From Candidatus Kerfeldbacteria bacterium (GTDB lineage: Bacteria; Patescibacteriota; Patescibacteriia; UBA10025; JAHIVO01): a stretch of DNA of 64,000 bases. This document shows positions 1 through 64,000 of the stretch, one piece after another. Position numbers and translations under genes: made by a program. The stretch lies in contig JACROE010000002.1 in the NCBI GenBank assembly GCA_016214565.1, positions 600,007 to 664,006 of the forward strand, written 5' to 3'. Within the stretch, counting starts at the first letter, position 1. Each line of letters starts with the position of its first letter. The notes beneath the pieces were generated by a model. It searched no databases. It was not told the DNA's origin and worked only from the letters and a program-made list of their open reading frames with translations.

Positions 1-94
1 CGATTAAGCCCAAGCCATAGACTGCCTCGCCGCCATGTTTATGCACGTTGACGTCCATCATAGGACAGAGTGATTAGTAGTTAGTAATGAGTAA

Positions 95-322
95 TTAGTA
101 AATAATTTGTACCCGACCCACTTCGCCGGCTTCGAGCCGTACCTTAATCCCGTGCGGATGGGTGGGGGAGCTGGTCAGGATATCCCGCACTACGCCCTCG
201 GTTAATCTCCCCGTGCGCTGGTCTGCTTTTTGCACGATGGCGACTCGTAATCCCGGGAAAATGTTACCGCGGTTGTGGGGGTTCATATCGTGCATTTTAT
301 GCTTTATGGCTGGCAAAAACAA
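95..322 (-). CDS. YwbE-like small protein (DUF2196 family)
   Basis: 75 aa; motif GRLTEGVVRDILTSSPTHPHGIKVRL matches the conserved core of YwbE/DUF2196 proteins (from memory). Confidence 0.6.
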   Translation of the reverse strand: MFLPAIKHKMHDMNPHNRGNIFPGLRVAIVQKADQRTGRLTEGVVRDILTSSPTHPHGIKVRLEAGEVGRVQIIY

Positions 323-431
323 GGCATGGGGTTTAGGCTGAGAGTCTTGACAGTCCGCATCCTTTCTGGTACGGTGTCTGGAAAATTACTGAAACTCAAT
401 AATCTGTTGTAACCATTAATGGAGGTGTTCT

Positions 432-1382
432 TTGAAACACTATTACTCTCTCCTGATCGCGCTGGTAGCGATGATCGCTCTGCTTGGTTGTTCGTCAAAA
501 AACGACAGCACTAAACAGCAGCCCGTACCGCAGTCGGCGCAGTTTGAGCCCCCGACTCAGCCGAGCGTCACTATTCTCAAGCCGATCATGCCGGACAATC
601 CGGAAGATCTCAAGCTGACCGCGGAAGAGCAGAAAGTATTTGATTTCTGCGATTCCAGCCTCGCCCTCGTTGCCCGGAAAAGCCTTAAGGCTGATTCTCT
701 CCTGGAGTTCTATCGTAGCCACGGTATCCCGGCCCGATTCTTGGGCGACGGCCAGATCAAGATACTGAGCATGAGTGCGGACTCGCTGTTCTTCTTCGTT
801 TTCGTGAATCAGTCCGGTGACTCCACTATCGGCGCTCAAGAGGCGAAGATAGCTGCTACCTTCTCGATTCCGGCGCGTTCGCTCGGTGTGGAGATGTGTG
901 GATTCTCGAAATTCATCCAGGGCATGATGCTGTCCCATGAGCTGAGTCACGCGGTTGACTGCCTGATGAACCATGAGCCGGATTCACCGCCGCTGTCACC
1001 TGACTGGCTGATGGGTGAGCTGCGCGCACACCATGCCACGTATACGATTCTGAATGAGTTCAGTCAGCAGGCCTGGCAAAAAGCCGTCCGGGAAAGCCGC
1101 GAAGAGCGTCTGCAATCCGCGCTGGCTGGCGGGCATTCAAACCAGTCGTTCACGATTGGCTTCATGCCTGGAGATTCGGTTCGTGTCGCTCGCTTCATGA
1201 AGGCGATCAAGCTGCCTTGGTCCATGCAGGATTTCAATGTTCTGGCCACCTGGATGATCGTTGATGCCAATCTGCTCAATGTCACCATCGTCGCCGGCGA
1301 CAACGACCAGAATCGTCTGAACGGCATGATGATGTTCCTCGAGCAGTTCTACGGCCAGATGATGCAGAAGATGGCGCCGTAG
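432..1382 (+). CDS. lipoprotein with HExxH (zincin-like) motif, function unknown
   Basis: Signal peptide plus lipobox (LLGCSS); HELSH motif; two hairpin plus T-run terminators follow at 1420-1530. Confidence 0.55.
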   Translation: MKHYYSLLIALVAMIALLGCSSKNDSTKQQPVPQSAQFEPPTQPSVTILKPIMPDNPEDLKLTAEEQKVFDFCDSSLALVARKSLKADSLLEFYRSHGIPARFLGDGQIKILSMSADSLFFFVFVNQSGDSTIGAQEAKIAATFSIPARSLGVEMCGFSKFIQGMMLSHELSHAVDCLMNHEPDSPPLSPDWLMGELRAHHATYTILNEFSQQAWQKAVRESREERLQSALAGGHSNQSFTIGFMPGDSVRVARFMKAIKLPWSMQDFNVLATWMIVDANLLNVTIVAGDNDQNRLNGMMMFLEQFYGQMMQKMAP

Positions 1383-1577
1383 TATCTACGGTTCAATGAC
1401 CGTTCAATGTCCAACAAATCCCCAATCGTTTCGGCGAGCGGGGATTTATTATTCATGATTTTTCGGGGTGTTTGATTAAGTCAATTTTAAAGCCCGGCGT
1501 TTAGCCGGGTTGTTTTGTAGGTAGAAATAAGACAGGGGATGATAGGGGGTAATTATTTTTTTCATATGATTGTATAA

Positions 1578-2306
1578 TTATTGATTTGATTTTAGCAAAT
1601 GACAACTCCAATTTTTTCTTAAATATTTTAAAATCAACAACCACGTCTGATCAATAATGTTATTTGGTGAATCAAAATCTTTTCTGATAGTCCCATTCGA
1701 TCCGATTGATCCGGAGGTAACAATACGCCAATCAATATACTGATTCTGTTTGCCTACTTTAGGAAATCGCATTCGATCATAACTTCCTGAAATTATTATA
1801 GTAGGCGGCACTCGGCCATGTAACAATTTATTTCGATAATTTCGAATAGTTTTTAAAGGGTCGCCATGATTTTTTCTCCATTTCGTTCTCGCACGTAAAC
1901 CTTCAGTTTCAGTCCAGGGTGGATATTTAGTTGGATCAATGAATCTTTCAAGTAGCTCATCTGCACAATCAATCGCCCCAACAAATCGAGCAAATGCTTC
2001 CGTAAATAAATCACGCCCATTTTCAGGTAAAAATGGTTTAATTTGTCTTATGTCATAAACCCTTATTAGATGAAGAAGAATTGTATAATGAAGCTGTGAA
2101 ATACACAAATCATTTGGCGTCTTTTGTATTGAAGATAATTCTTCATTGGATTGAAAGTGTATATCAGTAGGATTAGAGGATCTATTGGTAACTGGGGTAA
2201 CAAATGTTTGCCAAAATTTTTCGTACTCGAGAAATTCTTGAGCAATAAATAATGCATAATATTTTTGTTCATACCAGTCGCCATGTTGTTGTAATGTATA
2301 GTTCAT
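1578..2306 (-). CDS. hypothetical protein, HEPN-like Rx4H motif (RNKLLH), in AT-rich island
   Basis: 242 aa ORF in a visibly AT-rich segment; RNYRNKLLHGR fits HEPN Rx4-6H; no other recognisable domain. Confidence 0.45.
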   Translation of the reverse strand: MNYTLQQHGDWYEQKYYALFIAQEFLEYEKFWQTFVTPVTNRSSNPTDIHFQSNEELSSIQKTPNDLCISQLHYTILLHLIRVYDIRQIKPFLPENGRDLFTEAFARFVGAIDCADELLERFIDPTKYPPWTETEGLRARTKWRKNHGDPLKTIRNYRNKLLHGRVPPTIIISGSYDRMRFPKVGKQNQYIDWRIVTSGSIGSNGTIRKDFDSPNNIIDQTWLLILKYLRKNWSCHLLKSNQ

Positions 2307-2320
2307 TTGCGTACTAATTA

Positions 2321-2791
2321 TTACGATTTTCTTCCTCTTTGAGTCTCTTGATCCCTGTAATATTGGGGATTGTCACCAATAACTCGTATCAAATGATCTT
2401 TAATAATCAAATAAATTAATTTGTTGCGAAAAGTCCTGATTGGTCGAGCGGCGATCCACCCTTTATCAGTTTGTTCAGGTGAAATCAAACTTAATTCTTT
2501 TAATTTATTATCCATGACATTAAGCCAATGCCTTGCTTGGCCTCCAAAAGTTAGGGCATAATGCTCACCTTCCTTGCCATAGCGTAATGGTAATTCTTTT
2601 GATGCATTCCAAATATTAACAAATCTATCAGCGTAATAAGTGCCCCAGCCATTATCTCTAGTATTACGATTATCTTTTAATAGCCATTTGGAAATTATTA
2701 GCGCTTTAAAGATACTTGGCAGTAGTACTATGACTACCAGAACGATTACTTCCCAGAGTAAATTTTGCCAAAGCCAAATGAGTATATTCAT
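2321..2791 (-). CDS. hypothetical membrane-anchored protein (AT-rich island)
   Basis: 156 aa, N-terminal TM helix; shares the IR(T/N)(F/Y)RNKL motif with the downstream gene; 14-nt gap to the next ORF. Confidence 0.45.
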   Translation of the reverse strand: MNILIWLWQNLLWEVIVLVVIVLLPSIFKALIISKWLLKDNRNTRDNGWGTYYADRFVNIWNASKELPLRYGKEGEHYALTFGGQARHWLNVMDNKLKELSLISPEQTDKGWIAARPIRTFRNKLIYLIIKDHLIRVIGDNPQYYRDQETQRGRKS

Positions 2792-2818
2792 GGGTTTATT
2801 TAATTGTTTTTTTAATCC

Positions 2819-3772
2819 TTACCTCCCCGGCGATGATTTGAACAGCATGAGATAGGAGCCTTCGGATAGTTTGATGACGGACGGGTCGGCGGTGATATTG
2901 CCGAGGTCGCGATCCTCGAAGCGGATACCGGCTGGGGTGAAGGTCAGTCCGTCGGTGGAAGTGGCGATGCTGATACCGGCGGTGTAGAGATACCATTGGT
3001 CATTTTCGTGCCAGACGTCAGGTACTGCGCCGCCGGTGAAGGCGACACCGCGCTCGGTGAAGGTTAGTCCGTCGGTTGACGTTGCCACGATGACTTTATT
3101 TCCCTCGACATCGCCGCCGTAGAGATACCAGGTGTCGCCGACTTTTTCCACGTCAGGGTCGAATATGCCTCGTCGCTCAAACCGGATGCCATCCTCTTGG
3201 GTGAAATTCACGCCATCATAAGAAATGGCTGAGTAAATCTTGTTGGTTGGCTCGATGCCGTTGGCTGGCCGATTGATGCGGGATTCATTGATATCAAAAT
3301 AGAACAGGCGAATCCGCCCATCAGCCAGGAGTACGGGAGCTGGATCGGCGGTAGCTTTATCACCTAGGCCGGTGATGGTCAGCAGCTGCCGTTCGCTCCA
3401 GGTCTGGCCATTGTCGGTTGATTTCACCATGCCCAGCTGCTCTTTGACGCCGTCAGTGGTCACGTCCACGAAGTAGACATAGATCGTGCCATCCTTGATG
3501 ACCGCGCCCGGCACCGAGGCGTGCTCGGCCAGTATTTTCCCCGAGGGGGTCCAGCTGGTCAGAGTGGAGCCGGTGGCAAAGGATATTTTGTCGCGGTACG
3601 GCCCTTGATTCATGCCTGACCAGTTGTATTGGTTTGGGTCAGCCGCTTGCTGGTTGCTGGTTTTGGTATTGGTGGTCGCGGTGTTATTGTTGTTGTTTGT
3701 AGTTTTAGTGCAGGCAGACACGATAAAGGCGAGGCACACGATGATTCCCAAGAGGAGGATTTTTTTAGTCAT
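2819..3772 (-). CDS. BNR/Asp-box repeat lipoprotein (sialidase/glycosidase-like beta-propeller)
   Basis: Signal peptide plus Cys lipobox and poly-N/T linker; repeated SxDxGxTW/F Asp-box motifs (STDNGQTW, STDGLTFT x2, SYDGVNFT). Confidence 0.7.
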   Translation of the reverse strand: MTKKILLLGIIVCLAFIVSACTKTTNNNNNTATTNTKTSNQQAADPNQYNWSGMNQGPYRDKISFATGSTLTSWTPSGKILAEHASVPGAVIKDGTIYVYFVDVTTDGVKEQLGMVKSTDNGQTWSERQLLTITGLGDKATADPAPVLLADGRIRLFYFDINESRINRPANGIEPTNKIYSAISYDGVNFTQEDGIRFERRGIFDPDVEKVGDTWYLYGGDVEGNKVIVATSTDGLTFTERGVAFTGGAVPDVWHENDQWYLYTAGISIATSTDGLTFTPAGIRFEDRDLGNITADPSVIKLSEGSYLMLFKSSPGR

Positions 3773-3793
3773 AGGTGGAGGGTTGGTGATTTT

Positions 3794-4243
3794 TTAATCA
3801 ATTTTCTGTTGTTCCCTATAAATCGCTGCGATGGTCGCGCCGTAGGCCAGCCATTCTACCAGGCCCTGCACGGTGAAGTAAAGCAGGGCGCCGGTGGCAA
3901 TGTTTGTCATGAGGTAGAGCGTGGTCATGGGTGGGATAACGCCAATGAGCCAAGCGAATAATCCGAAGACCAAGCCTTTGCGTACGCCCTGGCCGGGGAT
4001 GCCCGAATACAGTATGGCAAAAACCCAGGCGAAGACCAGCGCCAGGGTGATATTCATGAGGAGGAGGATGGGCCAGCTGACGGGGATATCCAGGCCCATC
4101 GCTGGCGTCCATTTCCAGACGTCAGTCGGCGCCAGCCTGAAGATGTCGCCGAACAGCAGATAGCTGCCGCCGCCGATAATGAAACTCAAGAAATTAATGG
4201 CAAGACCGGCTCCAATAACCCGCCGGTAATTTATTGTTCGCAT
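3794..4243 (-). CDS. hypothetical integral membrane protein
   Basis: 149 aa, four predicted TM helices. Confidence 0.5.
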   Translation of the reverse strand: MRTINYRRVIGAGLAINFLSFIIGGGSYLLFGDIFRLAPTDVWKWTPAMGLDIPVSWPILLLMNITLALVFAWVFAILYSGIPGQGVRKGLVFGLFAWLIGVIPPMTTLYLMTNIATGALLYFTVQGLVEWLAYGATIAAIYREQQKID

Positions 4244-4380
4244 GTTTTGAGTGTTAGTGACACATCAATTCTATTCCAACCCAAACTCTAATACAAGTCA
4301 ACGCTTATCGTGCATATTTTGCATATCTATCCGTCATTTCGCGAGAGTCCGAGCCATTGAGGCTGGTAGATGATTTTGAG

Positions 4381-4773
4381 TTATGGCTTTTTATTATATA
4401 TCAGGGGCCCTACTGCCAGGCCGACGAATATCAGGTAGGTGCTCCACTGGCCGAAGACGGCGCTGGTCGTTTGATTGGGGATGGTAATCATCAGCAGGAG
4501 CACGGCAATTTCAATAGCCCAGACAATGCCGTTGGTGAATGCTTGCTGCATTGAGGCGGGCTTCAGCCACTGCGTCAGCCACCAGGTGCAGGCAGCCATA
4601 ACCAGGGCGACGATGATGCCGACCCACCAGTAGTCAAAGGGTTGCTCCGTGCCAGCCACGATTGAGAGAATGAAAAAGAGGATATTAGTAACGACAAAGA
4701 GCACCAGGCCAAAGAGCAGCACGATGATCCATCGTTTGTTTTGTTTTGGCTGGGGGGTGGTTGGCGAATCCAT
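4381..4773 (-). CDS. hypothetical integral membrane protein
   Basis: Hydrophobic ORF; start placed at the internal Met (MDSPTT); N-terminal Pro/Gln-rich segment. Confidence 0.45.
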   Translation of the reverse strand: MDSPTTPQPKQNKRWIIVLLFGLVLFVVTNILFFILSIVAGTEQPFDYWWVGIIVALVMAACTWWLTQWLKPASMQQAFTNGIVWAIEIAVLLLMITIPNQTTSAVFGQWSTYLIFVGLAVGPLIYNKKP

Positions 4774-4808
4774 ACGCGTTTGTTTATTAATGAAAATGAT
4801 TGATAGGA

Positions 4809-5558
4809 CTAATTGATAATTATCCAATCCTCGGGATGGTCATGGTCATTGAGCTGGGCAGCTTGCGCGCCGTTGGCAGTTTCTAGCTTACAGGGGTTCG
4901 CGTCGCGGTACTCTTTGGTATAGCTTAGGTCGCTTCGCGTTTTAATATTGTCGGAAATGTACTGATTAAATGCTTCATCAGACATGTGGTTGAAGATTGA
5001 GTCTAGCGCGCCGAAGGGTGATTCGTAGCCGTCGATAATTTTTGTGCCAGCACCAGCGGTAGCATAGACGAGATCGATGCCATTAGTGGCGACGTGGCCG
5101 ATCAGTTCACCTGCTTTTACTTTGTCGCCCTCTGAGAGCGTATCAAGCGGCACGAGGTGTTCGAAGCTAGCATTCCAGTCGCTCCCTTTTTGCCCGAGCC
5201 ACATTTCGCCCTCCAGGCCCTGGGATGGATTGCTGAAGATGCTCATTATTTCACCGTCAAAGGGTGCGTACACTTCCACCTGCTTGCCCTTGTATTCAGG
5301 TTTCAGCATGAGATAATGCTTCATGTTGCGTAGCCGCTCGCTCTCGTCCTGCGGCACCACCACGTGTCCCTGGCAACTGCGGAATTTTGAAATTTTTTCC
5401 ACTTTACTGGTATCGATGAAATTAGCGGTGAGCTCGGGCGGACCGGATGTGCCTTTATCCATTTTCCAGACAAACACACCGCCCACGCCGATGAGGAAAA
5501 TGACGATGGCTATCCACCAGAAGCGTTTGAGGAATGGTTTTTTTAGTGGGGTGTCCAA
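4809..5558 (-). CDS. secreted/anchored protein, paralog family A (LytM/M23-like hybrid-motif segment)
   Basis: N-terminal KKPFLKRFWW plus TM anchor shared with the two upstream genes; VYAPFDGEI and GDKVKAGELIGHVATNG resemble M23 beta-barrel motifs, but canonical HxxxD/HxH are not evident. Confidence 0.5.
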   Translation of the reverse strand: MDTPLKKPFLKRFWWIAIVIFLIGVGGVFVWKMDKGTSGPPELTANFIDTSKVEKISKFRSCQGHVVVPQDESERLRNMKHYLMLKPEYKGKQVEVYAPFDGEIMSIFSNPSQGLEGEMWLGQKGSDWNASFEHLVPLDTLSEGDKVKAGELIGHVATNGIDLVYATAGAGTKIIDGYESPFGALDSIFNHMSDEAFNQYISDNIKTRSDLSYTKEYRDANPCKLETANGAQAAQLNDHDHPEDWIIIN

Positions 5559-5568
5559 ATTTTATTTA

Positions 5569-6087
5569 TTATGGGACAAAATTAATAAAGGGATCGTCTT
5601 CATTATAGTTTATTTCCTTACCTTGGCCATCGATACAAGTAACTTTTGCGTAATCTTTACCGTCAATTTGCTTTCCAGCTTTAGTTATATTACATGTAGT
5701 CGGTGGGACTAAATGACTGGCTGTGTCACGTGGTTTCTTATCGAAAATTGTAATATAGTGGCTGCAGAGGCCCGTAACATATCCTTCGCTATCGTGGTGC
5801 AGATTATCCCAAGCACGACCTATGGGGAAGGCAAAGTCGGGTAGGTAGCAATCATCTGATTCACAGACGCTATTCTCGCGGCAGATTGAGCCCCCATCAG
5901 TGGTTTTCTGGAGGCACTGGCGGGACGGCTGGTCGTATGAACGGCCAGGCTCAGTTTCGCATTGCATACGTTCGCGCCAGGCGATGCCAAATGGGCTGAT
6001 GAAGAGGGAAGTACCAGCTATGGCGAAGATGATGATAAGGACCAACCAGTAGCGTTTGAAAAAAGAAGTATGTGGCTGAACGTCCAT
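5569..6087 (-). CDS. Cys-rich secreted/anchored protein, paralog family A
   Basis: Start chosen at MDVQPHTSFFKRYWL to match the paralog N-termini; 8 Cys in the mature part. Confidence 0.5.
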   Translation of the reverse strand: MDVQPHTSFFKRYWLVLIIIFAIAGTSLFISPFGIAWRERMQCETEPGRSYDQPSRQCLQKTTDGGSICRENSVCESDDCYLPDFAFPIGRAWDNLHHDSEGYVTGLCSHYITIFDKKPRDTASHLVPPTTCNITKAGKQIDGKDYAKVTCIDGQGKEINYNEDDPFINFVP

Positions 6088-6091
6088 ATAT

Positions 6092-7381
6092 TTATCTTTC
6101 GTACTCAACAAAATTTTCGCCTAGGTCCCAGGGGCCGGTACCGCAACGGCTGCTTGAATTTTTCTTGATGCGCAATGTTTCCGCGGTAGGCATGGTTGCC
6201 AGAATACTCATGCGGGCGCCACCTCCACGATAGCTTGTCGTGTCATAGCAGTAGATCGTGCCGTCAGCGGTGACCTGGCTGAAATCCCGATTGATTGTCC
6301 CACTGGAGGCCGGGACAAAGCTATAAAAACCGCTTTCGATGCCTGCGCTGCTTGCCGATGTTCCGACTGAGAAAACTTGTTTGTCGGTTTGGATATTATC
6401 ATAGGCGAGTGCGAGATGCGGGTCTTCACCCTGGAGCTGACCCTGTAGATCATAGAACCACACGCCCTGGGCGGTTCCGACTATGTCCACATCCACCGTG
6501 CCACAGCGCGGCTCTTTCGTCCGCTTGCCATTATCCGGCCCGATTATTAAGTCGTAGTACTGATCTTTTTGTTCAGTCGGGTAGTAGTCCAAAAAGCACG
6601 AAACGAAATTTCGATCTGTGGACCATCGATCTGGGTTGGCGCGATTTACTTGTGGTTCGCGGTAGTCACTTAACCAGATGTCGAGCATGGCTGAACGTCC
6701 ATCGCCGACGGTGCCGATTTCCTCACCGGCATTAACTTCGATGTTCATCCCCATATAGCTACAGCTGCGATAGGTCTTGCCGCCTGTTTCATATTCATTA
6801 CAATTCTTTTCCAGCGCGTCCATTTCCGCCTGAATGTTCTGCGCAATTGATCCGATGTGTCCGAATTTTCCTTTCACCTCTTTGCACGGTGAGAATTCGA
6901 TGGAGTAATCAGTGATTCCGCCACTTTCCTCACTCGACTGGACGCCGACGATCCACATATCCGCTGGTGCGATCAGTGGTTTCGCATTTGATTTCAATCC
7001 TGGGGTGAAATATTGCGCGTCGGTGGTTGCCACATACAGGTGATCCGTGGGCAGGGTGTGGCCGGTCGGATTCAGATTACCCAGTGCCGTAATTTGGTAG
7101 AAATCTCCGTCTTTGAGGGGAAACACAGTGAAGAGCTCCTTGGTAGTATTGCACGAAGGGAGCGAGTCTTGCGGTTGGGTTAATTCATTTGTTGTATTGG
7201 TATTTGTTTGCGCCGTTTGATCTGTCGGCGAATCAACAAAGGTGTTTACTGAAGTATTGGTATTATCCGCATTTTTTTGTGGGATGTTCATGACAATAAT
7301 AAGCACTACCACGGGGATCAGTAGTATCCACCAGAAGCGTTTGAGGAATGACTTTTTTTGCTTGGCAGGAGGCATGTCCAT
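6092..7381 (-). CDS. secreted/anchored protein, paralog family A (M23-like segment VNAGEEIGTVGDG)
   Basis: 429 aa; N-terminal KKSFLKRFWW plus TM; T/N-rich linker; tandem with the two downstream paralogs. Confidence 0.55.
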   Translation of the reverse strand: MDMPPAKQKKSFLKRFWWILLIPVVVLIIVMNIPQKNADNTNTSVNTFVDSPTDQTAQTNTNTTNELTQPQDSLPSCNTTKELFTVFPLKDGDFYQITALGNLNPTGHTLPTDHLYVATTDAQYFTPGLKSNAKPLIAPADMWIVGVQSSEESGGITDYSIEFSPCKEVKGKFGHIGSIAQNIQAEMDALEKNCNEYETGGKTYRSCSYMGMNIEVNAGEEIGTVGDGRSAMLDIWLSDYREPQVNRANPDRWSTDRNFVSCFLDYYPTEQKDQYYDLIIGPDNGKRTKEPRCGTVDVDIVGTAQGVWFYDLQGQLQGEDPHLALAYDNIQTDKQVFSVGTSASSAGIESGFYSFVPASSGTINRDFSQVTADGTIYCYDTTSYRGGGARMSILATMPTAETLRIKKNSSSRCGTGPWDLGENFVEYER

Positions 7382-7520
7382 ACCATAGTATCATCCCTCT
7401 TTTTGTATGAACTGGCAAATAGTTGGTTTGCGTCAGGCGGTCTTGACAAAGTGCGGCGGAGGTGGTATCCTGCTGTGTTAATTGAGGATGTTCATTCGTA
7501 TATAACCATGGAGGTATCAA

Positions 7521-7823
7521 ATGACCACAATGGTCGTCTGTCGAGTTGAGGGGACTAACATTTGTAGTATCCCTAACTGTCATCAGCAGTTTGGTGATGG
7601 TGACACGGTCTGTGGTGGCGGACACGAAATCGGTCAGGAATATCCTATCGATTTTCCCAGCCCTACCACTGAGTTGCCAGTTCAGCAGCCTGCAGACAGA
7701 TCCACTGCGTCTGTCGAGTGCTACGCTGATGGTAATAATTGCTCCATATGCCATCAGATGTTTCCTGAAGCAGATGATACGTGTCCGACTGGACACACGA
7801 TTGGTCAGTTCTACACCAAGTAG
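7521..7823 (+). CDS. small Cys/His-rich protein with internal tandem duplication
   Basis: TTGACA-17-TATCCT promoter and GGAGG RBS upstream; two repeats of C-x2-C-H-Q-x-F-x4-D(T)-x-C-x2-GH-x-IGQ-x-Y. Confidence 0.5.
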   Translation: MTTMVVCRVEGTNICSIPNCHQQFGDGDTVCGGGHEIGQEYPIDFPSPTTELPVQQPADRSTASVECYADGNNCSICHQMFPEADDTCPTGHTIGQFYTK

Positions 7824-7903
7824 GATTAACCATCAATCATCTCTCCACAAATCAAAACGGCCGCCTTACCAGCAGCCGTTTTCTTTTTGGCAATGATGAG
7901 CCA

Positions 7904-9703
7904 TTACACTTCAATTACTACCGGCAAAACCATTGGTCGGCGTTCCGTCTTGGTAAAGAGGAACTGACCAATCTGATCACGGATTTTATTCTTGATGAAC
8001 GCCTCATCTGCCTGGGCGCGAGATTCTTGATCCTTGAGGATCTTGATTACCTTTGTCCGCACCGCACCAAGCAATTGCTGGCTATGCTTCATGTAGATGA
8101 AGCCGCGAGAGATGATGTAGGGATTTTCCATGCCGCCGTTTTTGACGAGCGCGCCGGTTTTCTTATCGATGGTGACGATGATGACAAACATGCCATCCTC
8201 AGCCAGCATCTGGCGATCCCTGAGCACGACGTGGGAGATATCTCCGACGCCGAGGCCGTCAACGAAGACATAGTCTGAAGGGACTTTTTTCTCCAATGAC
8301 TTGGCTCCCTGGGGGGTGACTTCCAGCACTTGGCCGTTATCGAGAATAAAGACGTGATCCTTGGGATAGCCGCGGCGGGTAACCAGCTTTTCAGCTTCCT
8401 TGAGGAAGTAATGATTGGCGTAGACCGGCAGGAAATAGGTCGGTTTGATTTGCTTCACCACTTCGATCAGGTCGGCGGCAGTGCTGTGTCCGCTCGAGTG
8501 AATATCCATGATGTCGCTGTGCACCACATTGTCGCTCATGCGATACATATTGTCCTTCAACCGCTGGATTGTCCGCTCGTTGCCCGGAATGACCGAGGAG
8601 GAGAATATAATCGTGTCCGTTTTTTTCACTTTGACGAAGCGGTGGCTGCCATTGACGATGCGAGAGAGGACGGCATTGGGTTCGCCCTGGGCGCCGGTGC
8701 AGAGGACGACGATACGCCGCTCGGGGAATTTACTAATTTGGTCAATCGGAACGAGAGTATTTCGACCCGGTTTGATATAGCCAAGTTTTTGCGCTACATC
8801 AATGTTCAGTTTCATGCTGTAGCCATCCAGGGCGACTTTCTTGCCCAAACTGCCAGCGAATTCGAGGACATGTTTGATGCGTTCGATCTGGGAGGAGAAG
8901 GTGGCGATGATGACACGGCCAGGGGCGTCCTGGATGAGGCGATTCAGATTGTCGTGCATGACGCGCTCGGGCACTCGCTCCTTGGTATTGGTTGACCCGA
9001 GACTTTCCAGCATCAGCACGGTCGGTTTGGGAAGCTTGGCGAGCTGATCATAGTGCACCATGGCGCGACCAATGGGATTTTTTTCATAGGTCCAGTCGCC
9101 CGGATGGATGACCGTACCCGCCGGGGTTTTCAGAATGACGCCGACCGCATCCATGATCGAGTGGTCGACGGGGAAATAGGTGGCAGTAAAAGCGCCCAGG
9201 CGATGCTGGTCAGTGACGCGACTGATCGTGATGGTGCGCAGATGCTTGGCGCCGCCTTTGCGAAAGTCCTCCACGCGGTTTTTTACCAAGGCCAAGGTGA
9301 GTGGCCGGCCAATGATCGTGGGGTTTTTTAGTTTTTCCAGCAAAATAGGTGCCGCACCGATGTGGTCGAGGTGGCCGTGGGAGAAGATGACGGCGCGGAT
9401 GTTTTTTTCTTTTCCCTGGAGATAGGCGACATTGGGCACGATGTAGTCGATGCCCGGCATGTCCTCTTCAGGGAATTGGACGCCCATATCAACAATGACG
9501 ATGTCATTGCCGTATTCGAAGATGGTCATGTTGCGACCGACTTCCTCCTGGCCCCCGAGGGGGATGATGCGAAGGGCTTGGCCGGACGGCTTACCCGATG
9601 AGTGCGTTGATGACTGGGGTGAGCGCGGGGGTTGATGAGATTGATGACGAGGTCTGAAATTTTTTTTCATGTGATTATTAGTTCTGCCCGGGTATCTGTC
9701 CAA
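7904..9703 (-). CDS. rnj: ribonuclease J (metallo-beta-lactamase/beta-CASP)
   Basis: HGHLDHIG metal motif and RIIPLGG N-terminal region; overall RNase J architecture; basic low-complexity N-terminal extension, alternative start MKKNF at 9670. Confidence 0.9.
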   Translation of the reverse strand: MDRYPGRTNNHMKKNFRPRHQSHQPPRSPQSSTHSSGKPSGQALRIIPLGGQEEVGRNMTIFEYGNDIVIVDMGVQFPEEDMPGIDYIVPNVAYLQGKEKNIRAVIFSHGHLDHIGAAPILLEKLKNPTIIGRPLTLALVKNRVEDFRKGGAKHLRTITISRVTDQHRLGAFTATYFPVDHSIMDAVGVILKTPAGTVIHPGDWTYEKNPIGRAMVHYDQLAKLPKPTVLMLESLGSTNTKERVPERVMHDNLNRLIQDAPGRVIIATFSSQIERIKHVLEFAGSLGKKVALDGYSMKLNIDVAQKLGYIKPGRNTLVPIDQISKFPERRIVVLCTGAQGEPNAVLSRIVNGSHRFVKVKKTDTIIFSSSVIPGNERTIQRLKDNMYRMSDNVVHSDIMDIHSSGHSTAADLIEVVKQIKPTYFLPVYANHYFLKEAEKLVTRRGYPKDHVFILDNGQVLEVTPQGAKSLEKKVPSDYVFVDGLGVGDISHVVLRDRQMLAEDGMFVIIVTIDKKTGALVKNGGMENPYIISRGFIYMKHSQQLLGAVRTKVIKILKDQESRAQADEAFIKNKIRDQIGQFLFTKTERRPMVLPVVIEV

Positions 9704-9754
9704 CGAGTGCCGGAGAGGTACAGGAACAGTATTAGTTTTAATAGTAATTAGTAG

Positions 9755-11398
9755 TTAGTGAGTAGATGATGAGTGAGTGATTTCGAGCTTGGTAATCAGC
9801 TCGAGGGTGGCGCCGACAGTAATGGCGAAATTCCATTGACCGACGCGGTGCCGAAGTAATTCATTAGTTGATAATTGTGCCAGGTCGCCCCCCAGTGCCT
9901 GATAGCCAGCCTGGGCCCAGGCGGCTACCGCGGGCAATGATTGTGCTTCTGTGGTCCGTTGGTACGGCTTGATGCCGCCTTTGGCGCTACGGAAGTACAG
10001 CAGGGAGGGTTTCGTTTTCATAGGAATGCCCGATTCATCGGTAGGAAAGTCGAGCAGTTTCGGCTGGAGTTGACTGATGACGGTGCGGGGGAACCGGTTG
10101 GCAAGTTTGTCAGCGCGGCGGAGGCCGATGGCATAGCGGATGAAACGGGCGTCTAAGAATGGCGAGGTAGTAGTGAAGCGCGTGCGGTATAGGGCGATCC
10201 CTAGGCCGATGAAATTGCGTACCCGCTGCGTGGCGTAGAAAAGATCCAGTCCATCACCGAACCGATAGCCGGGTTGATAGACTGACTGCGCCATGCGGCG
10301 GGGATTAAGGGCTTGGACAAAAGCGGAGTTGGGTGAGAGCGTGGTACTTATTTCCGCGGCAATGCAGCGGTTTACCTGGTGTTGTCGCTCAATCCATTTA
10401 TCCCAGCCAGAGACATGCAGCATGTCCAGTGCGCTGGCGATGAATCCTTTATCAAAGAGGCTGCTGCGGGCAAATTCGCCGTTGGATCCGGCGAGATGGA
10501 TGGCCGCTGGGTTAAACGGAACTTTCTGGGCGTAAATGCCGGTGTGCCAGTGCAGGAAAACTTTTTCTCCGCTGGTTACTTTCAATATGTTTTCGGCGGC
10601 GGCAGGGTAGTCTTCGGCAGTGAGGTCCACGCGGGAGAAAGGGTAGCCAGTTGCCTGTGCCAGTTGTGCTGCGATGCAGGGGTCGGTTGCCTCGGCATTG
10701 CCCATGCAGCCGGTTTGCACATTGCGCTTCAGATGGGAGAGGCCGGCCAGGAGCGCTCGGCTGTCATAGCCAGCGCTTAAGGAGAGTGAGAAATTATTGT
10801 GTTCAGGCAATTCTGAGAGCAGTTCGACGAGTAGACTGCCGGCGTCCTGAATGCGCGAGTCGTATCGATTGGATTGGTAGGCCTCCTGCCAAAAGGGTTC
10901 TGTTTCAATCTGCAGTTTGCCGCCGGTGCTGATCATGATGCTGGCAGCCGGGACACGTTGTATCTTGGCGTGGAGCGACCGGTTAGCGAGGACGTGGTCA
11001 AAGAGTGCTACCTGCGCCAGGGCTTGGTAATCCCATTCCCATGGCAGCTGGGCAGCTCGGCAGCAGTCAAATACGTTTGCGGCATGAACGCATGCCGTTG
11101 GCGTTTGATAATAGAAGTACGGGATGGCGGAAACGACGGTAGAGATAAAAATCGTCAGCGGTTTGCCAGAATCGCGGTCGATGCCGTCTGCTACCAGGAT
11201 GAAGTCTCCTTTGAGTGATGATGGTTTGGTTCCGGTGGAAACACGCTTCAGAATATCAGCTGGCGCTTCAGGTGAATATCCGTGCAGGACAATCGTCGGG
11301 TCAGTACGAAAAGAAAATTGCATACAGTCTAAATGTTTTTGGTGGGCGAAACCCCGACGATTCCTCGATGCTCGGAATGTACGGGGCAGGGAGGACAT
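9755..11398 (-). CDS. asparagine synthetase (AsnB)-like PP-loop ATP pyrophosphatase family protein, lacking the N-terminal nucleophile Cys
   Basis: SLSAGYDSRALLAGL resembles the SGGxDS PP-loop; ~540 aa AsnB-like length; no Cys2 after either candidate Met (alternative start 11323). Confidence 0.5.
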   Translation of the reverse strand: MSSLPRTFRASRNRRGFAHQKHLDCMQFSFRTDPTIVLHGYSPEAPADILKRVSTGTKPSSLKGDFILVADGIDRDSGKPLTIFISTVVSAIPYFYYQTPTACVHAANVFDCCRAAQLPWEWDYQALAQVALFDHVLANRSLHAKIQRVPAASIMISTGGKLQIETEPFWQEAYQSNRYDSRIQDAGSLLVELLSELPEHNNFSLSLSAGYDSRALLAGLSHLKRNVQTGCMGNAEATDPCIAAQLAQATGYPFSRVDLTAEDYPAAAENILKVTSGEKVFLHWHTGIYAQKVPFNPAAIHLAGSNGEFARSSLFDKGFIASALDMLHVSGWDKWIERQHQVNRCIAAEISTTLSPNSAFVQALNPRRMAQSVYQPGYRFGDGLDLFYATQRVRNFIGLGIALYRTRFTTTSPFLDARFIRYAIGLRRADKLANRFPRTVISQLQPKLLDFPTDESGIPMKTKPSLLYFRSAKGGIKPYQRTTEAQSLPAVAAWAQAGYQALGGDLAQLSTNELLRHRVGQWNFAITVGATLELITKLEITHSSSTH

Positions 11399-11409
11399 GA
11401 GTCAAGGTG

Positions 11410-11496
11410 TGGTGCCGCGGGGGAGACTTGAACTCCCATGCCCTTGCGGGCACATGGCCCTGAACCATGCGTGTCTGCCAATTTCACCACCGCGGC
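11410..11496 (-). tRNA. tRNA-Leu(CAG)
   Basis: 87-nt cloverleaf folded by eye: acceptor GCCGCGG/CCGCGGC, anticodon loop TTCAGGG, long variable arm, GTTCAAGTC T-loop, encoded CCA. Confidence 0.8.
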
Positions 11497-11568
11497 AAAT
11501 ATGTAATTATGGACAATCAAATCCGTGGAGTTTATCCCGCCGTTTGGCGGGACCATTCGCCCCCAGGA

Positions 11569-13386
11569 TTATTCCCAACCGAGTCGGGTCTTGATATACC
11601 AGTTCGTGATGCCATTCAATCGATCCGAGGGGACCGTGATGCGGGCGGCGCCGATACCGTGAATAGATCGGTTCACCGGATAGTCATAGGATGGGCTGAA
11701 GAGAAATACCGCCGGCATGTCTGCAATCAAGATATTTTGGAATTCAATATATTTTTGCGCGCGCTCATCAGGGTTGTCGGTTTTGCGCGCTTCTTCCAGC
11801 AATTTATCAGCCTCTTTATTGAAATAATTTGCCAGATTGAGGCCGCCATTCAGGCTCTGACTGGAGTGCCAGAAAGGATAGGGATCGGGATCGGTGCCAA
11901 GGATTTCACCGTAGAGAAATGCCTCGTAGTTGCGCGGTTTGATGACTTCTTTATCCACGCGATTCGGATTCATTATTTTGAGTTCGACACCCACACCGAC
12001 TGCCTCCCAATTTTCACGAAGGATGTCGGCAGTTTTTAAATACTCAGGTTGGTCGACGGTCGTTAGGGAGAATTTGAGCTCCGCGCCATTCTTCTGTCGC
12101 AGCCCGCCTCCTTCTGGTACTTTCCATCCTTGTTCCTCGAGCACAGCCGCGGCTCGCTCCGCATTGTAATCAAATCGTTCAATAGTGGGATTATAGCCGA
12201 GGAATCCCTCGAGGATAGGGGCGGAAACAATAGTGCCCTGGTTATTTAAAGCTTCTGTCAGAATACGGTTTTTGTCCGTAGCCAGGGAGAGCGCCTTGGT
12301 TACGTTTTCATTTTTGAAGATATCATTTTTTTGGTTGAAAAAAACGGCGGTGTACTGCGGCAGCTGCAAATGGTGGATTTCAACATGTTTACTCTCCGCA
12401 AAACTGTCACGGTAATCCTTGGGAATGTAGCTGATGCCATCGGTATTGCCGTTTTTTAGAGCCGTCAGCGCGGTTTCGAAATCCGGGTAGAATTTGAACA
12501 GTAATTGATCAATAAAAGGAGCGGCCGTGTAGTAGCTGTCGTTACGGATGAGTAAATAGGTACGGATGGTGCCGGATTGTTCTTTGGTCAATTCGGAGAA
12601 TTTATACGGCCCAGAACCAATCGGTCGAGTATTAAATTCAGCTAAACGGAAATTGGCAGGCTGGACATCGCCCCAGACATGCATGGGCAGAATGCCGACG
12701 GTAAGATTTGAGAGGAAAGGGGCAAACGGTTCGGGTAGGGTAAAGGTAACCGTGCGGTCATCTATGCGATCGACGGTAACCCCACGGAAGGTAGAGTAGA
12801 GCGGGCTCGAGAAGTCAGGGTCAGTGATCAGTTGGAAAGTAAAAACTACATCATCAGCCAGGAGCGCATTGCCATTGTGCCAGGTCAATCCTTCGCGCAG
12901 CACCACCGTGTATACTTTCTTATCTTCTGAGAGCGTGTAGGATTCTGCGAGGTCGGGCTGGAGTTCTAATTGTTCATCAAAACGGAAGAGCCCCGAGTAG
13001 AGCAGTTTCGATAAGTCGCGATCAACGTCGCTCTGAGCCAGTATCGGATTCACATACGTGGGCTGGCCGATCAGGGCCTCGCTGTATTCACCGCCTGATT
13101 CAGGCAGATAGACGACGTGGCGCTGGTAAAAACTGAAAAAGAGAAAGGCAACCCCCAGGATAATGATTCCAGTACACAGGCGGATGATGAGACGTTCTCG
13201 TTTCGAGAGGTACTCCGGCACGTACTGCAATTGTTCCCAGGTGGGGAACCGCTTCTTGGCTAATGAAAAAACAAGCTGCCGATCCCATTGGGCGCGCTCA
13301 TCAGGAAGCGGTGGCCGGATGGGTTCCGCTTGAGGAGTGCTATTCTGTTTGGTACGAAATCGAAGTTTCGAGAAAAATTGTTTCAC
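11569..13386 (-). CDS. ABC-transporter substrate-binding protein, family 5 (Opp/Dpp-like), N-terminal membrane anchor, orphan
   Basis: 605 aa with the SBP family 5 fold; N-terminal TM helix; no permease or ATPase genes adjacent. Confidence 0.75.
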   Translation of the reverse strand: MKQFFSKLRFRTKQNSTPQAEPIRPPLPDERAQWDRQLVFSLAKKRFPTWEQLQYVPEYLSKRERLIIRLCTGIIILGVAFLFFSFYQRHVVYLPESGGEYSEALIGQPTYVNPILAQSDVDRDLSKLLYSGLFRFDEQLELQPDLAESYTLSEDKKVYTVVLREGLTWHNGNALLADDVVFTFQLITDPDFSSPLYSTFRGVTVDRIDDRTVTFTLPEPFAPFLSNLTVGILPMHVWGDVQPANFRLAEFNTRPIGSGPYKFSELTKEQSGTIRTYLLIRNDSYYTAAPFIDQLLFKFYPDFETALTALKNGNTDGISYIPKDYRDSFAESKHVEIHHLQLPQYTAVFFNQKNDIFKNENVTKALSLATDKNRILTEALNNQGTIVSAPILEGFLGYNPTIERFDYNAERAAAVLEEQGWKVPEGGGLRQKNGAELKFSLTTVDQPEYLKTADILRENWEAVGVGVELKIMNPNRVDKEVIKPRNYEAFLYGEILGTDPDPYPFWHSSQSLNGGLNLANYFNKEADKLLEEARKTDNPDERAQKYIEFQNILIADMPAVFLFSPSYDYPVNRSIHGIGAARITVPSDRLNGITNWYIKTRLGWE

Positions 13387-13425
13387 AGGAGCTTATGCGG
13401 GCGATGACTGGCAGACGGTGCCTGG

Positions 13426-13647
13426 CTAGCGTTGGACTAGGACGTTTGTCAGCGATACGCCGAAGAAAAGGAGACTTAAGACAATGGTTGCAAAAAATAA
13501 GGTTTTTTCAAATCCCCGCTTGGTGCGGAAGACGTTTTCGCCACCACCAAAGGCAGATCCCAGGCCGGTACCTTTATTTTGAAGCAGAATTGCAGTAATT
13601 AAGAATCCGGCAAGGACGATTTGTGCAATATTGAATATGTTTCCCAT
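13426..13647 (-). CDS. secG: preprotein translocase subunit SecG
   Basis: 73 aa, two TM helices, conserved LLQ-KG-GLG-AFGGG motif. Confidence 0.8.
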   Translation of the reverse strand: MGNIFNIAQIVLAGFLITAILLQNKGTGLGSAFGGGENVFRTKRGFEKTLFFATIVLSLLFFGVSLTNVLVQR

Positions 13648-13858
13648 ATAATGAAAATACGTAACTCAAGTGTTCATGAGTATCAGGAACCATACCAAAG
13701 CAAGGCCTACCTGTCAAGCGGGCGTTTGCGCCGGATGATCAGGCGTTGCAGCTCTTTAACCCGGCGGCCAGATACGGCCATGGCCGGATGTTTGCGGCGC
13801 TGGCGGCGGGTGGCGCGGCGTTCCAGCGCGGCCTCGATGGCTTCGGGGGTGGATTCGG

Positions 13859-15652
13859 TCATAATGATTCTTTTATTCGTTTGGCAAGCGTGGCGCCAAC
13901 CAGACGGGTCAGTGCCTCCATTGATTGGTTGCGAACGTGTCGCACCGATCCAAACTCCTTAAGTAGTTTCTTCTTGGTGTGAGCGCCAACGCCTGGCACA
14001 TCATCAAGGCGGGAATGGGTAGTCGCCCGGCCATGGCGAGAACGGTAGAAGGTGATGGCGAAGCGGTGCGCTTCGTCGCGCATTCGTTGGATGAGATAGA
14101 GCGCCTCGGAGTCAGCTGGGAAATGCAGCGGTGTTTTTCGACCCGGCACAAAGATGGCCTCTTCTTTTTTTGCTAAAGCAATGACTGGGCATGGGATCGT
14201 TACGCCCTCACGCACGGTATTCAGTTGACCTTTGCCGCCGTCCAGGATGACCAGGTCCGGTTGCGGCCAGCCCCCCCTCTCCCCAGCCCTCTCCCCCGAA
14301 GTGGGAGAGGGGGTGGGTTTTTGGTGCTGGAAACGGCGTTGGAGCATCTCAGTCAGCATGGCAAAGTCGTTTGCGCCGACCACGGTTTTGATTTTGAATT
14401 TGCGATACCATTGCTTATCTGGCTGGCCATCGGTAAAGACCACCATGGAGCCGACGGCGTTCGTTCCTTGAATGTTTGAGATGTCATAGGTTTCGATTCG
14501 GCGAGGTGGTTTGGGTAATTTTAGTAATTCTTTGAACGCTCCGAGGGCTTGCTGGATCTTGCGCGTGTCTTTTTCCCATGACGCCTTTTGTTGTTCAAGA
14601 TAGTTGAGCGCATTTTCTCGACCGAGGGTCAGGTATTGGCGCTTCGCTCCGCGCCGCGGTATGATTACGGTAGTCTTAAACGTTTTATTGATGAGGGCTG
14701 CATTGGGTAGTGTTGTTGGAACAAGGATGGCGGGCGGGGTATTGGTATGCTGGGCGTAGAACCGTTCGATGAACGCTTGCAGCACCTCAGCATCCGATTG
14801 CTCAGCGGTATTGGTCAGTAGGAAGTCCTGCTTAGCAATCAGTTTTCCCTGCCGGACGGCGAAGAGATTGACCGCGGCGCGGGCGCCTTCGCGCGCCACG
14901 CTGATAATGTCGTAGTGCTCTTGGCGCGGCGAAACAACTTTCTGCTTTTCCATCATGCGCTCGATGGCCTGGATTTTATCGCGAAGCAACGCCGCTCGTT
15001 CAAACTGATGATCAGCCGCGCGCTTCTTCATTTCTTGTTGCAACTCGGTCACGATGTCCTGGTAGTCGCCATTCAAGAAGCGGATAATCCGGTTAATGGT
15101 GCGGCGGTAGTCGGTAGGGTCAGCCGGACCCATCAGTTCTGGATAGCGTCGGACGTAGTACTCCAATTGGTGCTTCGATGGCTGGGTGGGGAAGTTACGG
15201 TGGGGGAATAATTTACGTAGGGTGTGAAGGGTTTCCCGAACCGCAAAGGCAGAAGTATAGGGGCCGAAATATTTTGCCTTATCCTGGAGGATGCGGCGGA
15301 CGGTGAAGACCCGCGGGTATTCCTCGGCCAGACTGATTTTGATATAGAGAAAATTTTTGTCGTCCTTCAGGTCAATGTTGTACGGTGGCTGGTGGCGCTT
15401 GATCAGGCTGGACTCCAGGAGCAGTGCTTCGGTTTCCGACGAGGTGATGATGTACTCCAGCTTGGCAATCTTCCCCACCATGATCTGCTTGGTGGGCGAG
15501 TGCTTTGCCGCGGAATGGAAATAGGAGGAGACGCGGTGCCGGAGCTGCTTGGCTTTGCCGATATACAGCAGGGCGCCGGTCGCATCTTTGAACTGGTAGA
15601 CGCCGGGTTTGAGAGGGATTTTTGAGAGATTAATGTGTTTCGGGGCAGGCAT
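13859..15652 (-). CDS. uvrC: excinuclease ABC subunit C
   Basis: N-terminal GIY-YIG (GVYQF...LYIGKAKQLRHRVSSYF); UvrBC-interaction region and LDGGKGQ endonuclease motif. Confidence 0.9.
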   Translation of the reverse strand: MPAPKHINLSKIPLKPGVYQFKDATGALLYIGKAKQLRHRVSSYFHSAAKHSPTKQIMVGKIAKLEYIITSSETEALLLESSLIKRHQPPYNIDLKDDKNFLYIKISLAEEYPRVFTVRRILQDKAKYFGPYTSAFAVRETLHTLRKLFPHRNFPTQPSKHQLEYYVRRYPELMGPADPTDYRRTINRIIRFLNGDYQDIVTELQQEMKKRAADHQFERAALLRDKIQAIERMMEKQKVVSPRQEHYDIISVAREGARAAVNLFAVRQGKLIAKQDFLLTNTAEQSDAEVLQAFIERFYAQHTNTPPAILVPTTLPNAALINKTFKTTVIIPRRGAKRQYLTLGRENALNYLEQQKASWEKDTRKIQQALGAFKELLKLPKPPRRIETYDISNIQGTNAVGSMVVFTDGQPDKQWYRKFKIKTVVGANDFAMLTEMLQRRFQHQKPTPSPTSGERAGERGGWPQPDLVILDGGKGQLNTVREGVTIPCPVIALAKKEEAIFVPGRKTPLHFPADSEALYLIQRMRDEAHRFAITFYRSRHGRATTHSRLDDVPGVGAHTKKKLLKEFGSVRHVRNQSMEALTRLVGATLAKRIKESL

Positions 15653-15745
15653 AGAGCCAGTATAGCATGGCTAGCTCTTGACCAGTCTTGACAGCGGGTG
15701 TATACTGGCTTCCGAATTGTTTATCAATTTTTGTGTTACCAGCGT

Positions 15746-18622
15746 ATGCCTGCTCGTACCAAGAAAGCCATTGCCAAGACCCCCTCGACTCAACCGGTTA
15801 TCTCGATTCGCGGCGCGCGGGTACACAATCTCAAGAACATCTCTCTGGACATTCCCCGGGACAAATTAGTGGTGATTACCGGTATTTCCGGTTCAGGAAA
15901 ATCATCGCTGGCTTTTGATACCATTTACGCCGAAGGACAGCGCCGCTACGTCGAATCATTGTCCGCCTACGCGCGCCAATTCCTCGGTCTGATGGACAAA
16001 CCTGATGTGGATCAGATCGACGGTTTATCACCCGCCATTTCTATTGATCAGAAATCGACTTCGCATAATCCTCGCTCGACCGTTGGCACGGTGACTGAGA
16101 TTTATGATTACCTTCGTTTGCTTTTTGCCCGCGTCGGTACTCCACACTGTCCGCAGTGTGGCCGGATTGTTTCCAAACAAACCATTGAGCAGATCACTGA
16201 TCAGGTGTTGTCCCTGTCGCAGGGCACCCAATTCATGATTATGGCGCCGGTTATTCGCAGTCAAAAAGGGGAACACAAGAAAGTGGTGAGCGAAGTACGC
16301 AAAGCCGGTTATGTTCGTATTCGGATTGACGGGGATCTGTATCCGATTGAGGAAGCGGAAGACATGACATTAGACAAGCAGAAGAAGCACGATCTGGAAG
16401 TGGTGGTAGACCGGCTCACCAATGACAAATCTCTTGAGCAGCAGCGCTTGCGTGAGTCACTCGAAGCCGCGCTCGATTTGGGTGACGGCTTGGTTATCAT
16501 TCATGACGCGGACAAAAAAGTTGATCACTTGTATTCACAGCATTTTGCTTGTCCGCATTGTCATATTAATCTCCCGCCCATTGAACCGCGTAATTTTTCT
16601 TTTAATAATCCACACGGCGCCTGCCCTGACTGTACGGGCTTGGGTACTCGACTTGAGATTGATCCGGAAATGGTCATCCCCAATGACCGCCTGACCATCG
16701 CCGAAGGTGCTATCCGCCCCTGGGCACGCACCACAGCCAATCAGGCCTGGTATCTCCGGTTCCTGGAGAAGGTGGCGCTGGCGAATGGTTTTTCTCTGGA
16801 TGTACCCGTGAATACATTGACGAAAAAACAGCTGGACATGATTCTCTACGGAACGGGAACGCAGGAGTACACCATGGATTATTCCAGTGATCGGTTTGAA
16901 GGTGAGTTTACTAAGAATTTCGAAGGGGTGATTCCCAATCTGATGCGCCGGTACAAAGAAACTCAATCTGATTATATCCGCTTGGAGATTGAAAAATTCA
17001 TGCGTGTGTTGCCCTGTCCCACTTGTCTGGGTAAACGACTGAAGCCAGAAGCGCTCGCGGTATTAATTGATAAGAAATCAATTGCCGACATCAGCGCTAT
17101 GACCGTCGAGCATGCCCGCGATTTCTTCGCCACATTGGCCTTTGCCAGTGAACAGCACAAGACGATTGCCCGGCAGATCCTCAAAGAGATTTCCGCGCGA
17201 TTGCAATTCCTGAATAATGTGGGTCTCGACTATTTGACGCTGGATCGCGGTGCCTCCACCCTGGCTGGTGGTGAAGCGCAGCGGATCAGACTCGCTACTC
17301 AGATCGGTTCTTCACTGGTGGGAGTCGTCTACATATTAGATGAGCCATCGATTGGCCTCCATCAGCGCGATAATGAAAAATTGATAGAAACGCTGATTAC
17401 CCTGAAAGAGCTTGGTAACACCGTGATTGTCGTTGAGCATGATGAAGGCACCATTCTTGCTTCAGATTATGTGGTAGATATTGGTCCCGGTGCGGGAGAA
17501 CATGGCGGGCATGTAGTAGCCGCTGGTACGCCGCAGGAAATCATGAAGGATAAGAATTCATTGACCGGTCAATATATCTCTGGCCGATTATCCATCCCGG
17601 CACCCAAAGAATACCGCAAGGGCAATGGTAAATATCTCACGATCAAAGGTGCGTCTGAATTCAACCTCAAAAATGTTGATGCGAAATTCCCTCTCGGGAA
17701 ATTCATCTGTATCACTGGCGTGTCTGGTTCGGGCAAATCAACGCTGATGACCGACATATTGGCCAAGGCATTAGCACAAAAATTCTACCGTGCCAAAGAA
17801 GTGCCTGGTAAACATGTTGGTCTGGAAGGCACCGAGCATCTCGATAAGGTCATCGTGATTGACCAGTCGCCGATTGGCCGTACTCCGCGCTCCAACCCCG
17901 CCACCTATACGGGCGTCTTTACCTACATCCGTGATCTCTTTTCCCAAGTGCCGGAAGCGCGCATCCGTGGATACTCACCCGGGCGGTTTAGTTTCAATGT
18001 CGTGGGTGGTCGCTGTGAAGCCTGCCAGGGCGATGGCCTGGTGAAGATTGAAATGCAATTTTTACCCGACGTCTACGTGGAATGTGAGGAGTGCAAAGGC
18101 CATCGGTACAATGCCCAAGCCTTGGAGATTCATTACCGCAGCAAGAATATTTCCGACGTGCTTAATATGACGGTGGAAGAGGCGATGTATTTCTTCCAGA
18201 ATCAGCCAGCCATCCATAGCAAAATGAAGACATTGTATGAAGTGGGTCTGGGCTATGTGCACCTGGGGCAATCAGCCACCACGCTCTCGGGCGGTGAAGC
18301 CCAGCGGGTGAAGCTGGCTACCGAATTATCACGTCGAGCCACGGGCAAGACACTCTACATCCTGGATGAGCCAACCACCGGTTTGCACTTCGATGACGTG
18401 AAGCGGCTCTTGAGTGTTTTGAATCAGTTGGTTGATAAGGGAAACACCGTGCTCGTCATTGAACACAATTTGGACATTATCAAATCAGCCGATTGGTTGA
18501 TCGACCTCGGTCCTGAGGGTGGCAGCAAGGGTGGAGAAATTGTGGCTCAAGGTACGCCGCGTGAAGTCGTGAAAGTGGTGCGCAGTTACACCGGCAAATT
18601 TCTCAAACCACTACTGAAATAG
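15746..18622 (+). CDS. uvrA: excinuclease ABC subunit A
   Basis: Two ABC ATPase modules ([20 protein letters not shown]) and zinc-finger Cys clusters; start set at MPARTKK; divergent from uvrC. Confidence 0.95.
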
Positions 18623-18652
18623 GACCTCTTTTCCGATAGTGAAACATCCGTT

Positions 18653-18709
18653 CCTCATTCCGAACTTGTTTCGGAATCTCGGAGATCCTGAAATGAATTC
18701 AGGATGAGG
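18653..18709. ncRNA. structured intergenic element, family 1, copy A (nested double hairpin inside CCTCAT/ATGAGG outer stem)
   Basis: Near-identical copy at 26049-26106 with compensatory stem changes; lies between convergent uvrA and the hydrolase gene. Confidence 0.5.
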
Positions 18710-18710
18710 A

Positions 18711-19421
18711 CTATTGTAGCAGTGGAAACTTAAATATCTCCTCCAGCACCCGATCCGTTTCGCAATCAAGGAGAATCTCATGTCCAGAGCGCTCCAGCCA
18801 AACGAGTTCTTTGTCGGCACTCGGAATAGTGTCATAGATATGCCGAGCCCCTGATGGTGCGGCGACTTTATCGTTATGTGAATGGATGATGCGCACGGGC
18901 TGGGTGACTTTTTCCAGGACACTGTCGAAGTGTTGAGTGCGGAGCCAGAAGTGTCGAAATGCAGTCGAAGGGAACCAGGCATAGCCCTGGTCATTTTTGG
19001 CATAGGCGAAGGAGCTGAATTTAGCGATGCTGGGATTGGGCACGCGCGGAATGACGCGGCTGACCACGCGGGTGTAGCGCGCCAGACGAGAGTAGAAGTG
19101 GAGGCAGGAGGACAAGAGTACCAGCCCTAAAATTTGTTTCGGGTATTTTGCAGCTAGTTCCAGTGCCAGGAGCGCTCCCATGGAGAGGGCAATGATGAGT
19201 ATTGGCCGAGTTTTGGGCTGGAGATACTGCAGGGCTTGCTCCACATCGTACTGCCAGTCTTCCCAGCGAGCATTTACCAAATCACCCGGCGTGGTGCCGT
19301 GGCCGGCCAGGATGGGGTAGTGCCATTCGATGCCGCGCTTGTCCAATTCAGGAATCACCGCTTCCAGGCTGGAGCGGTGCGAGGTGAAACCGTGGATAAG
19401 CAGTACGGCGGGTTTGGGCAT
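18711..19421 (-). CDS. alpha/beta-fold hydrolase (esterase/lipase-like)
   Basis: LLIHGFTS, nucleophile elbow ALSMGA, C-terminal His region. Confidence 0.7.
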   Translation of the reverse strand: MPKPAVLLIHGFTSHRSSLEAVIPELDKRGIEWHYPILAGHGTTPGDLVNARWEDWQYDVEQALQYLQPKTRPILIIALSMGALLALELAAKYPKQILGLVLLSSCLHFYSRLARYTRVVSRVIPRVPNPSIAKFSSFAYAKNDQGYAWFPSTAFRHFWLRTQHFDSVLEKVTQPVRIIHSHNDKVAAPSGARHIYDTIPSADKELVWLERSGHEILLDCETDRVLEEIFKFPLLQ

Positions 19422-19475
19422 AGTGGTAGTGTAGCATAATTTTATTATTAATCATGTATTAATTAATATTATTTT

Positions 19476-19736
19476 ATGGTAATGTGGGTTGGTATGACCG
19501 ATACAAAATTATCCGGCCACGTCGATTCAGACAAGCACATCGCCATCTACACCGCTGCCGATGGCACTGTCCACCGATTGAGTAGTTATTGCACCCATGA
19601 GTTCTGTGATGTGGAATGGGATGGCAATGAAAACAATTGGCACTGCCCCTGCCATGGCGCGCGGTATGCCCCGACCGGCGCCGTCATAAAAGGCCCGGCC
19701 ACCGAGCCATTGCGTACCCTACGCGATCACGAATAG
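19476..19736 (+). CDS. Rieske [2Fe-2S] domain protein (small)
   Basis: CTH-x15-CPCH Rieske ligand boxes. Confidence 0.7.
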   Translation: MVMWVGMTDTKLSGHVDSDKHIAIYTAADGTVHRLSSYCTHEFCDVEWDGNENNWHCPCHGARYAPTGAVIKGPATEPLRTLRDHE

Positions 19737-19831
19737 TATCTTGACACCCGAGCCTCGCCGTGGTAGGTTCGGGCTGTTTTGATATATTGTTCGTTCGTAA
19801 CTATCATCACAATTCTGCGTGGAGGTGAGGC

Positions 19832-20110
19832 ATGTCTCGTGCATTTCCTACCAAACGGCAGTTGGTGGCCAAGTATCTCGAGTGGGCGCATCGTCTGCCA
19901 GGGTATGGGCAGGTGACCGCGGCGATGGTCCGATCAATTCCCGCCGAGGATTTGCGGCGATGGTATTTCAAGGGAGAGTATCCCCGGAAAGGCTGGTCGC
20001 ATATTGGCAACCAAAATGCAGCCGTGAAGCATTTCTTCGAAGATACCAGTCCGTACATGATCGCGTACACTGAGCAAAAACAGCGTCGCCAGCAGTCCGC
20101 CCGGCCGTAG
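19832..20110 (+). CDS. hypothetical protein
   Basis: 92 aa ORF followed by a strong hairpin plus T-tract terminator (20103-20140); no recognisable domain. Confidence 0.4.
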   Translation: MSRAFPTKRQLVAKYLEWAHRLPGYGQVTAAMVRSIPAEDLRRWYFKGEYPRKGWSHIGNQNAAVKHFFEDTSPYMIAYTEQKQRRQQSARP

Positions 20111-20158
20111 AAGCACCACTTCTACGGCCTGATTATTTTTAAGATCACGCGGAGGGGC

Positions 20159-20187
20159 TTGACAAAATGGGGGTTTTGCTGTAGTAT
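20159..20187 (+). promoter_or_regulatory. sigma70-like promoter (TTGACA-17-TAGTAT) within a duplicated 17-nt module
   Basis: GGGCTTGACAAAATGGG is identical to the promoter of the radical-SAM operon at 38945-38961. Confidence 0.5.
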
Positions 20188-20242
20188 GGTTGGTTATTGT
20201 GAAACAGAAACAAACAGTAGTATTGAACAGGAGGTTCTTTTC

Positions 20243-20668
20243 ATGTCAAAGCAGAGTCAATTATTCAATCAGGCGCGTACGCCCGTCTTCCAACAGAAGA
20301 GCTCCATTGGCCGAACCGCTCTGGTTATTGGCCTGATTCTTCTGGCCATTGTCGCGTTTGTCTTCGCGATCAACTACTTTGCTCCCAGGGAGCAGACGAT
20401 CACGGCGCAGTATCCGCACGGTATCGTGGCTGTCATCAGCTACAATGCCTACCTCGGGTATCCCGTGGTCGACTCGAGCTACACCTTAGCTCAATTGCTG
20501 GATGATCCGTGTATCATCAATATCAATTTCGACTTGCGCGAAGCAGACTCAGATGCGCGGGCATATCTCGCTTTCTCGGTGTTCCAAATGGATCCCGAAC
20601 GAGGCGAATCGTGGATACGGGCGCATGATTCACTGGAAGCAGTGACAATGCCGCTCGGCACCATTTGA
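20243..20668 (+). CDS. hypothetical membrane-anchored protein
   Basis: GGAGG RBS 9 nt upstream of ATG at 20243; one TM helix. Confidence 0.45.
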   Translation: MSKQSQLFNQARTPVFQQKSSIGRTALVIGLILLAIVAFVFAINYFAPREQTITAQYPHGIVAVISYNAYLGYPVVDSSYTLAQLLDDPCIININFDLREADSDARAYLAFSVFQMDPERGESWIRAHDSLEAVTMPLGTI

Positions 20669-20737
20669 TGATTGACGTTTCGACGCCAATCATGACCGGG
20701 AACATATTTACATGTGTTGCCGGTCTTTTTATTATTT

Positions 20738-20784
20738 GCCACTTTTCTTGGCGCCAAGAAAAGTGGCAGAAAAGAAGCGCCGGG
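20738..20784. repeat. hairpin element, family 2, copy A (GCCACTTTTCTTGG/CCAAGAAAAGTGGC plus AGAAAAGAAGCGCC)
   Basis: Second copy at 29568-29614 with compensatory substitutions (GCCGCTTTTCTG/CAGAAAAGCGGC). Confidence 0.5.
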
Positions 20785-20940
20785 ATTTCTATTCGCGGGG
20801 TGCTGATTTGCCTATTCAATATTGGAAGGGCTCAAGAGAAATCCCGGACCCTGTTTCTGAAATTTTGGAGTTCCTAAAACTTTTTGAGTTGCATTGTACT
20901 TTTTGAACAGAAGCTGATAGCAGGGTATACTATCTATACT

Positions 20941-21861
20941 ATGCAGCCACTGGAAAAATCTATTCTGGAGACCATTGCGTATTTTGATGTGTTTGATTAC
21001 CCGTTGGCGCCGTTTGAAGTGTGGCAGTGGCTGTATCGGTCAGATACCGCTGCACCCGGCACCGTATCACTTGGTGAGATAGTCAAGCAGTTGGAGGCAT
21101 TGAAAACCAATGGGCGGATCGCTGAGCAGTGGGGTTTCTATGCGCTGCCTGGCCGCGCCGAGATTGTTGAGACGCGCATGGATCGCTATCGGTTGGCTGA
21201 GCGAAAGTATTTTCGAGTGCAGCGATTGGTACGCTTGTTGCGGTTTGTTCCGTTCGTGCGCATGATAGGGGTTTGCAATACGCTTGCGTATAGTAATAGC
21301 CGTCGTGAAGCAGACATTGACCTCTTTGTGATTACCAGTCCTGGTCGCATCTGGCAGGCTCGGTTTTGGCTGGCTGGATTTCTAAAATTTTTCCGTTTGC
21401 GCCCGTCGCAGGTGCATACGACTGACACGTTGTGCGCATCATTCTATACAGACCGCCAACATCTTAATCTCGAATCGTTGGCCTTGCCTGAGGATATTTA
21501 TTTGGCGTATTGGATTGCGCAGGTAACGCCGATATATGACGAGGGCGTCTATACGCATTTTATGGAGCAGAATCGCTGGGTGCGCCTCTACCTGCCCAAT
21601 CTTCAATCGAAAGTTCTGACGCCCCGGCGTCGGGTACGGGCTTTTTGGGTGCTCCACCGATTGATTGAAGCAATTGCTTGGTGTATTCCTGAACGCGTTT
21701 TTAAGAATTATCAGCTCAAAGTTATGCCGGAGCGCTTGCGGTCATTAGCAAACCAGGATACGCGGGTGGTCGTCGATGACACCATGCTGAAATTCCACGA
21801 TACCGATCGCCGGCAGCAGTATCATGACGCCTGGCGTGAGCGCGTCGCCACACTCGTATGA
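20941..21861 (+). CDS. nucleotidyltransferase-fold-like hypothetical protein
   Basis: YSNSRREADIDLFVIT fits the G/S-x(n)-DxD NTase signature; 4-nt overlap with the downstream O-antigen ligase-like gene. Confidence 0.45.
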   Translation: MQPLEKSILETIAYFDVFDYPLAPFEVWQWLYRSDTAAPGTVSLGEIVKQLEALKTNGRIAEQWGFYALPGRAEIVETRMDRYRLAERKYFRVQRLVRLLRFVPFVRMIGVCNTLAYSNSRREADIDLFVITSPGRIWQARFWLAGFLKFFRLRPSQVHTTDTLCASFYTDRQHLNLESLALPEDIYLAYWIAQVTPIYDEGVYTHFMEQNRWVRLYLPNLQSKVLTPRRRVRAFWVLHRLIEAIAWCIPERVFKNYQLKVMPERLRSLANQDTRVVVDDTMLKFHDTDRRQQYHDAWRERVATLV

Positions 21862-23180
21862 AATGGTTTTATCGCATGTCCACCTGGTTACTCTACGGCT
21901 ATGTTTTTTTACTGCCCGGGCAGGCGCGGTGGATTTGGCGCGAGGCGAGTTTAGGTGGCTGGGTGTGGGAGTATGGCCGAGGCAGTCTCTATCTTACTGA
22001 TTTTTTGTGGGTGGCATTACTTCTGTGCGCCTGGTGTTTTCCCCATACATCAGTACGGATGCGGCAGTGGTGGCTGGCTCTCGGCGCGCTCGTCATTATC
22101 GCATTTGGTTCTGTCCTGGCGAGCGTTCATGCTGATACGTCATGGTATGCCTGGCTGCGTTTGCTTCAGGGTATTTCATTGATTTGGATAATCTATCGAT
22201 TGCGGTTTTCTTGGCGCGGCATATCCATCGCTTTGATCGGCGCTGGCGTCGTGCAGGCGGGTTTTGGCATCTGGCAGTTTTTCTTTCAGGAAGTGATGGC
22301 CAGTACCTGGTTGGGCATGGCCTCCCACGCACCGGCCATCCTGGGTGACTCAGTGATCGAGACCACCGCCGGCAGATTTTTGCGCGCCTATGGCACGCTG
22401 CCCCATCCGAATATTCTCGGCGGGTTCCTGGCAGTCTGTTTGGTGTTATTGATTCCACTGTTAGCCTCAGTCTATCGCGATTGGAAATATGGCTGGTATG
22501 GCGCCATTGGCGTGCCCGCATCATTTGTCATTATCCTTACTGGACTTTTATTCACTTTTTCCCGCTCGGCCTGGTTGGGCGCCGGTGTCGCATTCGTCGG
22601 CATGTTCGTGGCCTCGCTTTGGCAGCGCGATCGACTGCGCATGAGGCTATTGTGTCGCGCGGCAGTCTGGGGGATTGCGGTTATTGCCGTCTGTTGGATA
22701 TTGATACCTGAGCCGTTTCAAACGCATTTAATTGATGGCGGCCGACTGGAGCAGCGATCCTCAGATGAGCGGATGATGGGTATCCGAGATAGTTTCGAAC
22801 AGCTGGGTCAGACGTGGGTGGCGGGCACCGGTATCGGCGCCAGCACCTACGCGAATTTTCAGGAGCGGCCAACCACCCAGGACGGATTTGCTGAACCGGT
22901 GCACGATATATATCTCTTAGTTTTTGTTGAACTCGGCATCTTAGGCGGCATGCTGTTTTTGTGGCTTCTTGGATTATTTATCACTTCCTTCATGCATCAG
23001 CTTACTCGGCGACCGCCTGTATCTGATGGGTATATCGCTTTTGCCGTGGCCGTGGCATGTGTGCTCGTCATTGGGCTCTTCGAGCACTTCATCTGGTCGC
23101 TCGCTTTTGGTGGGTTACTTTTCTGGCTACTCTTCGGCATGTGGCTGAAAATAGAGACTTTTGGCGTTGTGGATAAATAG
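21858..23180 (+). CDS. O-antigen ligase/polymerase (Wzy_C) family membrane protein
   Basis: About 10 TM helices; FSRSAWLGAGV motif typical of WaaL/O-antigen ligase family. Confidence 0.65.
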   Translation: MKWFYRMSTWLLYGYVFLLPGQARWIWREASLGGWVWEYGRGSLYLTDFLWVALLLCAWCFPHTSVRMRQWWLALGALVIIAFGSVLASVHADTSWYAWLRLLQGISLIWIIYRLRFSWRGISIALIGAGVVQAGFGIWQFFFQEVMASTWLGMASHAPAILGDSVIETTAGRFLRAYGTLPHPNILGGFLAVCLVLLIPLLASVYRDWKYGWYGAIGVPASFVIILTGLLFTFSRSAWLGAGVAFVGMFVASLWQRDRLRMRLLCRAAVWGIAVIAVCWILIPEPFQTHLIDGGRLEQRSSDERMMGIRDSFEQLGQTWVAGTGIGASTYANFQERPTTQDGFAEPVHDIYLLVFVELGILGGMLFLWLLGLFITSFMHQLTRRPPVSDGYIAFAVAVACVLVIGLFEHFIWSLAFGGLLFWLLFGMWLKIETFGVVDK

Positions 23181-23194
23181 CGGAGTAGGGGGCG

Positions 23195-23252
23195 TTTGAC
23201 AGGGTAAAAACCATTGCTATAATGTATTAGCACTCAATAGTCTAGAGTGCTA
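23195..23252 (+). promoter_or_regulatory. groESL promoter (TTGACA-16-TATAAT) followed by perfect CIRCE operator (TTAGCACTC-N9-GAGTGCTAA)
   Basis: Exact consensus -35/-10 hexamers; CIRCE at 23226-23252 matches the HrcA operator consensus in all 18 positions. Confidence 0.85.
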
Positions 23253-23293
23253 AATTAATTAACAATTATTAATAAATAAAGGCAAAAAAGCAT

Positions 23294-23569
23294 ATGAAAC
23301 TCAAACCATTGGGTGATCGGATTGCCGTCAAACCGGTAACCGAAGAAGAGGTAACCAAGTCAGGCATCGTGTTACCTGAGACCGCTGAAAAAGAAAAAAA
23401 AGAAGAGGGTGAGGTCGTGGCCATCGGCGACGGTGAAAAGATCACCAAGCTCGGGCTGAAAGTCGGCGACCGCGTGCTCTTCGGCAAATACGCCGGCGAA
23501 GAAGTGACGCTGGAGAATGTCGAGTATAAAGTATTAAAAGATGAAGACGTGCTCGCCGTTGTCGAGTAA
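23294..23569 (+). CDS. groES: co-chaperonin GroES
   Basis: 91 aa, LKPLGDRIAVK...GIVLP...GDRVLF canonical GroES. Confidence 0.95.
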   Translation: MKLKPLGDRIAVKPVTEEEVTKSGIVLPETAEKEKKEEGEVVAIGDGEKITKLGLKVGDRVLFGKYAGEEVTLENVEYKVLKDEDVLAVVE

Positions 23570-23589
23570 CGTCAGTATTGAATTATTAA

Positions 23590-25239
<1,650 letters not shown>

Positions 25240-25378
25240 TCGGACAACCCTTTCGAAAAGTGTTTTCCGACACCTTTCGCAAAAGGTTGATTCGCTCGGT
25301 CTGGGACCCACAAGACCCGTGACCTCGCGAAACTTCATTCTATGCTAAGCTCGGCATGCTCCAGAGATAATAGGAAAA

Positions 25379-25408
25379 CCCCCGGATGGAAACAGACGGG
25401 GGTTTTTG
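25379..25408 (+). terminator. rho-independent terminator (module CCGGATGGAAACAGACGGGGGTTTTTGGTT), copy 1
   Basis: GC stem plus T5 directly after groEL; second copy at 26006-26040. Confidence 0.6.
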
Positions 25409-25439
25409 GTTTATTATTCCTTTGGTATAATCTGATGGT

Positions 25440-25976
25440 ATGACTGTCATCTATCCTATTGAATGGGAGATACCCGCCGGAACTCTTGCGAGCTGGATTG
25501 GCTGGGCGAGAAGTAGGCCATCGGTAATTGCATTGTTAGTTGCAGTAGTTTTTTTTGCGCTCATCATTTTTTTACCAGATACGTGGGGTTTTGGGACAAT
25601 ACTAATCGTCTTTATTTTTTTATTACTTGGCCGAATGTGGCGTCATCCTACTTGGCTACCGATGCGTCGATATCGGATTGACGAAAAGGGTATAATGGTT
25701 CGTGAGGGGGCTCGTGAAAAAATATTCGCATGGCAAGACTGTAAAGATTACCATCTGAGGGATGCTCCGGAAGATAATGAATTGTTAATGATCGGAGTGG
25801 TGGATAAGTCAGAGAAACTTGGCAAGCTCATAGTCGTGCGGTCTGAAAAGTCATTGGATGTTATCGGAACAAGTCACGCTTTTGTGCTGCAGACAAATAC
25901 AACCATCGAAAGTGATGTAATCGAGACCATTGCTTCTCGACTGCCCAAGTCGCCATTGGAGGCCGCGGAGGGATGA
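25440..25976 (+). CDS. hypothetical membrane protein
   Basis: 178 aa, two N-terminal TM helices; followed by terminator copy 2. Confidence 0.45.
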   Translation: MTVIYPIEWEIPAGTLASWIGWARSRPSVIALLVAVVFFALIIFLPDTWGFGTILIVFIFLLLGRMWRHPTWLPMRRYRIDEKGIMVREGAREKIFAWQDCKDYHLRDAPEDNELLMIGVVDKSEKLGKLIVVRSEKSLDVIGTSHAFVLQTNTTIESDVIETIASRLPKSPLEAAEG

Positions 25977-26005
25977 TCACGGGGTGACAAGTTTATAGTA
26001 TAAGA

Positions 26006-26040
26006 CCCGCCGGATGGAAACAGACGGGGGTTTTTGGTTA
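26006..26040 (+). terminator. rho-independent terminator module, copy 2
   Basis: Same 30-nt module as 25379-25408. Confidence 0.6.
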
Positions 26041-26048
26041 TTAACTGC

Positions 26049-26106
26049 CCTCATGCCGAACTGGTTTCGGCATCTCAAGAGATCCTGAAATTAATTCAGG
26101 ATGAGG
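26049..26106. ncRNA. structured intergenic element, family 1, copy B
   Basis: Same nested double hairpin as 18653-18709, with paired compensatory changes (ATTCCGAA/TTCGGAAT to ATGCCGAA/TTCGGCAT). Confidence 0.5.
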
Positions 26107-26158
26107 GAATTGAGATGGGTTTTGGTTTTATCCAATTCGCGCTATACTATAGACAGAT

Positions 26159-26668
26159 GTGACATCGATTTCTATGAATGAAAATCCTGTCCAAGCAACA
26201 GCGCCGGCTGTTCCGGCTACCCCATCAGACAATGCGCTCATCGCGGGCAAACCGCTCGGGTATTACTGGCGTATGACTCGTCTTTTTGTTGTTCTGGCGG
26301 TACTCCTCGATATCATCAACGCCTGGCTAGGCATTCTTTCGTATGGACGATGGGTTATTCTCGGTGTGGTGGTGTTATTGCTTGCTTGGTGGAGTTCTCA
26401 CCGCGGCACTGTTTCGATGAATAGCATGCTGGTTGCCGGCGGTCTCTTTGGCATATTGACCGGCATTACATTCGCCATAATTGACATAATTTGGTATCAT
26501 CAGTGGTGGTATGCATTGAATCTCGTACGATTACCCATACTCATCGGAGCATTGGGAATCGGCGTCAGTTTCATCGGGTACTTTCTCTTCCGCAGTCTTT
26601 TGGTCAGAAGGGAACAATCCCAAACGAAAGGGGGTGGCATCTATGGACGAACAAAAAAATATGAATGA
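26159..26668 (+). CDS. hypothetical integral membrane protein
   Basis: 169 aa, about 4 TM helices. Confidence 0.45.
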   Translation: MTSISMNENPVQATAPAVPATPSDNALIAGKPLGYYWRMTRLFVVLAVLLDIINAWLGILSYGRWVILGVVVLLLAWWSSHRGTVSMNSMLVAGGLFGILTGITFAIIDIIWYHQWWYALNLVRLPILIGALGIGVSFIGYFLFRSLLVRREQSQTKGGGIYGRTKKYE

Positions 26669-26963
26669 ACAGAAACCGGTTTCCGGCAATTCAGACAGCA
26701 ATCTGATGGCCGCGCTGTCCTACGTGTGGATTTTGAGCATTGTCATGCTGATCATCAAGAAAGATGACGAGTTTGTGAAATACCACGCGAAACAAGGATT
26801 GATTTTATTTATTCTCTCCTTCGTCGGCGTTATTCCGGTCATTGGCTGGTTTGTTTGGCTGGCGGTCGTGATACTCGACATCATTGGTTTCATCAAAGCC
26901 TTGTCCGGCGAGCGGTATAAGGTGCCGGTCGTAGGAGATCTAGCAGAGAAGATCAAGATGTAA
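26634..26963 (+). CDS. DUF4870-family small membrane protein
   Basis: AALSYVWILSIVMLII..D.FVKYHAKQGLILFI matches the DUF4870 pattern; start may be 26643. Confidence 0.6.
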   Translation: MASMDEQKNMNEQKPVSGNSDSNLMAALSYVWILSIVMLIIKKDDEFVKYHAKQGLILFILSFVGVIPVIGWFVWLAVVILDIIGFIKALSGERYKVPVVGDLAEKIKM

Positions 26964-27060
26964 TTGCCAAAACTGAAATTTCGAAAGCCCGGGATTGATT
27001 TTCCGGGCTTTTTGTGTTATACTGTGTATACAATCTATCATTAAACGGAAAAAATTTTTT

Positions 27061-29466
27061 ATGTCAGCACGATCAAAGGCACTCGTACTCTGGTTTAATG
27101 AATTAGGAATCAAGGACGTCCCCTTGGTCGGTGGGAAGAATGCATCCTTGGGCGAAATGTACCGCAAGCTGACGAAGCAAAAAGTTTCAATCCCCAATGG
27201 ATACGCCATCACTGCCGCGGCGTATTTTTATTTACTCGAGGAGCAGGGCATCCGGGATGACATCAAACGGGTGCTGAAGGATTTGGACACTCACAATCTC
27301 CGCAATCTCCAGGCGCATGGCAAGAAAGTCCGCCAGCTGATTCTCAATACTACTTTTCCCAAAGATCTCAAAGAAATTATCGTTGCCAACTATCGCAAGC
27401 TCGAGGCGCAGTATGGGAAAAATGTAGACGTAGCCGTCCGCTCGTCAGCCACGGCAGAGGATTTGCCGGACGCGTCATTTGCCGGCCAGCAAGAAACGTA
27501 TTTGAATATTCGGGGTGCTGACGCGCTGCTTGAGGCATGTAAAAAATGTTTTGCCTCGTTATTCACCGACCGCGCAATTTCCTATCGTGAAGACAAGCAT
27601 TTTGATCATTTTTCCATCGGCCTCTCCATCGCCGTGCAGAAAATGGTGCGCTCGGATAAAGGCGCCTCAGGCGTTATGTTCTCTATTGATACCGAGTCGG
27701 GCCACAAAGACATGGTGCTGATTAACGCCGCCTATGGATTGGGTGAAAACGTGGTGCAAGGCGCGGTCAGTCCCGATGAGTTTTATGTGCACAAGCCAAC
27801 CTTGAAAAAAGGCTTCAAACCGATTGTTTCGAAAATGCTGGGCACCAAGAAGATCAAGATGATTTACTCCACCGGCGCCACACCCACCAAAAATATTCCA
27901 GTGCCGACGGCTGATCGGATGCGGTATTGTATTACTGATGCGGAAGTTCTGAAATTGGCGAAGTGGGCATCTATTATTGAAGATCACTATTCGAAGGAAG
28001 CTGGGCATTTCAAACCCATGGACATGGAGTGGGCCAAGGACGGCGTTACCGGTAAATTATTTATCGTCCAGGCGCGCCCTGAGACGGTAGTGTCTCAGCG
28101 CGACGTGAATGTACTCGAGGCCTATACGCTGAAGAAGAAGAGCAAGCTTCTTGTCAGCGGATCGCCCGTTGGGGCCAAAATTGGTTCTGGTAGAGCTAAC
28201 GTGGTCAAAGACGTACGCAGTATTCATGATTTCAGAAAAGGTGATGTGCTGGTAACTCATATGACGGATCCCGACTGGGAGCCGATTATGAAAATCGCTT
28301 CGGCTATCGTGACCAACGAGGGTGGTCGCACCTCCCATGCCGCCATTGTTTCCCGCGAATTGGGCATTCCGGCCATCGTGGGTGCTGACGGCGCGACCAA
28401 AAAGATTCCGCACAATTCCACGATTACCGTGAGCTGTGCCGAGGGAGATGTGGGGAATGTGTATGCCGGTAAATTGCCCTTCTCCGTCCGACGGACTGAT
28501 ATTAAGAAATTACCCCGGCCAAAACGCACCAAGGTAAAAATGATTTTTGGCACTCCTGAATTGGCATTCGCCACCTCGCAGATTCCGAATGACGGTGTGG
28601 GTTTGGCCCGCGAGGAATTCATTATCAATTCGTATATCAAGATTCATCCGATGGCTTTGGTCAATTATGCCCAGCTGAAAGATCGGGCCGCCAAACGCCA
28701 AATCGACGCCTTAACCATCGGCTATACGGATAAAAAGAAATATTACATTGATAAATTGGCCTATGGAATTGCCACCATTGCCGCGGCATTTTATCCGCGC
28801 GAGGTGATTGTCCGACTGGCCGACTTCCGTTCAAATGAATATGCTGAATTAATCGGTGGCAAGCAATTTGAGCCCGAGGAGCGCAATCCGATGATTGGCT
28901 GGCGCGGTGCTTCCCGCTACTACGATCCGAAATATCGTCCAGCGTTTGACCTGGAGTGCCAGGCATTGAAACGGGTGCGCGAAGAAATGGGCATGACGAA
29001 TGTGAAGGTAATGGTGCCATTCTGCCGCACTGTTGATGAAGGTAAGAAAGTCATCCAAGCCATGGCGGAGAACGGATTGAAACAGCATGTGAACGGCCTC
29101 GAGGTGTACGTCATGTGCGAGATTCCGTCCAATGTTATCTTGGCTGACCAGTTCTCAAAGATTTTTGACGGGTTCTCGATTGGGTCCAATGACTTGACTC
29201 AATTAACCCTCGGTCTGGATCGTGACTCTGGCATCATCGCCCATGTGGGCAATGAAAAGAACGAGGCAGTCAAGCGGTTAGTTACCCAGGTTATTAAAAC
29301 CGCAAAGCAGTACAAGCGGGATATCGGCATCTGCGGCCAAGCGCCGTCTGACTTCCCGGACTTTGCCCAGTTCCTGGTCAAGCAGGGGATCAATAGCATT
29401 TCCCTGAATCCTGACACGATTCTGAGCACCATGGTGGCAATTGCTAAAGCAGAAAAACGGAAGTAA
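27061..29466 (+). CDS. ppsA: phosphoenolpyruvate synthase (pyruvate, water dikinase)
   Basis: About 800 aa; PEP-utilising enzyme mobile domain GGRTSHAAIVSRELGIPAIVG; ATP-grasp N-terminal domain; C-terminal TIM-barrel. Confidence 0.9.
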   Translation: MSARSKALVLWFNELGIKDVPLVGGKNASLGEMYRKLTKQKVSIPNGYAITAAAYFYLLEEQGIRDDIKRVLKDLDTHNLRNLQAHGKKVRQLILNTTFPKDLKEIIVANYRKLEAQYGKNVDVAVRSSATAEDLPDASFAGQQETYLNIRGADALLEACKKCFASLFTDRAISYREDKHFDHFSIGLSIAVQKMVRSDKGASGVMFSIDTESGHKDMVLINAAYGLGENVVQGAVSPDEFYVHKPTLKKGFKPIVSKMLGTKKIKMIYSTGATPTKNIPVPTADRMRYCITDAEVLKLAKWASIIEDHYSKEAGHFKPMDMEWAKDGVTGKLFIVQARPETVVSQRDVNVLEAYTLKKKSKLLVSGSPVGAKIGSGRANVVKDVRSIHDFRKGDVLVTHMTDPDWEPIMKIASAIVTNEGGRTSHAAIVSRELGIPAIVGADGATKKIPHNSTITVSCAEGDVGNVYAGKLPFSVRRTDIKKLPRPKRTKVKMIFGTPELAFATSQIPNDGVGLAREEFIINSYIKIHPMALVNYAQLKDRAAKRQIDALTIGYTDKKKYYIDKLAYGIATIAAAFYPREVIVRLADFRSNEYAELIGGKQFEPEERNPMIGWRGASRYYDPKYRPAFDLECQALKRVREEMGMTNVKVMVPFCRTVDEGKKVIQAMAENGLKQHVNGLEVYVMCEIPSNVILADQFSKIFDGFSIGSNDLTQLTLGLDRDSGIIAHVGNEKNEAVKRLVTQVIKTAKQYKRDIGICGQAPSDFPDFAQFLVKQGINSISLNPDTILSTMVAIAKAEKRK

Positions 29467-29567
29467 ATCGATTGTCACTCTGAGTGAAACGAAGAGTCTC
29501 CTGGCCAACGGCCAGGCGACTCTTTAAGTTAATTTAGGTTGATCCCTTTCTTTGTTCGCCGCTTTTC

Positions 29568-29614
29568 TGCTCGTCCAGAAAAGCGGCAGAAAAGAGACGC
29601 CGCCAAGGCAAAGA
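29568..29614. repeat. hairpin element, family 2, copy B
   Basis: GCCGCTTTTCTG...CAGAAAAGCGGCAGAAAAGAGACGCC, paralogous to 20738-20784. Confidence 0.5.
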
Positions 29615-30248
29615 AATTAACACAAAAAGGCTCGTCGTCGCTGCCGACCCACAACCGGCTCCGCCTTGAGTGGGCATCGGCGCCTTTTCAGGCACGCTCC
29701 TCCTCACTCTTTTTGTGTAACATTTCTTTTTGATTGGCGGATTTAATGGATATGAGTAGAAGGAAAGTTTTCGCGGAAAATAAATATGGACGACTTCACG
29801 TGAGGTCAAAGTCGTCCATTAGTTAGATTGCCGCGCTTGACTGTCGTCAAGCAAATCCGGTTGGCCACACATTGTGGAGATGTAGTTTGCATGAGCAGCA
29901 GCCGCTTGTGCAATTCCACCGTGAGGTCCATCTCACCAAAAGATCACTGAAGATCGGCTGAAATGGTCGTTCACATACTGTGAATGGTGGTTGCAGCTGT
30001 GCTGCTGAGTGTGGTACCGGGAGGGCAACCGTCGTCATTGCGTCTGACATGAAATGTACAAACATAACAACCCTCCGGCTATGTATAGAAATCAGATTAC
30101 TCCTGTGATGAAAAATGTCAAATCCCCAATAAAAACGTTTGCGTTCGCAAACTGCTGTGCTATACTGAGCTTTACGGATAACCCTGGAGAATAAGTGCTA
30201 AGCATAGCGCTTTTTTATCACTAGCAAGGGTGAGAAAACCAGAAAAAT

Positions 30249-30335
30249 GGAGGCGTGCCAGAGCGGTTGAATGGGCGTCCCTGGAAAGGACGTAAACCTT
30301 CACGGGTTTCAGAGGTTCGAATCCTCTCGCCTCCG
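30249..30335 (+). tRNA. tRNA-Ser(GGA)
   Basis: 87 nt; acceptor GGAGGCG/CGCCTCC, anticodon loop CTGGAAA, long variable arm, TTCGAAT T-loop; no encoded CCA. Confidence 0.8.
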
Positions 30336-30492
30336 AATGAACAAAGTGAGTGAAGGAGCGAAGTCCTGCACCTGCGTGCAGGACGTGAGGATGAGAAAGC
30401 CGCAGCGATGCGCGAGTTTCCCGAAGGGAAGGCGAGCGCCGCGAGGCGGGGTCGACCGCAATTGCCGTCAGGCAATTGACGGGTGACCGAAA

Positions 30493-30504
30493 CTCTCGCC
30501 TCCG
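30493..30504 (+). repeat. direct repeat of tRNA-Ser 3' end (CTCTCGCCTCCG)
   Basis: Exact 12-nt copy (16/18 with flanks) 169 nt downstream of the tRNA 3' end. Confidence 0.55.
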
Positions 30505-30561
30505 CCAAGAGAATTAAGTATCGTGTGCAGCTCATAAGCACGTAATAAATATATAAATCAT

Positions 30562-31299
30562 ATGGATCAATCATCAATTAATCCAGCAATCCCAAAACAA
30601 GATCCTCAGGAGACGATTAATACTTCTATCTCAGGGGCAGATCAACCACGGGTTTATAAGGCTGTAAGGGCAGTGGGGGTGGTCAAGCCAACATATTTAC
30701 CAGGAAATAAAAACTTCGGGAATAGCTTGCAAGTGATAGGCACTGCCTTCTGGCTAAAGGATTATAAAGTTTTGGTAACATGTGCGCATGTGATTCAGGG
30801 ATTGCTTGCTGGCCCTTTAGAGCAAACAGGACTTCTGGTCGTTGGGAATCTAGGAAATTATGCTCGTGCGGTAATTGCTTCTGTAGATTTAGCACATGAT
30901 CTAGCCGTTCTTAAAATTGTTGATAAAAATGAAATATTTATTAATTCTGAGGCTGCTCAAGGTTTGGAAATGGTTAACGAATATCCTAGTGTCGGGAAAG
31001 CTGTGGGGTATGCTGGCTTTCCAATGGGTTCGCAATTACTCAACTCAATTCATTCGCCGACATACGCGGAGGGAGTTGTTGCGGTTCAGCTCCGGGAAAA
31101 CCCCAGTAGGAAAGAAATCCAAATTACAGGAGCTGTTGCTGGGGGATATAGTGGCGCTCCAGTTGTATTAAAAGATGAGAGTGTCAAATTAATCGGCGTT
31201 TTAGCCAGTGGCCCAAGCGCCCCGGGGACACAAGGAAATATTTTTATGGCTATTTCTTGGCAACATGTGGAAGCGTTGGCCAAACTTGCCAATTCATAA
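30562..31299 (+). CDS. trypsin-like (S1/chymotrypsin family) serine peptidase
   Basis: Catalytic triad context TCAHV (His), DLAVLKI (Asp), GYSGAPV (Ser). Confidence 0.7.
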   Translation: MDQSSINPAIPKQDPQETINTSISGADQPRVYKAVRAVGVVKPTYLPGNKNFGNSLQVIGTAFWLKDYKVLVTCAHVIQGLLAGPLEQTGLLVVGNLGNYARAVIASVDLAHDLAVLKIVDKNEIFINSEAAQGLEMVNEYPSVGKAVGYAGFPMGSQLLNSIHSPTYAEGVVAVQLRENPSRKEIQITGAVAGGYSGAPVVLKDESVKLIGVLASGPSAPGTQGNIFMAISWQHVEALAKLANS

Positions 31300-31330
31300 G
31301 TATTCCCTTGAGTCAGAAAAGTCATCACAT

Positions 31331-31693
31331 ATGAAACTTACTCGCCGGACCGCACAGGTCAAAAAGAAGCATGGCATCAAGTTGTGGGTTTATCCCATTA
31401 AGCGCAAAGAAGCCGGTGTCGCATATGTAGAAGTCGCTCAGGGTCATCTCCAGGAATTTTATGATACAAAAAGCACTTTTATTTACTACATCATCGAAGG
31501 TAGGGGTGGCTTTTACTTGAACGGCAAAAGAGTCGCCGTAAAAGCAACCGATCTTATCACTATTCCGCCGATGACAAAAATTTATTACATGGGGAAAATG
31601 AAGATGATATTAACGACGATTCCGGCATGGCACGCTAAAAATGAAGTCCATGTACGATTTATAAAGCAGCCAAAGAAACATGCCTCAAGATAA
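31331..31693 (+). CDS. small cupin-fold-like protein (putative)
   Basis: 120 aa beta-rich ORF; start set at MKLTRR downstream of the overlapping frame extension; weak cupin-like pattern. Confidence 0.4.
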   Translation: MKLTRRTAQVKKKHGIKLWVYPIKRKEAGVAYVEVAQGHLQEFYDTKSTFIYYIIEGRGGFYLNGKRVAVKATDLITIPPMTKIYYMGKMKMILTTIPAWHAKNEVHVRFIKQPKKHASR

Positions 31694-33473
31694 CATCGAA
31701 GCAATCAAATCAAAACTGGATGTCGTTGAGGTCCTCAGCGAGTATATTCAGATGAAGCCAGCCGGGAGTAATAATTTCAAAGCGCTGTGTCCCTTTCATG
31801 GGGAGAAGACGCCGTCCTTTATGATTTCCAAAGACAAACAGATCTGGCACTGCTTTGGCTGCGGCGAGGGCGGCGATATCTTCGGCTTCGTCATGCGCAT
31901 GGAAGGCATGGAATTCCCCGAGGCGCTGCGGCACCTGGCGCAGAAAGCGGGCGTGCAGCTGCAATATCAGGATCCGACGATTTCAAATAAGAAAACACTG
32001 TACCACGACATTTGTCGGAATGCCGCAGAATTCTATCACGCTATTCTCGTTGACCATCCCAAAGCGCAATTCGTCCGCGATTACCTCGCCAAGCGCGGGG
32101 TGAGCCAGGAAAGCATTAAGACCTGGCAGCTGGGCTACGCACCTGAGGGTTGGGATACGCTGAACAATTATTTAGTGCAAAAGAAATCATTTAAAGAAGA
32201 GGATATTTTCCAGGCGGGCATGACGGTAAAGAAAGATCGCGGCGCTGGATATAATGATCGCTTCCACAAACGGCTGATGTTTCCCATCTGGGACAACCAT
32301 GGCACGGTGATTGGTTTTGGCGGACGGTGGCTGGGCACCGAGAAAGACATGGCTAAATATGTGAACACCCCCCAGACCCTGATCTACAACAAAAGCCAAG
32401 TGCTCTACGGCATCGATAAAGCAAAAGCGGAAATCAAGAAACAGAAATTTGCTGTGGTCGTCGAGGGGTACATGGATTGCCTCGCTTCACATCAAGCTGG
32501 CGTGACCAACGTGGTGGCTGCTTCGGGCACCGCGCTCACCAGCGAGCAGGTTAAATTATTGAAACGATTTACGACTGAAGTGCGCTTTGCTTTTGACCAG
32601 GATTTAGCGGGTGATACCGCCGCCAAACGCGGCATCACCGTGGCCTGGCAGGAGGACATGGCCACCAAGATTATTACGGTTCCCGAGGGCAAGGATCCCG
32701 ATGAATTGATCCAGAAAGACCCCGCACTCTGGAACCAGGCGATTGCTGATGCACAGTCCATCATGGAGTACTATATGACGTCCACGGTGAAGCAGTATGA
32801 CGCCTCAACGGTTGAGGGAAAGAAAAAAATAGCCAAAGTCGTACTACCGATTATCGCCATGTTGGCCGACACCATTGAACAGACGCATTACCTTCAGAAA
32901 TTGGCAGGCATCCTCCAGGTGGAGGAGCAGACTCTGCGAGATAAGGTACGGCAGATCGAGGCAGGCGATACCAATCCGAAGCGCGCCGCCGGTCCGGTGG
33001 CAACGGCGCCCGTGCTGGATCGCAGTGTCCGGATCGCCGAGCGGTTGGTCGGCATCGGTCTGGAACGGCCGGAATTGTTGCCCACATTATTTGAACACTT
33101 GTTGTCTGCCTACATTTCGCATGAAAAGCTCCACCAGCTTTACAAATTATTGAATGTTCAGTATACTAAAAATCAAAATTTCACTTATCAAGGCTTTATC
33201 CAGTTGCTCCGCCAGGAGGACTCCTCCCTCGCGACGTATGCCGATCTTTTGACGATGCAGGCTGTCGCAGCACTCGAGGACCTCAATGAAACCGAAGTGG
33301 AGCACGAAGTCACGAATGGGGCCCAGTCGCTGAAGCGACACTATATTCAGCAACAGCTCAAATCGCTGGAACAGCAGATGCGAGCCGCTGAATCCCGCAA
33401 CGATCGAGAATCACTCGAACGGTTGAGTCTCCAATTTGCAGATCTCGCCGCCGAGTTGCACCAGGCCTCTTAA
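31680..33473 (+). CDS. dnaG: DNA primase
   Basis: CHC2 zinc finger [11 protein letters not shown]...CFGCG; TOPRIM region (VVVEGYMD); upstream of rpoD as in the MMS operon. Confidence 0.9.
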
Positions 33474-33490
33474 TTTTTTTTATCGGATAC

Positions 33491-34738
33491 ATGTCCAGCA
33501 AAACGAAGACGAAGAAGGTTTCACCTGCCAAGAAAAAAACAGCTAAGACCGGTCATCCGCGCAAAAAACAATCCGTCCGCAAAACCACCGCCAAGAAAAC
33601 CGCCACTCGTCCGGCGCAGAAGGTAAAGGCGACCCTGGAGGAGTCGGTTTTGAATCGTTTGTTTGATAAAGCGCATGCTCGCGGTTTCGTGACTGAAACC
33701 GAGCTTTTGTATACCTTCAAAGAATTAGAGGACTATTTGCCGGTTTACGAATTATTCCTGGAACGTTTGGAGGATTCGGGCATACAGGTCGTTGAGGACA
33801 CCGGCAGTATTCTCGGCACGGCTGGCAATGAAGCTGGTGATGATAGTGATGACGATGATGATGAAGAGGAGGGTAGCAAAGTTGACGCGCGACGATTAGA
33901 TTTGTCAGATATTTCCAATGACTCGATACAGATGTACCTCCGGGAAATCGGTAAAGTACCGCTTTTGTCTGGACCAGAAGAAATGGAACTGGCTAAGCGC
34001 AAAGAAAAAGGCGAAGTGGAAGCGCAGCGCCGATTGGTCGAAGCGAACCTCCGCTTGGTCGTTTCGATTGCCAAGAAATTTACCGGCCGCTCATTATCAT
34101 TACTCGACCTTATTCAGGAGGGCAACATTGGCCTGTTCCGCGCCGTGGAAAAATTTGATTACCGCAAAGGCTACAAGTTTTCAACCTATGCCACTTGGTG
34201 GATTCGTCAGGCGATTACCCGAGCCCTGGCAGACCAGTCCCGCACTATTCGTATTCCGGTGCATATGGTGGAGACCATCAATCGGTTTCAGCAAGTAGAG
34301 CGTCAGTTGATCCAGGATCTCGGCCGTGAGCCGATGCCTGAGGAAATTGCCGCGGAAATGGGCGAGGAAGTTGACAAGATACACCATATTATGAAAATAT
34401 CCCAGGACACGGTTTCACTGGAAACCTCCGTGGGTGATAGTGATGATGAAGATTCGGTATTGGGCGACTTTATCGAAGATGTGAAGACCGTCACGCCTGA
34501 TCGGGTGGCCGCCATGCAGCTCCTCAAGGATCATGTGAACGACATCATCCGTGAGCTCTCGCCGCGCGAACAGAAGATACTCGAAATGCGGTTTGGCTTG
34601 TCGGATGGCGTGTCGCATACTCTAGAAGAAGTTGGTCAGGAATTCGGTGTCACGCGTGAACGTATTCGACAGATTGAAGCAAAAGCCCTTGAAAAGATTG
34701 AAGAGCATGGGGGCATGAAAAAATTGCGCGATTACTAA
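33491..34738 (+). CDS. rpoD: RNA polymerase sigma-70 factor
   Basis: Regions 1.2 to 4 conserved (IAKKF..., [30 protein letters not shown]...TRERIRQIE); Lys-rich N-terminal tail. Confidence 0.95.
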
Positions 34739-34758
34739 GACTGCATCGGCTTTCGCGC

Positions 34759-34814
34759 TCCGGGGTAGCTCAGCCCCGACGCTCTGGGTCGGGGTTCCGA
34801 CAGAATCGTCGGAA
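34759..34814 (+). repeat. partial 5' copy of tRNA-Asn (15 nt) fused to two YCCGAC/GTCGGR hairpins
   Basis: TCCGGGGTAGCTCAG is identical to the tRNA-Asn 5' end 83 nt downstream; followed by CCCCGAC-7-GTCGGGG and TTCCGAC-6-GTCGGAA. Confidence 0.5.
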
Positions 34815-34841
34815 TGGTCCAGGTAATAAAAAATTCTCCGT

Positions 34842-34913
34842 TCCGGGGTAGCTCAGTGGTAGAGCAGGTGGCTGTTAACCACTTGGTCGCAGGTTCGAAT
34901 CCTGTCCCCGGAG
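34842..34913 (+). tRNA. tRNA-Asn(GUU), copy 1
   Basis: 72 nt; U1-A72, D-arm GCTCAGTGGTAGAGC, anticodon loop CTGTTAA, TTCGAAT T-loop. Confidence 0.8.
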
Positions 34914-35007
34914 CAGAGAATTTTTTATTATCATAAGGTGACTGCTCGCCTCGCTGCGCTTTGGCGAAGCGGGCCTGCCCCGATGTGAGCGGCTGCGAAC
35001 CATCGGG

Positions 35008-35051
35008 GTTAACCACTTGGTTGTCCCGACGTACGTCGGGATCCCCGGAGC
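35008..35051 (+). repeat. partial 3' copy of tRNA-Asn with T-arm replaced by a TCCCGAC-GTAC-GTCGGGA hairpin
   Basis: GTTAACCACTTGGT (14 nt) and CCCCGGAGC (9 nt) are identical to tRNA-Asn segments; third member of the YCCGAC hairpin family. Confidence 0.5.
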
Positions 35052-35063
35052 CAGGGAGCTGAT

Positions 35064-35087
35064 CCGCCCAAAACCGGGCGGTTTTTG
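35064..35087 (+). terminator. rho-independent terminator (CCGCCC-AAAAC-CGGGCGG-TTTTT)
   Basis: GC stem plus T5; a second hairpin at 35108-35150 can serve the convergent minus-strand gene. Confidence 0.55.
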
Positions 35088-35283
35088 TCTGTATGCCTAG
35101 AAATAAAAAAACCCCCGGTCTTTCCAAATGAATGGAAGAATCGGGGGATTGTGTGCGCTCTTGCTAAAGAGCAAAGGGAAAGGGTCAAAGAGTAGAACCT
35201 AAGGTGTGTAGAATTAGATCCAAATCAACTTGCGCCGAGACTTTGGCAAGTAGATTTTGTGCAGAGCTGCAAAGGTGTGCGCG

Positions 35284-35904
35284 TTAGGCACTTTCGCCCC
35301 AATCAGAATCGAGGGTGCTCCAATCCCAGGAATCATCTTCTTCCATGTCGAGAGAAAGGTTATAATGCGTGCCTTTTGAATCACACATGATAACATCATC
35401 AAAACTGATGCTGGTTTTTCCGCGTTTCTCATTCATCCAGCGCAGCGTCTTCTGACCCTCTTCCTCATAAAGCATAAGGAAGTCTTTGAAATTCAGACGA
35501 GCTCTAACGGGCTTCTTTCTAAGAAGGGAAAGATATTCCTGCTCATCCATTGGGGGGCCATATTCGTTTTTTTTGCCAAAAAATATTCTAGCACCCGGGG
35601 CTCCTCCGAAACAGTTGTTGATTGGCCGCCCATCAATGGTAACGTCATTGCCAAAGACATCACTTAGATCGAAAACCTCACGCCTAAGATCTGTTGGCAG
35701 GGAAGCGTTCACTTTGATATGTACGTGTGTACTAAAATTATGGACGAACTGCCTGACAAGGTCTCTGCCTTGAGCTTCAATGACCCCTTGTGATTCTACG
35801 CTGGGGAGGCCGCTCTTGCGTAGCTGGGTTATGATGCGCTTAGTTAACTGTAAGATTTGATCATCAGTGATAGTCACTGCAGATGAGGACATGGATTGTG
35901 CCAT
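35284..35904 (-). CDS. hypothetical protein with acidic Trp-containing C-terminal tail
   Basis: AAGGAGG RBS 7 nt upstream of ATG (MAQSMSSS); no recognised domain; AT-richer surroundings. Confidence 0.45.
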   Translation of the reverse strand: MAQSMSSSAVTITDDQILQLTKRIITQLRKSGLPSVESQGVIEAQGRDLVRQFVHNFSTHVHIKVNASLPTDLRREVFDLSDVFGNDVTIDGRPINNCFGGAPGARIFFGKKNEYGPPMDEQEYLSLLRKKPVRARLNFKDFLMLYEEEGQKTLRWMNEKRGKTSISFDDVIMCDSKGTHYNLSLDMEEDDSWDWSTLDSDWGESA

Positions 35905-36215
35905 GGCGACATCCTCCTTACGATTGGCAGGATACTTCAGTACGACCACCGTGAGCCGTACGAGCCCTGTTTAGGTTCATTAGAAACAGATTTCTACAAG
36001 TCTATTATGTTATTTTTCGATAGACATGACAGGAGCCTGTTTCTAATAAAAAGACCCCACAAATTACCCTGTTTAATTAGGATTTGAATGTACAAAATAA
36101 GGGGGAAACTTATCATTATTAATAAATCCTGTCAAGGATGAATGTTTCACTTATTTGGAAAAACATCGCTTCCAAAATAAGCAATTTTGCGTTTTCCATG
36201 CTACAATATTAATCT

Positions 36216-37088
36216 ATGTCACAAAGTCTCGACGCCCAACAATTAATCCAATCCGCCCAGCGGAATGAAATCACTGAACACTTTATTTATCTCCGCTTAG
36301 CGGCAAGTATGCGGGATGCGCATAATCGTCAGGTACTCGAGCGGATCGCTGCTGACGAACTAGCTCATTATAATTTCTGGAAAGAACGCTCGGGTCAGGA
36401 CATTGCCCCGCGACAGATGATGATTCGTTGGTATGTATTTTTGGGGCGTGTTTTTGGCTTGACCTTTGCGGTGAAACTGATGGAACAGGGTGAAGAGAAA
36501 GCTCAGGCACGCTATGCTTCGAGCGCACAATTAACCCAGATTGATGAACAGATCATCCGCGACGAAGAGCGGCATGAAAGAGAATTGATCGGCATGATCG
36601 ATGAAGAGCGGTTGAAGTACGTGGGCTCAATGGTTCTTGGTTTAAATGACGCCCTTGTTGAATTAACTGGTGCGCTGGCTGGATTTACCCTGACGCTGCA
36701 GCGGACGGACATTATTGCGGTGGTCGGATTAATCACCGGCATTGCCGCGTCATTATCCATGGCAGTGTCGGAATATTTGTCCACTAAATCAGAAGGAGAT
36801 GGTCGGCATCCAGTACGCGCCTCATTATATACGGGCGTGGCGTATGTGATGACCGTGGTTGTCCTGATTTTGCCATTCTTTTTCCTCGAGAATCCGTTTG
36901 TGGCACTGGCGATTTCACTAAGCGCGGCGTTACTGATAATTGCCTTGTTTAATTATTATGTGTCAATTGCCCAAGGATATTCATTCCGCAAACGATTTGT
37001 TGAAATGGCGGGCCTCAGTCTGGGAGTTGCAGCGGTTACGTTTTCCATAGGATTTATTGTCAGTAAATTTTTTAATATTGATGTCTAG
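36216..37088 (+). CDS. membrane-bound ferritin-like/VIT1(CCC1) family protein (MbfA-like iron/manganese transporter)
   Basis: N-terminal rubrerythrin/ferritin-like EExxH-type helices (ELAHYNFW, DEERHEREL) plus C-terminal VIT1 membrane domain. Confidence 0.7.
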   Translation: MSQSLDAQQLIQSAQRNEITEHFIYLRLAASMRDAHNRQVLERIAADELAHYNFWKERSGQDIAPRQMMIRWYVFLGRVFGLTFAVKLMEQGEEKAQARYASSAQLTQIDEQIIRDEERHERELIGMIDEERLKYVGSMVLGLNDALVELTGALAGFTLTLQRTDIIAVVGLITGIAASLSMAVSEYLSTKSEGDGRHPVRASLYTGVAYVMTVVVLILPFFFLENPFVALAISLSAALLIIALFNYYVSIAQGYSFRKRFVEMAGLSLGVAAVTFSIGFIVSKFFNIDV

Positions 37089-37090
37089 CC

Positions 37091-37423
37091 ATGATTTCCT
37101 ACGATGATTTTCAGAAAGTAGACATGCGTGTCGGTCGGATCAGTGCGGTCGAAGAATTCCCTCGGGCGAAAAATCCGTCTTTCCGCGTGCAGGTTGATTT
37201 CGGTACCGAACTCGGCACCAAGTGGTCGAGCGTCCAGGCCAAGCGGGATTATACGCCTGAACAATTGATGGGGAGACTCGTGGTCTGTACAGTTAATTTT
37301 CCACCAAAGAACATTGCAGGCTTTATGTCCGAAGTGCTGGTGATGGGGGTTTCAAACGACGCCGGTGCATTAGTACTGCTCCAGCCGGATCGTGACGCGC
37401 CGTTAGGCAGTCGCGTGTATTAA
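37091..37423 (+). CDS. csaA: tRNA-binding protein (CsaA/EMAP-like OB-fold)
   Basis: 110 aa; DMRVGRI...A.......KL..L.VD.G canonical CsaA pattern. Confidence 0.7.
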   Translation: MISYDDFQKVDMRVGRISAVEEFPRAKNPSFRVQVDFGTELGTKWSSVQAKRDYTPEQLMGRLVVCTVNFPPKNIAGFMSEVLVMGVSNDAGALVLLQPDRDAPLGSRVY

Positions 37424-37453
37424 ATAGAATAAAAAGCAGGGTATAATAGTAAT

Positions 37454-38146
37454 ATGTCTATACGTGGCACAATCCGATGGATTCTCAGGCGTGAAGCCAA
37501 TGATTGGAAAAAGGATTTCTTCATCATTGGGGGAATCATTTTGATTGTGGGCGCATTCATTTGGTGGAGCCCGCCGTTGCCGGATGCGGCGACGATTCAG
37601 GAATGGACTGAACGCTTAGGCGCGTCTGGTCCATTGGCAATGATGATGACCATTGTCGCTGAATCGATCCTAGCTCCGATACCCGGAACCTTTATCTCTA
37701 TTGCCGCTGGCGTGCTCTATGGTGTCTGGCCAGGCGTACTCTATGTTTGGGTGGCCAATGTCATTGGATCATCCCTTACGTTTTTTATTGGAAGGAAACT
37801 GGGCCGACCAGTGGTGGAAAAAATTGTGCGAGGGAAACATATTGATTCCTATGATGCATTTTTTCGGCGTAATCGACTGCTGATCGCATTGGCGTATGTC
37901 ATTCCCATCTTGTTTCCTACGGATATGATTGGGTATGTGGTTGGGCTATCACAAGTATCCTACCGCCGTTTTGCCATTTATATGCCCATAGGATTTGCTA
38001 TTAATCTGACGATACTCACCTCGTTTGGCAATAATTTGGTGGAAGCGTCAAAAGCGACACAAACCTGGTATTTTGCCAGTATGCTTATACTTGTATTTAT
38101 TGCGGTATTGGTTCAGCGGAGCATCAACCGTCGTAGTCCCGTTTGA
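37454..38146 (+). CDS. DedA/SNARE-associated (TVP38/TMEM64) family membrane protein
   Basis: 230 aa multi-TM protein with a typical DedA re-entrant region (GRKLGRPVVEK). Confidence 0.7.
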   Translation: MSIRGTIRWILRREANDWKKDFFIIGGIILIVGAFIWWSPPLPDAATIQEWTERLGASGPLAMMMTIVAESILAPIPGTFISIAAGVLYGVWPGVLYVWVANVIGSSLTFFIGRKLGRPVVEKIVRGKHIDSYDAFFRRNRLLIALAYVIPILFPTDMIGYVVGLSQVSYRRFAIYMPIGFAINLTILTSFGNNLVEASKATQTWYFASMLILVFIAVLVQRSINRRSPV

Positions 38147-38317
38147 CAACTAACTATACATACGCTACTATCATCCCCGTATGACACACGCACGAAATAA
38201 TAATGCCAATAATTTTTTCCGAAACCCTTCGGCGTAATTCATCGTGTTTAAATAATAGATGATGTTCCGCCGAAAAGGCGGAATTTTTAATATATATTAA
38301 TTGGTTGCGTTATAAAT

Positions 38318-38391
38318 TCTGGGGTAGTTTAATTTGGTAGAACGCTGCACTGTTAATGCAGATGTTGGAGGTTCGAGTCCTCCCCCCAGAG
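38318..38391 (+). tRNA. tRNA-Asn(GUU), copy 2 (different sequence)
   Basis: 74 nt; U1-A72; TAGTTTAATTTGGTAGAACG D-arm similar to E. coli tRNA-Asn; anticodon loop CTGTTAA; TTCGAGT T-loop. Confidence 0.8.
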
Positions 38392-38489
38392 CTTGTAACG
38401 GAATAATATTGTTTGTTGATAATGAATCCCAAATTGATTGACATTTTTTTGCTAGGTCTCATACTTATAATAGAAAGGAATACATATAT

Positions 38490-38789
38490 ATGCCAAAAAC
38501 TAAGCTAGGGAAATGGTCCGCGTGGTGCTTGGCCTTTTTTGTTATCTTCTTTGCCATTGCGCAAATAATTGTTGCGTCTGGCCAGGAGGGTGGAGAAACT
38601 TTTTTTGATAACCTCTACATTTCTATTCCCATGACGCTGGTGTGGCTTTCGGGGGTATTCGCTTTTATCTTTGGGAGCATCAGTATTACGAAGAGCAAAG
38701 AACGATCAGTGCTGGTATTTATTGCAACCGGTATTGGTTTTTTGATGTTGGTATTTATCCTTGGGGAAATATTTGGCCCAGACCACTAA
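38490..38789 (+). CDS. small hypothetical membrane protein
   Basis: 99 aa, three TM helices, AT-rich context between tRNA-Asn and the radical-SAM operon. Confidence 0.4.
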   Translation: MPKTKLGKWSAWCLAFFVIFFAIAQIIVASGQEGGETFFDNLYISIPMTLVWLSGVFAFIFGSISITKSKERSVLVFIATGIGFLMLVFILGEIFGPDH

Positions 38790-38948
38790 GTGCTGTACTG
38801 GATATAATACGTTAGTTTTTAGTGTCAGCGGTTGTATCATCTTGTCGGCTCGTTTGTGTCATTAAATGCCAGCTCGAGAATCTACGGGCTGAGCCGTCTT
38901 TTGGCAATTCCGTCCCTTGAGTGTGCGATAGGCATAACCCCGCTGGGC

Positions 38949-38978
38949 TTGACAAAATGGGCTGTTTCAGCGTATAGT
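38949..38978 (+). promoter_or_regulatory. sigma70 promoter (TTGACA-18-TATAGT) of the RNHCP/radical-SAM operon
   Basis: Consensus -35, near-consensus -10; shares a 17-nt module with the promoter at 20159. Confidence 0.6.
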
Positions 38979-39034
38979 GTACGGCTCATTGACAATTTAG
39001 TACAATGAGAAACGAAGGAGGTTTTATCGTTCAG

Positions 39035-39343
39035 ATGACCAAACAATTCACACGCACGGTCGAGGATTTTACGTGCGAGCATTGCGGCCATGAGGTTAAG
39101 GGGACAGGGTATACCAACCATTGTCCAGCTTGCTTGTGGTCAAAACATGTCGACGTAAATCCGGGCGATCGTCAAGCCGAGTGTCTCGGTATGATGGAGC
39201 CAATCTCGATCGAGCAAAAGCGTGGCGATTTCGTAATCGTCCAGCGTTGTCAATCGTGCGGTCATGTTCGAAAAAACAAGGCTGCACCAGAGGACGACAT
39301 GGACGAGATCATACGTATCTCGTCGCACGGCATCCAGGGGTAG
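39035..39343 (+). CDS. RNHCP-domain Cys-rich protein (candidate substrate or partner of the downstream radical-SAM enzymes)
   Basis: AAGGAGG RBS; 102 aa with 7 Cys (CxxC...NHCPxC...C...CxxC); NHCPACLWSKHVD matches the RNHCP family signature (from memory); first gene of the operon. Confidence 0.6.
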   Translation: MTKQFTRTVEDFTCEHCGHEVKGTGYTNHCPACLWSKHVDVNPGDRQAECLGMMEPISIEQKRGDFVIVQRCQSCGHVRKNKAAPEDDMDEIIRISSHGIQG

Positions 39344-39424
39344 TAATGTTGCTTATACAGTACTGCCCCTTCGCCTTTTTCTGAAAAGTGATGTTTTTGT
39401 TGATATATCAGAAAGGAGTCCGTC

Positions 39425-40786
39425 GTGGATAAGCAGAAATGTGCTGGATGTGCCGTTGGGTGCGTGCCGTTTGATTCGGTGCCGCATCTGTGTCACATCG
39501 AGACGACTTATCAATGCAATTCGGATTGTATCTTTTGTTACAATCCGGAGCGCGAAAAACCGATCAATACTTCATTGATCGATCGGGTCGTACGATCCGT
39601 GGCTGCCAGTCAGATACCGCATGTGTATCTGATTGGGGGTGAACCGAGTATGCTCGGCGTCGAAAAGCTCAATGAGTACATTGAGCTCCTCAGTGATCAT
39701 TCGTCAGTAACGATCGTTACCAACGGGCGAATCACTCTGCGCGGCATTTCGCCGCGTTTGGCCTGCTTCGGCGTACCGCTCCACGGAGCCACAGCCGAAG
39801 CGCATGATTTCATCACGCGACGACCTCATAGTTTCGATCAAGCGCTTCGCTCGATTGATTACTATGTGGGCCAGGGACATGATGTACGTTGTATTCCGGT
39901 TTTGACGGGGTATAACGCGCATGAGATCTACGATATCATTCGTATTGCCGTGGAACATGGCATGGAATCGATTTTCGTGGATCGGTATGAAGATGGCGGC
40001 ATCGGCGCGCAGCATTCGGTCAATGACCCGCGGTTGAAGCCAACCATGGATCAGTTCCGGGATGCGGTAACGCAGATGTTGCGAGCGCGGGAAGATTTTC
40101 CTCAGCTTGGTGGTCGGGTCGGATTTGGCACGGCCATCCCGTACTGCATTGATGAACGGCTGATTCGGGAAGGCATGACTGCCAATTGTGGCGTGGGGTC
40201 TACATTCTGCGCCATCAACCCATCGGGTGACGTCCGGCTCTGCAACCAATCACAACTGGTGTTTGGTAATGTGTTGCTGGAATCGCTTGAGGCGATTTGG
40301 CAGCAGCGCTCACTCGATACGTTCCGCGATTTGTCGTGGGTCGAGGAGCCGTGCCGCTCGTGTCCGTTGCTGGACGAATGCGTCTGTGGCTGCAAGGTCG
40401 ACGCAAACTGTTCGGATCGATTCTGTATCGATTACGCAGTACGTGGGTTGATCAAGCCGCCCATCGATGTCAGCGTGATACAGCCGACTGCTACCACGGA
40501 GGTTTCGTTTCCTGAAGCCTATCGTCAGTTTTTCGTCAATCGCTACACGAAGATACTCGATCGCCATCCGGAACGATTCTTGGTGACGCGGTATCAGACG
40601 GTGACATTGAATGACGGCGCACTCGAAGTGCTTCGAGCTATCATTGACAAGAGGTTATTGACTGAACAATCGGTCATTACCTATTTTGCCGATGAGATCC
40701 CCGAGCCGGAATTGCGGCGGGCTATCTCGCTGTTTATCCGGGCTGGCGCACTTGATGAAACGGAGGTGACTCATGCCGGTACATGA
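39425..40786 (+). CDS. radical SAM/SPASM-domain enzyme with C-terminal PqqD-like RiPP recognition element
   Basis: GTG start with AAAGGAG RBS; CNSDCIFC (Cx3Cx2C); downstream Cys cluster CRSCPLLDECVCGCK (SPASM/twitch); C-terminal LNDGALEVLRAIIDKRLLTEQSVITYF...LFIRAGAL resembles PqqD/RRE. Confidence 0.75.
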   Translation: MDKQKCAGCAVGCVPFDSVPHLCHIETTYQCNSDCIFCYNPEREKPINTSLIDRVVRSVAASQIPHVYLIGGEPSMLGVEKLNEYIELLSDHSSVTIVTNGRITLRGISPRLACFGVPLHGATAEAHDFITRRPHSFDQALRSIDYYVGQGHDVRCIPVLTGYNAHEIYDIIRIAVEHGMESIFVDRYEDGGIGAQHSVNDPRLKPTMDQFRDAVTQMLRAREDFPQLGGRVGFGTAIPYCIDERLIREGMTANCGVGSTFCAINPSGDVRLCNQSQLVFGNVLLESLEAIWQQRSLDTFRDLSWVEEPCRSCPLLDECVCGCKVDANCSDRFCIDYAVRGLIKPPIDVSVIQPTATTEVSFPEAYRQFFVNRYTKILDRHPERFLVTRYQTVTLNDGALEVLRAIIDKRLLTEQSVITYFADEIPEPELRRAISLFIRAGALDETEVTHAGT

Positions 40787-42260
40787 TGTGCATTGGGAAA
40801 TCACTAACGCGTGCAATCTGCGCTGTTTACACTGTGTTCAGTGTTCAGGTGCGCCACGTACTGGTGAGCTCAATCCGGACGAAGCGGTGCAGATCATCGA
40901 TCGATTAGCAGCAGCAGGCGTGCAGCGTATTTGCTGGACCGGCGGAGAACCGTTTGTCCGGCGTGATTTCGCGACGCTGCTTCAGCAGGCGCATCAGGCA
41001 GGCATTGTGCAAGCCGTCATCACTAACGGGTATCTGGTTCGGCAAGGGCAGCTCATGATGCTTCAGCAATTGGCCATCCCGCTCGGCGTCAGCTTGGATG
41101 CGACGACTGCAGAATTGCATGATGCCCTGCGCGGTGACGGGTCATTTGACCGGGCGATGCAGACGATTGTGTCTGCGCGAGCGCAGGCCATACCCGTAAC
41201 GCTGTATGCAACGGTTACTCGGGGAAATATCCACGAGTTGCCATCGCTCATCGCTCTCGCCAAGCACTTTGATTGCGGTATTCATGTCAATGAAGTGTCA
41301 TTGGCTGGTCGCGCCGAAGCGATTTGGCCCCGTCTGGCACTGAATGAAGCGTTGCGCGAACAGCTGACCGTGATGGTTGCCGATGCAGCCCGCGAGCATT
41401 TCGGTGAAACGCCGGAGTGGGCTCCGGACGGATGCTGGGCTGACGGCTCGGCTGTCTACCTTCGCTCTGATGGTCAAGTGTTCCTCTGCAGTGAGCAGGT
41501 GCAGTATGCACACAGCGCCGCACTGGGGCACATTCTGGAGCATTCACTTGATGAACTGCTTCAGACCGACTTGATCAGTCAGTGTAGTGGCAGCGCATGT
41601 TCGTATCGCGTATTATCAAGTCCGCGCGTGACGATGATTATCAATCAGCCGATCAGGTGCCCGCTGGTTTCCGTTGAGTCGAAGTTAGAAACCCTGGACG
41701 CACTCAATCAGGCACTCGACGCGTTGTATGCGCCGTTTGCCGATGTGTGTGTCGCGTGCCAGGATAAGTGTTGCCAGGGATTCGTCTGGCTGATGCCTGA
41801 GGAATTGACTCGTCTCCAGCAGTGTGAGGTCGATACGGTCGAAGTGAATGACGCCGCGTCGTTCATCCATTCTTTTCCTGAAAAAGAAGACGGTTCAATC
41901 GACGTATCGGTTCCGTCGCCGCTCTGTAGTCAGCTCTGTTCGCTCCAGCCGCGTCGCTGCCGAGTGTATGCCGATCGTCCTTTTTCCTGTCGCCTCTACC
42001 CGATTGGGTTGGAGGTGCGGGAAGATGGCATGCTGGTCTGGGCACTTCATCAGGATTGTCAGATTACTCGATATCTGGGGAGCGAGGGACTGCTCGAGGA
42101 ATTCGAACGGCGAGCGCTGCAGATTCTGGACAGCATGTGTCCGGAATTGTATGCTAGTATTATTGAAGCGTATCGCAAGGTACATATTCTGATAACTTTC
42201 CCCCTTGGGGGAAATAACATTCGCACTTTAAAGGAGGTGGTTAAGCTTGTCAAAGTGTAA
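40773..42260 (+). CDS. radical SAM enzyme fused to a C-terminal YkgJ-type (CxxCxxxCC) Fe-S/zinc-chelating domain
   Basis: 14-nt overlap with the upstream gene; CNLRCLHC (Cx3Cx2C); C-terminal CVACQDKCCQGF...CRVYADRPFSCRLYP resembles the YkgJ/UPF0153 family. Confidence 0.7.
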   Translation: MPVHDVHWEITNACNLRCLHCVQCSGAPRTGELNPDEAVQIIDRLAAAGVQRICWTGGEPFVRRDFATLLQQAHQAGIVQAVITNGYLVRQGQLMMLQQLAIPLGVSLDATTAELHDALRGDGSFDRAMQTIVSARAQAIPVTLYATVTRGNIHELPSLIALAKHFDCGIHVNEVSLAGRAEAIWPRLALNEALREQLTVMVADAAREHFGETPEWAPDGCWADGSAVYLRSDGQVFLCSEQVQYAHSAALGHILEHSLDELLQTDLISQCSGSACSYRVLSSPRVTMIINQPIRCPLVSVESKLETLDALNQALDALYAPFADVCVACQDKCCQGFVWLMPEELTRLQQCEVDTVEVNDAASFIHSFPEKEDGSIDVSVPSPLCSQLCSLQPRRCRVYADRPFSCRLYPIGLEVREDGMLVWALHQDCQITRYLGSEGLLEEFERRALQILDSMCPELYASIIEAYRKVHILITFPLGGNNIRTLKEVVKLVKV

Positions 42261-42370
42261 GGCTGTCTTAGACAGCACAAAAGTGACCAAGATCAATGTC
42301 ACCAAGGGCACGCCGCCCAAAAGCGACAAGACGAAGTAATGGTCAAATAGCCGAAAGGCTACGTATTCAT

Positions 42371-42408
42371 GTGGCGCGTTTGCATTTTTGCAGAGGCGCC
42401 ACTTTTTT
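42371..42408 (+). terminator. rho-independent terminator closing the radical-SAM operon
   Basis: GTGGCGC...GGCGCCAC stem followed by TTTTTT. Confidence 0.6.
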
Positions 42409-42421
42409 ATTCATCTATCCC

Positions 42422-42450
42422 TTGCCAGCGGTAGGGTTTTCTGGTACACT
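42422..42450 (+). promoter_or_regulatory. typA promoter (TTGCCA-17-TACACT)
   Basis: Hexamers by eye, 50 nt upstream of typA ATG. Confidence 0.45.
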
Positions 42451-42502
42451 CGTGCCACGTATGTGTCCTGCAACAGGACCATTTATTTTATCCGTCGATT
42501 TT

Positions 42503-44284
42503 ATGGAAATACGAAACATCGCCATTATTGCTCACGTCGACCACGGGAAGACACTGCTGACTGACGCGATTATGCGGCAGACCGGCATGGTAACTGATGA
42601 CGCGGTCAGTATGGATTCCAATGTGCTGGAAAAAGAGCGCGGTATTACGATTTATTCGAAAAACGCCTCGGTTTTTTACCGTGGCACGAAAATCAATATT
42701 GTGGACACGCCGGGCCATGCGGATTTTGGCTCTGAAGTTGAACGAGTACTTCGTTCAATTGATAGTGTGTTATTGGTAGTCGATGCGCAGGAAGGCCCCA
42801 TGCCCCAGACGCGGTTTGTATTGAAGAAATCGCTTGAGCTCGGCCTGAAACCGATCGTGGTCATTAATAAAATTGATAAGCCGGCAGCTGATCCTGATTT
42901 GGCTCAAGAGGAAGTATTTGAATTATTTCTTGATTTAGGCGCCAGTGACGAACAATTGGATTTTACTACCGTGTACGCCATCGGGCGCGACGGTATTGCG
43001 AAGATGAATTTAGCCGATGAATCGAAAGATCTCACCCCGTTGCTTGATACTATTCTATTGAAAGTAAAACCCGCCAATGCTGACATCAGTCTTCCATTCA
43101 GATTTCAACCATTTAATCTCGCCTACGATAATTTTCTTGGCCGTTTAGCTATTGGTCGGATGTATGAGGGCACCATTAAAACAGGTGGCCCGGCCGTGCG
43201 CAAGGGAACCGATGGTACGGTACAGAACGGAAAAATTACGAAATTGTTTTCATTTAAAGGAATGCAGCGTGAGGAAGTAACCGAGGCGGTTGCTGGCGAT
43301 ATTGTCATGGTGGCGGGGTTTGCCGATATTGATATTGGCGATACGATTTGTGCTGATGCCAGTCAGGAGTCGTTGCCCGCTATTCTGATTGATGAGCCGA
43401 CCATATCACTACAACTATTGGTGAACAATTCTCCGTTTGGCGGACGCGAGGGAACCTACGTTACCAGTCGGCAGATTCGGGAGCGATTAGAGAAAGAATT
43501 GGAAGTCAACGTGGGTTTGCGCATTGATTTTTCTTCAGACACGTATACCGTGTTTGGCCGCGGCGAATTACATATCGCTATACTTCTAGAAAACATGCGT
43601 CGCGAAGGATATGAAGTGCAAGTGTCACAACCGCATGTCATTAATAAGGAAATTGACGGAAAACTCAACGAACCTTTTGAAGAAGCGACCGTCGATGTTC
43701 CCGAAGCCCAATCCGGCGTGGTCATTGAAAAGCTCGGCAAACGCGCGGGCGTGATGGTCCACATGGAGAACGAGGCCGGACAAGCGCGGATGCTCTTTGA
43801 GATTCCCACGCGTGGATTGTTAGGGTACCGAAATGAATTTATCGTTGATACGAAAGGCGAGGGTATCCTGTGCTCGCGTTTTATCGGGTATCGACCGCAT
43901 GTCGGGGAAATCAAGAAGCGCGACGTCGGTTCGATGGTGTCTATGGCCACCGGCAAGGCGCTCGGGTACTCGCTCAATAATTTGCAGACCCGAGGCACTC
44001 TGTATATTTCGCCAGCTACTGAAGTATATGAGGGTATGGTCATCGGTAATACCTCAAAAGGCGATGATATGGCAGTCAATCCGATCAAAGGAAAGAAGTT
44101 AAGCAATATGCGCGCTTCGGGTACTGATGATGCGATCCAACTCGAACCGCCGATGGAGCTAACTATTGAGCGGGGATTGGAAGTGATGGCTGATGATGAG
44201 TATCTCGAGATTACTCCGAAGAGCGTCCGTCTGCGGAAGCAGCATCTGACGGTCAACGAGCGGCGCCGCGCCGGGGAAATATAA
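42503..44284 (+). CDS. typA: translational GTPase TypA/BipA
   Basis: Start at [19 protein letters not shown] (G1); DTPGHADF (G3); NKIDK (G4); EF-G-like domains; upstream in-frame extension of the ORF track is 5' UTR. Confidence 0.9.
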
Positions 44285-44342
44285 TTTTAATTTATCCACA
44301 GGCACGCTCATTGGCGGTCTTGTGTTATTTGTGGGTTGTGAT

Positions 44343-44362
44343 ATATTCATAACATTGAATAT
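44343..44362 (+). promoter_or_regulatory. candidate ArsR/SmtB-type operator (ATATTCA-N6-TGAATAT) overlapping the regulator start codon
   Basis: Perfect 7-6-7 inverted repeat immediately at the ATG of the ArsR-family gene. Confidence 0.45.
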
Positions 44363-44834
44363 GTTACCCACCCTATTTCAACCACATAGTCAGCTTTTTA
44401 AGGCTCTCGCCAGTCCAAAACGACTGGAAATTGTGCATTTATTGCGCACTCACTGCATGCGGGTGGAGGAAATTCAGCGCATGACCGGTATGACCCAGGC
44501 AAATGTCAGTCAGCACCTGCAGGTACTGCGCCGGTGTAATGTCGTAGTGCCGCAGCGAACGGGCAAAGCTATTAGTTATTGCTTATCGCATCCCCGTATC
44601 GTCCACGCCCTGGATGACGTGCAGCAAATTTTAGTCGACCGGAAAAAGGTTAATTCGGCGCAGAGTGCCCACAAGACCCGCGTGCCGATCCCCCAAGTGA
44701 TTGATCCGGTCTGCGGCATGTCTATCTCGCCACAAACGGCGGTGCTGATGGCGAATTATCGCCGCTCCACGTATTATTTTTGTGCATCAGGATGCCATGC
44801 AGCATTTACTAAAAAACCAGAACACTATGTATAA
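44361..44834 (+). CDS. ArsR/SmtB-family metalloregulator fused to a C-terminal YHS/TRASH metal-binding domain
   Basis: wHTH (LASPKRLEIVHLL...EIQRMTGMTQANVSQHLQVLR); C-terminal DPVCGMSI...YYFCASGC is YHS/TRASH-like. Confidence 0.65.
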   Translation: MLPTLFQPHSQLFKALASPKRLEIVHLLRTHCMRVEEIQRMTGMTQANVSQHLQVLRRCNVVVPQRTGKAISYCLSHPRIVHALDDVQQILVDRKKVNSAQSAHKTRVPIPQVIDPVCGMSISPQTAVLMANYRRSTYYFCASGCHAAFTKKPEHYV

Positions 44835-45291
44835 GAAAACAATTATTGCGGTTCTTATTTTTTCATTCTTCGGTGTGCTTTTGTCCGGTTATCTTTCATA
44901 TTGGAATCTATTTGGTCCCAGCTGCCACGTCGGCCCCTTGAACTGGTTGGTTTCCTGCGGTGGTCCCGGGAAAGTGTTAATTTTTGGTCAGCCTACCTGC
45001 ATCTATGGTTTTGGCATGTTTTTCAGCGTGATGGTTTTGTCAGTCATTGCGCTGGCCACCCTACCCAAGCGCGGTTTGGTGCGCGCCCTGATGACGCTTG
45101 GCGTAGTTGGCACATTATTTTCGGCGGGTCTTATTATTTATGAAGTGTGGATTCTTAAGCTGGCGTTTACGGGATTGCCCGCATGCGTGTATGGATTTGT
45201 TCTTTACGTTGGCATATTGATATCAAGTGTGCTCGCCAGTCGCTCTTTTCAGACCGCACAATCAACTAACTCTCACAATCAGCCAATATGA
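44827..45291 (+). CDS. integral membrane protein with four conserved Cys (thiol-disulfide oxidoreductase-like, DsbB/VKOR analog?)
   Basis: About 4 TM helices; Cys in periplasmic loops (SCHVGPLNWLVSC, PTCIY, PACVY); family assignment uncertain. Confidence 0.35.
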   Translation: MYKKTIIAVLIFSFFGVLLSGYLSYWNLFGPSCHVGPLNWLVSCGGPGKVLIFGQPTCIYGFGMFFSVMVLSVIALATLPKRGLVRALMTLGVVGTLFSAGLIIYEVWILKLAFTGLPACVYGFVLYVGILISSVLASRSFQTAQSTNSHNQPI

Positions 45292-45659
45292 CCATCGATC
45301 AAATCATTGGTATCCTACTCATCATTCTCGTTATTGCATTTTTTGCACTTTGGCTCAGATTCCAGCGCCGTCAAGAGAAGGCGGATTTCAAAGATAATGC
45401 CCAAGAAATTACGGTGCTGGTCAAAGGCGCCTATGATCCAAATGTGATAACGGTTCGTGCCGGCGTTCCCTTACGCATCCACTTCAATCGGCAAGAAGAC
45501 ACGGATTGTTCGCGGTATGTGACATTTGACGGGCTTAATATACGAAAAGATCTAAAGGCATTTGCCATGACTGATGTTGAATTCACACCAAAAAATCCTG
45601 GTGAAATCTCGTTTACGTGTGATATGGGGATGTATCAGGGAAAAATAATTGTAACCTAA
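45288..45659 (+). CDS. membrane-anchored cupredoxin-like metal-binding protein (C-terminal CDMGMYQG motif)
   Basis: N-terminal TM; domain homologous to the C-terminus of the 47901-49019 protein; 4-nt overlap upstream, 5 nt before copA. Confidence 0.5.
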
Positions 45660-45664
45660 TATAT

Positions 45665-47866
45665 ATGTCATCAAACGAAACTATTATTTCACTCAGGGGC
45701 ATGCACTGTGCCAGTTGTGCCCAGCTTATCGAGCGCCGGTTGCGAAAAGTTCCGGGCGTGGAGCATGCCATGGTTAATTATGGGACAGAGCGGGCGCATG
45801 TGACTCACGCGTCAGATGCCGTCGCCCCTGAACAATTGATCAAAACCGTGGTTGATGCCGGCTACCAGGGGACTATTCTCGATCGAGAACATAACACCGA
45901 AGCAGTCGATAAGGAAAAAGAAATTCAAAAAATCCGTCGTACGTTTTGGATCAGTCTGGTGCTGGCTATTCCGGTTTTGATATTGAGCATGGGGATGAAG
46001 ATTGTACCGCAGATTGAGGAAATTCCATATCGCGAGTGGTTGCAGTTTCTCTTTGCTACCCCGATCCAATTTTGGGCTGGCTGGCAGTTTTATCGAGGGA
46101 CCTGGGGTGCGCTGCGTGCTCGCACGGCTAACATGGATAGCCTGATCGCGCTCGGGACATCGACTGCCTATGTCTATTCATTATTTGTGGTGGGCGGTCT
46201 GATTGATGGCGAGGTTTATTTCGAAATTGGTAGCATCCTGATTGCTTTTGTCTTACTCGGCAAATGGCTCGAGGCGCGGGCGAAAGGCAAGACCAACGAG
46301 GCGATTAAGAAATTGATGGGATTAGCGCCCAAGACTGCCATTGTTATCCGTGATGGCGTCGAACAGGAGATTGCCCTGGATATGGTGCAGGTTGGCGATG
46401 TAATACGCGTCAAACCAGGGGCTAAAATCCCGGTGGATGGCACGGTCGCTGAAGGATCTTCTTCAGTGGATGAGTCTATGGTGACGGGAGAAAGCATTCC
46501 CGTGGAGAAGCATGCAGGTGATCCAGTTATTGGTGGCACCCTGAATATCCACGGGTCATTTACTTTTACCGCAACGAAGGTCGGGAAAGAAACGTTGCTC
46601 GCCGGCATTATACAGCTCGTAGAGCAGGCACAAGCATCAAAAGCGCCGATCCAGCGATTTGCCGATCGAGTCTCAGCTTATTTTGTGCCGACGGTTATTG
46701 CTATTTCTTTGATAACATTTATATCGTGGTATTTCTTGGCTGGTCAGGATTTCGTTTCTAGTTTATTAGCCTTTGTGGCCGTACTGGTGATTGCTTGCCC
46801 CTGCGCACTCGGCTTGGCTACTCCAACGGCCATTATTACCGGCACGGGGTTAGGCGCGAGCCATGGCATCCTGATCAAGGGCGGGGAAGCACTTGAGGCA
46901 GCGCGGAAAATTGATACTGTCGTATTTGATAAAACCGGCACCCTGACCCACGGCAAACCAGATGTCACTGATATTCACGCCACGAATCGAGGTCAGGAAC
47001 AGTACGTACTGACGGTCGCTGCTTCACTGGAGAAACAATCAGAGCATCCGCTCGCAGAAGCAATCGTGCGGAAAGCGCACGAGGAGCAGTTCGCCTTGTT
47101 TCCTGTTATTGATTTCGCGGCAGTCCCCGGGCATGGCGTGAAAGGCGTGATCGACGACAAACCAGTGTATCTGGGGAATCGGAAGTTAATGAAACAGATT
47201 GGCGTATCCTACGTTGAGGCCAGCGAGGCAATCGATGCGCTGGAGCATCAGGGTAAAACAGTTATGCTGTTAGCCGTCGGTAAAGCCCACGTTGGATTTA
47301 TTGCCGTGGCTGATACGGTGAAAGAAAGTTCCCGTGAAGCAATCACCGCATTACAGAAAATCGGTATTGGTGTACTGATGATCACCGGTGATAATGCACA
47401 GACCGCCCAAGCGATTGCCCAGCAGGTGGGCATCACTCGAGTGCTATCTGAAGTATTACCAAAAGATAAAGCGCACGAAGTAGTGGAATTGCAGCGGACC
47501 GGCGCACGGGTTGCTTTTGTCGGAGATGGCATTAATGACGCACCAGCGTTGGCTCAAGCGGATTTGGGAATCGCTATCGGCTCAGGCACGGATGTGGCAC
47601 TGGAAACCGGACAAATGGTTCTTGTTAAAAATGATTTACGCGACGTGGTGCGCGGTATCAGTTTATCCCGTCGCACATTTCGAAAAATTGTGCAGAATCT
47701 ATTTTGGGCATTAATTTATAATGTTGCAGGCATTCCTATTGCCGCGGGAGTCTTCTTCCCCATTTTTGGTTGGCAATTGCGGCCAGAATTGGCGGGAGCG
47801 GCGATGGCATTATCCAGTATCTCAGTGGTTTTGAATTCGTTATTATTAAAACGATGGCGACCATGA
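45665..47866 (+). CDS. copA: copper-translocating P1B-type ATPase
   Basis: N-terminal HMA (GMHCASCA), CPC transmembrane metal site, DKTGTLT phosphorylation motif, GDGINDAP hinge. Confidence 0.95.
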
Positions 47867-47900
47867 CATTATTTTCATTAATTAACGTATTATTAAGAGT

Positions 47901-49019
47901 ATGAATCTTTGGGCAATATTTATTACCGGGTTAACCACGGGCGCGCTGACCTGCCTGGCAGTTCAGGGAGGACTTCTCGCCAGCGTTATCGCCGGCCAGA
48001 AACAGAAAGAATTAGAGGAGACTGAAGCGCCAGCTCGCGGTATATCCCGTTTTATCAAACGGCAAGACTGGATGTCAGTTGGGTTATTCTTAGTGGCCAA
48101 GCTGGGCAGCCATATGGTGGTTGGTTTTCTGTTGGGCGCGCTTGGTTCCGTGATTACCCTCAGCCTGGGCATGCGCGTCACCTTTCAGATTATTGCCGCG
48201 CTTTTTATGATAGCCGCAGCGATGAATCTATTGAATGTCCATCCAATATTTCGCTATATCATGTTCCAGCCGCCCCGCTTCATGCAGCGCTGGGTGCGCA
48301 ATTCAGCTCGGGGGCAGTCGTTCTTTACTCCCATTATGGTCGGTGCACTGACTATTTTTGTGCCGTGCGGCGTCACACAAGCGATGGAGGTTTTGGCGAT
48401 TACTTCTGGTAATCCGGTTCAAGGTGCACTCATCCTAGGCGTGTTTGTACTTGGTACCGTGCCGCTTTTCGGTGGCATTGGGTTGATCACCGCTAAGCTA
48501 GGTGAATTATGGCGCGGCGCGTTTCTGAAGGTTACCGCGGTTGCTTTGCTGCTCATGGCACTATACAGTATCAATGGCGCGCTAGTCGTTTTGGATGTAC
48601 CCTTTTCAGCTCAGCGCTTAGCGGCGGCGTTTGCCAAACAGTCGACAAATGAATCGTCTGATGTTAATACAAATATTAAAACCAACAGCAATAGTAATTC
48701 AAATACTAAGGCTTGGCAGTCTTCCAAGAGCCAGGATTCAGCACAACAGGATTCAGTGCAGAAAGTCACCATCAATGTACAGAATAGTGGTTATAACCCA
48801 AAAAAATTCCAAGTGAAAGCCGGTACGCCAGTCGAATTAACCGTTAAAACGAACGGGGTATACTCGTGCGCAGCGGCATTTACTTTCCGCGCTTTCAATA
48901 TTAATGAAATATTGGAACCAACGGATTCTCAAACATTCCGCTTTACCCCTACTAAGCCGGGAAAGTACACGTACTCGTGCTCAATGGGGATGTATTCGGG
49001 AGTTATGGAGGTTATTTAA
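47901..49019 (+). CDS. CcdA/DsbD-like transmembrane thiol-reductant transporter fused to C-terminal cupredoxin-like domain (CSMGMYSG)
   Basis: TM Cys pair (TCLAVQ, FVPCGVT) typical of the CcdA/DsbD family; S/N-rich linker; C-terminal domain paralogous to 45288-45659. Confidence 0.55.
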   Translation: MNLWAIFITGLTTGALTCLAVQGGLLASVIAGQKQKELEETEAPARGISRFIKRQDWMSVGLFLVAKLGSHMVVGFLLGALGSVITLSLGMRVTFQIIAALFMIAAAMNLLNVHPIFRYIMFQPPRFMQRWVRNSARGQSFFTPIMVGALTIFVPCGVTQAMEVLAITSGNPVQGALILGVFVLGTVPLFGGIGLITAKLGELWRGAFLKVTAVALLLMALYSINGALVVLDVPFSAQRLAAAFAKQSTNESSDVNTNIKTNSNSNSNTKAWQSSKSQDSAQQDSVQKVTINVQNSGYNPKKFQVKAGTPVELTVKTNGVYSCAAAFTFRAFNINEILEPTDSQTFRFTPTKPGKYTYSCSMGMYSGVMEVI

Positions 49020-49137
49020 GCGCTATGACTGAAACCATTACACTCTCTATTATTGGAATGCACCCTGTGCTATGCTCGCCATGCTCGCAAGTACAGGGCG
49101 AGTTGAGTCGACGGGAAAATGTTTCACTTCTAACAAG

Positions 49138-49350
49138 CGTATGATGACTACAATAACCTTAAACATTCTTGGTATGCACTGCACTAGTTGCAGCATGAAT
49201 ATCGATGACGCACTTGAAGAGTTGCCGGGCGTTGAGGCAAGTAAAACGAGCTATGCACGCGCCACAACTGAAGTGACGTATGATCCGGCGCAGGTTTCCC
49301 AGGAAAAGATCGCTCAGACTATCCAGGACGTCGGATACCAGGTAGCGTAG
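49138..49350 (+). CDS. copZ: heavy-metal-associated (HMA) copper chaperone CopZ-like
   Basis: GMHCTSC metal-binding loop, ferredoxin-like HMA fold length (70 aa). Confidence 0.75.
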   Translation, partial: RMMTTITLNILGMHCTSCSMNIDDALEELPGVEASKTSYARATTEVTYDPAQVSQEKIAQTIQDVGYQVA

Positions 49351-49452
49351 CGTCAGCGAAACGCGCCGCTGGTTTGCTGGCTTTATCTTTGATCATGATG
49401 TTGTGGTATTGCCTGGGAGGGAGTATACTAAGAACGATTATTAGTTATTAGT

Positions 49453-49836
49453 ATGCGCATTATCGGGAAAATAGTTCTCGTGCTTGTTCTGCTCAGTTTG
49501 ATCATGCCGTTTGTGAAAACCGCGTGTGATTTGACATTGCTCAATAATCTCGAACAATATCATGCGCCGATGTGCCATCTGGAGGATCTCAGTCAAACGT
49601 TTGGCCATCTTCGTCAATTTCAGCAATTCAATGCAGCAGTGGTTGAGCCAATGAATCTGATGTTGTTATTGATTCTGTTTATAGCGGCAGTGAGTATTTC
49701 AATGACGGCGCGCGTGCGTCAGGCGTTGATGCTACCGGCAGATGAGTATGCGTTATGGAGTGGACATATGAAACCATGGGATCCGTTGCGGTTTGCTTTT
49801 TCTCATGGACGGTTGCGCCGGGTGGACTACGAGTAA
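49453..49836 (+). CDS. hypothetical membrane protein
   Basis: 127 aa, two TM helices. Confidence 0.4.
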   Translation: MRIIGKIVLVLVLLSLIMPFVKTACDLTLLNNLEQYHAPMCHLEDLSQTFGHLRQFQQFNAAVVEPMNLMLLLILFIAAVSISMTARVRQALMLPADEYALWSGHMKPWDPLRFAFSHGRLRRVDYE

Positions 49837-49863
49837 TTATTAAGAACAGTCCTCAGATGAGCT

Positions 49864-50703
49864 ATGGCAGTACATGGCTTGATTACTATTATTGAAAAAA
49901 TAAACTACATTATGGAAACACCCGAAGAGAAAAAAAGAGAATCTTTGCTTGAGTTGCTTGGTCCGAAGCGAGCCTTCATTTTTGGCATCATTGCTATGTT
50001 CATGACGGTTTCGACCATTGGCTTCTATATCTTCTTATTTACTGGTTGGGATGGCGCTTCGAGCAAGACATTCGGTACGACGACAAACGTAGATAAGACT
50101 GCCGATACGAATACCACTATAACCGACACCAATGCAGCCCCAACCACAGTCACCGTGGCTGACATTACGGCTGACGATCATATCGTGGGGAATTTAGACA
50201 CAGCTAAAGTCGTGGTGGTTGAGTACTCTGATCTGGAGTGTCCTTTCTGCAAACAGTTCCACCCGCGCCTGGAGCAACTATCCGTTGATTTCGGCGATGA
50301 GGTTGCTTGGGTTTATCGTCATTTCCCGCTTGAGTCGCTGCATCCGAAAGCACCACGCGAGGCTGAGGCATCTGAGTGCGCTGGAGAGCTCGGTGGCAAT
50401 GATGGATTCTGGGCATTTATTGATAAGGTGTATGAAGTGACTCCATCTAACAACGGATTGGAGGACAGTAAACTTCCGGAAATTGCCGGTCAGATTGGCC
50501 TTGATGTAACGAAATTTAACGATTGTTTGTCGAGTGGGAAATACAAAGATAAAGTACAGTCTCAATATGACGACGCGGTAAATGCTGGCGGTACCGGCAC
50601 TCCGTATTCAGTCGTGGTTGGCAAAGACGGTACCACAATTCCGATCAATGGCGCACAGCCCTACAGCAGCGTGAAGAGCGCCGTCGAGAGCCTATTGAAT
50701 TAA
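49864..50703 (+). CDS. DsbA-like thioredoxin-fold thiol:disulfide oxidoreductase, membrane-anchored
   Basis: N-terminal TM, T/N-rich linker, CPFC active site; start may be 49912. Confidence 0.7.
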   Translation: MAVHGLITIIEKINYIMETPEEKKRESLLELLGPKRAFIFGIIAMFMTVSTIGFYIFLFTGWDGASSKTFGTTTNVDKTADTNTTITDTNAAPTTVTVADITADDHIVGNLDTAKVVVVEYSDLECPFCKQFHPRLEQLSVDFGDEVAWVYRHFPLESLHPKAPREAEASECAGELGGNDGFWAFIDKVYEVTPSNNGLEDSKLPEIAGQIGLDVTKFNDCLSSGKYKDKVQSQYDDAVNAGGTGTPYSVVVGKDGTTIPINGAQPYSSVKSAVESLLN

Positions 50704-50766
50704 ATCATGATGATTGCCGGGCGGGGGAATCCCCGCCCAGCGTCATCGCGCATAATCATCCACTAT

Positions 50767-51321
50767 ATGAATCGAACGATTCTAATCATTATCCTGGTTG
50801 TCGTTGTAGTCGGCGGTACTGCGGCATGGGTGCTCATGTCGGGCAAAGACGGGGCGACCAATAGCAATGCAAATACCACAGTCTCCAATACCAATCGCTC
50901 AACCACATCGAATACGAACGTGACTAATGTCAATCGTGCGGCCAATCAGAATGTGAATACGGTCGCTGCCAATACCAATACAGCAACTAATGGCAACACG
51001 AATGCCAGTGCCAATGCAAACACCAATACGGCATCGAGTGCCGTATCAGTCACCGCCTCGAGTGTGAGCGGTTTCTCTCCCAGAACCGTCACCGTCAAAG
51101 CCGGCGGTACGGTTACGTGGACCAATACCGGTGGCAGCACAGTCTACGTGGCGCCAAATACTCATCCCCAACACACCGATTATGCCGGCATTTGGGATGA
51201 CGATGACAGTGGCAGAATCAGCGGTGGAGAAACGTATCGCATGACTTTTACTACGCCGGGCACATATACATATCATGATCATAACAATGCGAGTCAAACT
51301 GGTACCGTTGTTGTGGAGTAA
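50767..51321 (+). CDS. membrane-anchored cupredoxin-like protein with Asn/Thr-rich linker, canonical Cu ligands not evident
   Basis: TM anchor; long NTN low-complexity linker; C-terminal beta-sandwich pattern (VTVKAGGTVTWTN...PGTYTYHDH). Confidence 0.45.
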   Translation: MNRTILIIILVVVVVGGTAAWVLMSGKDGATNSNANTTVSNTNRSTTSNTNVTNVNRAANQNVNTVAANTNTATNGNTNASANANTNTASSAVSVTASSVSGFSPRTVTVKAGGTVTWTNTGGSTVYVAPNTHPQHTDYAGIWDDDDSGRISGGETYRMTFTTPGTYTYHDHNNASQTGTVVVE

Positions 51322-51442
51322 ATGACAACCTTTAGAGATGTGAAGTATTGTACGTATTATACCTGGCCGCACTAATGGCACGGTCAGGTTAATTTTGTTG
51401 TCAAAGTCTTTGTCTCCATGCTAGACTAGCCATACTTTACTT

Positions 51443-53221
51443 ATGCAATTACTTTGGAAATACCTCAAACAGTACAAAAAAACATTGGTTGGCGCTTTAG
51501 TTTTGGCTACTATCAATCAGTTTTTTTCGTTGATTGATCCTCAAATTTTTCGCTTGTTGATTGACCGTTATGCCAGCCGGTACCAGGAGCTTTCGCAGGG
51601 TGAATTTCTGCAGGGAGTCATTTTGTTATTACTTGCTGCAGTGGGAGTGGCGCTGGTTTCCCGTCTCGCAAAAAATTTCCAGGATTATTATGTGAATGTG
51701 ATTACCGAGCGCCTGGGTGCGCGATTGTATGAGGATAGCGTGGCACATTCATTTTCATTGCCCTTCACGGCATTTGAGGATCAGCGTTCAGGAGAATTAC
51801 TGCAGAAGCTAGAAAAAGCGCGTACTGATGCCAAGAAGCTGATCAAAAGCGCCGTGAGTGTTATTTTTCTTTCTTTGGTTGGTATTGTCCTAGTCGTGAC
51901 CTATGCTTTTTATGTGCATTGGGTCATTGGCGCCGTCTATCTTTTGATGGTTCCTTTACTTGGCTTGGTTACCTATTTCTTGAGTCGACAGATTAAGAAG
52001 GCGCAATCAGCGATTGTCCGGGAGGAAGCGGGGTTAGCCGGATCGACCACGGAAACGCTCCGCAACGTAGAATTGGTGCGCAGTTTAGGCCTGGAGGAAC
52101 AGGAAATTTCTCGTCTCAATACCGTGAATGAGACGATTCTCAAGCTTGAATTAAAGAAGGTTATCCTCGTACGGAAGTTATCATTTTGGCAGGGGACCAT
52201 GATCAATGGATTGCGTTCGGCGCTGTTGTTGTTGATGCTCTGGCTGATTTTTCAAGGGTCCATCACTATTGGCGAATTTTTAAGCCTGTACATATATTCC
52301 TTTTTTATTTTTAGTCCACTCTACGAGCTGGGGCAGGTGGCAACCGAATACCAGGAAGCAAAAGCGTCTAGTCAGCAGCTGCAGGAGATTCTCAGGATTC
52401 AACCAGAACCGCGGCCGGATCATCCCCAACCAGCTGGTGAGCTCAAACAGATAGCATTCCGTGAGGTGAGTTTTACCTATGCGTCAGCCCCGCAGCCAGC
52501 GTTGCAGGGGATCAGCCTGACGATGCGATCGGGTGAGACCGTGGCTTTCGTCGGACCGTCCGGTTCCGGGAAGACCACTATGGTGAAATTGTTGGCTGGT
52601 CTCTACCGGCCCGAGGCTGGCACCATCCGCATCAATGAGGTCGATACCCAAGCGCTTGATTTCGTTCAATTTCGACAGCGCATCGGTTTAGTTGCTCAGG
52701 AAACTCAGTTGTTTGCCGGTACGATTCGGGAAAATCTACTCTTTGTCAGGCCTCAGGCAAGTGATGACGAGTGCCGTGCTGCTCTAACTGCGTCTGCGGC
52801 TGATTCTATTCTTCGTCGCGCTAGCCAAGGACTCGACACGAAGATCGGCGAGGGTGGTTTGAAGTTATCCGGTGGTGAACGCCAACGGTTGGCGATCGCA
52901 CGCGCTTTGCTCCGTCAGCCGGATTTGATAATCTTTGATGAGGCAACCAGCAGCCTGGACTCAATTACCGAGCGGGCGATTACTGAAACTATCCGTGACA
53001 TCGAAAAAACGCATACACAGTTAATCACCGTGCTGGTGGCTCATCGTTTATCGACCATCGCACATGCGGACCGCATCTATGTCTTTGAGCACGGTGCCAT
53101 CATTGAACATGGCTCACATGAAGCCTTGCTTAAACAAGGCGGCCTGTACGCCGCACTATGGCGAGAGCAGGTGCATCGCACTGATGGATTCTCCGCAGGC
53201 GTGTCGAGGGCGTCTGCGTAA
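51443..53221 (+). CDS. ABC exporter, fused permease/ATPase (MsbA-like)
   Basis: 6-TM N-terminal domain; Walker A GPSGSGKTT, signature LSGGERQR, Walker B IIFDEATS. Confidence 0.9.
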   Translation: MQLLWKYLKQYKKTLVGALVLATINQFFSLIDPQIFRLLIDRYASRYQELSQGEFLQGVILLLLAAVGVALVSRLAKNFQDYYVNVITERLGARLYEDSVAHSFSLPFTAFEDQRSGELLQKLEKARTDAKKLIKSAVSVIFLSLVGIVLVVTYAFYVHWVIGAVYLLMVPLLGLVTYFLSRQIKKAQSAIVREEAGLAGSTTETLRNVELVRSLGLEEQEISRLNTVNETILKLELKKVILVRKLSFWQGTMINGLRSALLLLMLWLIFQGSITIGEFLSLYIYSFFIFSPLYELGQVATEYQEAKASSQQLQEILRIQPEPRPDHPQPAGELKQIAFREVSFTYASAPQPALQGISLTMRSGETVAFVGPSGSGKTTMVKLLAGLYRPEAGTIRINEVDTQALDFVQFRQRIGLVAQETQLFAGTIRENLLFVRPQASDDECRAALTASAADSILRRASQGLDTKIGEGGLKLSGGERQRLAIARALLRQPDLIIFDEATSSLDSITERAITETIRDIEKTHTQLITVLVAHRLSTIAHADRIYVFEHGAIIEHGSHEALLKQGGLYAALWREQVHRTDGFSAGVSRASA

Positions 53222-53233
53222 GGCTTAAATACT

Positions 53234-54418
53234 ATGAATTTTACGAAAAAAAATATTATTTTGATGATTGTGATTGCCGGTCTCATTCCGTGGTTGGCGC
53301 ACGCACAAACGGAGGCTCAGCCCCAAGGTGATGTCTTTACGGCGCGGGTTACGGCTGTAGTCAGTGAGCAAACGGTTTCAGTTGAGACAGGTGGAACGGT
53401 CGTGCAGCAGGTATTGAAGTTGCGAGCGTTGGACGGTGAGCGGGCGGGGCAGGAGCTGATTTTTGATGGAACTAAGATCCAGGCGATAGCACAGAATACC
53501 TACGCAGTCGGCGATAAGGTTATCGTTGCACATAGTTTGGGGGTCGATGGCGCTGACCAATTCTATGTGGTGGATTTTGTGCGGCGATCGCCATTGTACT
53601 GGCTCGCCGCTCTCTTTGCTGCCATAGTCGTCGTGGTTGGCCGGTTGAAAGGTATTCGGGCACTGTTCGTGCTCGCGCTCTCTTTCCTGGTAATTTTTTG
53701 GTTTATTATCCCGCAGATTGTAGCTGGCTCTTCGCCGCTCGTTATAAGTATTATTGGCACGTTTGGTATTTTAGTATTTGCCATTTATCTGACGGAGGGG
53801 TTTCATCGCAGTTCTACCATTGCCGTTACCTCGATATTTATCTCTTTGGTGATTACCGCGCTGCTCGCCCTTTGGTTTACTGCGCTGACAAAATTAACCG
53901 GTTTTGCCAGCGAAGAAGCGATTTATTTGATCGGATTAGGCGAAGGGAACATTAATATCCGTGGATTGCTTTTAGCTGGAATTATCATTGGTGCGCTGGG
54001 CGTGCTGGATGATGTGGCAGTTTCGCAGACCGCCTTGGTAGGCGAATTGCGCCAGGCCAATCCGAGATTAACCAATCGAGAATTATATCGTCGAGCGATG
54101 CGTGTGGGTATATCCCATATGGGCTCTATGGTTAATACGTTATTTTTTGCTTATGCCGGTGCGGCGCTTCCCTTGCTCATATTATTTAGCTCATCAGAAA
54201 TTAACGCACCAACATTTTCGCAGGGGATTAATAGTGAAATGGTAGCTACTGAAATTGTGCGGACGATGGTTGGTAGTATCGGATTAATTTTAGCGGTGCC
54301 GATTACTACTGCATTAGCCGTGTGGTGGGGGACGAGATCTCGCGATAGGTTACTCCAGGACGAGCAGCAGCGCCATCAGTCCGATCCCCACAATCATCGC
54401 ACCGAGCTGGGCAGCTGA
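53234..54418 (+). CDS. YibE/F-family membrane protein
   Basis: Signal/TM plus periplasmic segment then multi-TM YibE/F-like core. Confidence 0.6.
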   Translation: MNFTKKNIILMIVIAGLIPWLAHAQTEAQPQGDVFTARVTAVVSEQTVSVETGGTVVQQVLKLRALDGERAGQELIFDGTKIQAIAQNTYAVGDKVIVAHSLGVDGADQFYVVDFVRRSPLYWLAALFAAIVVVVGRLKGIRALFVLALSFLVIFWFIIPQIVAGSSPLVISIIGTFGILVFAIYLTEGFHRSSTIAVTSIFISLVITALLALWFTALTKLTGFASEEAIYLIGLGEGNINIRGLLLAGIIIGALGVLDDVAVSQTALVGELRQANPRLTNRELYRRAMRVGISHMGSMVNTLFFAYAGAALPLLILFSSSEINAPTFSQGINSEMVATEIVRTMVGSIGLILAVPITTALAVWWGTRSRDRLLQDEQQRHQSDPHNHRTELGS

Positions 54419-55132
54419 TTTGCCTAAATGCTCTTCGCGTTTGAGCTCGGGGATGAGGTCCGCGGCGACAATATAAATGAATCCACCAATCGTTAAGGGA
54501 ATGAAGTAGCGCTCTGCCACCGCAGAGCTATTGGCGATGGTCAGCGCGATGACTGCACCGAGGATTGCGATTATCGCTGAGATGACATTGAAAAACAGCG
54601 CCCGTTTTTTAGTGTATCCGGCGTGAATAAGAATGCTGAAGTCGCCGATTTCCTGAGGGATTTCATGCAGGATGACCGCGAGGGTGGTGGCCACGCCGAG
54701 GGTGGTATCCACCAGGAAAGCCCCCGCAATAATCATGCCATCCAGCAGATTATGAAAGCCGTCACCGATGAGGTTATTTAAACCGACGGGGTGGCGGTGT
54801 TGTTCCGTGGTGGGGATATGGCAATGGCGCCAGTGAAGAAATTTCTCCAGGGCAAAAAATACCACAATGCCGGTGATGATGAGCAAGGGGATGCGCATAC
54901 TTCCGTCATCTTGGGCATAAGCTTCGGGGAGTAAATGCAAAAATGCATCGCCAATCAATGAGCCGGCTGCAAAACTGACCAGCAGCAATAGCATTTTACG
55001 GAGCCGATCAATTGATAGCGAAATAGTCACTGCCCCAATAAATGAGACAAGGCTGACGAGAGTGACGCTGATAAGGGTTTGGAGCCAGATTGAAGTCATA
55101 GTTTGTATCGTTAGTGTGCGCATTGCTGGCAC
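54350..55132 (-). CDS. ZIP-family zinc transporter (ZupT-like)
   Basis: HEIPQEIGDF and GFHNLLDGM ZIP signatures; start may be 55099 (MTSIW). Confidence 0.8.
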   Translation of the reverse strand: MPAMRTLTIQTMTSIWLQTLISVTLVSLVSFIGAVTISLSIDRLRKMLLLLVSFAAGSLIGDAFLHLLPEAYAQDDGSMRIPLLIITGIVVFFALEKFLHWRHCHIPTTEQHRHPVGLNNLIGDGFHNLLDGMIIAGAFLVDTTLGVATTLAVILHEIPQEIGDFSILIHAGYTKKRALFFNVISAIIAILGAVIALTIANSSAVAERYFIPLTIGGFIYIVAADLIPELKREEHLGKSAAQLGAMIVGIGLMALLLVLE

Positions 55133-55497
55133 AGGCCAGTAATGGATACTTGGTGTATCACCTGGGTAAATCCTTTTGGCGCTGGTATTTCTGTAGTGCA
55201 GGGGAGACAGGCGATTGTGCGGCAGCGGCGGCAGACTGCGTGATGGTGGGGAGAATCAGCGGCGTAAAATTTTCGTTCACCCAAAATAAGTTCCTCAAAA
55301 ATAACTTCTAGTTTTAATAATAATTCAATCGTCCGATAGATTGAGGCTTGGTCAATGCCGGTTCGCCTCAGGCCGCGAACTATTTCCTGGATTGTTTTTG
55401 GCTTCTGTTGTTTAGCCAAATAATCCAGCACCAATGTGCGTGGTCGGGTTATCTTCGTATGGGTTTGTTTGAGTTTATCCTCAGGTGGCATAGGCAA
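55111..55497 (-). CDS. Fur-family metalloregulator (likely Zur)
   Basis: DNA-binding wHTH; HHHAVCRRC...CLPC metal sites; adjacent ZIP transporter gene. Confidence 0.75.
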   Translation of the reverse strand: MPMPPEDKLKQTHTKITRPRTLVLDYLAKQQKPKTIQEIVRGLRRTGIDQASIYRTIELLLKLEVIFEELILGERKFYAADSPHHHAVCRRCRTIACLPCTTEIPAPKGFTQVIHQVSITGLCQQCAH

Positions 55498-55521
55498 CGG
55501 GGAGTATAGCAGGGGTATTTT

Positions 55522-55546
55522 CTATTTGCAAATATTTTGCAAATAG
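55522..55546. promoter_or_regulatory. perfect palindrome CTATTTGCAAA-TAT-TTTGCAAATAG, candidate Zur/Fur operator
   Basis: 11-bp perfect inverted arms, 25 nt upstream of the Fur-family gene start, in the divergent intergenic region. Confidence 0.55.
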
Positions 55547-55601
55547 AAAGCCATGGACATAATTTGACATTGTTCGATGGTACGGTAGACTGAGTATCAC
55601 T

Positions 55602-55841
55602 ATGACGAAAACCACCGCTCAGAAAAAGACGCAGAAGAAAGCAGATTTGATTACCGCTGATATGCTGATGGGTGACATCGTGGGGCAGTATCCGCAGGCG
55701 ACGGAGATTTTGGTGCGGTATGGGTTTCATTGCATCGGATGTATGATTTCTCCGTATGAGTCACTGGAGTCTGGTGCGGCGGTGCATGGCATCCCCATCA
55801 AGCCCTTGATTGAAGAATTGAACGCGGCGGTGAAGGGATAA
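55602..55841 (+). CDS. DUF1858-domain protein (hybrid-cluster-protein-associated redox disulfide domain)
   Basis: 79 aa; ...LVRYGFHCIGCMISPYESLESGAAVHGI matches DUF1858. Confidence 0.65.
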   Translation: MTKTTAQKKTQKKADLITADMLMGDIVGQYPQATEILVRYGFHCIGCMISPYESLESGAAVHGIPIKPLIEELNAAVKG

Positions 55842-55928
55842 TCAGCATCGCATGAATAATAAAAGGGCCAGGCATGTCAGATGACATACCTGGCCGGTTT
55901 TGGGGATTAACCCCGCTCTTCAATAATC

Positions 55929-56474
55929 CTAAACGTCGATGATTAGGTTCCCGATGTAGTTGAACCTCACTTCCTTCATTGGCTTGGTGGCGTTAGCATT
56001 GGATTGGTTCAGGTAGTCGTTGCCGACAATGGGGGGCGAGATGCCCGTAACTCCTTCCGTGTTGGTCGCCGCGTCATTAAACTGCGTCATAATTGCGTTC
56101 GCCAGGCCGCTCGACATCTGTCTCGTCATAGGGCCGGCGCGCTCGAAGCCGGAGATCGTCATGGTAATCGCGGTAACATCCGAGTACTGCGTCGTCGGCG
56201 GAGAATTGATTATCGCCGATGTCAGGGAATGTGCCGCGAAAGTCTGGGCAGCCGACTCGGTATTAGCGATAACCGGCGGCGCCGTTCCTGAAAACATGGC
56301 CGTGTCGTTGGCGGTGAGAATACCCATCGAATTTGGCGGCGACATATCCGTAGTCACCGACACGCTCGTGTTATCCTGCGGAATATATGCTGCAGGATTA
56401 GGATATCCGTACGCCGTCACAGCGAGAACTAGGATAGTACAAAGGATTGTACTAATGAAACTGATTCGTTTCAT
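55929..56474 (-). CDS. secreted hypothetical protein
   Basis: Signal peptide MKRISFISTILCTILVLAVTAYG; Ala/Thr/Ser-rich. Confidence 0.45.
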   Translation of the reverse strand: MKRISFISTILCTILVLAVTAYGYPNPAAYIPQDNTSVSVTTDMSPPNSMGILTANDTAMFSGTAPPVIANTESAAQTFAAHSLTSAIINSPPTTQYSDVTAITMTISGFERAGPMTRQMSSGLANAIMTQFNDAATNTEGVTGISPPIVGNDYLNQSNANATKPMKEVRFNYIGNLIIDV

Positions 56475-56788
56475 GTAAAGACTCCTTGTCTTCTCGTTTG
56501 AACGGTTTTGTGGATTGCTCCAGTAGTAACTACTTGTCACATCGATGTAATGCTGCCTCCTTTGTCAGCGGGTGACGTGACTGTTTCATCATGAAACAGT
56601 AGAAAATATTGGAGTTTATATTGAAGTTTTTTTGAAAGGGCAATAATTATTATCAATAGTAGCATCAAACCATACCAGACTCAATATTTTTGTCAATATG
56701 GCATTTTCCTTATTCGGAACTGTTTTAATTTACAGAAAATTAGTGTATACTAGAGGCTCCACCTAATTATATAGATGGTAATCGGCCT

Positions 56789-57712
56789 ATGCCGGTTCAG
56801 ACATTGCAAATACATAAACTAACCTGGATCAATATTGGCTCTCTGCGGGAGGAGCATGTTAATTATTTGCAGGAAAAGTTTCATTTTCACCCGCTAGATC
56901 TCAAGGACTGCCTGGAGGGGGTGCAACGCCCGAAACTTGACGTCTACAAAAATTATCTTTTCATGATATTTCATTTCCCCCGGTTTGATCCCGAAACGCG
57001 ACGCGTCGGGATCAATTCAGTTAATTTTTTTCTGGGGCACGACTTCCTGATCAGCATTGCCAATGAGCCGAACGAGTTTATTACCAACTACTACCAGCGA
57101 TTGGAGAAAAAAGCGCAGCGCCAGTTTCCCTACGATCCGTTTAAAAATAGCGCTGGATATCTCCTGTATAAATTAGTTGATGGTTTGTACCACGAGAGTC
57201 TGCCCGTGGTCAATATGATCGGTCAGTATTTGAATGATGTGGAAGAAGACGTCTATTCAAACCAGAATAAGCAGGCGACGACGAATTTAGCCATTATCCG
57301 CCGCAATATCCTGAGCCTCCGCCGTATCCTGGAGCCACAGATCAAGATGGTTGATCGCTTAGTCAATATTGAAAATCAGTCCATACCGCAGAAGCTCGGC
57401 GTGTACATTGATGACGTGCATGATTATATGGAGAATTCATGGTCAGCACTGGAGAATTATCGAGACGCCGTTGATAGCCTGTATGACACCAATGAATCAT
57501 TCATCAATCAGCGGACGAATGATGTGATTAAGATGCTGACGACGATTTCCGTTGCGTTATTACCTATGACCCTCTTGGCCAGCATCTACGGCATGAATAT
57601 CGTTGGACTGCCGTTCGCCGATCATGCGGTGGGCGTCTGGATTATTTTTGGCGTGATGGCGGCAATTGTCGCTGGGAGCATTTATTTCGCGCGGCGTAAT
57701 AATATAATTTGA
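56789..57712 (+). CDS. corA: CorA-family magnesium transporter
   Basis: Two C-terminal TM helices with the YGMN signature; cytoplasmic N-domain. Confidence 0.85.
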   Translation: MPVQTLQIHKLTWINIGSLREEHVNYLQEKFHFHPLDLKDCLEGVQRPKLDVYKNYLFMIFHFPRFDPETRRVGINSVNFFLGHDFLISIANEPNEFITNYYQRLEKKAQRQFPYDPFKNSAGYLLYKLVDGLYHESLPVVNMIGQYLNDVEEDVYSNQNKQATTNLAIIRRNILSLRRILEPQIKMVDRLVNIENQSIPQKLGVYIDDVHDYMENSWSALENYRDAVDSLYDTNESFINQRTNDVIKMLTTISVALLPMTLLASIYGMNIVGLPFADHAVGVWIIFGVMAAIVAGSIYFARRNNII

Positions 57713-59235
57713 TGCCTTTTTTCCTTCGGGCCAAGAAACTGGATTTCGGATCAGGTGGCCAACCCTGGGTGGTTGTGCTTCAGGAAGCTGAAGCGCGCAC
57801 GCTTGGCATTGTGCTGGGTGATTTGATAGAGCTAACCTGGGGTGAAAAGCGTAAGGCGATTGTGGTTGCCTATTACACTCGGTCAAAAGTCAAACCGGGT
57901 GAATTGGGCATCTTCCGGGAGATTTGGCGCACGCTGCGCGTGAAGGAAAATGAGCCGGTATCATTGCACGTGCTATCACGGCCACCCTCGATTGAAGCTA
58001 TCAAGAAGAAGCTCTTAGGCAAACCCCTTTCGTATCTGGAGATGTTTTCCATTATTAAGGATATTGTCGATCATAAATTGAGTCGCGTGGAGATCACTTA
58101 TTTTGTTGCATCTAGCTTTATTACCACGTTTTCAAATGAAGAGCTGTATTATATGACGAAGGCGATGGCCGAGACTGGGGAAATGCTTAAGCCCGGCCGT
58201 AAAGTAGTAGCAGACAAACACTCAATTGGCGGGGTGGCGGGAAATCGTACCACTATGGTGGTTATTCCGATTGTTGCGTCGCAGGGCGTCTTTATTCCTA
58301 AAACCTCTTCACGTGCGATCACCTCGCCTGCGGGTACGGCGGATACGATGGAGGTATTGGCTCCAGTGAGTTTGCCGTTCAAACGGGTTCAGGCGATTAC
58401 GAAAAAAATTAATACGTGTTTAATCTGGGGTGGGAGTGTGAAGCTGGCTCCAGCTGATGACTATCTGATACAGGTATCGCACCCCCTCGCCCTCGAACCG
58501 TTGGATAAAATGGTGGTGAGTATTCTTGCGAAAAAAGTTGCCATGGGAGTGACACATTTAGTCGTCGATTTACCGTATGGGCCGACGGTAAAAATTACTA
58601 ATCGTAAAGACGCGGATGCAGTCAAAGCAAAATTTGAATATGTGGCACGGCGATTCAAGATCAAAATAAAAGTCGTCATGACCCCAACTCGTGAACCAGT
58701 CGGACGTGGCATCGGGCCGGCACTTGAAGCGCGTGATGTGCTGCGCGTACTTCAGCAGAAAGATTATCGTCCGGCTGATCTGGAGAAAAAGTCGATCAGA
58801 CTGGCGGGGGAACTTCTCGAATTAGCGGGACGGGCCAAGCGCGGCCGTGGCCATATGCTCGCGGCGGAAGCGCTGACCTCAGGTGCAGCCTGGCGCAAAA
58901 TGCAAGAGATTATCCATGAACAGGGCGGCAAAGAAAAAATTGATTCAGAAGATCTCACCTTAGGCGCGTTGCGGCATCGGTTCTATGCGCCGTATAGCGG
59001 GACGATTGTCGGGGTGAATGATAAGATGGTGGATCAGGTGGCCCGCATCCTCGGCGCGCCGCATGAGAAACTCGCCGGCATTTACATCAATAAGCGCTTG
59101 GGTCAAAAAGTCCGGCGTGATGAGCGGCTTTTTACCCTGTACGCTCAAACCAGCGATCGTATCGGATTAGCCCTGGAAGCACTTAAAGAGCGCAAGATTT
59201 TTGATATCAAACCAGCCCCTCGGAGCCGTCGATAG
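57709..59235 (+). CDS. AMP phosphorylase (archaeal-type thymidine-phosphorylase family, DeoA-like)
   Basis: About 500 aa with N-terminal extension typical of AMP phosphorylase; DKHSIGGVAGNRTT motif; 4-nt overlap with corA. Confidence 0.75.
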   Translation: MMPFFLRAKKLDFGSGGQPWVVVLQEAEARTLGIVLGDLIELTWGEKRKAIVVAYYTRSKVKPGELGIFREIWRTLRVKENEPVSLHVLSRPPSIEAIKKKLLGKPLSYLEMFSIIKDIVDHKLSRVEITYFVASSFITTFSNEELYYMTKAMAETGEMLKPGRKVVADKHSIGGVAGNRTTMVVIPIVASQGVFIPKTSSRAITSPAGTADTMEVLAPVSLPFKRVQAITKKINTCLIWGGSVKLAPADDYLIQVSHPLALEPLDKMVVSILAKKVAMGVTHLVVDLPYGPTVKITNRKDADAVKAKFEYVARRFKIKIKVVMTPTREPVGRGIGPALEARDVLRVLQQKDYRPADLEKKSIRLAGELLELAGRAKRGRGHMLAAEALTSGAAWRKMQEIIHEQGGKEKIDSEDLTLGALRHRFYAPYSGTIVGVNDKMVDQVARILGAPHEKLAGIYINKRLGQKVRRDERLFTLYAQTSDRIGLALEALKERKIFDIKPAPRSRR

Positions 59236-59311
59236 CCATTTTGACAAGGGGGTATGCCCGTGGTATGGTAGGAGTGGTAATCGTTATCATTTATTTTGGA
59301 GCCATACTTTT

Positions 59312-59878
59312 GTGCCGGCAACCAGGGTAGCGAAACAGAAGACAGCCGATAAAACCTGGCGCTTAACCAATCAGCGCATGGTTATTTTGAGTTATCTTCG
59401 CGCCACGCCCGGGCATCACAGCGCTGAACAGATTTACGGTGAGGTGAAAAAAAAGATGCCGTCGATGAGCTTCGCCACGGTGTACCGCAATCTTAATTTT
59501 CTGCGTGATTATGGTTACATCCAGGAGACGGTGATTAATAAAATAAGCCGCTATGATGGACGGATTGATGCGCATGTCCATTTGCTCTGTGAGAATTGCG
59601 GCAAGGTGGTCAATGTCGACCATGACAGCATTTTTGAATCAGCTCGACGCCTCGCTAAACAGCAGCATTTTATTTCCCGCATGGAAAATATTGAACTTCG
59701 CGGATTATGTGAAGAGTGCCGCGCCAAGGGCGTCAAAATACCAGCCTTAGCGGAAGGACAGTGCCAATCATGCGGCAAACTGAAGAAGGACATCCTACAG
59801 GCAGTGCTCGAGTGTGGCGATTGCCGTTTCAATAATAGCTGCTTGTATTATCAGGAAGCGCATCGTGCGCATGCTTAA
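59312..59878 (+). CDS. Fur-family transcriptional regulator (PerR/Fur-like) with Cys-rich C-terminal extension
   Basis: GTG start with GGAG RBS; TNQRMVILSYL wHTH; HxH/CxxC sites (HVHLLCENCG); extra C-terminal CxxC...CxxC. Confidence 0.7.
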   Translation: MPATRVAKQKTADKTWRLTNQRMVILSYLRATPGHHSAEQIYGEVKKKMPSMSFATVYRNLNFLRDYGYIQETVINKISRYDGRIDAHVHLLCENCGKVVNVDHDSIFESARRLAKQQHFISRMENIELRGLCEECRAKGVKIPALAEGQCQSCGKLKKDILQAVLECGDCRFNNSCLYYQEAHRAHA

Positions 59879-59896
59879 ATCAGGAGTGAACTGACC

Positions 59897-60643
59897 ATGG
59901 ATCGACTGGTAATTCGACAGCTATATGCCCGTGTAACCGACACCCCCATTCTCAAGGGGGTTGATTTAACTATTCAGCCAGGCACTATTCATGCGCTGAT
60001 GGGTCCGAACGGATCGGGCAAGTCTACGCTCGCCTCGATCATTGCCGGACATCCGGGCTATACGGTGACGCGGGGGACGATGACCTATGGTGCCACCCTG
60101 CTCAAGAAACTCACCCCTGACCAGCGGGCGCAGCGCGGTATTTTTTTATCGTTCCAATATCCGGTGGCGGTGCCTGGATTGTCCCTCGAACATTTTTTGC
60201 GCACTGCCTACAATAATATCCATCGCGGCCAGCAGTTATCCGCGTTGGAATTTCATAAACATATTGAAGCAAAAATGAAATTGCTCAATATGAAGCCAGA
60301 TTTTGCCAGCCGTGCGCTCAATGAGGGGTTCTCCGGCGGAGAAAAAAAGAAGTCAGAAATTTTACAACTTGCTGTATTGGAACCAACCTTGGCCATTCTC
60401 GACGAAACGGACTCTGGCTTGGACATTGATGCGCTGCGCGCCGTGGCAAAAGGCATCAATAAATTGGTAAATCCGAAATTGGGCATTCTGATTATCACGC
60501 ACTATGTGCGCATTTTACGCTATATCAAACCAGACTATGTTCATGTTATGTCGGCGGGAAAAATTATTAAATCGGGAAAACGAACGCTAGCCACTCAGAT
60601 TGAACGTAGGGGCTATGACTGGTTATTGAAGAAAAAGAAATAA
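59897..60643 (+). CDS. sufC: Fe-S cluster assembly ATPase SufC
   Basis: Walker A GPNGSGKST, signature FSGGEKKK, Walker B LDETDSG. Confidence 0.95.
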   Translation: MDRLVIRQLYARVTDTPILKGVDLTIQPGTIHALMGPNGSGKSTLASIIAGHPGYTVTRGTMTYGATLLKKLTPDQRAQRGIFLSFQYPVAVPGLSLEHFLRTAYNNIHRGQQLSALEFHKHIEAKMKLLNMKPDFASRALNEGFSGGEKKKSEILQLAVLEPTLAILDETDSGLDIDALRAVAKGINKLVNPKLGILIITHYVRILRYIKPDYVHVMSAGKIIKSGKRTLATQIERRGYDWLLKKKK

Positions 60644-60646
60644 CAT

Positions 60647-62059
60647 ATGTCTGACGCTCAAACATTACGCGCCTATGGCAATGAAGCGAAGCTGGCGGCA
60701 GAGCGGCCGGATACGCTTGACTATATTCATACTGCTAAACGCGGTCTGACGAAACGCACGGTGGAAGAAATTTCATCCATGAAAAATGAGCCTGCTTGGA
60801 TGCGGGAAAATCGATTGCGTGCCTACGAAACATTTTTACAGAAGCGTGGGCCAGCCTGGGGAGCAGATTTGTCCGGCATTGATTTTGATGATCTGTACTA
60901 TTATCTCAAACCAACTACTGGGGTGGCCAAACGATGGGATAAAGTTCCGAGCACTATTCGCAATACATACAACCGATTAGGCATCCCTGAAGCGGAACAA
61001 AAATATTTGACCGGCGTAATGGCGCAGTATGAATCCGAAGCGGTCTATCATAGTCTCCAGGATAAGATGTCCAAGCTCGGCGTTATCTTCACCGACATGG
61101 ACACGGGGTTGCGGAAGTATCCGGATTTGGTCAAACAATATTTCGGTCGGGTGGTACCCGCCGGAGATAATAAGTTTGCGGCGCTGAACACGGCGGTATG
61201 GAGCGGCGGCAGTTTTCTGTATGTACCGGCCGGTGTGCACGTGACATTTCCCCTGCAAGCATATTTTCGCATTAATAAAGAAAAGGTTGGTCAATTTGAA
61301 CGAACATTGATTATCGCAGAGCCGGGCAGCTTCGTACACTATGTGGAGGGATGTACGGCGCCACAGTATACCAGCGGTTCATTGCATTCCGCTGTCGTGG
61401 AAATTATTGTGAAAAAGGGAGCGCGGGTTCGCTATACCACCGTTCAGAATTGGTCAAAAAATGTGTACAATTTAGTCACCAAGCGGACGTTCGTGTATGA
61501 AGAGGGTACGATGGAATGGGTGGATGGAAACTTAGGCAGCCGCGTGACTATGAAATATCCTTCTGTTTATTTACTCGGCCGCAAGGCGCGTGGTGATGTA
61601 CTTTCAGTGGCGTTTGCCGGCAATGGTCAGCATCAGGATGCAGGAGGTAAAGCAATTCACGGCGCACCGGAGACGACCTCAACTATTATTTCAAAATCTG
61701 TTTCAAAAGATCGTGGTCACACTTCGTACCGCGGCTTGGTTCGCGTCCCAGCTGGCATGCGTGGCTGTAAATCAAATGTGGTGTGCGACGCTTTATTGCT
61801 TCATCCACAATCGCGCTCTGACACGTATCCGACGATGGATATACGCGAGAGTGATGTGCAGATTGGTCACGAAGCTTCGGTCGGAAAAGTCGGTGAGGAG
61901 CAATTATTTTATCTCATGAGCCGTGGCTTGTCTGAAGCAGAAGCGATGTCAATGATTGTCTCGGGATTTATTGAACCAATTGCTAAAGAATTGCCCATTG
62001 AATACGCTGTTGAATTAAATCGCCTCATCCAATTAGAAATGGAAGGAAGCGTAGGATAA
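60647..62059 (+). CDS. sufB: Fe-S cluster assembly protein SufB
   Basis: 470 aa, conserved SufB core. Confidence 0.93.
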
Positions 62060-62102
62060 CGAATTATTAATTGCTAATGTCTAATTTCTAATTCAGATAC
62101 CT

Positions 62103-62936
62103 GTGTCCAGGATTGACCGACCACATATTTCTATTCCTACTACAAATCGAGCCCTCTATCCAAAGGCGGATCCACTGCAACGGCTGCCCGAAGCACTCGA
62201 GCGACGGGTGCGGGGTAGTCTTCGACCGAAGCGCGTCTTGGTGAAAAAGTCGGGTATCATTTCGTTGGACATTCAGGTAGAACAATTTCATAACGTGCAA
62301 TACCATATTGCTGCGGGCATCACCGTCACATTTGTGTTGATTGGTGCTATACCGGTGATTAATTCGGGTTTGCACCTCGTGACCTGCCAACTCAGTCGTA
62401 ATAGTCGCGTCACGGTCATTCAGGCTCTGAGCGGTGGCGCGCGGGTGGATACCCATCTGCGGTTTGAGCTGCAGGGGAGCGGCGCCGTGGCGAATTATCG
62501 CGGGGTGCTGTTTGGCCAAGCGCGATCGCAGCATGCGCTGCATCTGATCATGCACCATCAGGCGCCGCACACGTCGGGTGACATACTCCTGAAAGGGGTT
62601 TATACTGAGCAGAGTAAGGGTGTCATCACCGGCTTGATCAAGATTGACCGTCGCGCCCAGGACACTGATTCGTATTTTGGTGATGATGTACTTCTCTTTG
62701 ATCAGGGCATGACCGCTTCCGAGCCGATGCTGGAGATAGAGGCAGATAACGTCCGCGCTTCGCATGGCTCAACCACGGGTCGAGTCAATAGTGATCAATT
62801 ATTTTATCTCCAATCGCGCGGCCTCTCGTACCAGCAAGCACGGTATATGATCATCCAGGGTTTTTTCCAACCAGTACTGGCTAACGCGCCTGAGGCGCAG
62901 CAAGCTCAACTTTCTTCATTTATTAAAGCGCTATGA
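62103..62936 (+). CDS. sufD: Fe-S cluster assembly protein SufD (short form)
   Basis: Paralog of SufB C-terminal beta-helix; position between sufB and sufS. Confidence 0.8.
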   Translation: MSRIDRPHISIPTTNRALYPKADPLQRLPEALERRVRGSLRPKRVLVKKSGIISLDIQVEQFHNVQYHIAAGITVTFVLIGAIPVINSGLHLVTCQLSRNSRVTVIQALSGGARVDTHLRFELQGSGAVANYRGVLFGQARSQHALHLIMHHQAPHTSGDILLKGVYTEQSKGVITGLIKIDRRAQDTDSYFGDDVLLFDQGMTASEPMLEIEADNVRASHGSTTGRVNSDQLFYLQSRGLSYQQARYMIIQGFFQPVLANAPEAQQAQLSSFIKAL

Positions 62937-64000
62937 GTTTTGATCCCCAATTGGTAAAAAAAGATTTTCCGATACTCAACCAGCCAGATAATCCGGGTTT
63001 GGTTTATCTTGATTCCACCGCTTCCAGCCAAAAACCACAATCGGTGATTGATGCTATGAGTACGCTTTACCGAACCTCGTATGCTAATGTCCACCGGGGG
63101 ATTTATCAGTTGTCAGAGAAGGCGTCAGAGGCGTATGAAAAAGCTCGGGCGACCGTGGCGCGATTTATTGATGCGGACCCAGCCGAGGTTATCTTTACTC
63201 GCAATGCCACCGAGAGTATTAATCTGGTCGCCTATACCTGGGGCAATGCAAATCTGAAAGCAGGAGATGAAATCATCATCACCGAAATGGAGCACCACGC
63301 CAATATCGTGCCGTGGCAGCAGCTCGCTCTGCGCACGGGTGCTATTCTTAAGTGGTGGCCAGTCACCGCTGACTATCGATTAGATTTGGCTGATTTGTCG
63401 AAACTATTTTCTCCCAAGACAAAACTGGTTGCCTGTACGCACATGTCGAACGTATTAGGAACGGTCAATCCAGTCGTAGAGATTATTGCTGCTATACGCA
63501 ACTTCAATAAAGATATTGTCATTTTGATTGACGGTGCCCAAAGCACTCCGCATCTGCCCGTCTCCATGGCGAGCCTCAAGCCCGATTTCTTTGCCTTTTC
63601 CTCACATAAAATGCTAGGACCGTCAGGCATGGGCGTATTATATGGCCGCCGAGAATTGTTGGAAGCAATGCCGCCATTTTTGACTGGCGGGGATATGATT
63701 TCCCGCGTCACCTTTACCGAGGCGCGGTGGAATGAATTGCCCTATAAATTTGAAGCAGGCACCCCGCATATTGCCGGCGCCGTTGGTCTGGCCGCAGCCA
63801 TTGAATATCTTGAGCGGCTGGGCATGGACGCTATTGCCGAGCATGAGCATCAGCTGACAGAGTACGGATTACGACGATTGAAAGAAATTCCTGGATTGCG
63901 ACTGATTGGTCCAGCTACGACCGACGCTCGTGGCGCTATTTTCTCTTTCATGCTACCGGAAGTACACCCGCATGATCTCGCTTCAATATTAGATGAACAG
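62933..64000 (+). CDS. sufS: cysteine desulfurase SufS (partial, continues beyond window)
   Basis: ATG overlaps the sufD stop (ATGA); class V aminotransferase with PLP Lys in SSHKMLGPSG; ORF runs off the end. Confidence 0.88.
   Translation, partial: MSFDPQLVKKDFPILNQPDNPGLVYLDSTASSQKPQSVIDAMSTLYRTSYANVHRGIYQLSEKASEAYEKARATVARFIDADPAEVIFTRNATESINLVAYTWGNANLKAGDEIIITEMEHHANIVPWQQLALRTGAILKWWPVTADYRLDLADLSKLFSPKTKLVACTHMSNVLGTVNPVVEIIAAIRNFNKDIVILIDGAQSTPHLPVSMASLKPDFFAFSSHKMLGPSGMGVLYGRRELLEAMPPFLTGGDMISRVTFTEARWNELPYKFEAGTPHIAGAVGLAAAIEYLERLGMDAIAEHEHQLTEYGLRRLKEIPGLRLIGPATTDARGAIFSFMLPEVHPHDLASILDEQ

Follow-up and report, generated by a model that had tools for sequence, protein, structure and literature searches.

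Three consecutive genes on the minus strand of the window (the whole 64-kb stretch of DNA that was analyzed, which comes from the MAG of an ultra-small bacterium, a Candidatus Kerfeldbacteria member of the Patescibacteria) encode proteins that share an N-terminal module, or tag, of about 35 residues, and a chance origin of the motif at three N termini is excluded. As judged by sequence comparison, the module was shown to be a discrete, homologous, and portable cassette that is limited to a minority of the Patescibacteria. It was shown to ride on unrelated ectodomains, mostly LytM-like, and to mark only some of the exported proteins. On balance, we lean toward the interpretation that it is a cassette, portable between proteins, that functions as a signal-anchor or signal peptide, is conserved beyond the needs of topology, and possibly serves as a class-specific sorting signal. 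The module is described by no Pfam or NCBIfam model, nor by any paper found, and it appears to be new to description.

Organization of the gene cluster

The gene calls were taken from an ORF list, and the same calls for C, B, and A were obtained in an independent assembly. Gene C (6092-7381, minus strand) encodes 429 aa starting with MDMPPAKQKKSFLKRFWW, and its product is identical to NCBI HZC01_02995. Gene B (5569-6087, minus strand) encodes 172 aa from its ATG, starting with MDVQPHTSFFKRYWL; the mechanically called ORF runs on to 6111, beyond the ATG at 6087, and the identical 172-aa protein is library representative P0239. Gene A (4809-5558, minus strand) has a TTG start and encodes 249 aa starting with MDTPLKKPFLKRFWW. 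The three consecutive minus-strand ORFs are present where an earlier note on this DNA had placed them. The intergenic gaps are 4 nt between C and B and 10 nt between B and A.

Just downstream of A lies the gene for a 130-aa protein with four transmembrane (TM) segments (4381-4773, minus strand) that gave only weak Pfam matches. This is followed by genes for a 149-aa polytopic membrane protein with a weak DUF6789 match (3794-4243, minus strand; likewise called in the independent assembly) and a 317-aa BNR/GH43-like lipoprotein with an ordinary signal and the lipobox VSAC (2819-3772, minus strand). C, B, and A are co-directional and tightly spaced, and they probably share a transcript with these three downstream genes. 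A sigma-70-like promoter match was found 5' of C at 7390-7418 (minus strand; TTGCCA-17-GATGAT), but at 9/12 it is a weak consensus match only. An ectodomain of the same broad kind as that of the BNR/GH43-like lipoprotein bears the tag in another genome. Genes for DsbA-like and DsbD-like proteins are also present in the window.

The N-terminal module

The N termini of A, B, and C have in common the sequence F-[LF]-K-R-[FY]-W-[WL] ahead of a hydrophobic helix. The module begins with Met-Asp and a few polar residues, continues with a basic patch, usually K-K-(S/P), and an invariant core, F-Φ-K-R-(F/Y)-W-(W/L), and ends in a helix of 18 to 24 uncharged hydrophobic residues. A profile of 36 positions gave 50.2 bits for C (aa 1-37, 7271-7381; FLKRFWW at 7328-7348), 47.6 bits for B (aa 1-34, 5986-6087; FFKRYWL at 6043-6063), and 52.2 bits for A (aa 1-33, 5460-5558; FLKRFWW at 5514-5534), all on the minus strand. 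The runner-up scored 9 bits within the window itself and 12 bits within the 5 kb past its left edge, the specificity within the source genome being based on the approximately 69 kb scanned. The pattern F[LF]KR[FY]W occurred in the six frames of the window only at the three N termini, and although about 25 of the 62 window ORFs have an N-terminal hydrophobic segment, the motif was found only in C, B, and A. That the stub is a specific conserved element and no generic signal peptide was thus borne out (47 to 52 bits against at most 12 bits elsewhere in the 69 kb). An NCBIfam scan at E ≤ 10 of the three full proteins and of the 37-aa module on its own returned noise only (below 14 bits).

The features of the module fit a type II signal-anchor (Sec/SRP-YidC). 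Lys or Arg directly precedes the helix, and the helix is of fitting length and hydropathy, with a median of 20 uncharged residues and a mean Kyte-Doolittle hydropathy of 2.44 in the tagged proteins. In the AF2 model of A, residues 10-33 form one continuous helix that has the motif at the cytoplasmic end of the TM segment. An extracytoplasmic location of the C-terminal side is supported by the conserved Cys sets in B and C, by the DsbA-like and DsbD-like genes of the window, and by the lipoprotein signals on many non-CPR homologues of C. The proteins had been called secreted; they are exported but look membrane-anchored rather than freely secreted, as seen from the helix modeled for A. There is no AxA site in A or C. 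In B, a possible cleavage site between A-I-A and G was read by eye. The module would act as a Sec/SRP-YidC-type signal-anchor and, where a lipobox or AxA site comes next, as a cleavable signal peptide. Its Lys and Arg residues would keep the N terminus in the cytoplasm, and the Phe-Trp-Trp cluster would form the first turn of the TM helix, at the membrane interface on the cytoplasmic side.

Two other readings of the same residues were weighed. P-K-K-S-F-L-K could be aligned with the Tat signal S/T-R-R-x-F-L-K as a twin-lysine variant exporting folded LytM-like and propeller proteins by Tat, a proposal that we consider very improbable. KKSFLK does match RRxFLK at each position, and typical Tat cargo comprises folded metallo-enzymes and lipoproteins. 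The tag nevertheless has no conserved twin arginine: A and C have KK at these two positions, B has HT, and across tagged proteins the pair varies (NK, HK, NT, HT, RT, PK, and QK) while the downstream K-R-F-W-W is conserved. Instead of the moderately hydrophobic h-region and AxA site of Tat signals, the tagged proteins have a hydrophobic region of TM grade (with the median length and hydropathy given above), and A-I-A is seen, by eye, in B alone. The Cys-rich ectodomains suggest oxidation after Sec export. The Kerfeldbacteria, which we take to belong to the class ABY1, would also lie outside the CPR classes for which Tat is reported. Those reported for freshwater CPR are the Microgenomatia, Paceibacteria, and Saccharimonadia (PMC9166423). 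A Tat-type signal is accordingly unlikely.

The motif could also be a lipid-sensing interfacial helix, that is, a basic/aromatic in-plane segment that would favor anionic or curved membrane (poles, septum, or host-contact zone) and need no protein partner. The model is the E. coli MinD membrane-targeting sequence, KGFLKRLFGG (PMC5471200), likewise a basic/aromatic peptide at the cytoplasmic membrane surface. K-S-F-L-K-R-F-W of the tag is identical to it at five of eight positions and conservative at two more, and in the model of A the TM helix has the motif precisely at its cytoplasmic end. Against this, the hydrophobic moment of the tag was 0.34, a value equaled or exceeded in 57% of shuffles, although MinD itself gave 0.27 on the same measure. 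The MinD sequence is C-terminal and peripheral with no TM helix after it, whereas the tag is N-terminal, and in the AF2 model the motif and TM segment form a single helix with no separate in-plane helix. This mode of action was therefore judged quite improbable.

Distribution and cargo of the tag

When the N-terminal profile was compared with 1.84 billion representatives, 40 proteins were matched at E ≤ 1e-3, 34 of them within the first 25 residues. The consensus across genomes was M-[DE]-x(n)-P-K-K-S-F-Φ-K-R-F-W-W followed by a TM helix. Cargo was counted over 36 clustered tagged sequences, among which 15 were A-like, 12 were C-like, and 5 more had Pfam M23 matches at or below the cut-off; the remainder were TSP3/PsbP-like, BNR/sortilin-like, or orphan proteins. 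A PQQ/BamB-like propeller is tagged too. Two further searches were of restricted use: a degenerate DNA scan of 185,579 genomes listed mostly out-of-frame chance matches and served for a few Patescibacteria loci only, and a word-indexed protein search with the N-terminal profile returned eight short fragments, missed the training proteins, and has no value as a census.

The tag is found on a subset of each family, namely, on 3 to 4 of the 47 aligned A orthologues and on 6 of 120 C homologues among the matches listed. At locus L121, the C orthologue is untagged and the neighboring C-like paralogue is tagged. A tagged protein of L117 and an untagged lipoprotein of L105 are 68% identical over 302 aa, and both have a lipobox. 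Tagged ORFs also cluster elsewhere, with four in L105, three in L080, and two in L061. The earlier suggestion of a sorting or secretion tag fits the unrelated cargo, the exchange with a lipoprotein signal at 68% identity, the restriction to a subset, and the clustering, but no sorting machinery was identified.

The synonymous codons of the motif vary freely between genomes, from which it is deduced that selection acts on the peptide. An RNA- or DNA-level element was rejected because the codons are not kept and because identity among the 5' ends is restricted to the motif. Proteins from unrelated phyla sporadically have similar N-terminal strings (Oscillospiraceae, Marinilabiliaceae, HlyD-like proteins, and Ala/Arg-rich fragments of actinobacterial appearance), and such strings are also seen within TM segments of GspF/PilC, so that a generic juxtamembrane solution may account for some of the pattern.

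Relationship among A, B, and C and origin of the module

The three proteins had been described as paralogous. This holds in part, as the A and C families are distant relatives (hhalign, 87%) and no relation of the mature part of B to them could be detected: compared with the A and C profiles, only the tag of B aligned. B consists of the module and an orphan ectodomain with eight Cys, and no relatives of it were found in JGI metagenomes. The description of one protein as Cys-rich with eight Cys is correct for B but is not peculiar to it, since C has eight as well. The mature parts are divergent as claimed, BLASTP among A, B, and C aligning the N termini only.

Recent duplication with diversifying selection had also been proposed. 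This proposal does not fit: at the DNA level the three 5' ends are alike only in a 26-nt patch at the motif, and the A and C families are separate and old, each with many orthologues, at 55 to 68% identity to A or to C. A recent tandem duplication was therefore rejected. A conserved A-B-C trio was likewise rejected, since C and A have tagged orthologues (L127 and L128, respectively) that are not neighbors.

Since the cargo is mostly LytM-like, much of the distribution could stem from descent in one expanded superfamily. In its full form, this explanation holds that the module is the ancestral signal-anchor of bitopic LytM-like proteins, serves insertion only, and was spread by local 5'-end recombination or gene conversion, for example, to B. 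We regard it as possible, if doubtful. LytM-like proteins make up about 30 of the 36 clustered tagged sequences, and a remote homology links the A and C families. The 26-nt patch is identical between A and C with a P of approximately 0.003 from codon usage alone, which fits gene conversion, and in P0123 the motif decays gradually while the TM sequence is kept. However, among orthologues of 50 to 63% identity in the same families, ordinary anchors have diverged completely, whereas the seven-residue core of the module is near-invariant even where the ectodomains are about 30% identical or unrelated. Shared ancestry alone also accounts poorly for the exchange of the module for a functional lipoprotein signal on the 68%-identical orthologue, for its presence on propellers and orphans, and for codons that are not conserved between genomes. 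Since the conservation is far above what topology needs, we infer a class-specific sorting or co-localization signal, which would be read by a shared membrane partner or by the lipid environment.

To our knowledge, almost nothing is known about the envelope organization of Patescibacteria, which presumably live attached to other cells. If the module is a conserved portable tag, it provides a sequence handle for listing functionally linked surface proteins (LytM-like proteins, propellers, and orphans) and would also aid the search for the machinery that reads it. If it is a mere inherited anchor, an ordinary cluster of paralogous envelope genes remains.

A candidate partner

The four-TM protein encoded downstream of A is the sole candidate partner seen. 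At four independent loci, members of its family are found no more than 8 kb from tagged genes, and at three of these they adjoin them; besides the present cluster, homologues are immediate neighbors of the tagged genes of L080 and, with two copies, of L117, and in L105 the distance to the array is approximately 3 kb. This amounts to only 4 of about 15 tagged loci, and apart from the weak Pfam matches no recognizable catalytic or binding features were found in the protein. A stronger proposal, which we rate as rather unlikely, is that the module serves as the signal by which an as yet undescribed sorting system, limited to some Patescibacteria, recognizes its substrates. The four-TM protein would then be the dedicated receptor or sorter, and the system would bring wall-remodeling LytM-like proteins, β-propellers, and small Cys-rich proteins together in one place of the envelope, such as the division site or the host-cell contact zone. 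A reading of the LytM gene and the small membrane protein as a SAR-endolysin and holin pair was rejected: the TM helices are strongly hydrophobic (median and hydropathy as above), the scanned neighbors are housekeeping genes among which no phage family was matched, and the holin match was noise (E = 0.033).

LytM-like ectodomains of A and C

The product of C comprises the tag and TM helix, a low-complexity linker, a LytM-like domain, and a C-terminal beta domain, with eight conserved Cys. The region of LytM/M23-like fold spans approximately aa 90-250 (6632-7114, minus strand). Its AF2 model (pLDDT 84.7) was confident over residues 68-429, and the top six Foldseek matches in the PDB were M23/LytM structures (including 6smk, 6ue4, and 8c0j) at a probability of 1.0 and an E value of about 5e-3, with TM-scores relative to the target of up to 0.61. 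A consists of the N-terminal module and a LytM-fold ectodomain (pLDDT 93.5) and gave 38 PDB structure matches at E ≤ 1e-3, all of them to LytM/M23 among the 50 matches listed. Both A and C are thus predicted from their models to have the LytM beta-sandwich fold. At the sequence level, A matched Pfam PF01551 with 30.3 bits (cut-off, 28.7) over profile positions 14-76 only, while C had no match to PF01551 or elsewhere in Pfam. In PDB profile searches, the A family matched LytU (E = 0.0012), and nothing was found with the C family.

HxxxD is absent from both A and C, and the zinc motifs are not conserved in either family. The sole HxH of A (residues 239-241) is C-terminal and not conserved, and HxH occurs in none of the 56 members of the C family. 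At the usual HxH position, an invariant Asp was seen by eye in both families, within I-D-L in A and L-D-I in C. In the 56-sequence alignment of the C family, H108, H114, H175, D234, and D239 are invariant. With both catalytic motifs absent, neither A nor C is a canonical M23 peptidase; the two LytM/M23-like segments that had been noted are therefore upheld at the level of the fold, by structure comparison, and not as M23 enzymes. As each keeps its own invariant set of His, Asp, and Cys, A and C may still bind metal. Their putative target is the cell wall, on which they would work as hydrolases with a noncanonical active site or as noncatalytic LytM-type regulators. A and C each represent a widespread family of LytM fold without the canonical zinc motifs, and both families are candidates for new active-site chemistry or for noncatalytic regulation. 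Many non-CPR homologues of C bear lipoprotein signals. The C family also takes in proteins labeled as DPANN archaea.

Comparison with known systems

The M23 peptidases lysostaphin, LytM, ShyA, and MepM share the fold and the extracytoplasmic location of A and C but differ in having HxxxD and HxH, and C in addition lacks a sequence match in Pfam or the PDB. A also resembles bitopic LytM-domain proteins with an N-terminal TM anchor, such as SpoIIQ, in that its short stub in the cytoplasm is followed by a single TM helix and a LytM fold. SpoIIQ (3tuf_B) was the best PDB match of A, and the LytM domains of EnvC and DipM were matched as well. SpoIIQ, EnvC, NlpD, and DipM, with their degenerate active sites, resemble both A and C in missing the canonical zinc motifs, whereas the invariant His, Asp, and Cys sets are particular to A and C, and C has the extra C-terminal beta domain. 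No sign of amidase-activating or channel-forming partners was seen for A and C.

For the module itself, the nearest counterparts are YSIRK-G/S and KxYKxGKxW, Gram-positive signal peptides that mark an exported subclass. Like the module, they are short conserved sequences of the n-region or early h-region, present in a subset of a lineage and carried by unrelated cargo. The module differs from them in sequence, in mostly preceding an uncleaved anchor, and in being confined to some Patescibacteria.

Three adjacent genes with a common N-terminal tag

Genes C (6092-7381, 429 aa, ATG start), B (5569-6087 counted from its ATG, 172 aa) and A (4809-5558, 249 aa, TTG start) lie in succession on the minus strand with intergenic gaps of 4 nt (C-B) and 10 nt (B-A), and the same gene calls were found in an independent public assembly of the region. 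The source MAG belongs to Candidatus Kerfeldbacteria, and the protein HZC01_02995, encoded on a 1.116-Mb contig, has the same sequence as C. The N-terminal sequences of C, B and A are MDMPPAKQKKSFLKRFWWILLIPVVVL, MDVQPHTSFFKRYWLVLIIIFAIAG and MDTPLKKPFLKRFWWIAIVIFLIGV, respectively. The claim of the earlier note that these tandem genes share an N-terminal motif was confirmed by six-frame translation, in which F[LF]KR[FY]W was found only at these three N termini in the window. The HMM check proposed there gave the same outcome, as the 36-position profile of the module (the tag) scored 50.2, 47.6 and 52.2 bits for C, B and A, respectively, while other scores reached at most 9 bits within the window and 12 bits over the 5.2 kb past its left edge, the two regions on which enrichment in the source genome was judged. 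Among the 62 larger ORFs of the window, an N-terminal hydrophobic segment was present in about 25; a solute-binding protein with an anchor and two lipoproteins are in this set, and the motif was absent from all but A, B and C. Chance or generic composition was excluded as the source of the motif by this specificity.

Across genomes, the motif codons vary freely (TTC/TTT, CTC/CTT/CTA/TTG, AAA/AAG and CGC/CGT/CGA/AGA/CGG), which places the constraint on the peptide and not on the DNA or RNA. In the source genome, A and C have in common an identical 26-nt patch, expected from codon usage alone with P of ~0.003, which would fit either micro gene conversion or retained ancestral codons. Recent duplication, as had been suggested, was not borne out, since DNA identity among the 5' ends of A, B and C was limited to the motif.

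Distribution and cargo of the tag

The consensus of tagged N termini was M-[DE]-x(2-10)-[QP]-P-K-K-S-F-[LFI]-K-R-F-W-W-[ILVM] followed by a TM helix, with F, R, F, W and W conserved to at least 90% among those aligned. The 36-position profile matched 40 of 1.84 billion representative proteins at E<=1e-3, an undercount in that 50%-identity clusters may be represented by an untagged member, and the match fell within the first 25 residues in 34 of the 40. The exact DNA pattern for KKSF[LF]KRFWW was found in only six JGI metagenome contigs. From these few matches, the module is real but rare. Of the tagged proteins, 15 were A-like LytM proteins and 12 were C-like, and a further 5 had a Pfam M23 match at or just under the cut-off. 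The other cargo comprised one TSP3/PsbP-like protein, propellers of the BNR/sortilin-like type, a single PQQ/BamB-like propeller, and several orphans, B among them.

The preponderance of LytM-like cargo would be expected of an inherited anchor subject to local recombination and having no special function. This explanation was considered plausible but less likely, as it does not account for the invariance of the tag core when ordinary anchors of the same families diverge completely. The motif was present on about 6 of 120 listed C homologues and, for A, on 3-4 of the 47 orthologues aligned. Ordinary, unrelated anchors (e.g., MKK plus a TM helix) prevail among orthologues at 50-63% identity, and the motif was also found on distant A-like proteins only ~30% identical to A. 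Nor does an inherited anchor explain the signal swap between loci L117 and L105 of other genomes, which is the clearest case of tag portability. The tagged 333-aa propeller protein of L117, starting MPVKNSNKSFLKRFWWFAILITVFIFGAAC, shares 68% identity across 302 aa with an L105 protein that starts with an ordinary lipoprotein signal, MPKKLIILLSLICLVFFVSAC. Since the lipobox cysteine is kept in both, a cleavable signal can apparently include the tag, which suggests that the tag serves targeting and not the mature protein. At another locus (L121), the C orthologue (61% identical) is untagged and a C-like paralogue two genes away is tagged.

Similar N-terminal strings were sporadic in other phyla, and FLK[SR]FWW strings were found within GspF/PilC TM segments. 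This suggests partial convergence, and part of the pattern may be a generally favorable juxtamembrane design. Three proteins (P0262, P0267 and P0271) are Ala/Arg-rich, actinobacterial-looking fragments in which RGFFRRFWWVF follows a long cytoplasmic tail and immediately precedes a TM helix.

The mature proteins

Of the claim that the three proteins are paralogous, the part concerning B did not hold: no relation of its mature part, which contains 8 Cys, to A or C was detected. B gave no match in Pfam or NCBIfam, and no relatives were found in JGI metagenome contigs. LytM/M23-like segments had been proposed for two proteins, and these proved correct at the level of the fold for A and C. A passes Pfam Peptidase_M23 marginally (30.3 bits, cut-off 28.7), and its confident AlphaFold model (pLDDT 93.5) matched 38 PDB chains at E<=1e-3, with LytM/M23 domains in all of the best 50 rows listed and SpoIIQ first, followed by lysostaphin, LytM, EnvC and DipM. 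Pfam and PDB sequence searches with C gave no match; the best PDB matches of its model (pLDDT 84.7, confident for residues 68-429) were M23/LytM domains (EnpA, ShyA and EnvC; probability 1.0, E ~5e-3, ~160-200 columns), and a second beta domain forms the C-terminal part of the ectodomain. The two families are connected by a weak profile-profile link (87% probability, E 4e-6, 58 columns).

By catalytic motif, membership of A and C in M23 failed, as both lack the M23 motifs HxxxD and HxH (HxH in 0 of 56 C-family sequences). Invariant residues are instead C62, H65, H81, H134, D162, H191 and C223 in the A family and H108, H114, H175, D234, D239 and eight Cys in the C family. A and C are therefore LytM-fold proteins whose site is noncanonical. 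They may act either as enzymes through another site or as noncatalytic LytM factors of the EnvC/SpoIIQ kind. The A family (~105 homologues, mostly ~240 aa) is from Patescibacteria wherever the organism is named. The C family is larger (210 hits), its named sources including Patescibacteria, DPANN-type archaea and some other bacteria. This family, with its LytM-like and second beta domains and 8 Cys, has some members labeled Woesearchaeota, Nanoarchaeota, Micrarchaeota and Diapherotrites, which would be organisms not expected to make peptidoglycan.

Gene neighborhoods

Tagged genes were also clustered in other genomes. L105, from another Patescibacteria genome, has four tagged ORFs within ~4 kb, one of them frameshifted; this C-like gene (2298-3813, minus strand), inside the four-gene tandem array, is split over two frames, by either a frameshift/pseudogene or an assembly error. 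L080 has three, one with an insertion inside the motif (2699-3199, minus strand; MDTQPKKSFLNPTPPRLRWVRKSWWLIII) that retains the halves PKKSFL and R-K-S-W-W, and L061 has two. The A-B-C trio itself was not conserved, a tagged C orthologue (L127) and a tagged A orthologue (L128) each being found alone.

Downstream of the trio and co-directional are genes for membrane proteins of 130 and 149 aa and a 317-aa lipoprotein. The 130-aa protein (4381-4773, minus strand), directly downstream of A, has four TM segments and only noise-level Pfam matches. Its homologues occur in three other loci: two copies directly upstream of a tagged gene in L117 (6043-6444 and 6461-6868), one 19 nt upstream of a tagged gene in L080 (4748-5134), and one ~3 kb from the tagged array in L105 (7077-7472). 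Conserved features are W-W, Q-A, P-N-G and F-G-Q-W...Y-L-x-F-x-G...G-P. The family was near the tag in 4 of ~15 tagged loci and in 0 of 6 untagged Patescibacteria loci, a small control. From gene neighborhood at these four loci, it was hypothesized to be a partner of tagged proteins.

A PF20603 "Bact_hydrolase" protein of ~160 aa was found near tagged genes or A orthologues (L117 5484-5969, L122 66-551 and L128 258-743) and was absent from the window. The cluster ends with a pair of ORFs in the same direction, 242 and 156 aa long (1578-2791, minus strand), which had no Pfam match and lie where G+C is slightly lower (0.46). Divergent from gene C is a 100-aa Cys/His-rich ORF (7521-7823, plus strand) with two internal repeats, C-x(2,4)-C-H-Q-x-F-x(4-6)-D-(T)-x-C-x(2,3)-G-H-x-I-G-Q-x-Y, resembling zinc ribbons and without a Pfam or NCBIfam match. 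Radical SAM proteins are encoded by two adjoining genes (39425-42260, plus strand); a SPASM domain is present in the first, and the two could work as a pair in peptide maturation. Elsewhere in the window are small-genome housekeeping genes (RNase J, UvrA, UvrC, GroEL, DnaG, RpoD and BipA).

Proposed mechanism

Past the motif, the median length of the uncharged hydrophobic stretch is 20 residues, and its mean hydropathy is 2.44. Since residues 10-33 form a single helix in the A model, the motif is predicted to open the TM helix as its first turn, on the cytoplasmic side. The cargo was deduced to be extracytoplasmic from the conserved Cys sets of B and C, the lipoprotein signals on many non-CPR homologues of C, and the DsbA-like and DsbD-like genes in the window. 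The latter belong to a plus-strand cluster (45665-50703) that also encodes a copper-type P-type ATPase with an HMA domain; the DsbD-like membrane protein carries a fused cupredoxin-like domain, and the DsbA-like protein is a thioredoxin. This cluster bears on how disulfides form in B and C, the Cys-rich exported proteins. The module would act as an N-in/C-out signal-anchor inserted via the general Sec/SRP-YidC route or, where a lipobox comes next, as a signal peptide, and this core of the mechanism is supported. We further infer a class-specific sorting or co-localization signal, which would be read by a membrane partner or lipid environment, because conservation extends far past topological need, the cargo is unrelated, and only a subset of exported proteins is tagged.

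Two other readings concern the motif itself. It clearly resembles the membrane-targeting sequence of MinD, KGFLKRLFGG (PMC5471200), and might be an interfacial peptide of that type; this was judged improbable, and a hydrophobic-moment test was not significant. A twin-lysine Tat signal, suggested by the parallel of KKSFLK to RRxFLK, was considered very improbable given the variable basic pair, the TM-grade hydrophobic region, and A and C having no AxA site. Furthermore, Kerfeldbacteria are not known to belong to any of the CPR classes with reported Tat. These classes are Microgenomatia, Paceibacteria and Saccharimonadia (PMC9166423).

Comparison with known systems

No Pfam or NCBIfam model matched the module, and a full-text literature search for the motif strings gave nothing relevant. 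What appears to be new here is a conserved, lineage-restricted export/anchor tag, together with two noncanonical LytM-fold families. A and C are comparable to SpoIIQ and EnvC, which are bitopic or degenerate LytM proteins. Certain subclasses of exported proteins are marked by a motif within the signal peptide, YSIRK and KxYKxGKxW being examples. The module, while not a member of either of these families, is like them in kind.

Follow-up and report, generated by a model that had tools for sequence, protein, structure and literature searches.

Two structured intergenic elements of a Candidatus Kerfeldbacteria genome are probable REPIN-like doublets of CGTC-tagged palindromic repeats

The closest described counterparts of the elements reported here are the CGTC-tagged REPs (repetitive extragenic palindromes), a superfamily of palindromic repeats that the text of a 2013 survey (Di Nocera, De Gregorio and Rocco 2013, BMC Genomics 14:522, PMC3733652) describes as carrying a 4-nt tag (CGTC, TGTC or CCTC), an 8–9 bp stem that starts AT, with complementary A and T at the first and second positions, a loop of 4–5 nt belonging to a few major sequence types, and a 3-nt tail that is mostly CCA. 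According to that text, head-head dimers with the tags outside predominate, most dimers of CGTC-2 are heterodimers, and the repeats sit mainly between convergent and same-direction ORFs near their 3' ends; families comprise tens to thousands of units per genome, and the survey reports no associated transposase and lists the repeats from five phyla, CPR not being among them (PMC3733652). In the later literature citing this work we found no mobilising enzyme or transposase, and our literature search found no report of CGTC-type REPs in CPR/Patescibacteria. The survey's text also places Neisseria dRS3 and Rickettsia RPE-4 and RPE-6 in the CGTC superfamily (PMC3733652). A further comparison is offered by the REPINs (Bertels and Rainey 2011, PMC3116915), which are intergenic, hairpin-capable inverted doublets of REPs that behave as non-autonomous repeats and which, in their classical form, consist of GTAG-type REPs together with a cognate RAYT gene flanked by them.

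The DNA analysed here (the window) is a 64,000-nt stretch of Candidatus Kerfeldbacteria (Patescibacteriota) that makes up ~6% of a ~1.1-Mb genome. Its housekeeping genes include those for RNase J, PPDK and GroES/EL as well as uvrC, uvrA, dnaG, rpoD and bipA, and the closest matches to its GroEL all come from Patescibacteria. The window contains two near-identical elements, at 18653–18709 (copy 1) and 26049–26106 (copy 2), both of which had been picked out in a first-pass annotation and were confirmed from the sequence. Copy 1 reads CCTC ATTCCGAA CTTGT TTCGGAAT CTC G GAG ATCCTGAA ATGAA TTCAGGAT GAGG, and copy 2 reads CCTC ATGCCGAA CTGGT TTCGGCAT CTC AA GAG ATCCTGAA ATTAA TTCAGGAT GAGG. Each element is an inverted pair of 28-nt units: reverse-complementing the right half gives the format of the left half, in which the tag CCTC (4 nt) is followed by an 8-bp stem that starts with AT and encloses a 5-nt loop, and then by the tail CTC (3 nt). 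In both elements the tags point outward (head-head) and the partner units lie 1–2 nt apart; the partners differ in the stem (KCCGAA vs CCTGAA), which makes each doublet a heterodimer. The units and doublets are listed below, with bit scores from a unit covariance model, R1.

18653–18680, plus strand: REP unit 1a, tag CCTC, stem ATTCCGAA/TTCGGAAT, loop CTTGT, tail CTC; R1 score 45.7 bits, to be read in the light of this unit having belonged to the training alignment of R1
18682–18709, minus strand: REP unit 1b, inverted, tag CCTC, stem ATCCTGAA/TTCAGGAT, loop TTCAT, tail CTC; R1 score 42.4 bits
18653–18709, no strand assigned: copy 1, head-head heterodimer with a 1-nt spacer, in the 88-nt spacer between the convergent uvrA and alpha/beta hydrolase genes
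26049–26076, plus strand: REP unit 2a, tag CCTC, stem ATGCCGAA/TTCGGCAT, loop CTGGT, tail CTC; R1 score 41.3 bits
26079–26106, minus strand: REP unit 2b, inverted, tag CCTC, stem ATCCTGAA/TTCAGGAT, loop TTAAT, tail CTC; R1 score 39.8 bits
26049–26106, no strand assigned: copy 2, head-head heterodimer with a 2-nt spacer, from sequence and folding

Within the window, each 28-nt half matched at these two places only when up to 3 mismatches were allowed (0 matches in shuffled sequence), and a covariance-model search of the kind proposed in the first-pass annotation, run with R1 and with filters off, returned the same four units in 64 kb and no others. Similarity between copy 1 and copy 2 ends at the element borders, and their flanks differ. 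Inside the elements, the pairing-preserving change that had been described in hairpin 1 is real, T18659:A18675 in copy 1 standing against G26055:C26071 in copy 2 as a genuine paired difference; the remaining differences are one base per loop and the length of the spacer (1 vs 2 nt).

Compared to the CGTC-tagged REPs described in the survey's text (PMC3733652), the window units have the same unpaired 4-nt tag, CCTC in all four, which is a documented variant of CGTC. Their stems (ATTCCGAA, ATGCCGAA and, twice, ATCCTGAA) are all perfect, 8 bp long and AT-starting, with A-T and T-A as the first pairs; their loops (CTTGT, CTGGT, TTCAT and TTAAT) are all of 5 nt; and an unpaired 3-nt tail is present in 4 of 4 units. 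The published repeats are likewise matched in the head-head heterodimer arrangement with the tags outside, and in the placement by the 3' ends of convergent or same-direction genes; as with them, no associated transposase gene was found, here among the 40 window ORFs scanned. The hairpin ATCCTGAA-CTTGT-TTCAGGAT is identical to that of CGTC..CCA units of Sphingomonas (L060). Assignment to family 2 follows the paper's text description of that family, an 8-bp stem with a 5-nt loop (PMC3733652). The window elements differ from the published repeats in their tail, which reads CTC whereas the commonest published tail is CCA, and in their spacer of 1–2 nt, which resembles that of Wolbachia CGTC-4, whereas most spacers given in the survey's text measure 20–100 bp (PMC3733652). 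Their host, a CPR/Patescibacteria MAG, belongs to a lineage outside the five phyla listed there in 2013, and only two dimers were seen in the 64 kb covered.

Both copies are inverted doublets, as REPINs are, but their tag is of the CCTC/CGTC type, their spacer is much shorter, and a scan of 40 window ORFs revealed no RAYT. Nor was a transposase domain found in these ORFs, the cut-off being E ≤ 0.01 for the first ten of them and E ≤ 1e-10 for the remaining thirty. Relative to dRS3 and the RPEs, the window elements have other stems, loops and genomic behaviour: dRS3 occurs in clusters and is a phage integration site and the RPEs insert inside genes, whereas the window copies are intergenic doublets.

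We consider it highly probable that the two elements are REPIN-like head-head heterodimers of CGTC-class REPs (CCTC tag, family-2 format), that is, miniature DNA repeats gained and lost at the DNA level. Family membership, wide distribution, presence or absence at orthologous sites and nested insertions are shown by the data. Being of a known palindromic repeat kind, the elements count as ordinary repeat DNA and not as a new RNA gene, and they add a new host lineage to a known REP class. A miniature mobile structured repeat had been among the options offered in the first-pass annotation, and this option fits the REP format, the wide distribution and the turnover. In the mechanism we propose, such a doublet would be a miniature palindromic repeat of non-coding DNA that comes and goes at the DNA level, takes up further insertions there and settles in intergenic spacers just beyond stop codons. 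The hairpin, the 4-nt tag and the loop would persist because a putative enzyme copies or recognises them, probably in ssDNA, and the heterodimer form would avoid a long perfect palindrome.

The distribution of the unit beyond this host was followed in genomes, metagenomes and viral contigs. In representative genomes, the pattern ATCCTGAA-N5-TTCAGGAT-GAGG was found at at least 120 loci in many phyla, several Patescibacteria included. Among the matches listed, part were chance matches in coding sequence (ILxxIQDE type) and most were the window's hairpin with the loop ACAAG, ACGAG or TCAAG; these units occurred in Alphaproteobacteria, Bacteroidota, Patescibacteria, Spirochaetes and others, often with a second unit as partner, and they formed arrays, singletons and varied dimer arrangements across phyla. 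A scan of metagenomes for the dimer junction gave 42 loci, and 23 of the 39 non-coding matches were full head-head heterodimers, with the format [Y]GTC-AT(T/G)CCGAA-loop-TTCGG(A/C)AT-CTC-n1-3-GAG-ATCCTGAA-loop-TTCAGGAT-GAC[R]. The scan of viral contigs, in which any base was allowed at the first two tag positions, gave 84 units at 56 loci. TGTC was the tag of 38 units, CGTC of 29 and AGTC of 11, TGTC or CGTC thus accounting for 67 of 84, and CTC was the commonest tail (43 of 84). The commonest loops were CTTGT, CTCGT, TTTAT, CTTGA and TTCAT; the window loops CTTGT, TTCAT and CTGGT recurred in this sample, TTAAT being absent from it. The conservation of the tag, the loop and the tail across phyla is real.

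The viral loci (L171–L226, from IMG/VR) sometimes held several units per contig, as in L191, with 7 units in 13 kb. Units in viral contigs could reflect phage carriage, colonisation of prophages or host DNA contaminating the viral set. In annotated phage and plasmid collections we found no matches beyond those on two Treponema saccharophilum megaplasmids, NZ_AP025289.1 and NZ_AP025290.1, which have 7 and 5 doublet-like places, respectively, none of them annotated. A REP unit was also embedded in a repeated segment of at least 300 nt in the Rhodospirillales MAG JAVJTE01 (L031 1–300 and 2529–2828, and L032; 94% identical, three copies seen). The REP-flanked segment of L031 was considered as a transposase carrier and was dropped, its ORFs having no Pfam match.

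Among close relatives, both sites vary. The site of copy 2 holds no element in L122 and L124 (GroEL 91–92%), L125 (88%) or L169 (86%). The uvrA–hydrolase spacer that houses copy 1 is without any unit in L122 (91%), and in L170 (GroEL 86%) it contains one single unit right behind uvrA. In L168 (GroEL 98%), the copy 2 doublet is present at the orthologous site with the same flanking duplication and has been invaded twice, by an extra 23-nt hairpin-like insert in the loop of hairpin 1 and by an extra 35-nt G+C-rich insert inside hairpin 2 that interrupts the stem. The empty copy 2 site reads GGGGGTTTTTGGTT|TTATCCAATTCG, and the filled site of the window reads GGGTTTTTGGTT + ATTAACTGC + doublet + GAATTGAGAT + GGGTTTTGGTT + TTATCC. 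Alignments of the orthologous spacers delimit the following block.

26040–26127, no strand assigned: block found in the window and in L168 and missing in L122/L124, made up of ATTAACTGC, the dimer, GAATTGAGAT and GGGTTTTGGTT

Loss rather than gain could account for absence at these orthologous sites. The relatives hold units elsewhere in other arrangements, such as tags-inside pairs and, in L125, a head-head pair spaced by 2 nt; overall, there are ~7 units in ~130 kb of GroEL-anchored loci of this lineage.

Copy 2 is bracketed by an 11–12 nt duplication (GGGTTTTTGGTT at 26028–26039 and GGGTTTTGGTT at 26117–26127), with 9–10 nt of non-repeat sequence on each side between the doublet and the duplication. 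To judge from its sequence, the duplication looks like a target-site duplication. A target-site duplication as a general feature of the dimers was rejected, as the longest word shared between flanks had a mean length of 5.2 nt in 22 dimers and of 4.7 nt in the mismatched controls, and no duplication of the 11–12 nt type was found around the 21 doublets other than copy 2. A weaker flanking pair lies around copy 1 (AGTGAAAC at 18638–18645 and AGTGGAAAC at 18721–18729).

L168:2183–2298 and window 26049–26106 form an orthologous filled/empty pair for nested insertion. No repeats of the L168 inserts were found among the sequences collected for this analysis. Hairpin-forming inserts of 20–45 nt recur in REP hairpins, mostly in the loops and in metagenome copies too, as in L131, L133, L137, L140, L141, L143, L145, L152 and L166; examples are CCCTCCGATTCGGAGGG and TCCCGACTGAGTCGGGA.

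The alternative that survives best, although we regard it as unlikely, is that the elements are cis-acting RNA elements of 3' UTRs, selected for RNA folding and serving either as stabilisers against 3' exonucleases or as barriers or terminators between genes. The genomic setting of copy 1 speaks for such a role. It starts 30 nt past the stop codon of uvrA (plus strand, stop at 18620–18622), ends 1 nt from the stop codon of the convergent alpha/beta-hydrolase gene (minus strand, stop at 18711–18713) and takes up most of the 88-nt spacer, in which it is the sole strong structure; the terminator scan called nothing at either element or elsewhere in this spacer. Position in general is also favourable: the survey's text puts these repeats mostly in convergent and same-direction spacers near 3' ends (PMC3733652), and our own count with a crude ORF finder (6 convergent, 13 same-direction and 3 divergent dimer spacers) agrees with the published pattern. 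By the same ORF finder, however, the doublets lay in both orientations relative to transcription about evenly (6 vs 5), which shows no sign of a strand-specific function. The close relatives that lack the element in the same spacers and the 35-nt stem insertion in the 98% strain likewise argue against a conserved RNA function.

Copy 2 is placed less favourably for an RNA role. The first-pass annotation was correct in locating both copies at gene ends. Copy 1 lies in a convergent spacer and copy 2 between two same-strand genes, the upstream one being a 178-aa ORF. This ORF is followed, directly upstream of copy 2 and outside the repeat, by a separate hairpin.

26006–26039, plus strand: terminator-like hairpin with a T-run (CCCGCC..GACGGGGG TTTTTGGTT), repeat D1, conserved in relatives

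This hairpin was missed by the terminator scan because its loop exceeds 8 nt. A TATACT −10-like box lies at 26143–26148, ~37 nt downstream of copy 2 and before the next gene. Copy 2 is therefore probably poorly transcribed, being situated between the terminator-like hairpin and the −10-like box, in what would be a little-transcribed gap if these two signals work. As for termination, the elements resemble intrinsic terminators in being stable hairpins directly past a stop codon, but the base of their stem is A/T-rich and a T-run is missing behind both copies, whichever strand is read, and copy 2 adjoins a hairpin that does have one. An intrinsic terminator, which the first-pass annotation had covered under a termination module, is unlikely in view of the missing T-run and the lack of a scan call.

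Predicted folding energies of −23 to −29 kcal/mol, with z-scores of −2.9 to −4.4, favour a structured RNA, as does the covariation of hairpin pairs. The fold proposed earlier, an outer stem CCTCAT/ATGAGG around two hairpins, holds in part. An outer pairing exists but comprises CCTC/GAGG alone (4 bp, extended to 5 bp in copy 2); the last two bases of CCTCAT, AT, are already part of the hairpin stems. The two-hairpin form is the predicted minimum for the minus strand of copy 2, but on the plus strand the minimum-energy fold is a single long imperfect hairpin, relative to which the two-hairpin form is 0–3 kcal/mol less stable. We aligned 20 distinct dimers from the window, genome loci and metagenome loci. 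Two hairpins plus tags were paired in 99.5% of cells, in a set from which dimers with more than one stem mismatch had been filtered out, to the advantage of the two-hairpin structure, and whose search pattern already prescribed half of each hairpin. For the long single hairpin the value was 85.7%, with 2 positions that never pair and with position 7 pairing in the T form only. From this difference, the unit hairpins are taken to be the conserved structure. Changes on both sides were seen at pairs 7/23 (UA 11, GC 9), 11/19 and 12/18, and the tags covaried between partners (TGTC/GACA, CGTC/GACG and CCTC/GAGG).

This covariation had been read in the first-pass annotation as indicating selection on RNA structure, which as it stands is unsupported. 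Hairpin 1 had the T:A form in 11 and the G:C form in 9 of the 20 distinct dimers, and both forms are widespread; the two window copies are therefore two circulating subfamily forms rather than the product of a local compensatory event. A change from T:A to G:C is a double transversion without a wobble intermediate, and no G:U occurred at the covarying pair 7/23 in the 20 dimers, which counts against the reading as a cis-acting RNA element. Upkeep of the hairpin at the DNA level (as ssDNA or an enzyme-recognised cruciform, or by palindrome-templated correction) gives an identical covariation pattern, and subfamily amplification or palindrome-templated DNA correction fits the data at least as well as RNA-level compensation. 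Since palindromic DNA repeats show paired hairpin changes, such changes should not be read as RNA covariation.

Identity as a REP doublet is compatible with a secondary function of the transcript. Copy 1, which would be transcribed at the 3' ends of two convergent genes, is predicted to fold stably as RNA (~−23 kcal/mol), and by analogy with E. coli REPs its hairpin could act secondarily as a 3'-end barrier or stabiliser. Such a role is possible for copy 1 and unlikely for copy 2.

Less probable again is that the elements are DNA sites for a host or phage protein that are not themselves mobile, such as a recombination or integration target or a site to which a nucleoid or topoisomerase protein binds. 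The survey's text equates Neisseria dRS3 with CGTC-1 (PMC3733652), the conservation of tag and loop across phyla suggests sequence-specific protein recognition, and the nested loop insertions show that hairpins are targets for other DNA. For a fixed binding site, however, one would expect conservation at orthologous positions, which is not seen, and no recombinase gene was found near the elements among the window ORFs scanned. The DNA-site reading overlaps the REP doublet reading and does not exclude it.

No family of structured RNA emerged from Rfam for the elements: at the gathering threshold, the whole window yielded two tRNAs only, and permissive local scans returned chance-level matches to hairpin models (at most 22 bits, vs thresholds of at least 37), so that the scan suggested in the first-pass annotation gave no match for the elements. 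A literature search on the hairpin sequence and on the peptides of its spurious ORFs returned nothing relevant. A hammerhead-like reading of GATGAGG was rejected on inspection, the CUGAUGA core being absent. An independently transcribed small non-coding RNA gene, another option of the first-pass annotation, is very improbable even though the elements are compact, structured and conserved between two loci, as no promoter-like site was found at copy 1 or on the plus strand beside copy 2, as there is no terminator after either copy, no flank common to both and no Rfam match, and as arrays, singletons and varied dimers across phyla are the behaviour of a repeat and not of a gene.

The apparent structured RNA is thereby mainly explained away as REP-type repeat DNA. 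What is new is the wider range of CGTC-class REPs, which takes in the streamlined genomes of Patescibacteria as well as viral contigs and many metagenomes, and in which the tag, the loop and the tail are conserved from phylum to phylum. Annotators who search intergenic regions for RNAs should first mask doublets of this type. The presence or absence of doublets between close strains, together with the hairpin modules nested in loops, provides a tractable handle on how orphan repeats move. A bolder extension, which we hold only tentatively and consider doubtful, is that CGTC-class doublets are active hairpin-DNA mobile elements in this ~1.1-Mb CPR genome, moved by a putative cross-phyla enzyme that is perhaps phage-borne, with loops as preferred landing sites for small hairpin modules; if this were true, the window and L168 would constitute a clean before/after pair.

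Several observations concern the region around copy 2 itself. A ~100-nt block after the groEL stop codon (25240–25340) is conserved with L169 (GroEL 86%) and is replaced by unrelated sequence in L122/L124 (91–92%); the groEL 3' region is therefore a mosaic. Further downstream, a 45-nt terminator-like direct repeat, 87% identical between its copies at 25367–25411 and 25995–26039, brackets the 178-aa ORF (25440–25976), which has no Pfam match and is absent from L168 (98%) and from L122/L124. In L125, a 198-aa ORF lies in the slot after groEL that matches the slot of the window's 178-aa ORF. This slot looks like a variable cassette position, or like the site of a deletion between the 45-nt repeats. 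A TATAAT or TATACT box is found 10–35 nt before the start codons of the region's genes (25423–25431 and 26143–26148 in the window, with equivalents in L125 and L122), and these boxes come directly after the terminator-like hairpin of the upstream gene. The arrangement suggests that very short leaders and compact terminator–promoter modules may be usual in this lineage.

What the first reader, a model, noticed from the sequence alone, without database searches (positions are those of the whole stretch)
38949..42408. Compact three-gene operon: RNHCP Cys-rich protein plus two coupled radical-SAM enzymes (candidate uncharacterised RiPP-like maturation system)
A single consensus promoter (TTGACA-18-TATAGT) and a terminator at 42371-42408 bracket three genes. 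They are:
- a 102-aa protein with 7 Cys and the NHCP signature;
- a radical-SAM/SPASM enzyme carrying a PqqD-like RRE;
- a second radical-SAM enzyme overlapping the first by 14 nt and fused to a YkgJ-type CxxCxxxCC domain.
Two rSAMs, a SPASM auxiliary-cluster domain and an RRE are the hallmarks of peptide-modifying RiPP pathways. I do not recognise this gene combination as one of the named rSAM/SPASM systems (SCIFF, Hxs, mycofactocin, PQQ and others). The block follows a tRNA-Asn and an AT-rich stretch, which is consistent with accessory DNA.
Basis: partly seen in the sequence, partly recalled or inferred. Interest (0 to 1): 0.85.

Follow-up and report, generated by a model that had tools for sequence, protein, structure and literature searches.

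The report
Radical-SAM peptide-maturation operon with hidden precursor gene

Summary

The operon has four genes, not three. An uncalled ORF at 42247-42339 (TTG start, strong SD) encodes MSKCKAVLDSTKVTKINVTKGTPPKSDKTK.

- **Linkage.** The same peptide lies beside the rSAM1-RRE and CxxCxxCC genes in about 30 loci from many Patescibacteria, a gut Firmicutes bin and Theionarchaea-like archaea.
- **Family.** At least 101 representatives exist, with no Pfam or NCBIfam model and no literature.
- **RNHCP.** It is mostly a solo gene elsewhere (47 solo, 10 linked), absent from the archaeal loci, and once fused to rSAM1. It therefore looks like an accessory subunit, not the substrate.
- **Optional module.** The radical-SAM half of rSAM2 is absent in five locus types. 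There, peptide position 7 is never Val or Ile; it is always Val or Ile where the domain is present.

Best reading: a new RiPP-type or peptide-derived-cofactor maturation system acting on the invariant N-terminal MSKC...D core. The chemistry is unknown. No named rSAM system's cut-off is reached.

The parts
38949..38978 (+). Sigma-70-type promoter, TTGACA-18-TATAGT
   Evidence: Best-scoring site in the scan, 11/12. The -35 hexamer, and a -10 at the same spacing, are conserved in L001-L003.
38985..39009 (+). Conserved inverted repeat CTCATTG-N11-CAATGAG between the -10 and the RBS. Candidate operator or 5'-UTR hairpin.
   Evidence: Nearly invariant in four otherwise divergent upstream regions. 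Unique in the window; about 0.01 matches expected by chance. Also present in L001, L002, L003 and L088. No Rfam match.
39035..39343 (+). RNHCP zinc-ribbon protein, 102 aa, 7 Cys. Proposed accessory subunit.
   Evidence: PF12647 at E=3e-31, plus sub-threshold rubredoxin-like hits. SD AAGGAGG upstream. Invariant GYTNHCPxCLWSKHVDxNPGDR motif. Fused to rSAM1 in P0349.
39338..39368 (+). Weak hairpin followed by a U-rich tract between RNHCP and rSAM1. Possible partial attenuator.
   Evidence: RNA fold of 39338-39430, z=-2.2. Speculative.
39425..40786 (+). rSAM1: radical SAM (CxxxCxxC at C31/C35/C38), full SPASM and a C-terminal RRE. 453 aa, GTG start.
   Evidence: Pfam Radical_SAM and SPASM. CX2CX5CX3C and other SPASM cysteines are invariant. 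Nearest solved structure is PqqE, E=7e-10. 55-82% identical across bacteria and archaea.
40478..40783 (+). RRE (PqqD-like winged-helix) domain of rSAM1, residues ~352-453
   Evidence: AF2 model with pLDDT 85.7: four strands, three helices and a short final strand. All top Foldseek PDB hits are RRE domains: McbB, TruD/LynD, TbiB1, PbtF, TigE, MccB, PqqD, CteB. Pfam PqqD is only weak, in 3 of 20 homologues.
40773..41672 (+). rSAM2 radical-SAM core with a partial, twitch-like auxiliary-cluster region. Optional module of the system.
   Evidence: Pfam Radical_SAM at 5e-21; SPASM matches only its first half. The family profile's best solved relative is SkfB, E=8e-33. Absent in L174, L177-L180 and L182.
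41673..42260 (+). CxxCxxCC (YkgJ-type, PF03692) cysteine-cluster domain fused to rSAM2
   Evidence: 25.2 bits vs cut-off 23 when scanned alone. Elsewhere it is stand-alone (L015, L103, L178-L182, archaea), fused to rSAM1 (P0253, P0286, P0317), or fused to the peptide (P0429).
42231..42239 (+). Shine-Dalgarno AAGGAGGTG of the peptide gene, inside the end of rSAM2
   Evidence: Sequence. A GGAGG-type SD lies at the same distance in 18 of the 21 distinct versions; L006, L008 and L093 have weaker purine-rich sites.
42247..42339 (+). Unannotated precursor-peptide gene, 30 aa, TTG start: MSKCKAVLDSTKVTKINVTKGTPPKSDKTK
   Evidence: ORF. The same peptide is found in ~30 loci beside rSAM1 and CxxCxxCC. 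Codon-position differences of 0.25/0.17/0.60 indicate coding selection. 101 family representatives. This exact sequence is not in the protein collection.
42371..42408 (+). Intrinsic terminator: hairpin 42371-42402 plus U-run
   Evidence: Fold of -33.3 kcal/mol, z=-6.4. A GC-rich hairpin plus T-run follows the peptide gene in most bacterial loci.

Best explanation
This is a four-gene peptide-maturation cassette: RNHCP, rSAM1(SPASM+RRE), rSAM2::CxxCxxCC and the MSKC peptide. It has one promoter and one terminator.

Shown:
- The small peptide gene is the universal partner of rSAM1-RRE and the CxxCxxCC domain.
- rSAM1 carries an RRE fold.
- RNHCP, the CxxCxxCC domain and the two rSAM cores occur as alternative fusions.
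- The radical-SAM half of rSAM2 co-varies with Val/Ile at peptide position 7.

Inferred mechanism:
- The RRE of rSAM1 binds the peptide. The likely contact is the amphipathic beta-strand-like segment around residues 11-21 (K[IV]xx[IL]x[VI]KxK), which would act as a follower-type recognition sequence.
- rSAM1, working with the CxxCxxCC domain, performs the core radical modification on the invariant N-terminal MSKC...D segment. The most plausible reaction is a Cys4-based thioether or other cross-link, for example to Asp9, as in Cys-Asp ranthipeptides.
- Where present, the SkfB/StsB-like radical-SAM core of rSAM2 adds a second modification at or next to Val7.
- RNHCP is a metal-binding accessory subunit recruited from a widespread stand-alone family. 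Its most likely role is iron or electron donor (or chaperone) for the Fe-S enzymes, not substrate.
- No protease or exporter is encoded, and the core is extremely conserved. The product may therefore act inside the cell.
For: Peptide gene:
- It is found in the window and in ~30 loci, always next to rSAM1-RRE and CxxCxxCC. Its position is rearranged in archaea, where it lies upstream of rSAM1.
- It has an SD, a start codon and a terminator. Third-codon-position variation indicates coding selection.
- The family has 101 representatives, nearly all 28-57 aa and starting MSKC.

RRE: fold shown.

Asymmetric linkage of RNHCP:
- 47 solo vs 10 linked in the metagenome sample, with no conserved neighbour for the solo copies.
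- Absent from the archaeal loci.
- Fused to rSAM1 in P0349.

Domain shuffling: rSAM1::CxxCxxCC (P0253, P0286, P0317), a split rSAM2 and CxxCxxCC::peptide (P0429).

Position-7 correlation: five locus types without the rSAM2 core have PT, PG, AS, PS or AT at positions 6-7. About 19 distinct loci with the core all have AV, or AI once.

Nearest enzymes:
- rSAM2's nearest characterised relatives are thioether-forming sactipeptide maturases: SkfB at E=8e-33 and StsB at 121 bits.
- rSAM1's nearest are MftC and PqqE.

RNHCP metal site: residues 10-37 give sub-threshold hits to rubrerythrin and rubredoxin-like Fe(Cys)4 domains.

Precedents: PapB makes Cys-Asp/Glu thioethers (PMC9413430). Dph3 is a small Cys4 protein that supplies iron and electrons to a radical-SAM-type enzyme (PMC8251694).
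Against: - There is no experimental evidence that the peptide is made or modified.
- The recognition segment, the modified residues and the chemistry are all inferred.
- Asp9 is not strictly invariant. A few representatives have A, E or N there.
- A core N-terminal to the recognition segment is unusual for RRE-dependent systems.
- The RRE fold hits have modest E-values (5e-3 to 0.2) and rest on a predicted model. Pfam PqqD misses the window protein.
- The electron-donor role of RNHCP rests on sub-threshold similarity and analogy. Its invariant polar motif (NH...SKHVD..PGDR) hints at some other activity, and its fold search was uninformative.
- The position-7 correlation involves related sequences, so the number of independent events is smaller than the counts suggest.
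Confidence: 0.6

Rival explanations
1. The 102-aa RNHCP protein is itself the substrate: a small Cys-rich protein cross-linked or otherwise modified by the two rSAMs, as QhpD modifies QhpC or anSME modifies sulfatases. On this view the small peptide is incidental.
For: RNHCP is the first gene of the cassette in every bacterial locus with enough upstream flank. Linked RNHCPs resemble each other more than they resemble solo copies: the nearest neighbour is another linked copy in 22 of 25 cases. They more often keep a C-terminal LSS tail. SPASM enzymes that modify folded small proteins are known (from memory: QhpD, anSME).
Against: About 80% or more of RNHCP genes are solo, with no rSAM nearby. 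Archaeal loci keep rSAM1, rSAM2, CxxCxxCC and the peptide but have no RNHCP. RNHCP occurs fused to the N-terminus of rSAM1, which is typical of a domain or subunit, not a substrate. No residue cleanly distinguishes linked from solo copies. An RRE binds extended peptides, whereas RNHCP is predicted to be a folded zinc ribbon plus beta-sheet.
Confidence: 0.1
2. The cassette makes a peptide-derived small molecule or redox cofactor, analogous to PQQ or mycofactocin, from the invariant N-terminal residues of the peptide. It is not a mature modified peptide. RNHCP could be a carrier, user or helper of that product.
For: Both the peptide core (MSKC invariant in the 18 aligned cassette-linked copies, Cys4 in every family member) and rSAM1 (55-82% identity between bacteria and archaea) are unusually conserved. 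rSAM1's best family and structure matches are MftC and PqqE. No exporter, immunity gene or leader peptidase lies in the operon. The system occurs in genome-reduced organisms.
Against: No conserved peptidase or oxidoreductase to excise or finish a cofactor is found. MftC and PqqE scores are far below their cut-offs (75 vs 265; 63 vs 381). No candidate cofactor-dependent enzyme is linked. The system is patchily distributed rather than universal in any lineage.
Confidence: 0.15
3. The rSAM enzymes act on a non-peptide substrate such as a lipid, nucleotide or cofactor. The small ORF would then be a co-transcribed basic mini-protein with another role, and the RRE-like domain a generic winged helix.
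For: Archaeal loci carry a PEMT-family methyltransferase and B12-rSAMs. The rSAM2 profile also hits MoaA, viperin and tetraether-lipid synthase. The sequence-level RRE signal is weak.
Against: The fold hits are exclusively RiPP RREs. The peptide gene is inseparable from the enzymes through rearrangements and fusions, including a CxxCxxCC::peptide fusion. A peptide residue co-varies with an enzyme module.
Confidence: 0.08

Closest known systems
Sactipeptide and ranthipeptide maturation (SkfB, StsB, CteB, PapB): rSAM/SPASM-twitch thioether-forming RiPP maturases
   Same: A radical SAM core with auxiliary-cluster domain, an RRE, and a short Cys-containing precursor encoded next to the enzyme. The rSAM2 family profile hits SkfB at E=8e-33 and StsB at 121 bits. 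The invariant Cys with a nearly invariant downstream Asp recalls the Cys-Asp links made by PapB (PMC9413430).
   Different: Scores are far below the family cut-offs (SkfB 89 vs 300; StsB 121 vs 625). The RRE is C-terminal and sits on the other enzyme, rSAM1. The precursor has a single Cys at position 4 of an N-terminal conserved core and a variable C-terminal tail. Two extra conserved partners (RNHCP, CxxCxxCC) have no counterpart. No protease or exporter is present.
Mycofactocin (MftA/B/C) and PQQ (PqqA/D/E) cofactor pathways
   Same: An rSAM/SPASM enzyme plus a PqqD-type RRE act on a very short, highly conserved peptide. These are rSAM1's best NCBIfam and PDB matches. The system appears intracellular and lacks an exporter.
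   Different: Not orthologous (75 vs 265 bits and 63 vs 381 bits). The RRE is fused at the C-terminus of the rSAM. The conserved residues are N-terminal MSKC...D, not C-terminal GVY or E-x3-Y. None of the downstream enzymes (MftD/E/F, PqqB/C/F) are present.
Dph3/Kti11 with Dph1-Dph2
   Same: A small Cys4 metal-binding protein that serves a radical-SAM-type enzyme as iron and electron donor (PMC8251694). This is a precedent for the role proposed for RNHCP. RNHCP's first Cys4 knuckle pair gives sub-threshold rubredoxin-like hits.
   Different: No sequence or fold relationship was shown. RNHCP has a second Cys3(+His) site and a distinctive invariant polar motif. The analogy is functional only and is untested.
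YkgJ / FliB family (PF03692, CxxCxxCC)
   Same: The C-terminal 195 aa of rSAM2 pass the Pfam cut-off, with the same cysteine pattern.
   Different: The family is functionally obscure. From memory, FliB is annotated as a flagellin lysine methylase. No link to rSAM peptide maturation was found in the literature searched. Here the domain is an obligate partner of an rSAM-RRE enzyme and lies next to, or is fused with, the precursor.

Membership tests
Radical SAM superfamily (PF04055) | CxxxCxxC cluster motif and a TIM-barrel core matching the family model above its cut-off | tested here: met
   rSAM1 scores 56.2 bits and rSAM2 75.9 bits against a cut-off of 29.5. The motifs C31/C35/C38 and C14/C18/C21 are conserved in both families: all invariant in rSAM1, and at least 90% conserved in rSAM2, where one N-terminally truncated sequence lacks them.
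SPASM domain (PF13186 / TIGR04085) | Seven-Cys motif including CX2CX5CX3C, which binds two auxiliary 4Fe-4S clusters | tested here: met
   rSAM1 scores 41.2 bits against a cut-off of 21.5. C310-x2-C313-x5-C319-x3-C323 and C334 are invariant.
SPASM domain (PF13186), for rSAM2 | The full seven-Cys motif | tested here: inconclusive
   22.2 bits, matching only model positions 1-49 of 67. Conserved C221, C239, C276 and C296 are present, but there is no CX2CX5CX3C. This looks like a twitch-like partial domain.
RRE / PqqD-like domain (PF05402) | Three-stranded sheet plus three-helix winged-helix fold that binds precursor peptides | tested here: met
   Met at the fold level. The AF2 model (pLDDT 85.7) matches only RRE domains at the top of the PDB search, with probability 0.9-1.0 and TM 0.5-0.6. 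At the sequence level the window protein has no PqqD hit, and only 3 of 20 homologues hit weakly. Peptide binding is not testable here.
RNHCP domain (PF12647) | Match to the family model above its cut-off, with the NHCP motif | tested here: met
   107.7 bits against a cut-off of 24. TNHCP is at residues 27-31.
CxxCxxCC / YkgJ family (PF03692) | Match above the gathering score, with the conserved cysteine pattern | tested here: met
   The isolated domain scores 25.2 against a cut-off of 23. As part of the full-length protein it scores 20.9, below the cut-off. Homologues are flagged PF03692.
Named rSAM systems: mycofactocin MftC, PqqE, SkfB, StsB, HxsC, AlbA, SCM, GeoRSP, ACGX, DynA, WgkB | Score at or above the NCBIfam equivalog cut-off | tested here: not met
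   All are far below their cut-offs, for example MftC 75/121 vs 265, PqqE 63/77 vs 381, SkfB 89 vs 300, StsB 121 vs 625 and HxsC 57/61 vs 268.
RiPP biosynthetic cluster (generic) | A short precursor gene adjacent to modifying enzymes that carry an RRE | tested here: met
   The peptide gene at 42247-42339 is linked to rSAM1-RRE in ~30 loci.
RiPP biosynthetic cluster (generic) | Leader peptidase, exporter or immunity genes | tested here: not met
   None is found in the window, and none is conserved across loci.
Sactipeptide / ranthipeptide class | A Cys sulfur-to-carbon thioether in the mature peptide | not testable with these tools
   This needs MS/MS or NMR of the modified peptide.
Known precursor-peptide families (NCBIfam, Pfam) | Match of the peptide to any curated model | tested here: not met
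   None of 8 peptides matched in NCBIfam at E<=10. Pfam gave only chance-level hits. Database names are only 'hypothetical protein' or 'unknown'.

The most novel reading that the evidence does not exclude
The MSKC peptide is the scaffold for a previously unknown peptide-derived cofactor or small molecule. It would be made by a four-part Fe-S machine (rSAM1-RRE, CxxCxxCC protein, optional rSAM2, RNHCP) shared by genome-reduced Patescibacteria, some gut Bacillota and archaea. RNHCP would be a new class of dedicated iron or electron donor for radical-SAM enzymes in organisms that lack the usual reductants.
Probability: 0.15. Interest if true: 0.85.

Novelty: new variant of a known kind. Interest (0 to 1): 0.62.

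Why it matters
Patescibacteria (CPR) have tiny genomes and almost no recognised secondary metabolism. Yet many lineages keep a four-component radical-SAM system built around an extremely conserved mini-peptide. So do Theionarchaea-like archaea and a human-gut Firmicutes bin, where the peptide was seen on 69 contigs.

The finding does four things:
- It defines a new precursor family (MSKCKAVLD...).
- It assigns a first functional context to two orphan domains, RNHCP and CxxCxxCC/YkgJ.
- It yields a testable division of labour: rSAM1 acts on the Cys4 core and rSAM2 near Val7.
- It shows that gene callers miss the key gene. The window's copy uses TTG and overlaps the upstream gene.

If the product is a cofactor or an intracellular effector, it would bear on the physiology of episymbiotic bacteria.

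Tried and rejected
- **Predicted RNHCP:rSAM1 complex.** I built a block alignment of the natural fusion P0349 with RNHCP and rSAM1 homologues. MAFFT misplaced the RNHCP rows onto the SPASM cysteines, so I dropped it and modelled the RRE domain and RNHCP separately.
- **Sequence-only tests of the RRE.** Pfam gave only weak PqqD hits (3 of 20) and DUF7020 hits (4 of 20). A PDB profile search gave nothing relevant.
- **RNHCP fold search against PDB.** Only zinc-knuckle fragments matched, all at E>0.19.
- **Residue distinguishing linked from solo RNHCPs.** None was clean. Position 51 and the C-terminal LSS tail differ only in frequency.
- **Conserved neighbours of solo RNHCP genes.** None found.
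- **Other conserved genes in the cassette.** An all-vs-all search of ORFs returned mostly shadow ORFs, but it led to the peptide gene.
- **Defence-system membership.** PADLOC gave only generic viperin-like rSAM similarity.
- **Rfam.** Only the tRNA matched.
- **Integration signature at tRNA-Asn.** No repeat found.
- **Literature.** Nothing relevant on RNHCP, SKCKAV, YkgJ/CxxCxxCC or CPR RiPPs.
- **Uninformative loci.** L176 and L181 were too short to judge.
- **Peptide profile search.** It was repeated with permitted rows.

Full report
**Organism and observation.** The window comes from a Candidatus Kerfeldbacteria (Patescibacteria/CPR) MAG; rSAM1 and rSAM2 have 100% hits named as such.
- The promoter TTGACA-18-TATAGT at 38949-38978 is the best promoter-like site in the region.
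- RNHCP at 39035-39343 encodes 102 aa with 7 Cys and matches PF12647 at E=3e-31.
- rSAM1 at 39425-40786 (GTG start, SD AAGGAG) matches Radical_SAM and SPASM.
- rSAM2 at 40773-42260 overlaps rSAM1 by 14 nt. It matches Radical_SAM, a partial SPASM, and a C-terminal CxxCxxCC domain. That domain passes Pfam's cut-off when scanned alone (25.2 vs 23 bits) but not in the full-length protein (20.9 bits).
- The terminator at 42371-42408 was missed by the simple scan because of its long loop. It folds very stably (-33.3 kcal/mol, z=-6.4) and is followed by a U-run.
- No NCBIfam equivalog comes near its cut-off for any of the proteins.

**Synteny.** I scanned one genome per species with a profile of the 21 full-length rSAM2 relatives. 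This gave 16 loci carrying a close rSAM2 relative: 15 full-length, and L016 cut off at the contig end.
- tblastn shows RNHCP-rSAM1-rSAM2 in the same order in 14 of them.
- In one further locus, RNHCP-rSAM1 lies divergent to rSAM2.
- One archaeal-type locus has no RNHCP.
- The hosts are diverse Patescibacteria (Magasanikbacteria, Taylorbacteria, Microgenomates, bins labelled Saccharibacteria and others) plus 'Firmicutes bacterium CAG:822'.

**The RRE claim.** rSAM1 is unusually conserved, at 55-82% identity even to archaeal copies. It has a complete SPASM cysteine set and a conserved C-terminal ~100-residue domain. Sequence methods barely see a PqqD relationship. An AlphaFold2 model of that domain is confident (pLDDT 85.7). 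It has four short strands followed by three helices and a short final strand. Its best PDB matches are exclusively RiPP recognition elements: McbB, TruD/LynD, lasso B1 proteins, the PbtF RRE, TigE, MccB, PqqD and CteB. I accept the RRE at the fold level.

**The missed gene.** I clustered all ORFs of the linked loci and inspected the end of the operon. This revealed a small ORF at 42247-42339.
- It has a TTG start and the SD AAGGAGGTG at 42231-42239. Its start lies 14 nt before the end of rSAM2.
- It encodes MSKCKAVLDSTKVTKINVTKGTPPKSDKTK.
- The same peptide directly follows rSAM2 or the CxxCxxCC gene in every bacterial locus with enough flank. Its form is M-S-K-C-K-A-V-L-D-[GS]-x-K-[IV]-x-x-[IL]-x-[VI]-K-x-K followed by a variable hydrophilic tail, 20-56 aa in all.
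- In the Theionarchaea-like loci it lies upstream of rSAM1.
- The DNA versions differ mainly at third codon positions: pairwise differences are 0.25, 0.17 and 0.60 for positions 1, 2 and 3.
- Of the 21 versions, 18 have a GGAGG-type SD and an ATG, GTG or TTG start; the other three have only weaker purine-rich sites or no listed start. Most bacterial copies are followed by a hairpin plus T-run. This is a coding gene, not an RNA element, and Rfam finds nothing.
- A profile search of 1.84 billion representatives finds 101 family members. Nearly all are 28-57 aa and start MSKC.
- Cys4 is invariant in every member listed, and the N-terminal MSK is nearly so (one member has Gly at position 2, and one extra archaeal copy has Ala). 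Asp9 is nearly invariant.
- There is no Pfam or NCBIfam model. Database names are only 'hypothetical protein'. The window's own copy is not in the protein collection, so it was never called. No paper in the library mentions it.

**Architecture and fusions.** Across ~30 loci the order is RNHCP, rSAM1core-RRE, [rSAM2core], CxxCxxCC, peptide. Several fusions and splits tie the parts together.
- P0349 is RNHCP::rSAM1.
- P0253, P0286 and P0317 are rSAM1::CxxCxxCC. In L174 the operon is RNHCP, that fusion, then the peptide.
- rSAM2 is split into separate rSAM and CxxCxxCC genes in L014, L015 and L103.
- P0429 is CxxCxxCC::peptide.
- Extra B12-rSAM or rSAM/SPASM genes occur in L009, L175 and the archaeal loci.
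- The radical-SAM half of rSAM2 is absent in five locus types (L174, L177, L178/179, L180, L182). In exactly these, peptide positions 6-7 read PT, PG, AS, PS or AT. All ~19 distinct loci that have the domain read AV, or AI once. Allowing for relatedness, this still points to rSAM2 acting at or near Val7. It also points to rSAM1 plus the CxxCxxCC domain as the core machinery.

**RNHCP.** The family is very large (2415 clusters) and highly conserved, with an invariant GYTNHCPxCLWSKHVDxNPGDR motif and seven cysteines.
- I sampled 80 metagenomic RNHCP loci, chosen as those most similar to the window's linked copy. Of these, 10 are followed by rSAM1, 47 are clearly solo and 23 cannot be judged.
- Solo copies have no conserved neighbour.
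- No residue cleanly separates linked from solo copies. Linked copies do resemble each other more than they resemble solo ones.
- The archaeal loci have the enzymes and the peptide but no RNHCP.
- The AF2 model (pLDDT 74) shows zinc knuckles, a three-stranded sheet and a C-terminal helix. It has no informative PDB match.
- Residues 10-37 give sub-threshold hits to rubredoxin-like Fe(Cys)4 domains of rubrerythrin.
- Together with the fusion to rSAM1, this fits an accessory subunit recruited from a general-purpose family. I suggest an iron or electron donor by analogy with Dph3 (PMC8251694). That step is inference only.

**Mechanism.**
- Shown: the gene set, the linkage, the RRE fold, the fusions and the position-7 correlation.
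- Inferred: the RRE binds the amphipathic segment at residues 11-21.
- Inferred: rSAM1, which is closest to MftC and PqqE, modifies the invariant N-terminal core around Cys4 together with the CxxCxxCC domain.
- Inferred: rSAM2, which is closest to the thioether-forming SkfB and StsB, modifies the Val7 region.
- A Cys4-Asp9 thioether of the PapB type (PMC9413430) is one plausible reaction, but a few family members lack Asp9.
- The operon encodes no protease or exporter, and the core is extremely conserved. An intracellular product, possibly a peptide-derived cofactor, therefore remains open.

**Context.** The flanks are housekeeping genes.
- Upstream lie rpoD, tRNA-Asn, a VIT1-family gene, a CsaA-like tRNA-binding protein, a DedA/VTT protein, a second and divergent tRNA-Asn, and a small membrane protein.
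- Downstream lie TypA/BipA and a copper-handling cluster.
- No integrase or att-like repeat is present.
- A relative (L002) shares the upstream csaA-DedA context.
- The cassette is GC-richer (52-58%) than its surroundings (38-49%).
- Whether the block is accessory DNA cannot be decided.
- A 25-nt inverted repeat, CTCATTG-N11-CAATGAG at 38985-39009, lies between the -10 and the RBS. It is nearly invariant in the window's clade and is a candidate operator or 5'-UTR hairpin.

**Verdict.** This is an uncharacterised rSAM/SPASM-RRE maturation system. Its likely substrate is a hidden, highly conserved mini-peptide rather than RNHCP. It is a new variant of a known kind, with two orphan-domain partners and an unusual N-terminal core.

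Noticed in passing
window 38985-39009: A perfect 7-bp inverted repeat (CTCATTG-N11-CAATGAG) lies just downstream of the -10. It is nearly invariant in WIN, L001, L002, L003 and L088, while the surrounding upstream DNA diverges. It is a candidate repressor operator or 5'-UTR hairpin, is unique in the window, and has no Rfam match.
   Followed up: partly
window 34842-34914 and 38318-38392: Two tRNA-Asn(GTT) genes lie 3.4 kb apart and are only about 70% identical. The one next to the cassette is AT-richer. No att-like repeat of its 3' end is found elsewhere in the window.
   Followed up: partly
window 36216-37088; L001 1842-2543; L174 3621-4502: A VIT1-family (iron transporter-like) gene recurs within a few kb upstream of the cassette in three loci; in L174 it also gives a faint rubrerythrin hit. 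This may be coincidence, or a link to the iron supply for a Fe-S-rich system.
   Followed up: no
L085-L087 (5001-6776): RNHCP + rSAM1 occur without a CxxCxxCC domain, rSAM2 or the peptide. The rSAM1 RRE region is degenerate and the locus is flanked by IS200-type Y1 transposase genes. It looks like a decaying remnant of the cassette.
   Followed up: partly
L009 5295-6647; L175 4746-6059; L171 1-2296 and 6395-7720: Some loci carry extra tailoring-type genes. A B12-binding rSAM is inserted between RNHCP and rSAM1 in L009 and lies after the peptide in L175. The archaeal loci add a third rSAM/SPASM, a PEMT-family methyltransferase and a second stand-alone CxxCxxCC protein.
   Followed up: partly
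P0429 (224 aa): A predicted protein in which a stand-alone CxxCxxCC domain runs in frame into the MSKCKAVLD peptide. This may be a natural enzyme-substrate fusion or a lost stop codon.
   Followed up: no
window 39425-39490 (rSAM1 N-terminus) vs homologues: Most rSAM1 homologues have a conserved ~30-residue N-terminal extension (DWSPVxTVxCxYRSxGRREDGKYV). The window's clade has instead a short CxxCxxxC motif (KCAGCAVGC).
   Followed up: no
L013 (Firmicutes bacterium CAG:822); peptide P0371: The cassette also occurs in a human-gut Firmicutes bin. Its 30-aa peptide was seen on 69 contigs, so the system is not confined to groundwater CPR.
   Followed up: no
window 44322-47866: A copper or heavy-metal handling cluster lies downstream of typA. 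It comprises an ArsR-family regulator fused to a YHS domain, a VKOR-like protein (just below the Pfam cut-off), a cupredoxin-like protein and a P-type ATPase with an HMA domain.
   Followed up: no
window 39000-42200 vs flanks: The cassette has 52-58% GC. The stretch just upstream has 38-44% and the downstream genes have 45-50%.
   Followed up: partly

What the first reader, a model, noticed from the sequence alone, without database searches (positions are those of the whole stretch)
41650..42260. Radical-SAM core fused to YkgJ/UPF0153-type CxxCxxxCC domain
The C-terminal 200 aa contain CVACQDKCCQGFVWLMPEE and CRVYADRPFSCRLYPI. These are characteristic of the YkgJ putative Fe-S/zinc-chelating family, which is normally a stand-alone small protein. 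I do not recall this family described in fusion with an rSAM core. The fusion suggests an additional redox cluster or electron relay.
Basis: partly seen in the sequence, partly recalled or inferred. Interest (0 to 1): 0.55.

Follow-up and report, generated by a model that had tools for sequence, protein, structure and literature searches.

The report
Peptide-maturation operon with YkgJ-type iron-sulfur module
The cysteine-rich tail is a real YkgJ-type metal-binding module, fused here to a second radical SAM enzyme, and it belongs to an undescribed four-gene operon of reduced-genome (CPR) bacteria that most likely modifies a tiny peptide always beginning Met-Ser-Lys-Cys.

Summary
ORF 40773-42260 (495 aa; 100% identical to a 'radical SAM protein' of a Candidatus Kerfeldbacteria MAG) has three parts. 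These are a radical SAM core (CX3CX2C), a SkfB-like 'twitch' auxiliary-cluster region, and a 190-aa C-terminal module homologous to PF03692 (YkgJ/CxxCxxCC). Scanned alone, that module scores 25.3 bits against a cutoff of 23. All 21 homologues hit the family, and 10 of 10 distant hits of the reverse profile search are true PF03692 proteins.

The module is not an appendage peculiar to this rSAM core. It is a self-contained unit of a conserved operon: RNHCP zinc-ribbon protein, rSAM/SPASM enzyme with a winged-helix tail, (second rSAM), YkgJ-like module, then a 21-56 aa peptide with an invariant N-terminus MSKC (window 42247-42339).

Among 80 related metagenome loci the module is fused to the second rSAM in 28, a separate gene in 16, and present with no second rSAM in 15. 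In Firmicute-like loci with ABC exporters it stands alone or is fused to the other rSAM.

The two characterised relatives, FliB and DpdM, are metal-dependent N-methyltransferases. A catalytic role on the peptide is therefore at least as likely as an electron relay. I found no name or paper for the system.

The parts
38949..38978 (+). Sigma-70-like promoter candidate (TTGACA-18-TATAGT, 11 of 12) upstream of the operon
   Evidence: This is a consensus match only; function is inferred from its position.
39005..39343 (+). RNHCP-domain protein with CxxC pairs (zinc-ribbon or rubredoxin-like); first gene of the cassette. The true start is probably the ATG at 39035 (MTKQF...).
   Evidence: PF12647 E 4e-31; weak similarity to rubredoxin-like domains (RUBY_RBDX E 1e-4; NCBIfam rubrerythrin E 2e-5). 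Found upstream of the rSAM/SPASM gene in nearly all CPR-type loci; present in 52 of the 53 determinable metagenome loci with enough upstream sequence to test. Absent from the Firmicute-like loci.
39425..40786 (+). rSAM1: radical SAM/SPASM peptide-maturase-like enzyme. CX3CX2C at C31/C35/C38 (39515-39538). Full 7-Cys SPASM motif at residues 255-334 (40187-40426). The core enzyme of the system.
   Evidence: PF04055 E 6e-15, SPASM E 2e-10. 42-82% identity across all system types. Closest solved relatives are PqqE (E 4e-17) and SuiB (E 2e-15). All NCBIfam equivalog models score far below their cutoffs.
40508..40783 (+). C-terminal ~92-aa extension of rSAM1; winged-helix-like, a candidate peptide-recognition (RRE-like) element
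   Evidence: Conserved LVTRYQT-x-LD...GAL pattern. The profile weakly hits the BlaI/MecI winged-helix repressor (E 0.02) and MarR (E 0.3). No Pfam PqqD hit. Inconclusive.
40773..42260 (+). The ORF of the finding: rSAM2 + twitch + YkgJ-like fusion, 495 aa. Its start overlaps the end of rSAM1 by 14 nt.
   Evidence: AF2 model pLDDT 87.6, pTM 0.82.
40797..41225 (+). Radical SAM core of rSAM2 (residues 9-151). The [4Fe-4S]/SAM motif C14-x3-C18-x2-C21 lies at 40812-40835.
   Evidence: PF04055 E 5e-21. The Cys are conserved in 20 of 21 homologues; the exception is N-terminally truncated.
41433..41660 (+). Twitch-type (half-SPASM) auxiliary-cluster region: C221-x12-G234-x4-C239, C276, C296, all invariant
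   Evidence: SPASM hit covers profile positions 1-49 of 67 (22.2 bits, cutoff 21.5). Invariant Cys. The best solved fold is SkfB 6efn (Foldseek E 9e-19; phmmer E 2e-19).
41661..41687 (+). Fusion junction. In the split form the rSAM2 gene ends here (...N-x4-C-P-x...) and the YkgJ-like gene starts 3 nt later (M-x-K-I-K-T-I-D-E-L).
   Evidence: L086 5080-5997 / 6001-6576 and L096 4075-4998 / 5001-5573, aligned.
41679..42257 (+). YkgJ/PF03692-like Cys-cluster module (residues 303-495). The Pfam match covers residues 326-411 (41748-42005). Seven Cys are invariant across all architectures: C326, C329, C334, C385, C396, C406, C429. H426 is nearly invariant.
   Evidence: Domain AF2 model pLDDT 85.8. 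No similar solved structure by sequence or by fold.
42231..42239 (+). Shine-Dalgarno sequence AAGGAGGTG for the peptide gene, inside the 3' end of the fusion ORF
   Evidence: An AGGAGG-type Shine-Dalgarno sequence lies upstream of the peptide start in nearly all of the 24 related loci compared.
42247..42339 (+). Small ORF (30 aa, TTG start): MSKCKAVLDSTKVTKINVTKGTPPKSDKTK. Candidate substrate or precursor peptide. The N-terminus MSKC is invariant, the pattern K-[IV]-x-x-[IL]-x-V is conserved, and the tail is variable and Lys-rich.
   Evidence: 77 database clusters, all labelled 'hypothetical'. Amino-acid-level selection: Ser2 is encoded by 6 different codons including both AGY and TCN, and Leu8 by 6 codons.
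42371..42411 (+). Intrinsic-terminator-like hairpin (GUGGCGCGUUUGCA-UUUU-UGCAGAGGCGCCAC) followed by a U-tract; ends the operon
   Evidence: MFE -31.7 kcal/mol for the 81-nt stretch, z = -5.2, and 0 of 200 shuffles fold as well.

Best explanation
The 495-aa protein is a gene fusion of two separate components of a peptide-maturation (RiPP-like) operon.

The N-terminal 300 aa are an accessory radical SAM enzyme (rSAM2). It is SkfB-like, with one SAM cluster and one twitch auxiliary cluster.

The C-terminal 190 aa are a self-contained YkgJ/PF03692-type module with seven invariant cysteines. These most likely form two metal or Fe-S sites (4+3), so one site may have a free coordination position.

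The core of the system is the upstream rSAM/SPASM enzyme (rSAM1, with a winged-helix tail), the YkgJ-like module, and the small peptide encoded immediately downstream (MSKC...). The RNHCP zinc-ribbon protein, rSAM2 and, in relatives, a B12-binding rSAM are add-ons.

Proposed mechanism (inferred):
- rSAM1 binds the conserved strand-like segment K-[IV]-x-x-[IL]-x-V of the peptide through its C-terminal winged-helix element.
- rSAM1 then performs radical chemistry on the invariant N-terminal MSKC motif, most plausibly a cross-link involving Cys4.
- The YkgJ-like module acts on the same peptide as a metal-dependent tailoring enzyme. By analogy with FliB and DpdM this would be SAM-dependent N-methylation of a Lys or N-terminal amine. 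It is not a passive electron wire.
- rSAM2 adds a further radical modification, and its fusion to the module keeps the two tailoring activities in one complex.

Shown: the domain identities, the gene order, the three architectures, the peptide's conservation and its coding status. Inferred: everything about chemistry and metal content.
For: Domain identity: PF03692; rSAM plus twitch, SkfB-like.

Modularity: a split form with a 3-nt intergenic gap. Counts of 28 fused, 16 split and 15 with no rSAM2 among the 59 determinable loci of 80. Fusion to rSAM1 instead in P0177.

Obligatory association: a YkgJ-like module follows rSAM1 in 59 of 62 loci with enough sequence, and the peptide is present in 54 of those 59. 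The misses are mostly at contig ends.

The peptide is a real gene. The invariant MSKC is encoded with freely varying synonymous codons, and an AGGAGG-type Shine-Dalgarno sequence precedes it in nearly all of the 24 loci compared. In the window it sits between the fusion ORF and a strong terminator.

RiPP-like behaviour. A B12-rSAM accessory gene is present in at least 17 loci and is followed by a second peptide copy in 5 loci. ABC exporter pairs flank the Firmicute-like loci, whose peptides are amphipathic and cationic. rSAM1's nearest solved relatives are the peptide cross-linkers PqqE and SuiB.

Catalytic rather than relay role. The module persists where rSAM2 and RNHCP are both absent. FliB, which carries a CX4CX3CC motif similar to that of PF03692, holds a [4Fe-4S] cluster needed for SAM-dependent Lys methylation (PMC8598068). 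DpdM, a DUF3109 protein homologous to YkgJ, methylates the aminomethyl group of preQ1 and is modelled with two Cys sites (PMC10516641). The window domain also weakly hits DUF3109.
Against: No biochemical data exist for any member. The module gives no NCBIfam hit at all at E<=10, so no similarity to any FliB model was detected. Its DUF3109 hits are far below threshold (E about 0.03-0.05). The methyltransferase analogy therefore rests on superfamily membership only.

Lys5 is not invariant (L, T, V or G in some peptides), leaving only Lys3 and the N-terminus as fixed amine targets.

The RRE assignment of the rSAM1 tail is weak (E 0.02 to a winged-helix repressor). The CPR-type loci encode no protease or exporter, which is unusual for a secreted RiPP.

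Metal sites could be structural zinc. I had no access to model coordinates, so I could not check the Cys geometry or the interface between the domains.
Confidence: 0.55

Rival explanations
1. First reader's reading. The YkgJ-like domain only adds one or two Fe-S clusters that relay electrons to the radical SAM or auxiliary clusters. It would be a built-in ferredoxin for rSAM2, or for rSAM1 in the other fusion.
For: Seven invariant Cys and a near-invariant His. A protein with a similar Cys motif (FliB) binds a redox-active [4Fe-4S] cluster. The module is fused to one or the other rSAM, and Rosetta-stone logic says they interact. The half-SPASM of rSAM2 lacks the second auxiliary cluster, which an extra domain could replace.
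Against: The module is present and equally conserved where rSAM2 is absent (15 loci). rSAM1, its constant partner, already has a complete 7-Cys SPASM domain. The CPR operons carry a separate rubredoxin-like candidate donor, RNHCP. The Firmicute-like loci drop RNHCP but keep the module. At 190 aa with many conserved non-Cys residues (W339, E344, N359, E414, Y467), it is larger and more elaborate than a simple ferredoxin.
Confidence: 0.27
2. The module is a non-catalytic peptide-binding or scaffold domain. It would be an RRE surrogate or chaperone with structural zinc, holding the MSKC peptide (perhaps through Cys4 ligating an open metal site) for the rSAM enzymes.
For: Obligatory co-occurrence with the peptide. 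One ORF (P0136) reads straight from the module into the peptide. Seven invariant Cys, a 4+3 split, would leave one open coordination site that a substrate thiolate could fill (inference). Pfam describes the family only as 'putative zinc- or iron-chelating'.
Against: rSAM1 already carries a conserved winged-helix tail that is a better RRE candidate. Both characterised superfamily members are enzymes.
Confidence: 0.12
3. The small ORF is not a substrate. The two rSAM enzymes and the module act on a small-molecule cofactor (tetrapyrrole, molybdopterin or similar), as the NirJ, AhbD and MoaA similarities might suggest.
For: NCBIfam lists AhbD, NirJ and MoaA among the best sub-threshold hits. The CPR loci have no protease or exporter.
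Against: All those hits are several-fold below their cutoffs (for example 104 against 500 bits). The peptide gene is present in 54 of 59 loci with amino-acid-level selection on MSKC. It is duplicated together with a B12-rSAM. The flanking genes are otherwise unrelated between loci.
Confidence: 0.06

Closest known systems
YkgJ / PF03692 (CxxCxxCC, formerly UPF0153; COG0727) family
   Same: The C-terminal module matches the Pfam model above threshold when scanned alone. It shares the N-terminal Cys triad or tetrad and the C-x-[IV]-[YH]-x-x-R-P-x-x-C-R-x-Y-P motif. A profile built from the module retrieves genuine PF03692 proteins.
   Different: This is a distinct subfamily of about 190 aa with a helical C-terminal extension and an H-x-x-C motif. 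The 'CC' doublet is reduced to a single Cys in most members. The module is tied to an rSAM/SPASM enzyme and a peptide gene. Generic YkgJ proteins are stand-alone and of unknown function.
FliB flagellin lysine N-methyltransferase (PMC8598068) and DpdM preQ1 N-methyltransferase (DUF3109, a YkgJ homologue; PMC10516641)
   Same: Both have a Cys-rich N-terminal motif of the same type (CX4CX3CC and CxxxCxxCC). FliB binds an oxygen-sensitive [4Fe-4S] cluster and needs SAM. DpdM is modelled with two Cys-lined metal sites. Both methylate a primary amine, and the peptide here carries an invariant Lys3 and a free N-terminus.
   Different: No significant sequence match: the module gives no NCBIfam hit and its DUF3109 hits have E about 0.03-0.05. 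The substrates differ (flagellin; DNA-bound preQ1). Neither enzyme is linked to a radical SAM/SPASM partner. The functional transfer is an analogy, not a membership claim.
SkfB (sporulation killing factor thioether synthase; PDB 6efn) and other twitch-domain rSAM RiPP maturases
   Same: Best sequence and fold match for residues 1-300. The rSAM core is followed by a single auxiliary cluster in a half-SPASM domain. SkfB acts on a peptide Cys.
   Different: There is no N-terminal RRE domain in rSAM2. The NCBIfam SkfB model scores 89 bits against a cutoff of 300. rSAM2 carries the YkgJ-like module, and it is dispensable in a quarter of related loci.
rSAM/SPASM peptide systems with an RRE: PqqE/PqqD, MftC/MftB, SuiB/StrB
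   Same: rSAM1 has the full 7-Cys SPASM motif. Its nearest solved relatives are PqqE and SuiB. A small peptide gene lies adjacent, and there is a winged-helix-like recognition candidate.
   Different: The winged-helix element is C-terminal and fused. The conserved, presumably modified, motif lies at the extreme N-terminus of the peptide, a core followed by a 'follower' as in bottromycin (from my own knowledge). This differs from the usual leader-then-core order. All equivalog models are far below cutoff.

Membership tests
Radical SAM superfamily (PF04055) | CX3CX2C cluster motif and a Pfam match above the gathering score | tested here: met
   C14/C18/C21; 75.9 bits against a cutoff of 29.5. 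The motif is conserved in the family.
SPASM domain (PF13186 / TIGR04085), full form | 7-Cys motif CX9-15GX4C ... CX2CX5CX3C ... C binding two auxiliary clusters | tested here: not met
   In the finding's ORF only the first half is present (C221-x12-G-x4-C239; profile positions 1-49 of 67). This is a twitch-type region. The neighbouring rSAM1 does meet the full motif.
Twitch-domain rSAM enzymes (SkfB-like) | Half-SPASM beta-hairpin with one auxiliary cluster; fold similarity to SkfB, BtrN or MoaA | tested here: met
   Foldseek top hit is SkfB 6efn, E 9e-19. Four invariant Cys: 221, 239, 276, 296. Actual cluster binding cannot be tested here.
SkfB / StsB sactipeptide maturase equivalogs (TIGR04403, NF045574) | Score above the curated equivalog cutoff | tested here: not met
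   89 bits against 300 and 121 bits against 625.
YkgJ / PF03692 CxxCxxCC | Pfam match at or above the gathering score (23 bits) | tested here: met
   20.9 bits in the full-length protein but 25.3 bits for the isolated domain. 21 of 21 homologues match. Reciprocal check gave 10 of 10.
YkgJ / PF03692 CxxCxxCC | Canonical CxxCxxCC spacing with 8 conserved Cys | tested here: inconclusive
   The window has C-x2-C-x3-CC. Family-wide only C-x2-C-x4-C is conserved, and there are 7 invariant Cys plus a near-invariant His. The second motif CxxYxxRPxxCRxYP is fully present.
YkgJ / PF03692 CxxCxxCC | Binds zinc or iron (Fe-S) | not testable with these tools
   Needs metal analysis or spectroscopy of residues 303-495.
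FliB-type / DpdM-type (DUF3109) N-methyltransferases | Significant sequence match to the family model | tested here: not met
   No NCBIfam hit at E<=10. PF11307 E 0.03-0.05 with a cutoff of 33.5 bits.
RiPP biosynthetic gene cluster (general) | Short precursor-peptide gene adjacent to the modifying enzymes and conserved with them | tested here: met
   Peptide gene present in 54 of 59 determinable loci. Codon-level evidence of translation and selection.
RiPP biosynthetic gene cluster (general) | RiPP recognition element (PqqD-like winged helix) | tested here: inconclusive
   The rSAM1 C-terminal tail profile hits winged-helix repressors at E 0.02-0.3. No PqqD Pfam hit.
RiPP biosynthetic gene cluster (general) | Leader protease and/or exporter | tested here: not met
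   None in the window or in CPR-type loci. ABC transporter pairs are present only in the Firmicute-like loci.

The most novel reading that the evidence does not exclude
The YkgJ-like module is the founding example of a new class of RiPP tailoring enzyme. It would be an Fe-S or metal-dependent, non-Rossmann enzyme that works with an rSAM/SPASM partner on the invariant N-terminal Met-Ser-Lys-Cys of a leaderless peptide. The CPR version, which has no exporter or protease, would make an intracellular modified peptide or peptide-derived cofactor rather than an antibiotic. This would give the large orphan YkgJ/UPF0153 family its first peptide substrate.
Probability: 0.3. Interest if true: 0.8.

Novelty: new variant of a known kind. 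Interest (0 to 1): 0.62.

Why it matters
YkgJ/PF03692 is a large family that has been without an assigned function for decades. Here it has a defined genetic partner set and a 21-56 aa candidate substrate with a four-residue invariant motif, so its chemistry becomes directly testable by co-expression and mass spectrometry.

The cassette is kept in many lineages of genome-reduced Patescibacteria (Kerfeld-, Magasanik-, Pace-, Taylorbacteria, Microgenomates) and in a human-gut Firmicute (CAG:822). This suggests a useful physiological product.

It also adds a modular rSAM peptide-modification family that has no curated model in NCBIfam or Pfam. Its core is rSAM/SPASM, the YkgJ-like module and the peptide. 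The optional parts are a twitch rSAM, a B12-rSAM, RNHCP and ABC exporters.

Tried and rejected
- NCBIfam and Pfam scans of the peptide and of the C-terminal domain. There was no NCBIfam hit and only one chance-level Pfam hit for the peptide.
It was repeated with a 52-aa member placed first.
- PqqD/RRE identification of the rSAM1 tail by Pfam failed. Only weak winged-helix hits were found in the PDB.
- Literature searches for RNHCP, YkgJ plus radical SAM, PF03692/UPF0153/COG0727, CPR plus rSAM plus RiPP, and the MSKCK string gave no description of this system.
- Genomic-island idea. The operon lies about 600 nt downstream of a tRNA-Asn and has raised GC3, but no att-like direct repeats were found, so this was not pursued.
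- Assembly or frameshift artefact as the origin of the fusion. Rejected because of 28 independent fused loci and 21 full-length homologues.
- Treating rSAM2 as the module's primary partner. Rejected because 15 loci lack rSAM2 altogether.
Full report
**1. What is at the coordinates**

The region 41650-42260 is the 3' part of ORF 40773..42260 (+), 495 aa. The protein is 100% identical to a GenBank 'MAG: radical SAM protein [Candidatus Kerfeldbacteria bacterium]' on a 1.1-Mb contig.

Pfam on the whole protein gives the following:
- Radical_SAM at residues 9-151, E 5e-21.
- A partial SPASM match at residues 221-269, covering profile positions 1-49 of 67.
- PF03692 CxxCxxCC at residues 326-411, at 20.9 bits. 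This is just under the 23-bit gathering score.

Scanned alone, the C-terminal 196 aa score 25.3 bits (E 2.6e-5), and all 21 family members match PF03692. I also ran the reverse test. A profile of the C-terminal domain searched against 1.84 billion proteins gave 485 hits at E<=1e-3. Ten of ten sampled distant hits are independent PF03692 members at 25-55 bits. The domain call is therefore sound.

One detail needs correcting. The window has C-x2-C-x3-CC, but across the family only C-x2-C-x4-C is conserved. The invariant set across all architectures is seven Cys (326, 329, 334, 385, 396, 406, 429) plus a near-invariant His426.

**2. Anatomy of the protein**

AlphaFold2 with the 21-sequence alignment gives a confident model (pLDDT 87.6, pTM 0.82). 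Its best solved neighbour is the RiPP maturase SkfB (Foldseek E 9e-19; phmmer E 2e-19), covering only the first ~300 residues. That part is an rSAM core plus a twitch-type half-SPASM region with four invariant Cys: C221-x12-G-x4-C239, C276 and C296.

**3. The surroundings change the picture**

The ORF is the third gene of a tight operon:
- A strong promoter-like site at 38949-38978.
- An RNHCP-domain protein with CxxC pairs at 39005-39343 (PF12647 E 4e-31, with weak rubredoxin-like hits).
- An rSAM/SPASM enzyme, 'rSAM1', at 39425-40786. It has a complete 7-Cys SPASM motif and a conserved ~92-aa C-terminal tail.
- The fusion ORF, whose start overlaps the end of rSAM1 by 14 nt.
- A 30-codon ORF at 42247-42339, overlapping the 3' end of the fusion ORF. 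It has a TTG start preceded by AAGGAGGTG and encodes MSKCKAVLDSTKVTKINVTKGTPPKSDKTK.
- A strong terminator-like hairpin with a U-tract at 42371-42411 (z = -5.2).

**4. The small ORF is a real, conserved gene**

The same ORF follows the fusion gene or the module gene in most related loci examined; in L016/L114 and L093/L094 it lies upstream of rSAM1 instead. These comprise five loci found through homologues (L001-L005, three distinct places) and the full-length genome matches among L006-L021. L021 is cut at the contig end.

The N-terminus M-S-K-C is invariant. Residues 5-18 follow [KLTVG]-A-[VI]-[LIVM]-D-x-x-K-[IV]-x-x-[IL]-x-V in the CPR type. The tail varies in length (21-56 aa in total) and is rich in Lys, Glu, Pro and Gln.

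Codon usage shows selection on the amino acids. Ser2 is encoded by six codons, including both AGY and TCN. Leu8 is also encoded by six codons. An AGGAGG-type Shine-Dalgarno sequence lies upstream in nearly all of the 24 loci compared.

The 5.8-billion-protein database holds 77 clusters of this peptide, all labelled 'hypothetical' or 'unknown'. No Pfam or NCBIfam model exists for it.

**5. The YkgJ-like module is an independent, obligatory unit; the fusion is one of three architectures**

The profile search recovered the ~490-aa fusions and also many ~185-200-aa stand-alone proteins that match over the whole domain.

In the split form the order is RNHCP, rSAM1, a 305-307-aa rSAM2, the 190-aa module, then the peptide, with only 3 nt between rSAM2 and the module. 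L086/L088 and L096/L097 show this arrangement. L091 is also split but has no RNHCP gene called on the contig. The split point corresponds to window residues ~297-303.

I scanned metagenome contigs with an rSAM1 alignment and classified the 80 loci locally:

| Arrangement downstream of rSAM1 | Loci |
|---|---|
| rSAM2 fused to the YkgJ-like module | 28 |
| rSAM2 and the module as separate genes | 16 |
| Module directly after rSAM1, no rSAM2 | 15 |
| Undetermined (contig ends) | 18 |
| Odd cases | 3 |

The peptide is present in 54 of the 59 determinable loci.

A second system type, apparently from Firmicutes (SpoVA genes lie nearby), has no RNHCP and no rSAM2. It consists of rSAM1, the module (separate, or fused to the C-terminus of rSAM1 as in the 649-aa P0177), the peptide and a pair of ABC transporters. 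Its peptides are:
- MSKCKSSELSAPITILNVLSVLKPKKK
- MSKCKAVALVRLVTLIRVLKRK
- MSKCGSEITLMDVKSIRVIKKN
- MSKCKGKLTVSNITSIVILKKTK

Only MSKC and a downstream [IV]-x-x-[IL]-x-V segment are shared with the CPR type.

A B12-binding rSAM is a further optional neighbour in at least 17 loci. In L002, L003, L103, L107 and L113 it is directly followed by a second copy of the peptide gene. One database ORF (P0136) reads from the module straight into the peptide.

**6. How it most likely works**

Shown:
- The core is a conserved set of three parts: an rSAM/SPASM enzyme, a YkgJ-like module and an MSKC peptide.
- The enzyme set is modular, as in RiPP clusters.
- rSAM1's closest solved relatives are the peptide cross-linking enzymes PqqE and SuiB.
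- The rSAM1 tail weakly resembles winged-helix domains (BlaI E 0.02).

Inferred:
- The peptide is the substrate.
- The conserved strand-like segment (residues ~12-18) is the recognition element, bound by the rSAM1 tail.
- The invariant N-terminal MSKC is the site of chemistry. This is a core-then-follower order, as in bottromycin (from my own knowledge).

For the module itself two facts weigh against a pure electron-relay role. First, its constant partner rSAM1 already has two auxiliary clusters. Second, the module is retained where the candidate electron donor RNHCP and rSAM2 are absent.

The only characterised proteins with this kind of Cys motif are enzymes that methylate primary amines. 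FliB has a CX4CX3CC motif and an oxygen-sensitive [4Fe-4S] cluster, and carries out SAM-dependent Lys methylation (PMC8598068). DpdM is a DUF3109 protein and a YkgJ homologue. It has a CxxxCxxCC motif split over two modelled metal sites and methylates preQ1 in vivo (PMC10516641). The window domain also gives weak DUF3109 hits.

Seven invariant Cys suggest a 4+3 arrangement with one open coordination site, for SAM or for the substrate's Cys4. I therefore favour a catalytic tailoring role, most specifically N-methylation of Lys3 or the N-terminal amine. I put this specific chemistry at about 0.3 and the general statement 'acts on the peptide, not merely a relay' at about 0.55-0.6.

The fusion to rSAM2 would simply keep two tailoring activities together.

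**7. Comparison with known systems**

The N-terminal part works like, and folds like, SkfB-type twitch rSAM maturases, but it fails all equivalog cutoffs. The C-terminal part is a member of PF03692, in a distinct subfamily. It is not a detectable member of the FliB or DUF3109 families.

The operon as a whole is an rSAM RiPP-like system. It has no curated model in NCBIfam release 20 and no paper in the searchable library.

**8. Verdict**

- Novelty: a new variant of a known kind.
- Interest: 0.62. The finding gives an orphan Fe-S/zinc family a concrete, testable substrate. It also reveals a conserved peptide system in CPR bacteria and in a gut Firmicute.

Noticed in passing
L002:4514-6014 (-); also L003, L103, L107, L113 and at least 12 further loci: A B12-binding radical SAM gene (441 aa; PF02310 + PF04055) recurs beside the cassette. 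In five loci it is directly followed by a second, identical or near-identical, copy of the MSKC peptide gene. It is absent from the window.
   Followed up: partly
P0136 (224 aa): A stand-alone YkgJ-like ORF runs without a stop codon into ...GVCMSKCKAVLDSEKVEEIKVESKEEDKEEGEKTEE. This is either a natural enzyme-substrate fusion or a missed stop or sequencing error.
   Followed up: no
L089:6001-8050 and L090 (P0177, 649 aa): In a spore-former-like contig (SpoVA genes nearby) the YkgJ-like module is fused to the C-terminus of the rSAM/SPASM enzyme, not to a second rSAM. It is followed by MSKCKSSELSAPITILNVLSVLKPKKK and then by an ABC transporter, with a further ABC-transporter pair upstream.
   Followed up: partly
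window 34842-34914 and 38318-38392; 34756-34773: There are two tRNA-Asn(GTT) genes 3.4 kb apart, the second about 600 nt upstream of the operon. An 18-nt tRNA-5'-end-like repeat lies 83 nt before the first. The operon's GC3 (0.57-0.59) is higher than the window mean (0.47). No att-like direct repeats were found, so an island origin is unproven.
   Followed up: partly
window 42296-44284: The mechanical ORF start of the TypA/BipA-like GTPase is probably about 200 nt too early, because it would run through the operon's terminator hairpin. The GTPase motif begins at [17 protein letters not shown], near 42503. This comes from reading the translation, not from a domain search.
   Followed up: no
window 44322-47866: There appears to be a metal-handling cluster downstream. 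It comprises an ArsR-like regulator with a C-terminal Cys-rich (TRASH/YHS-like) tail, a membrane protein, a small cupredoxin-like ORF and a P-type ATPase with GMHCASC, CPC and DKTGT motifs (copper-exporter-like). This is from reading the translations only.
   Followed up: no
L018 (Firmicutes bacterium CAG:822, HF990866.1) and peptide cluster P0333: A human-gut genome carries the complete RNHCP, rSAM1, fusion and peptide cassette at about 30% identity. Its peptide sequence was seen on 69 contigs, so the system is not confined to environmental CPR bacteria.
   Followed up: partly
L008, L016, L017 (record titles): Some MAGs carrying the cassette are labelled Gammaproteobacteria or Thermococci in automatically binned assemblies. 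Given the CPR-like neighbours these labels may be mis-assignments. Not checked.
   Followed up: no
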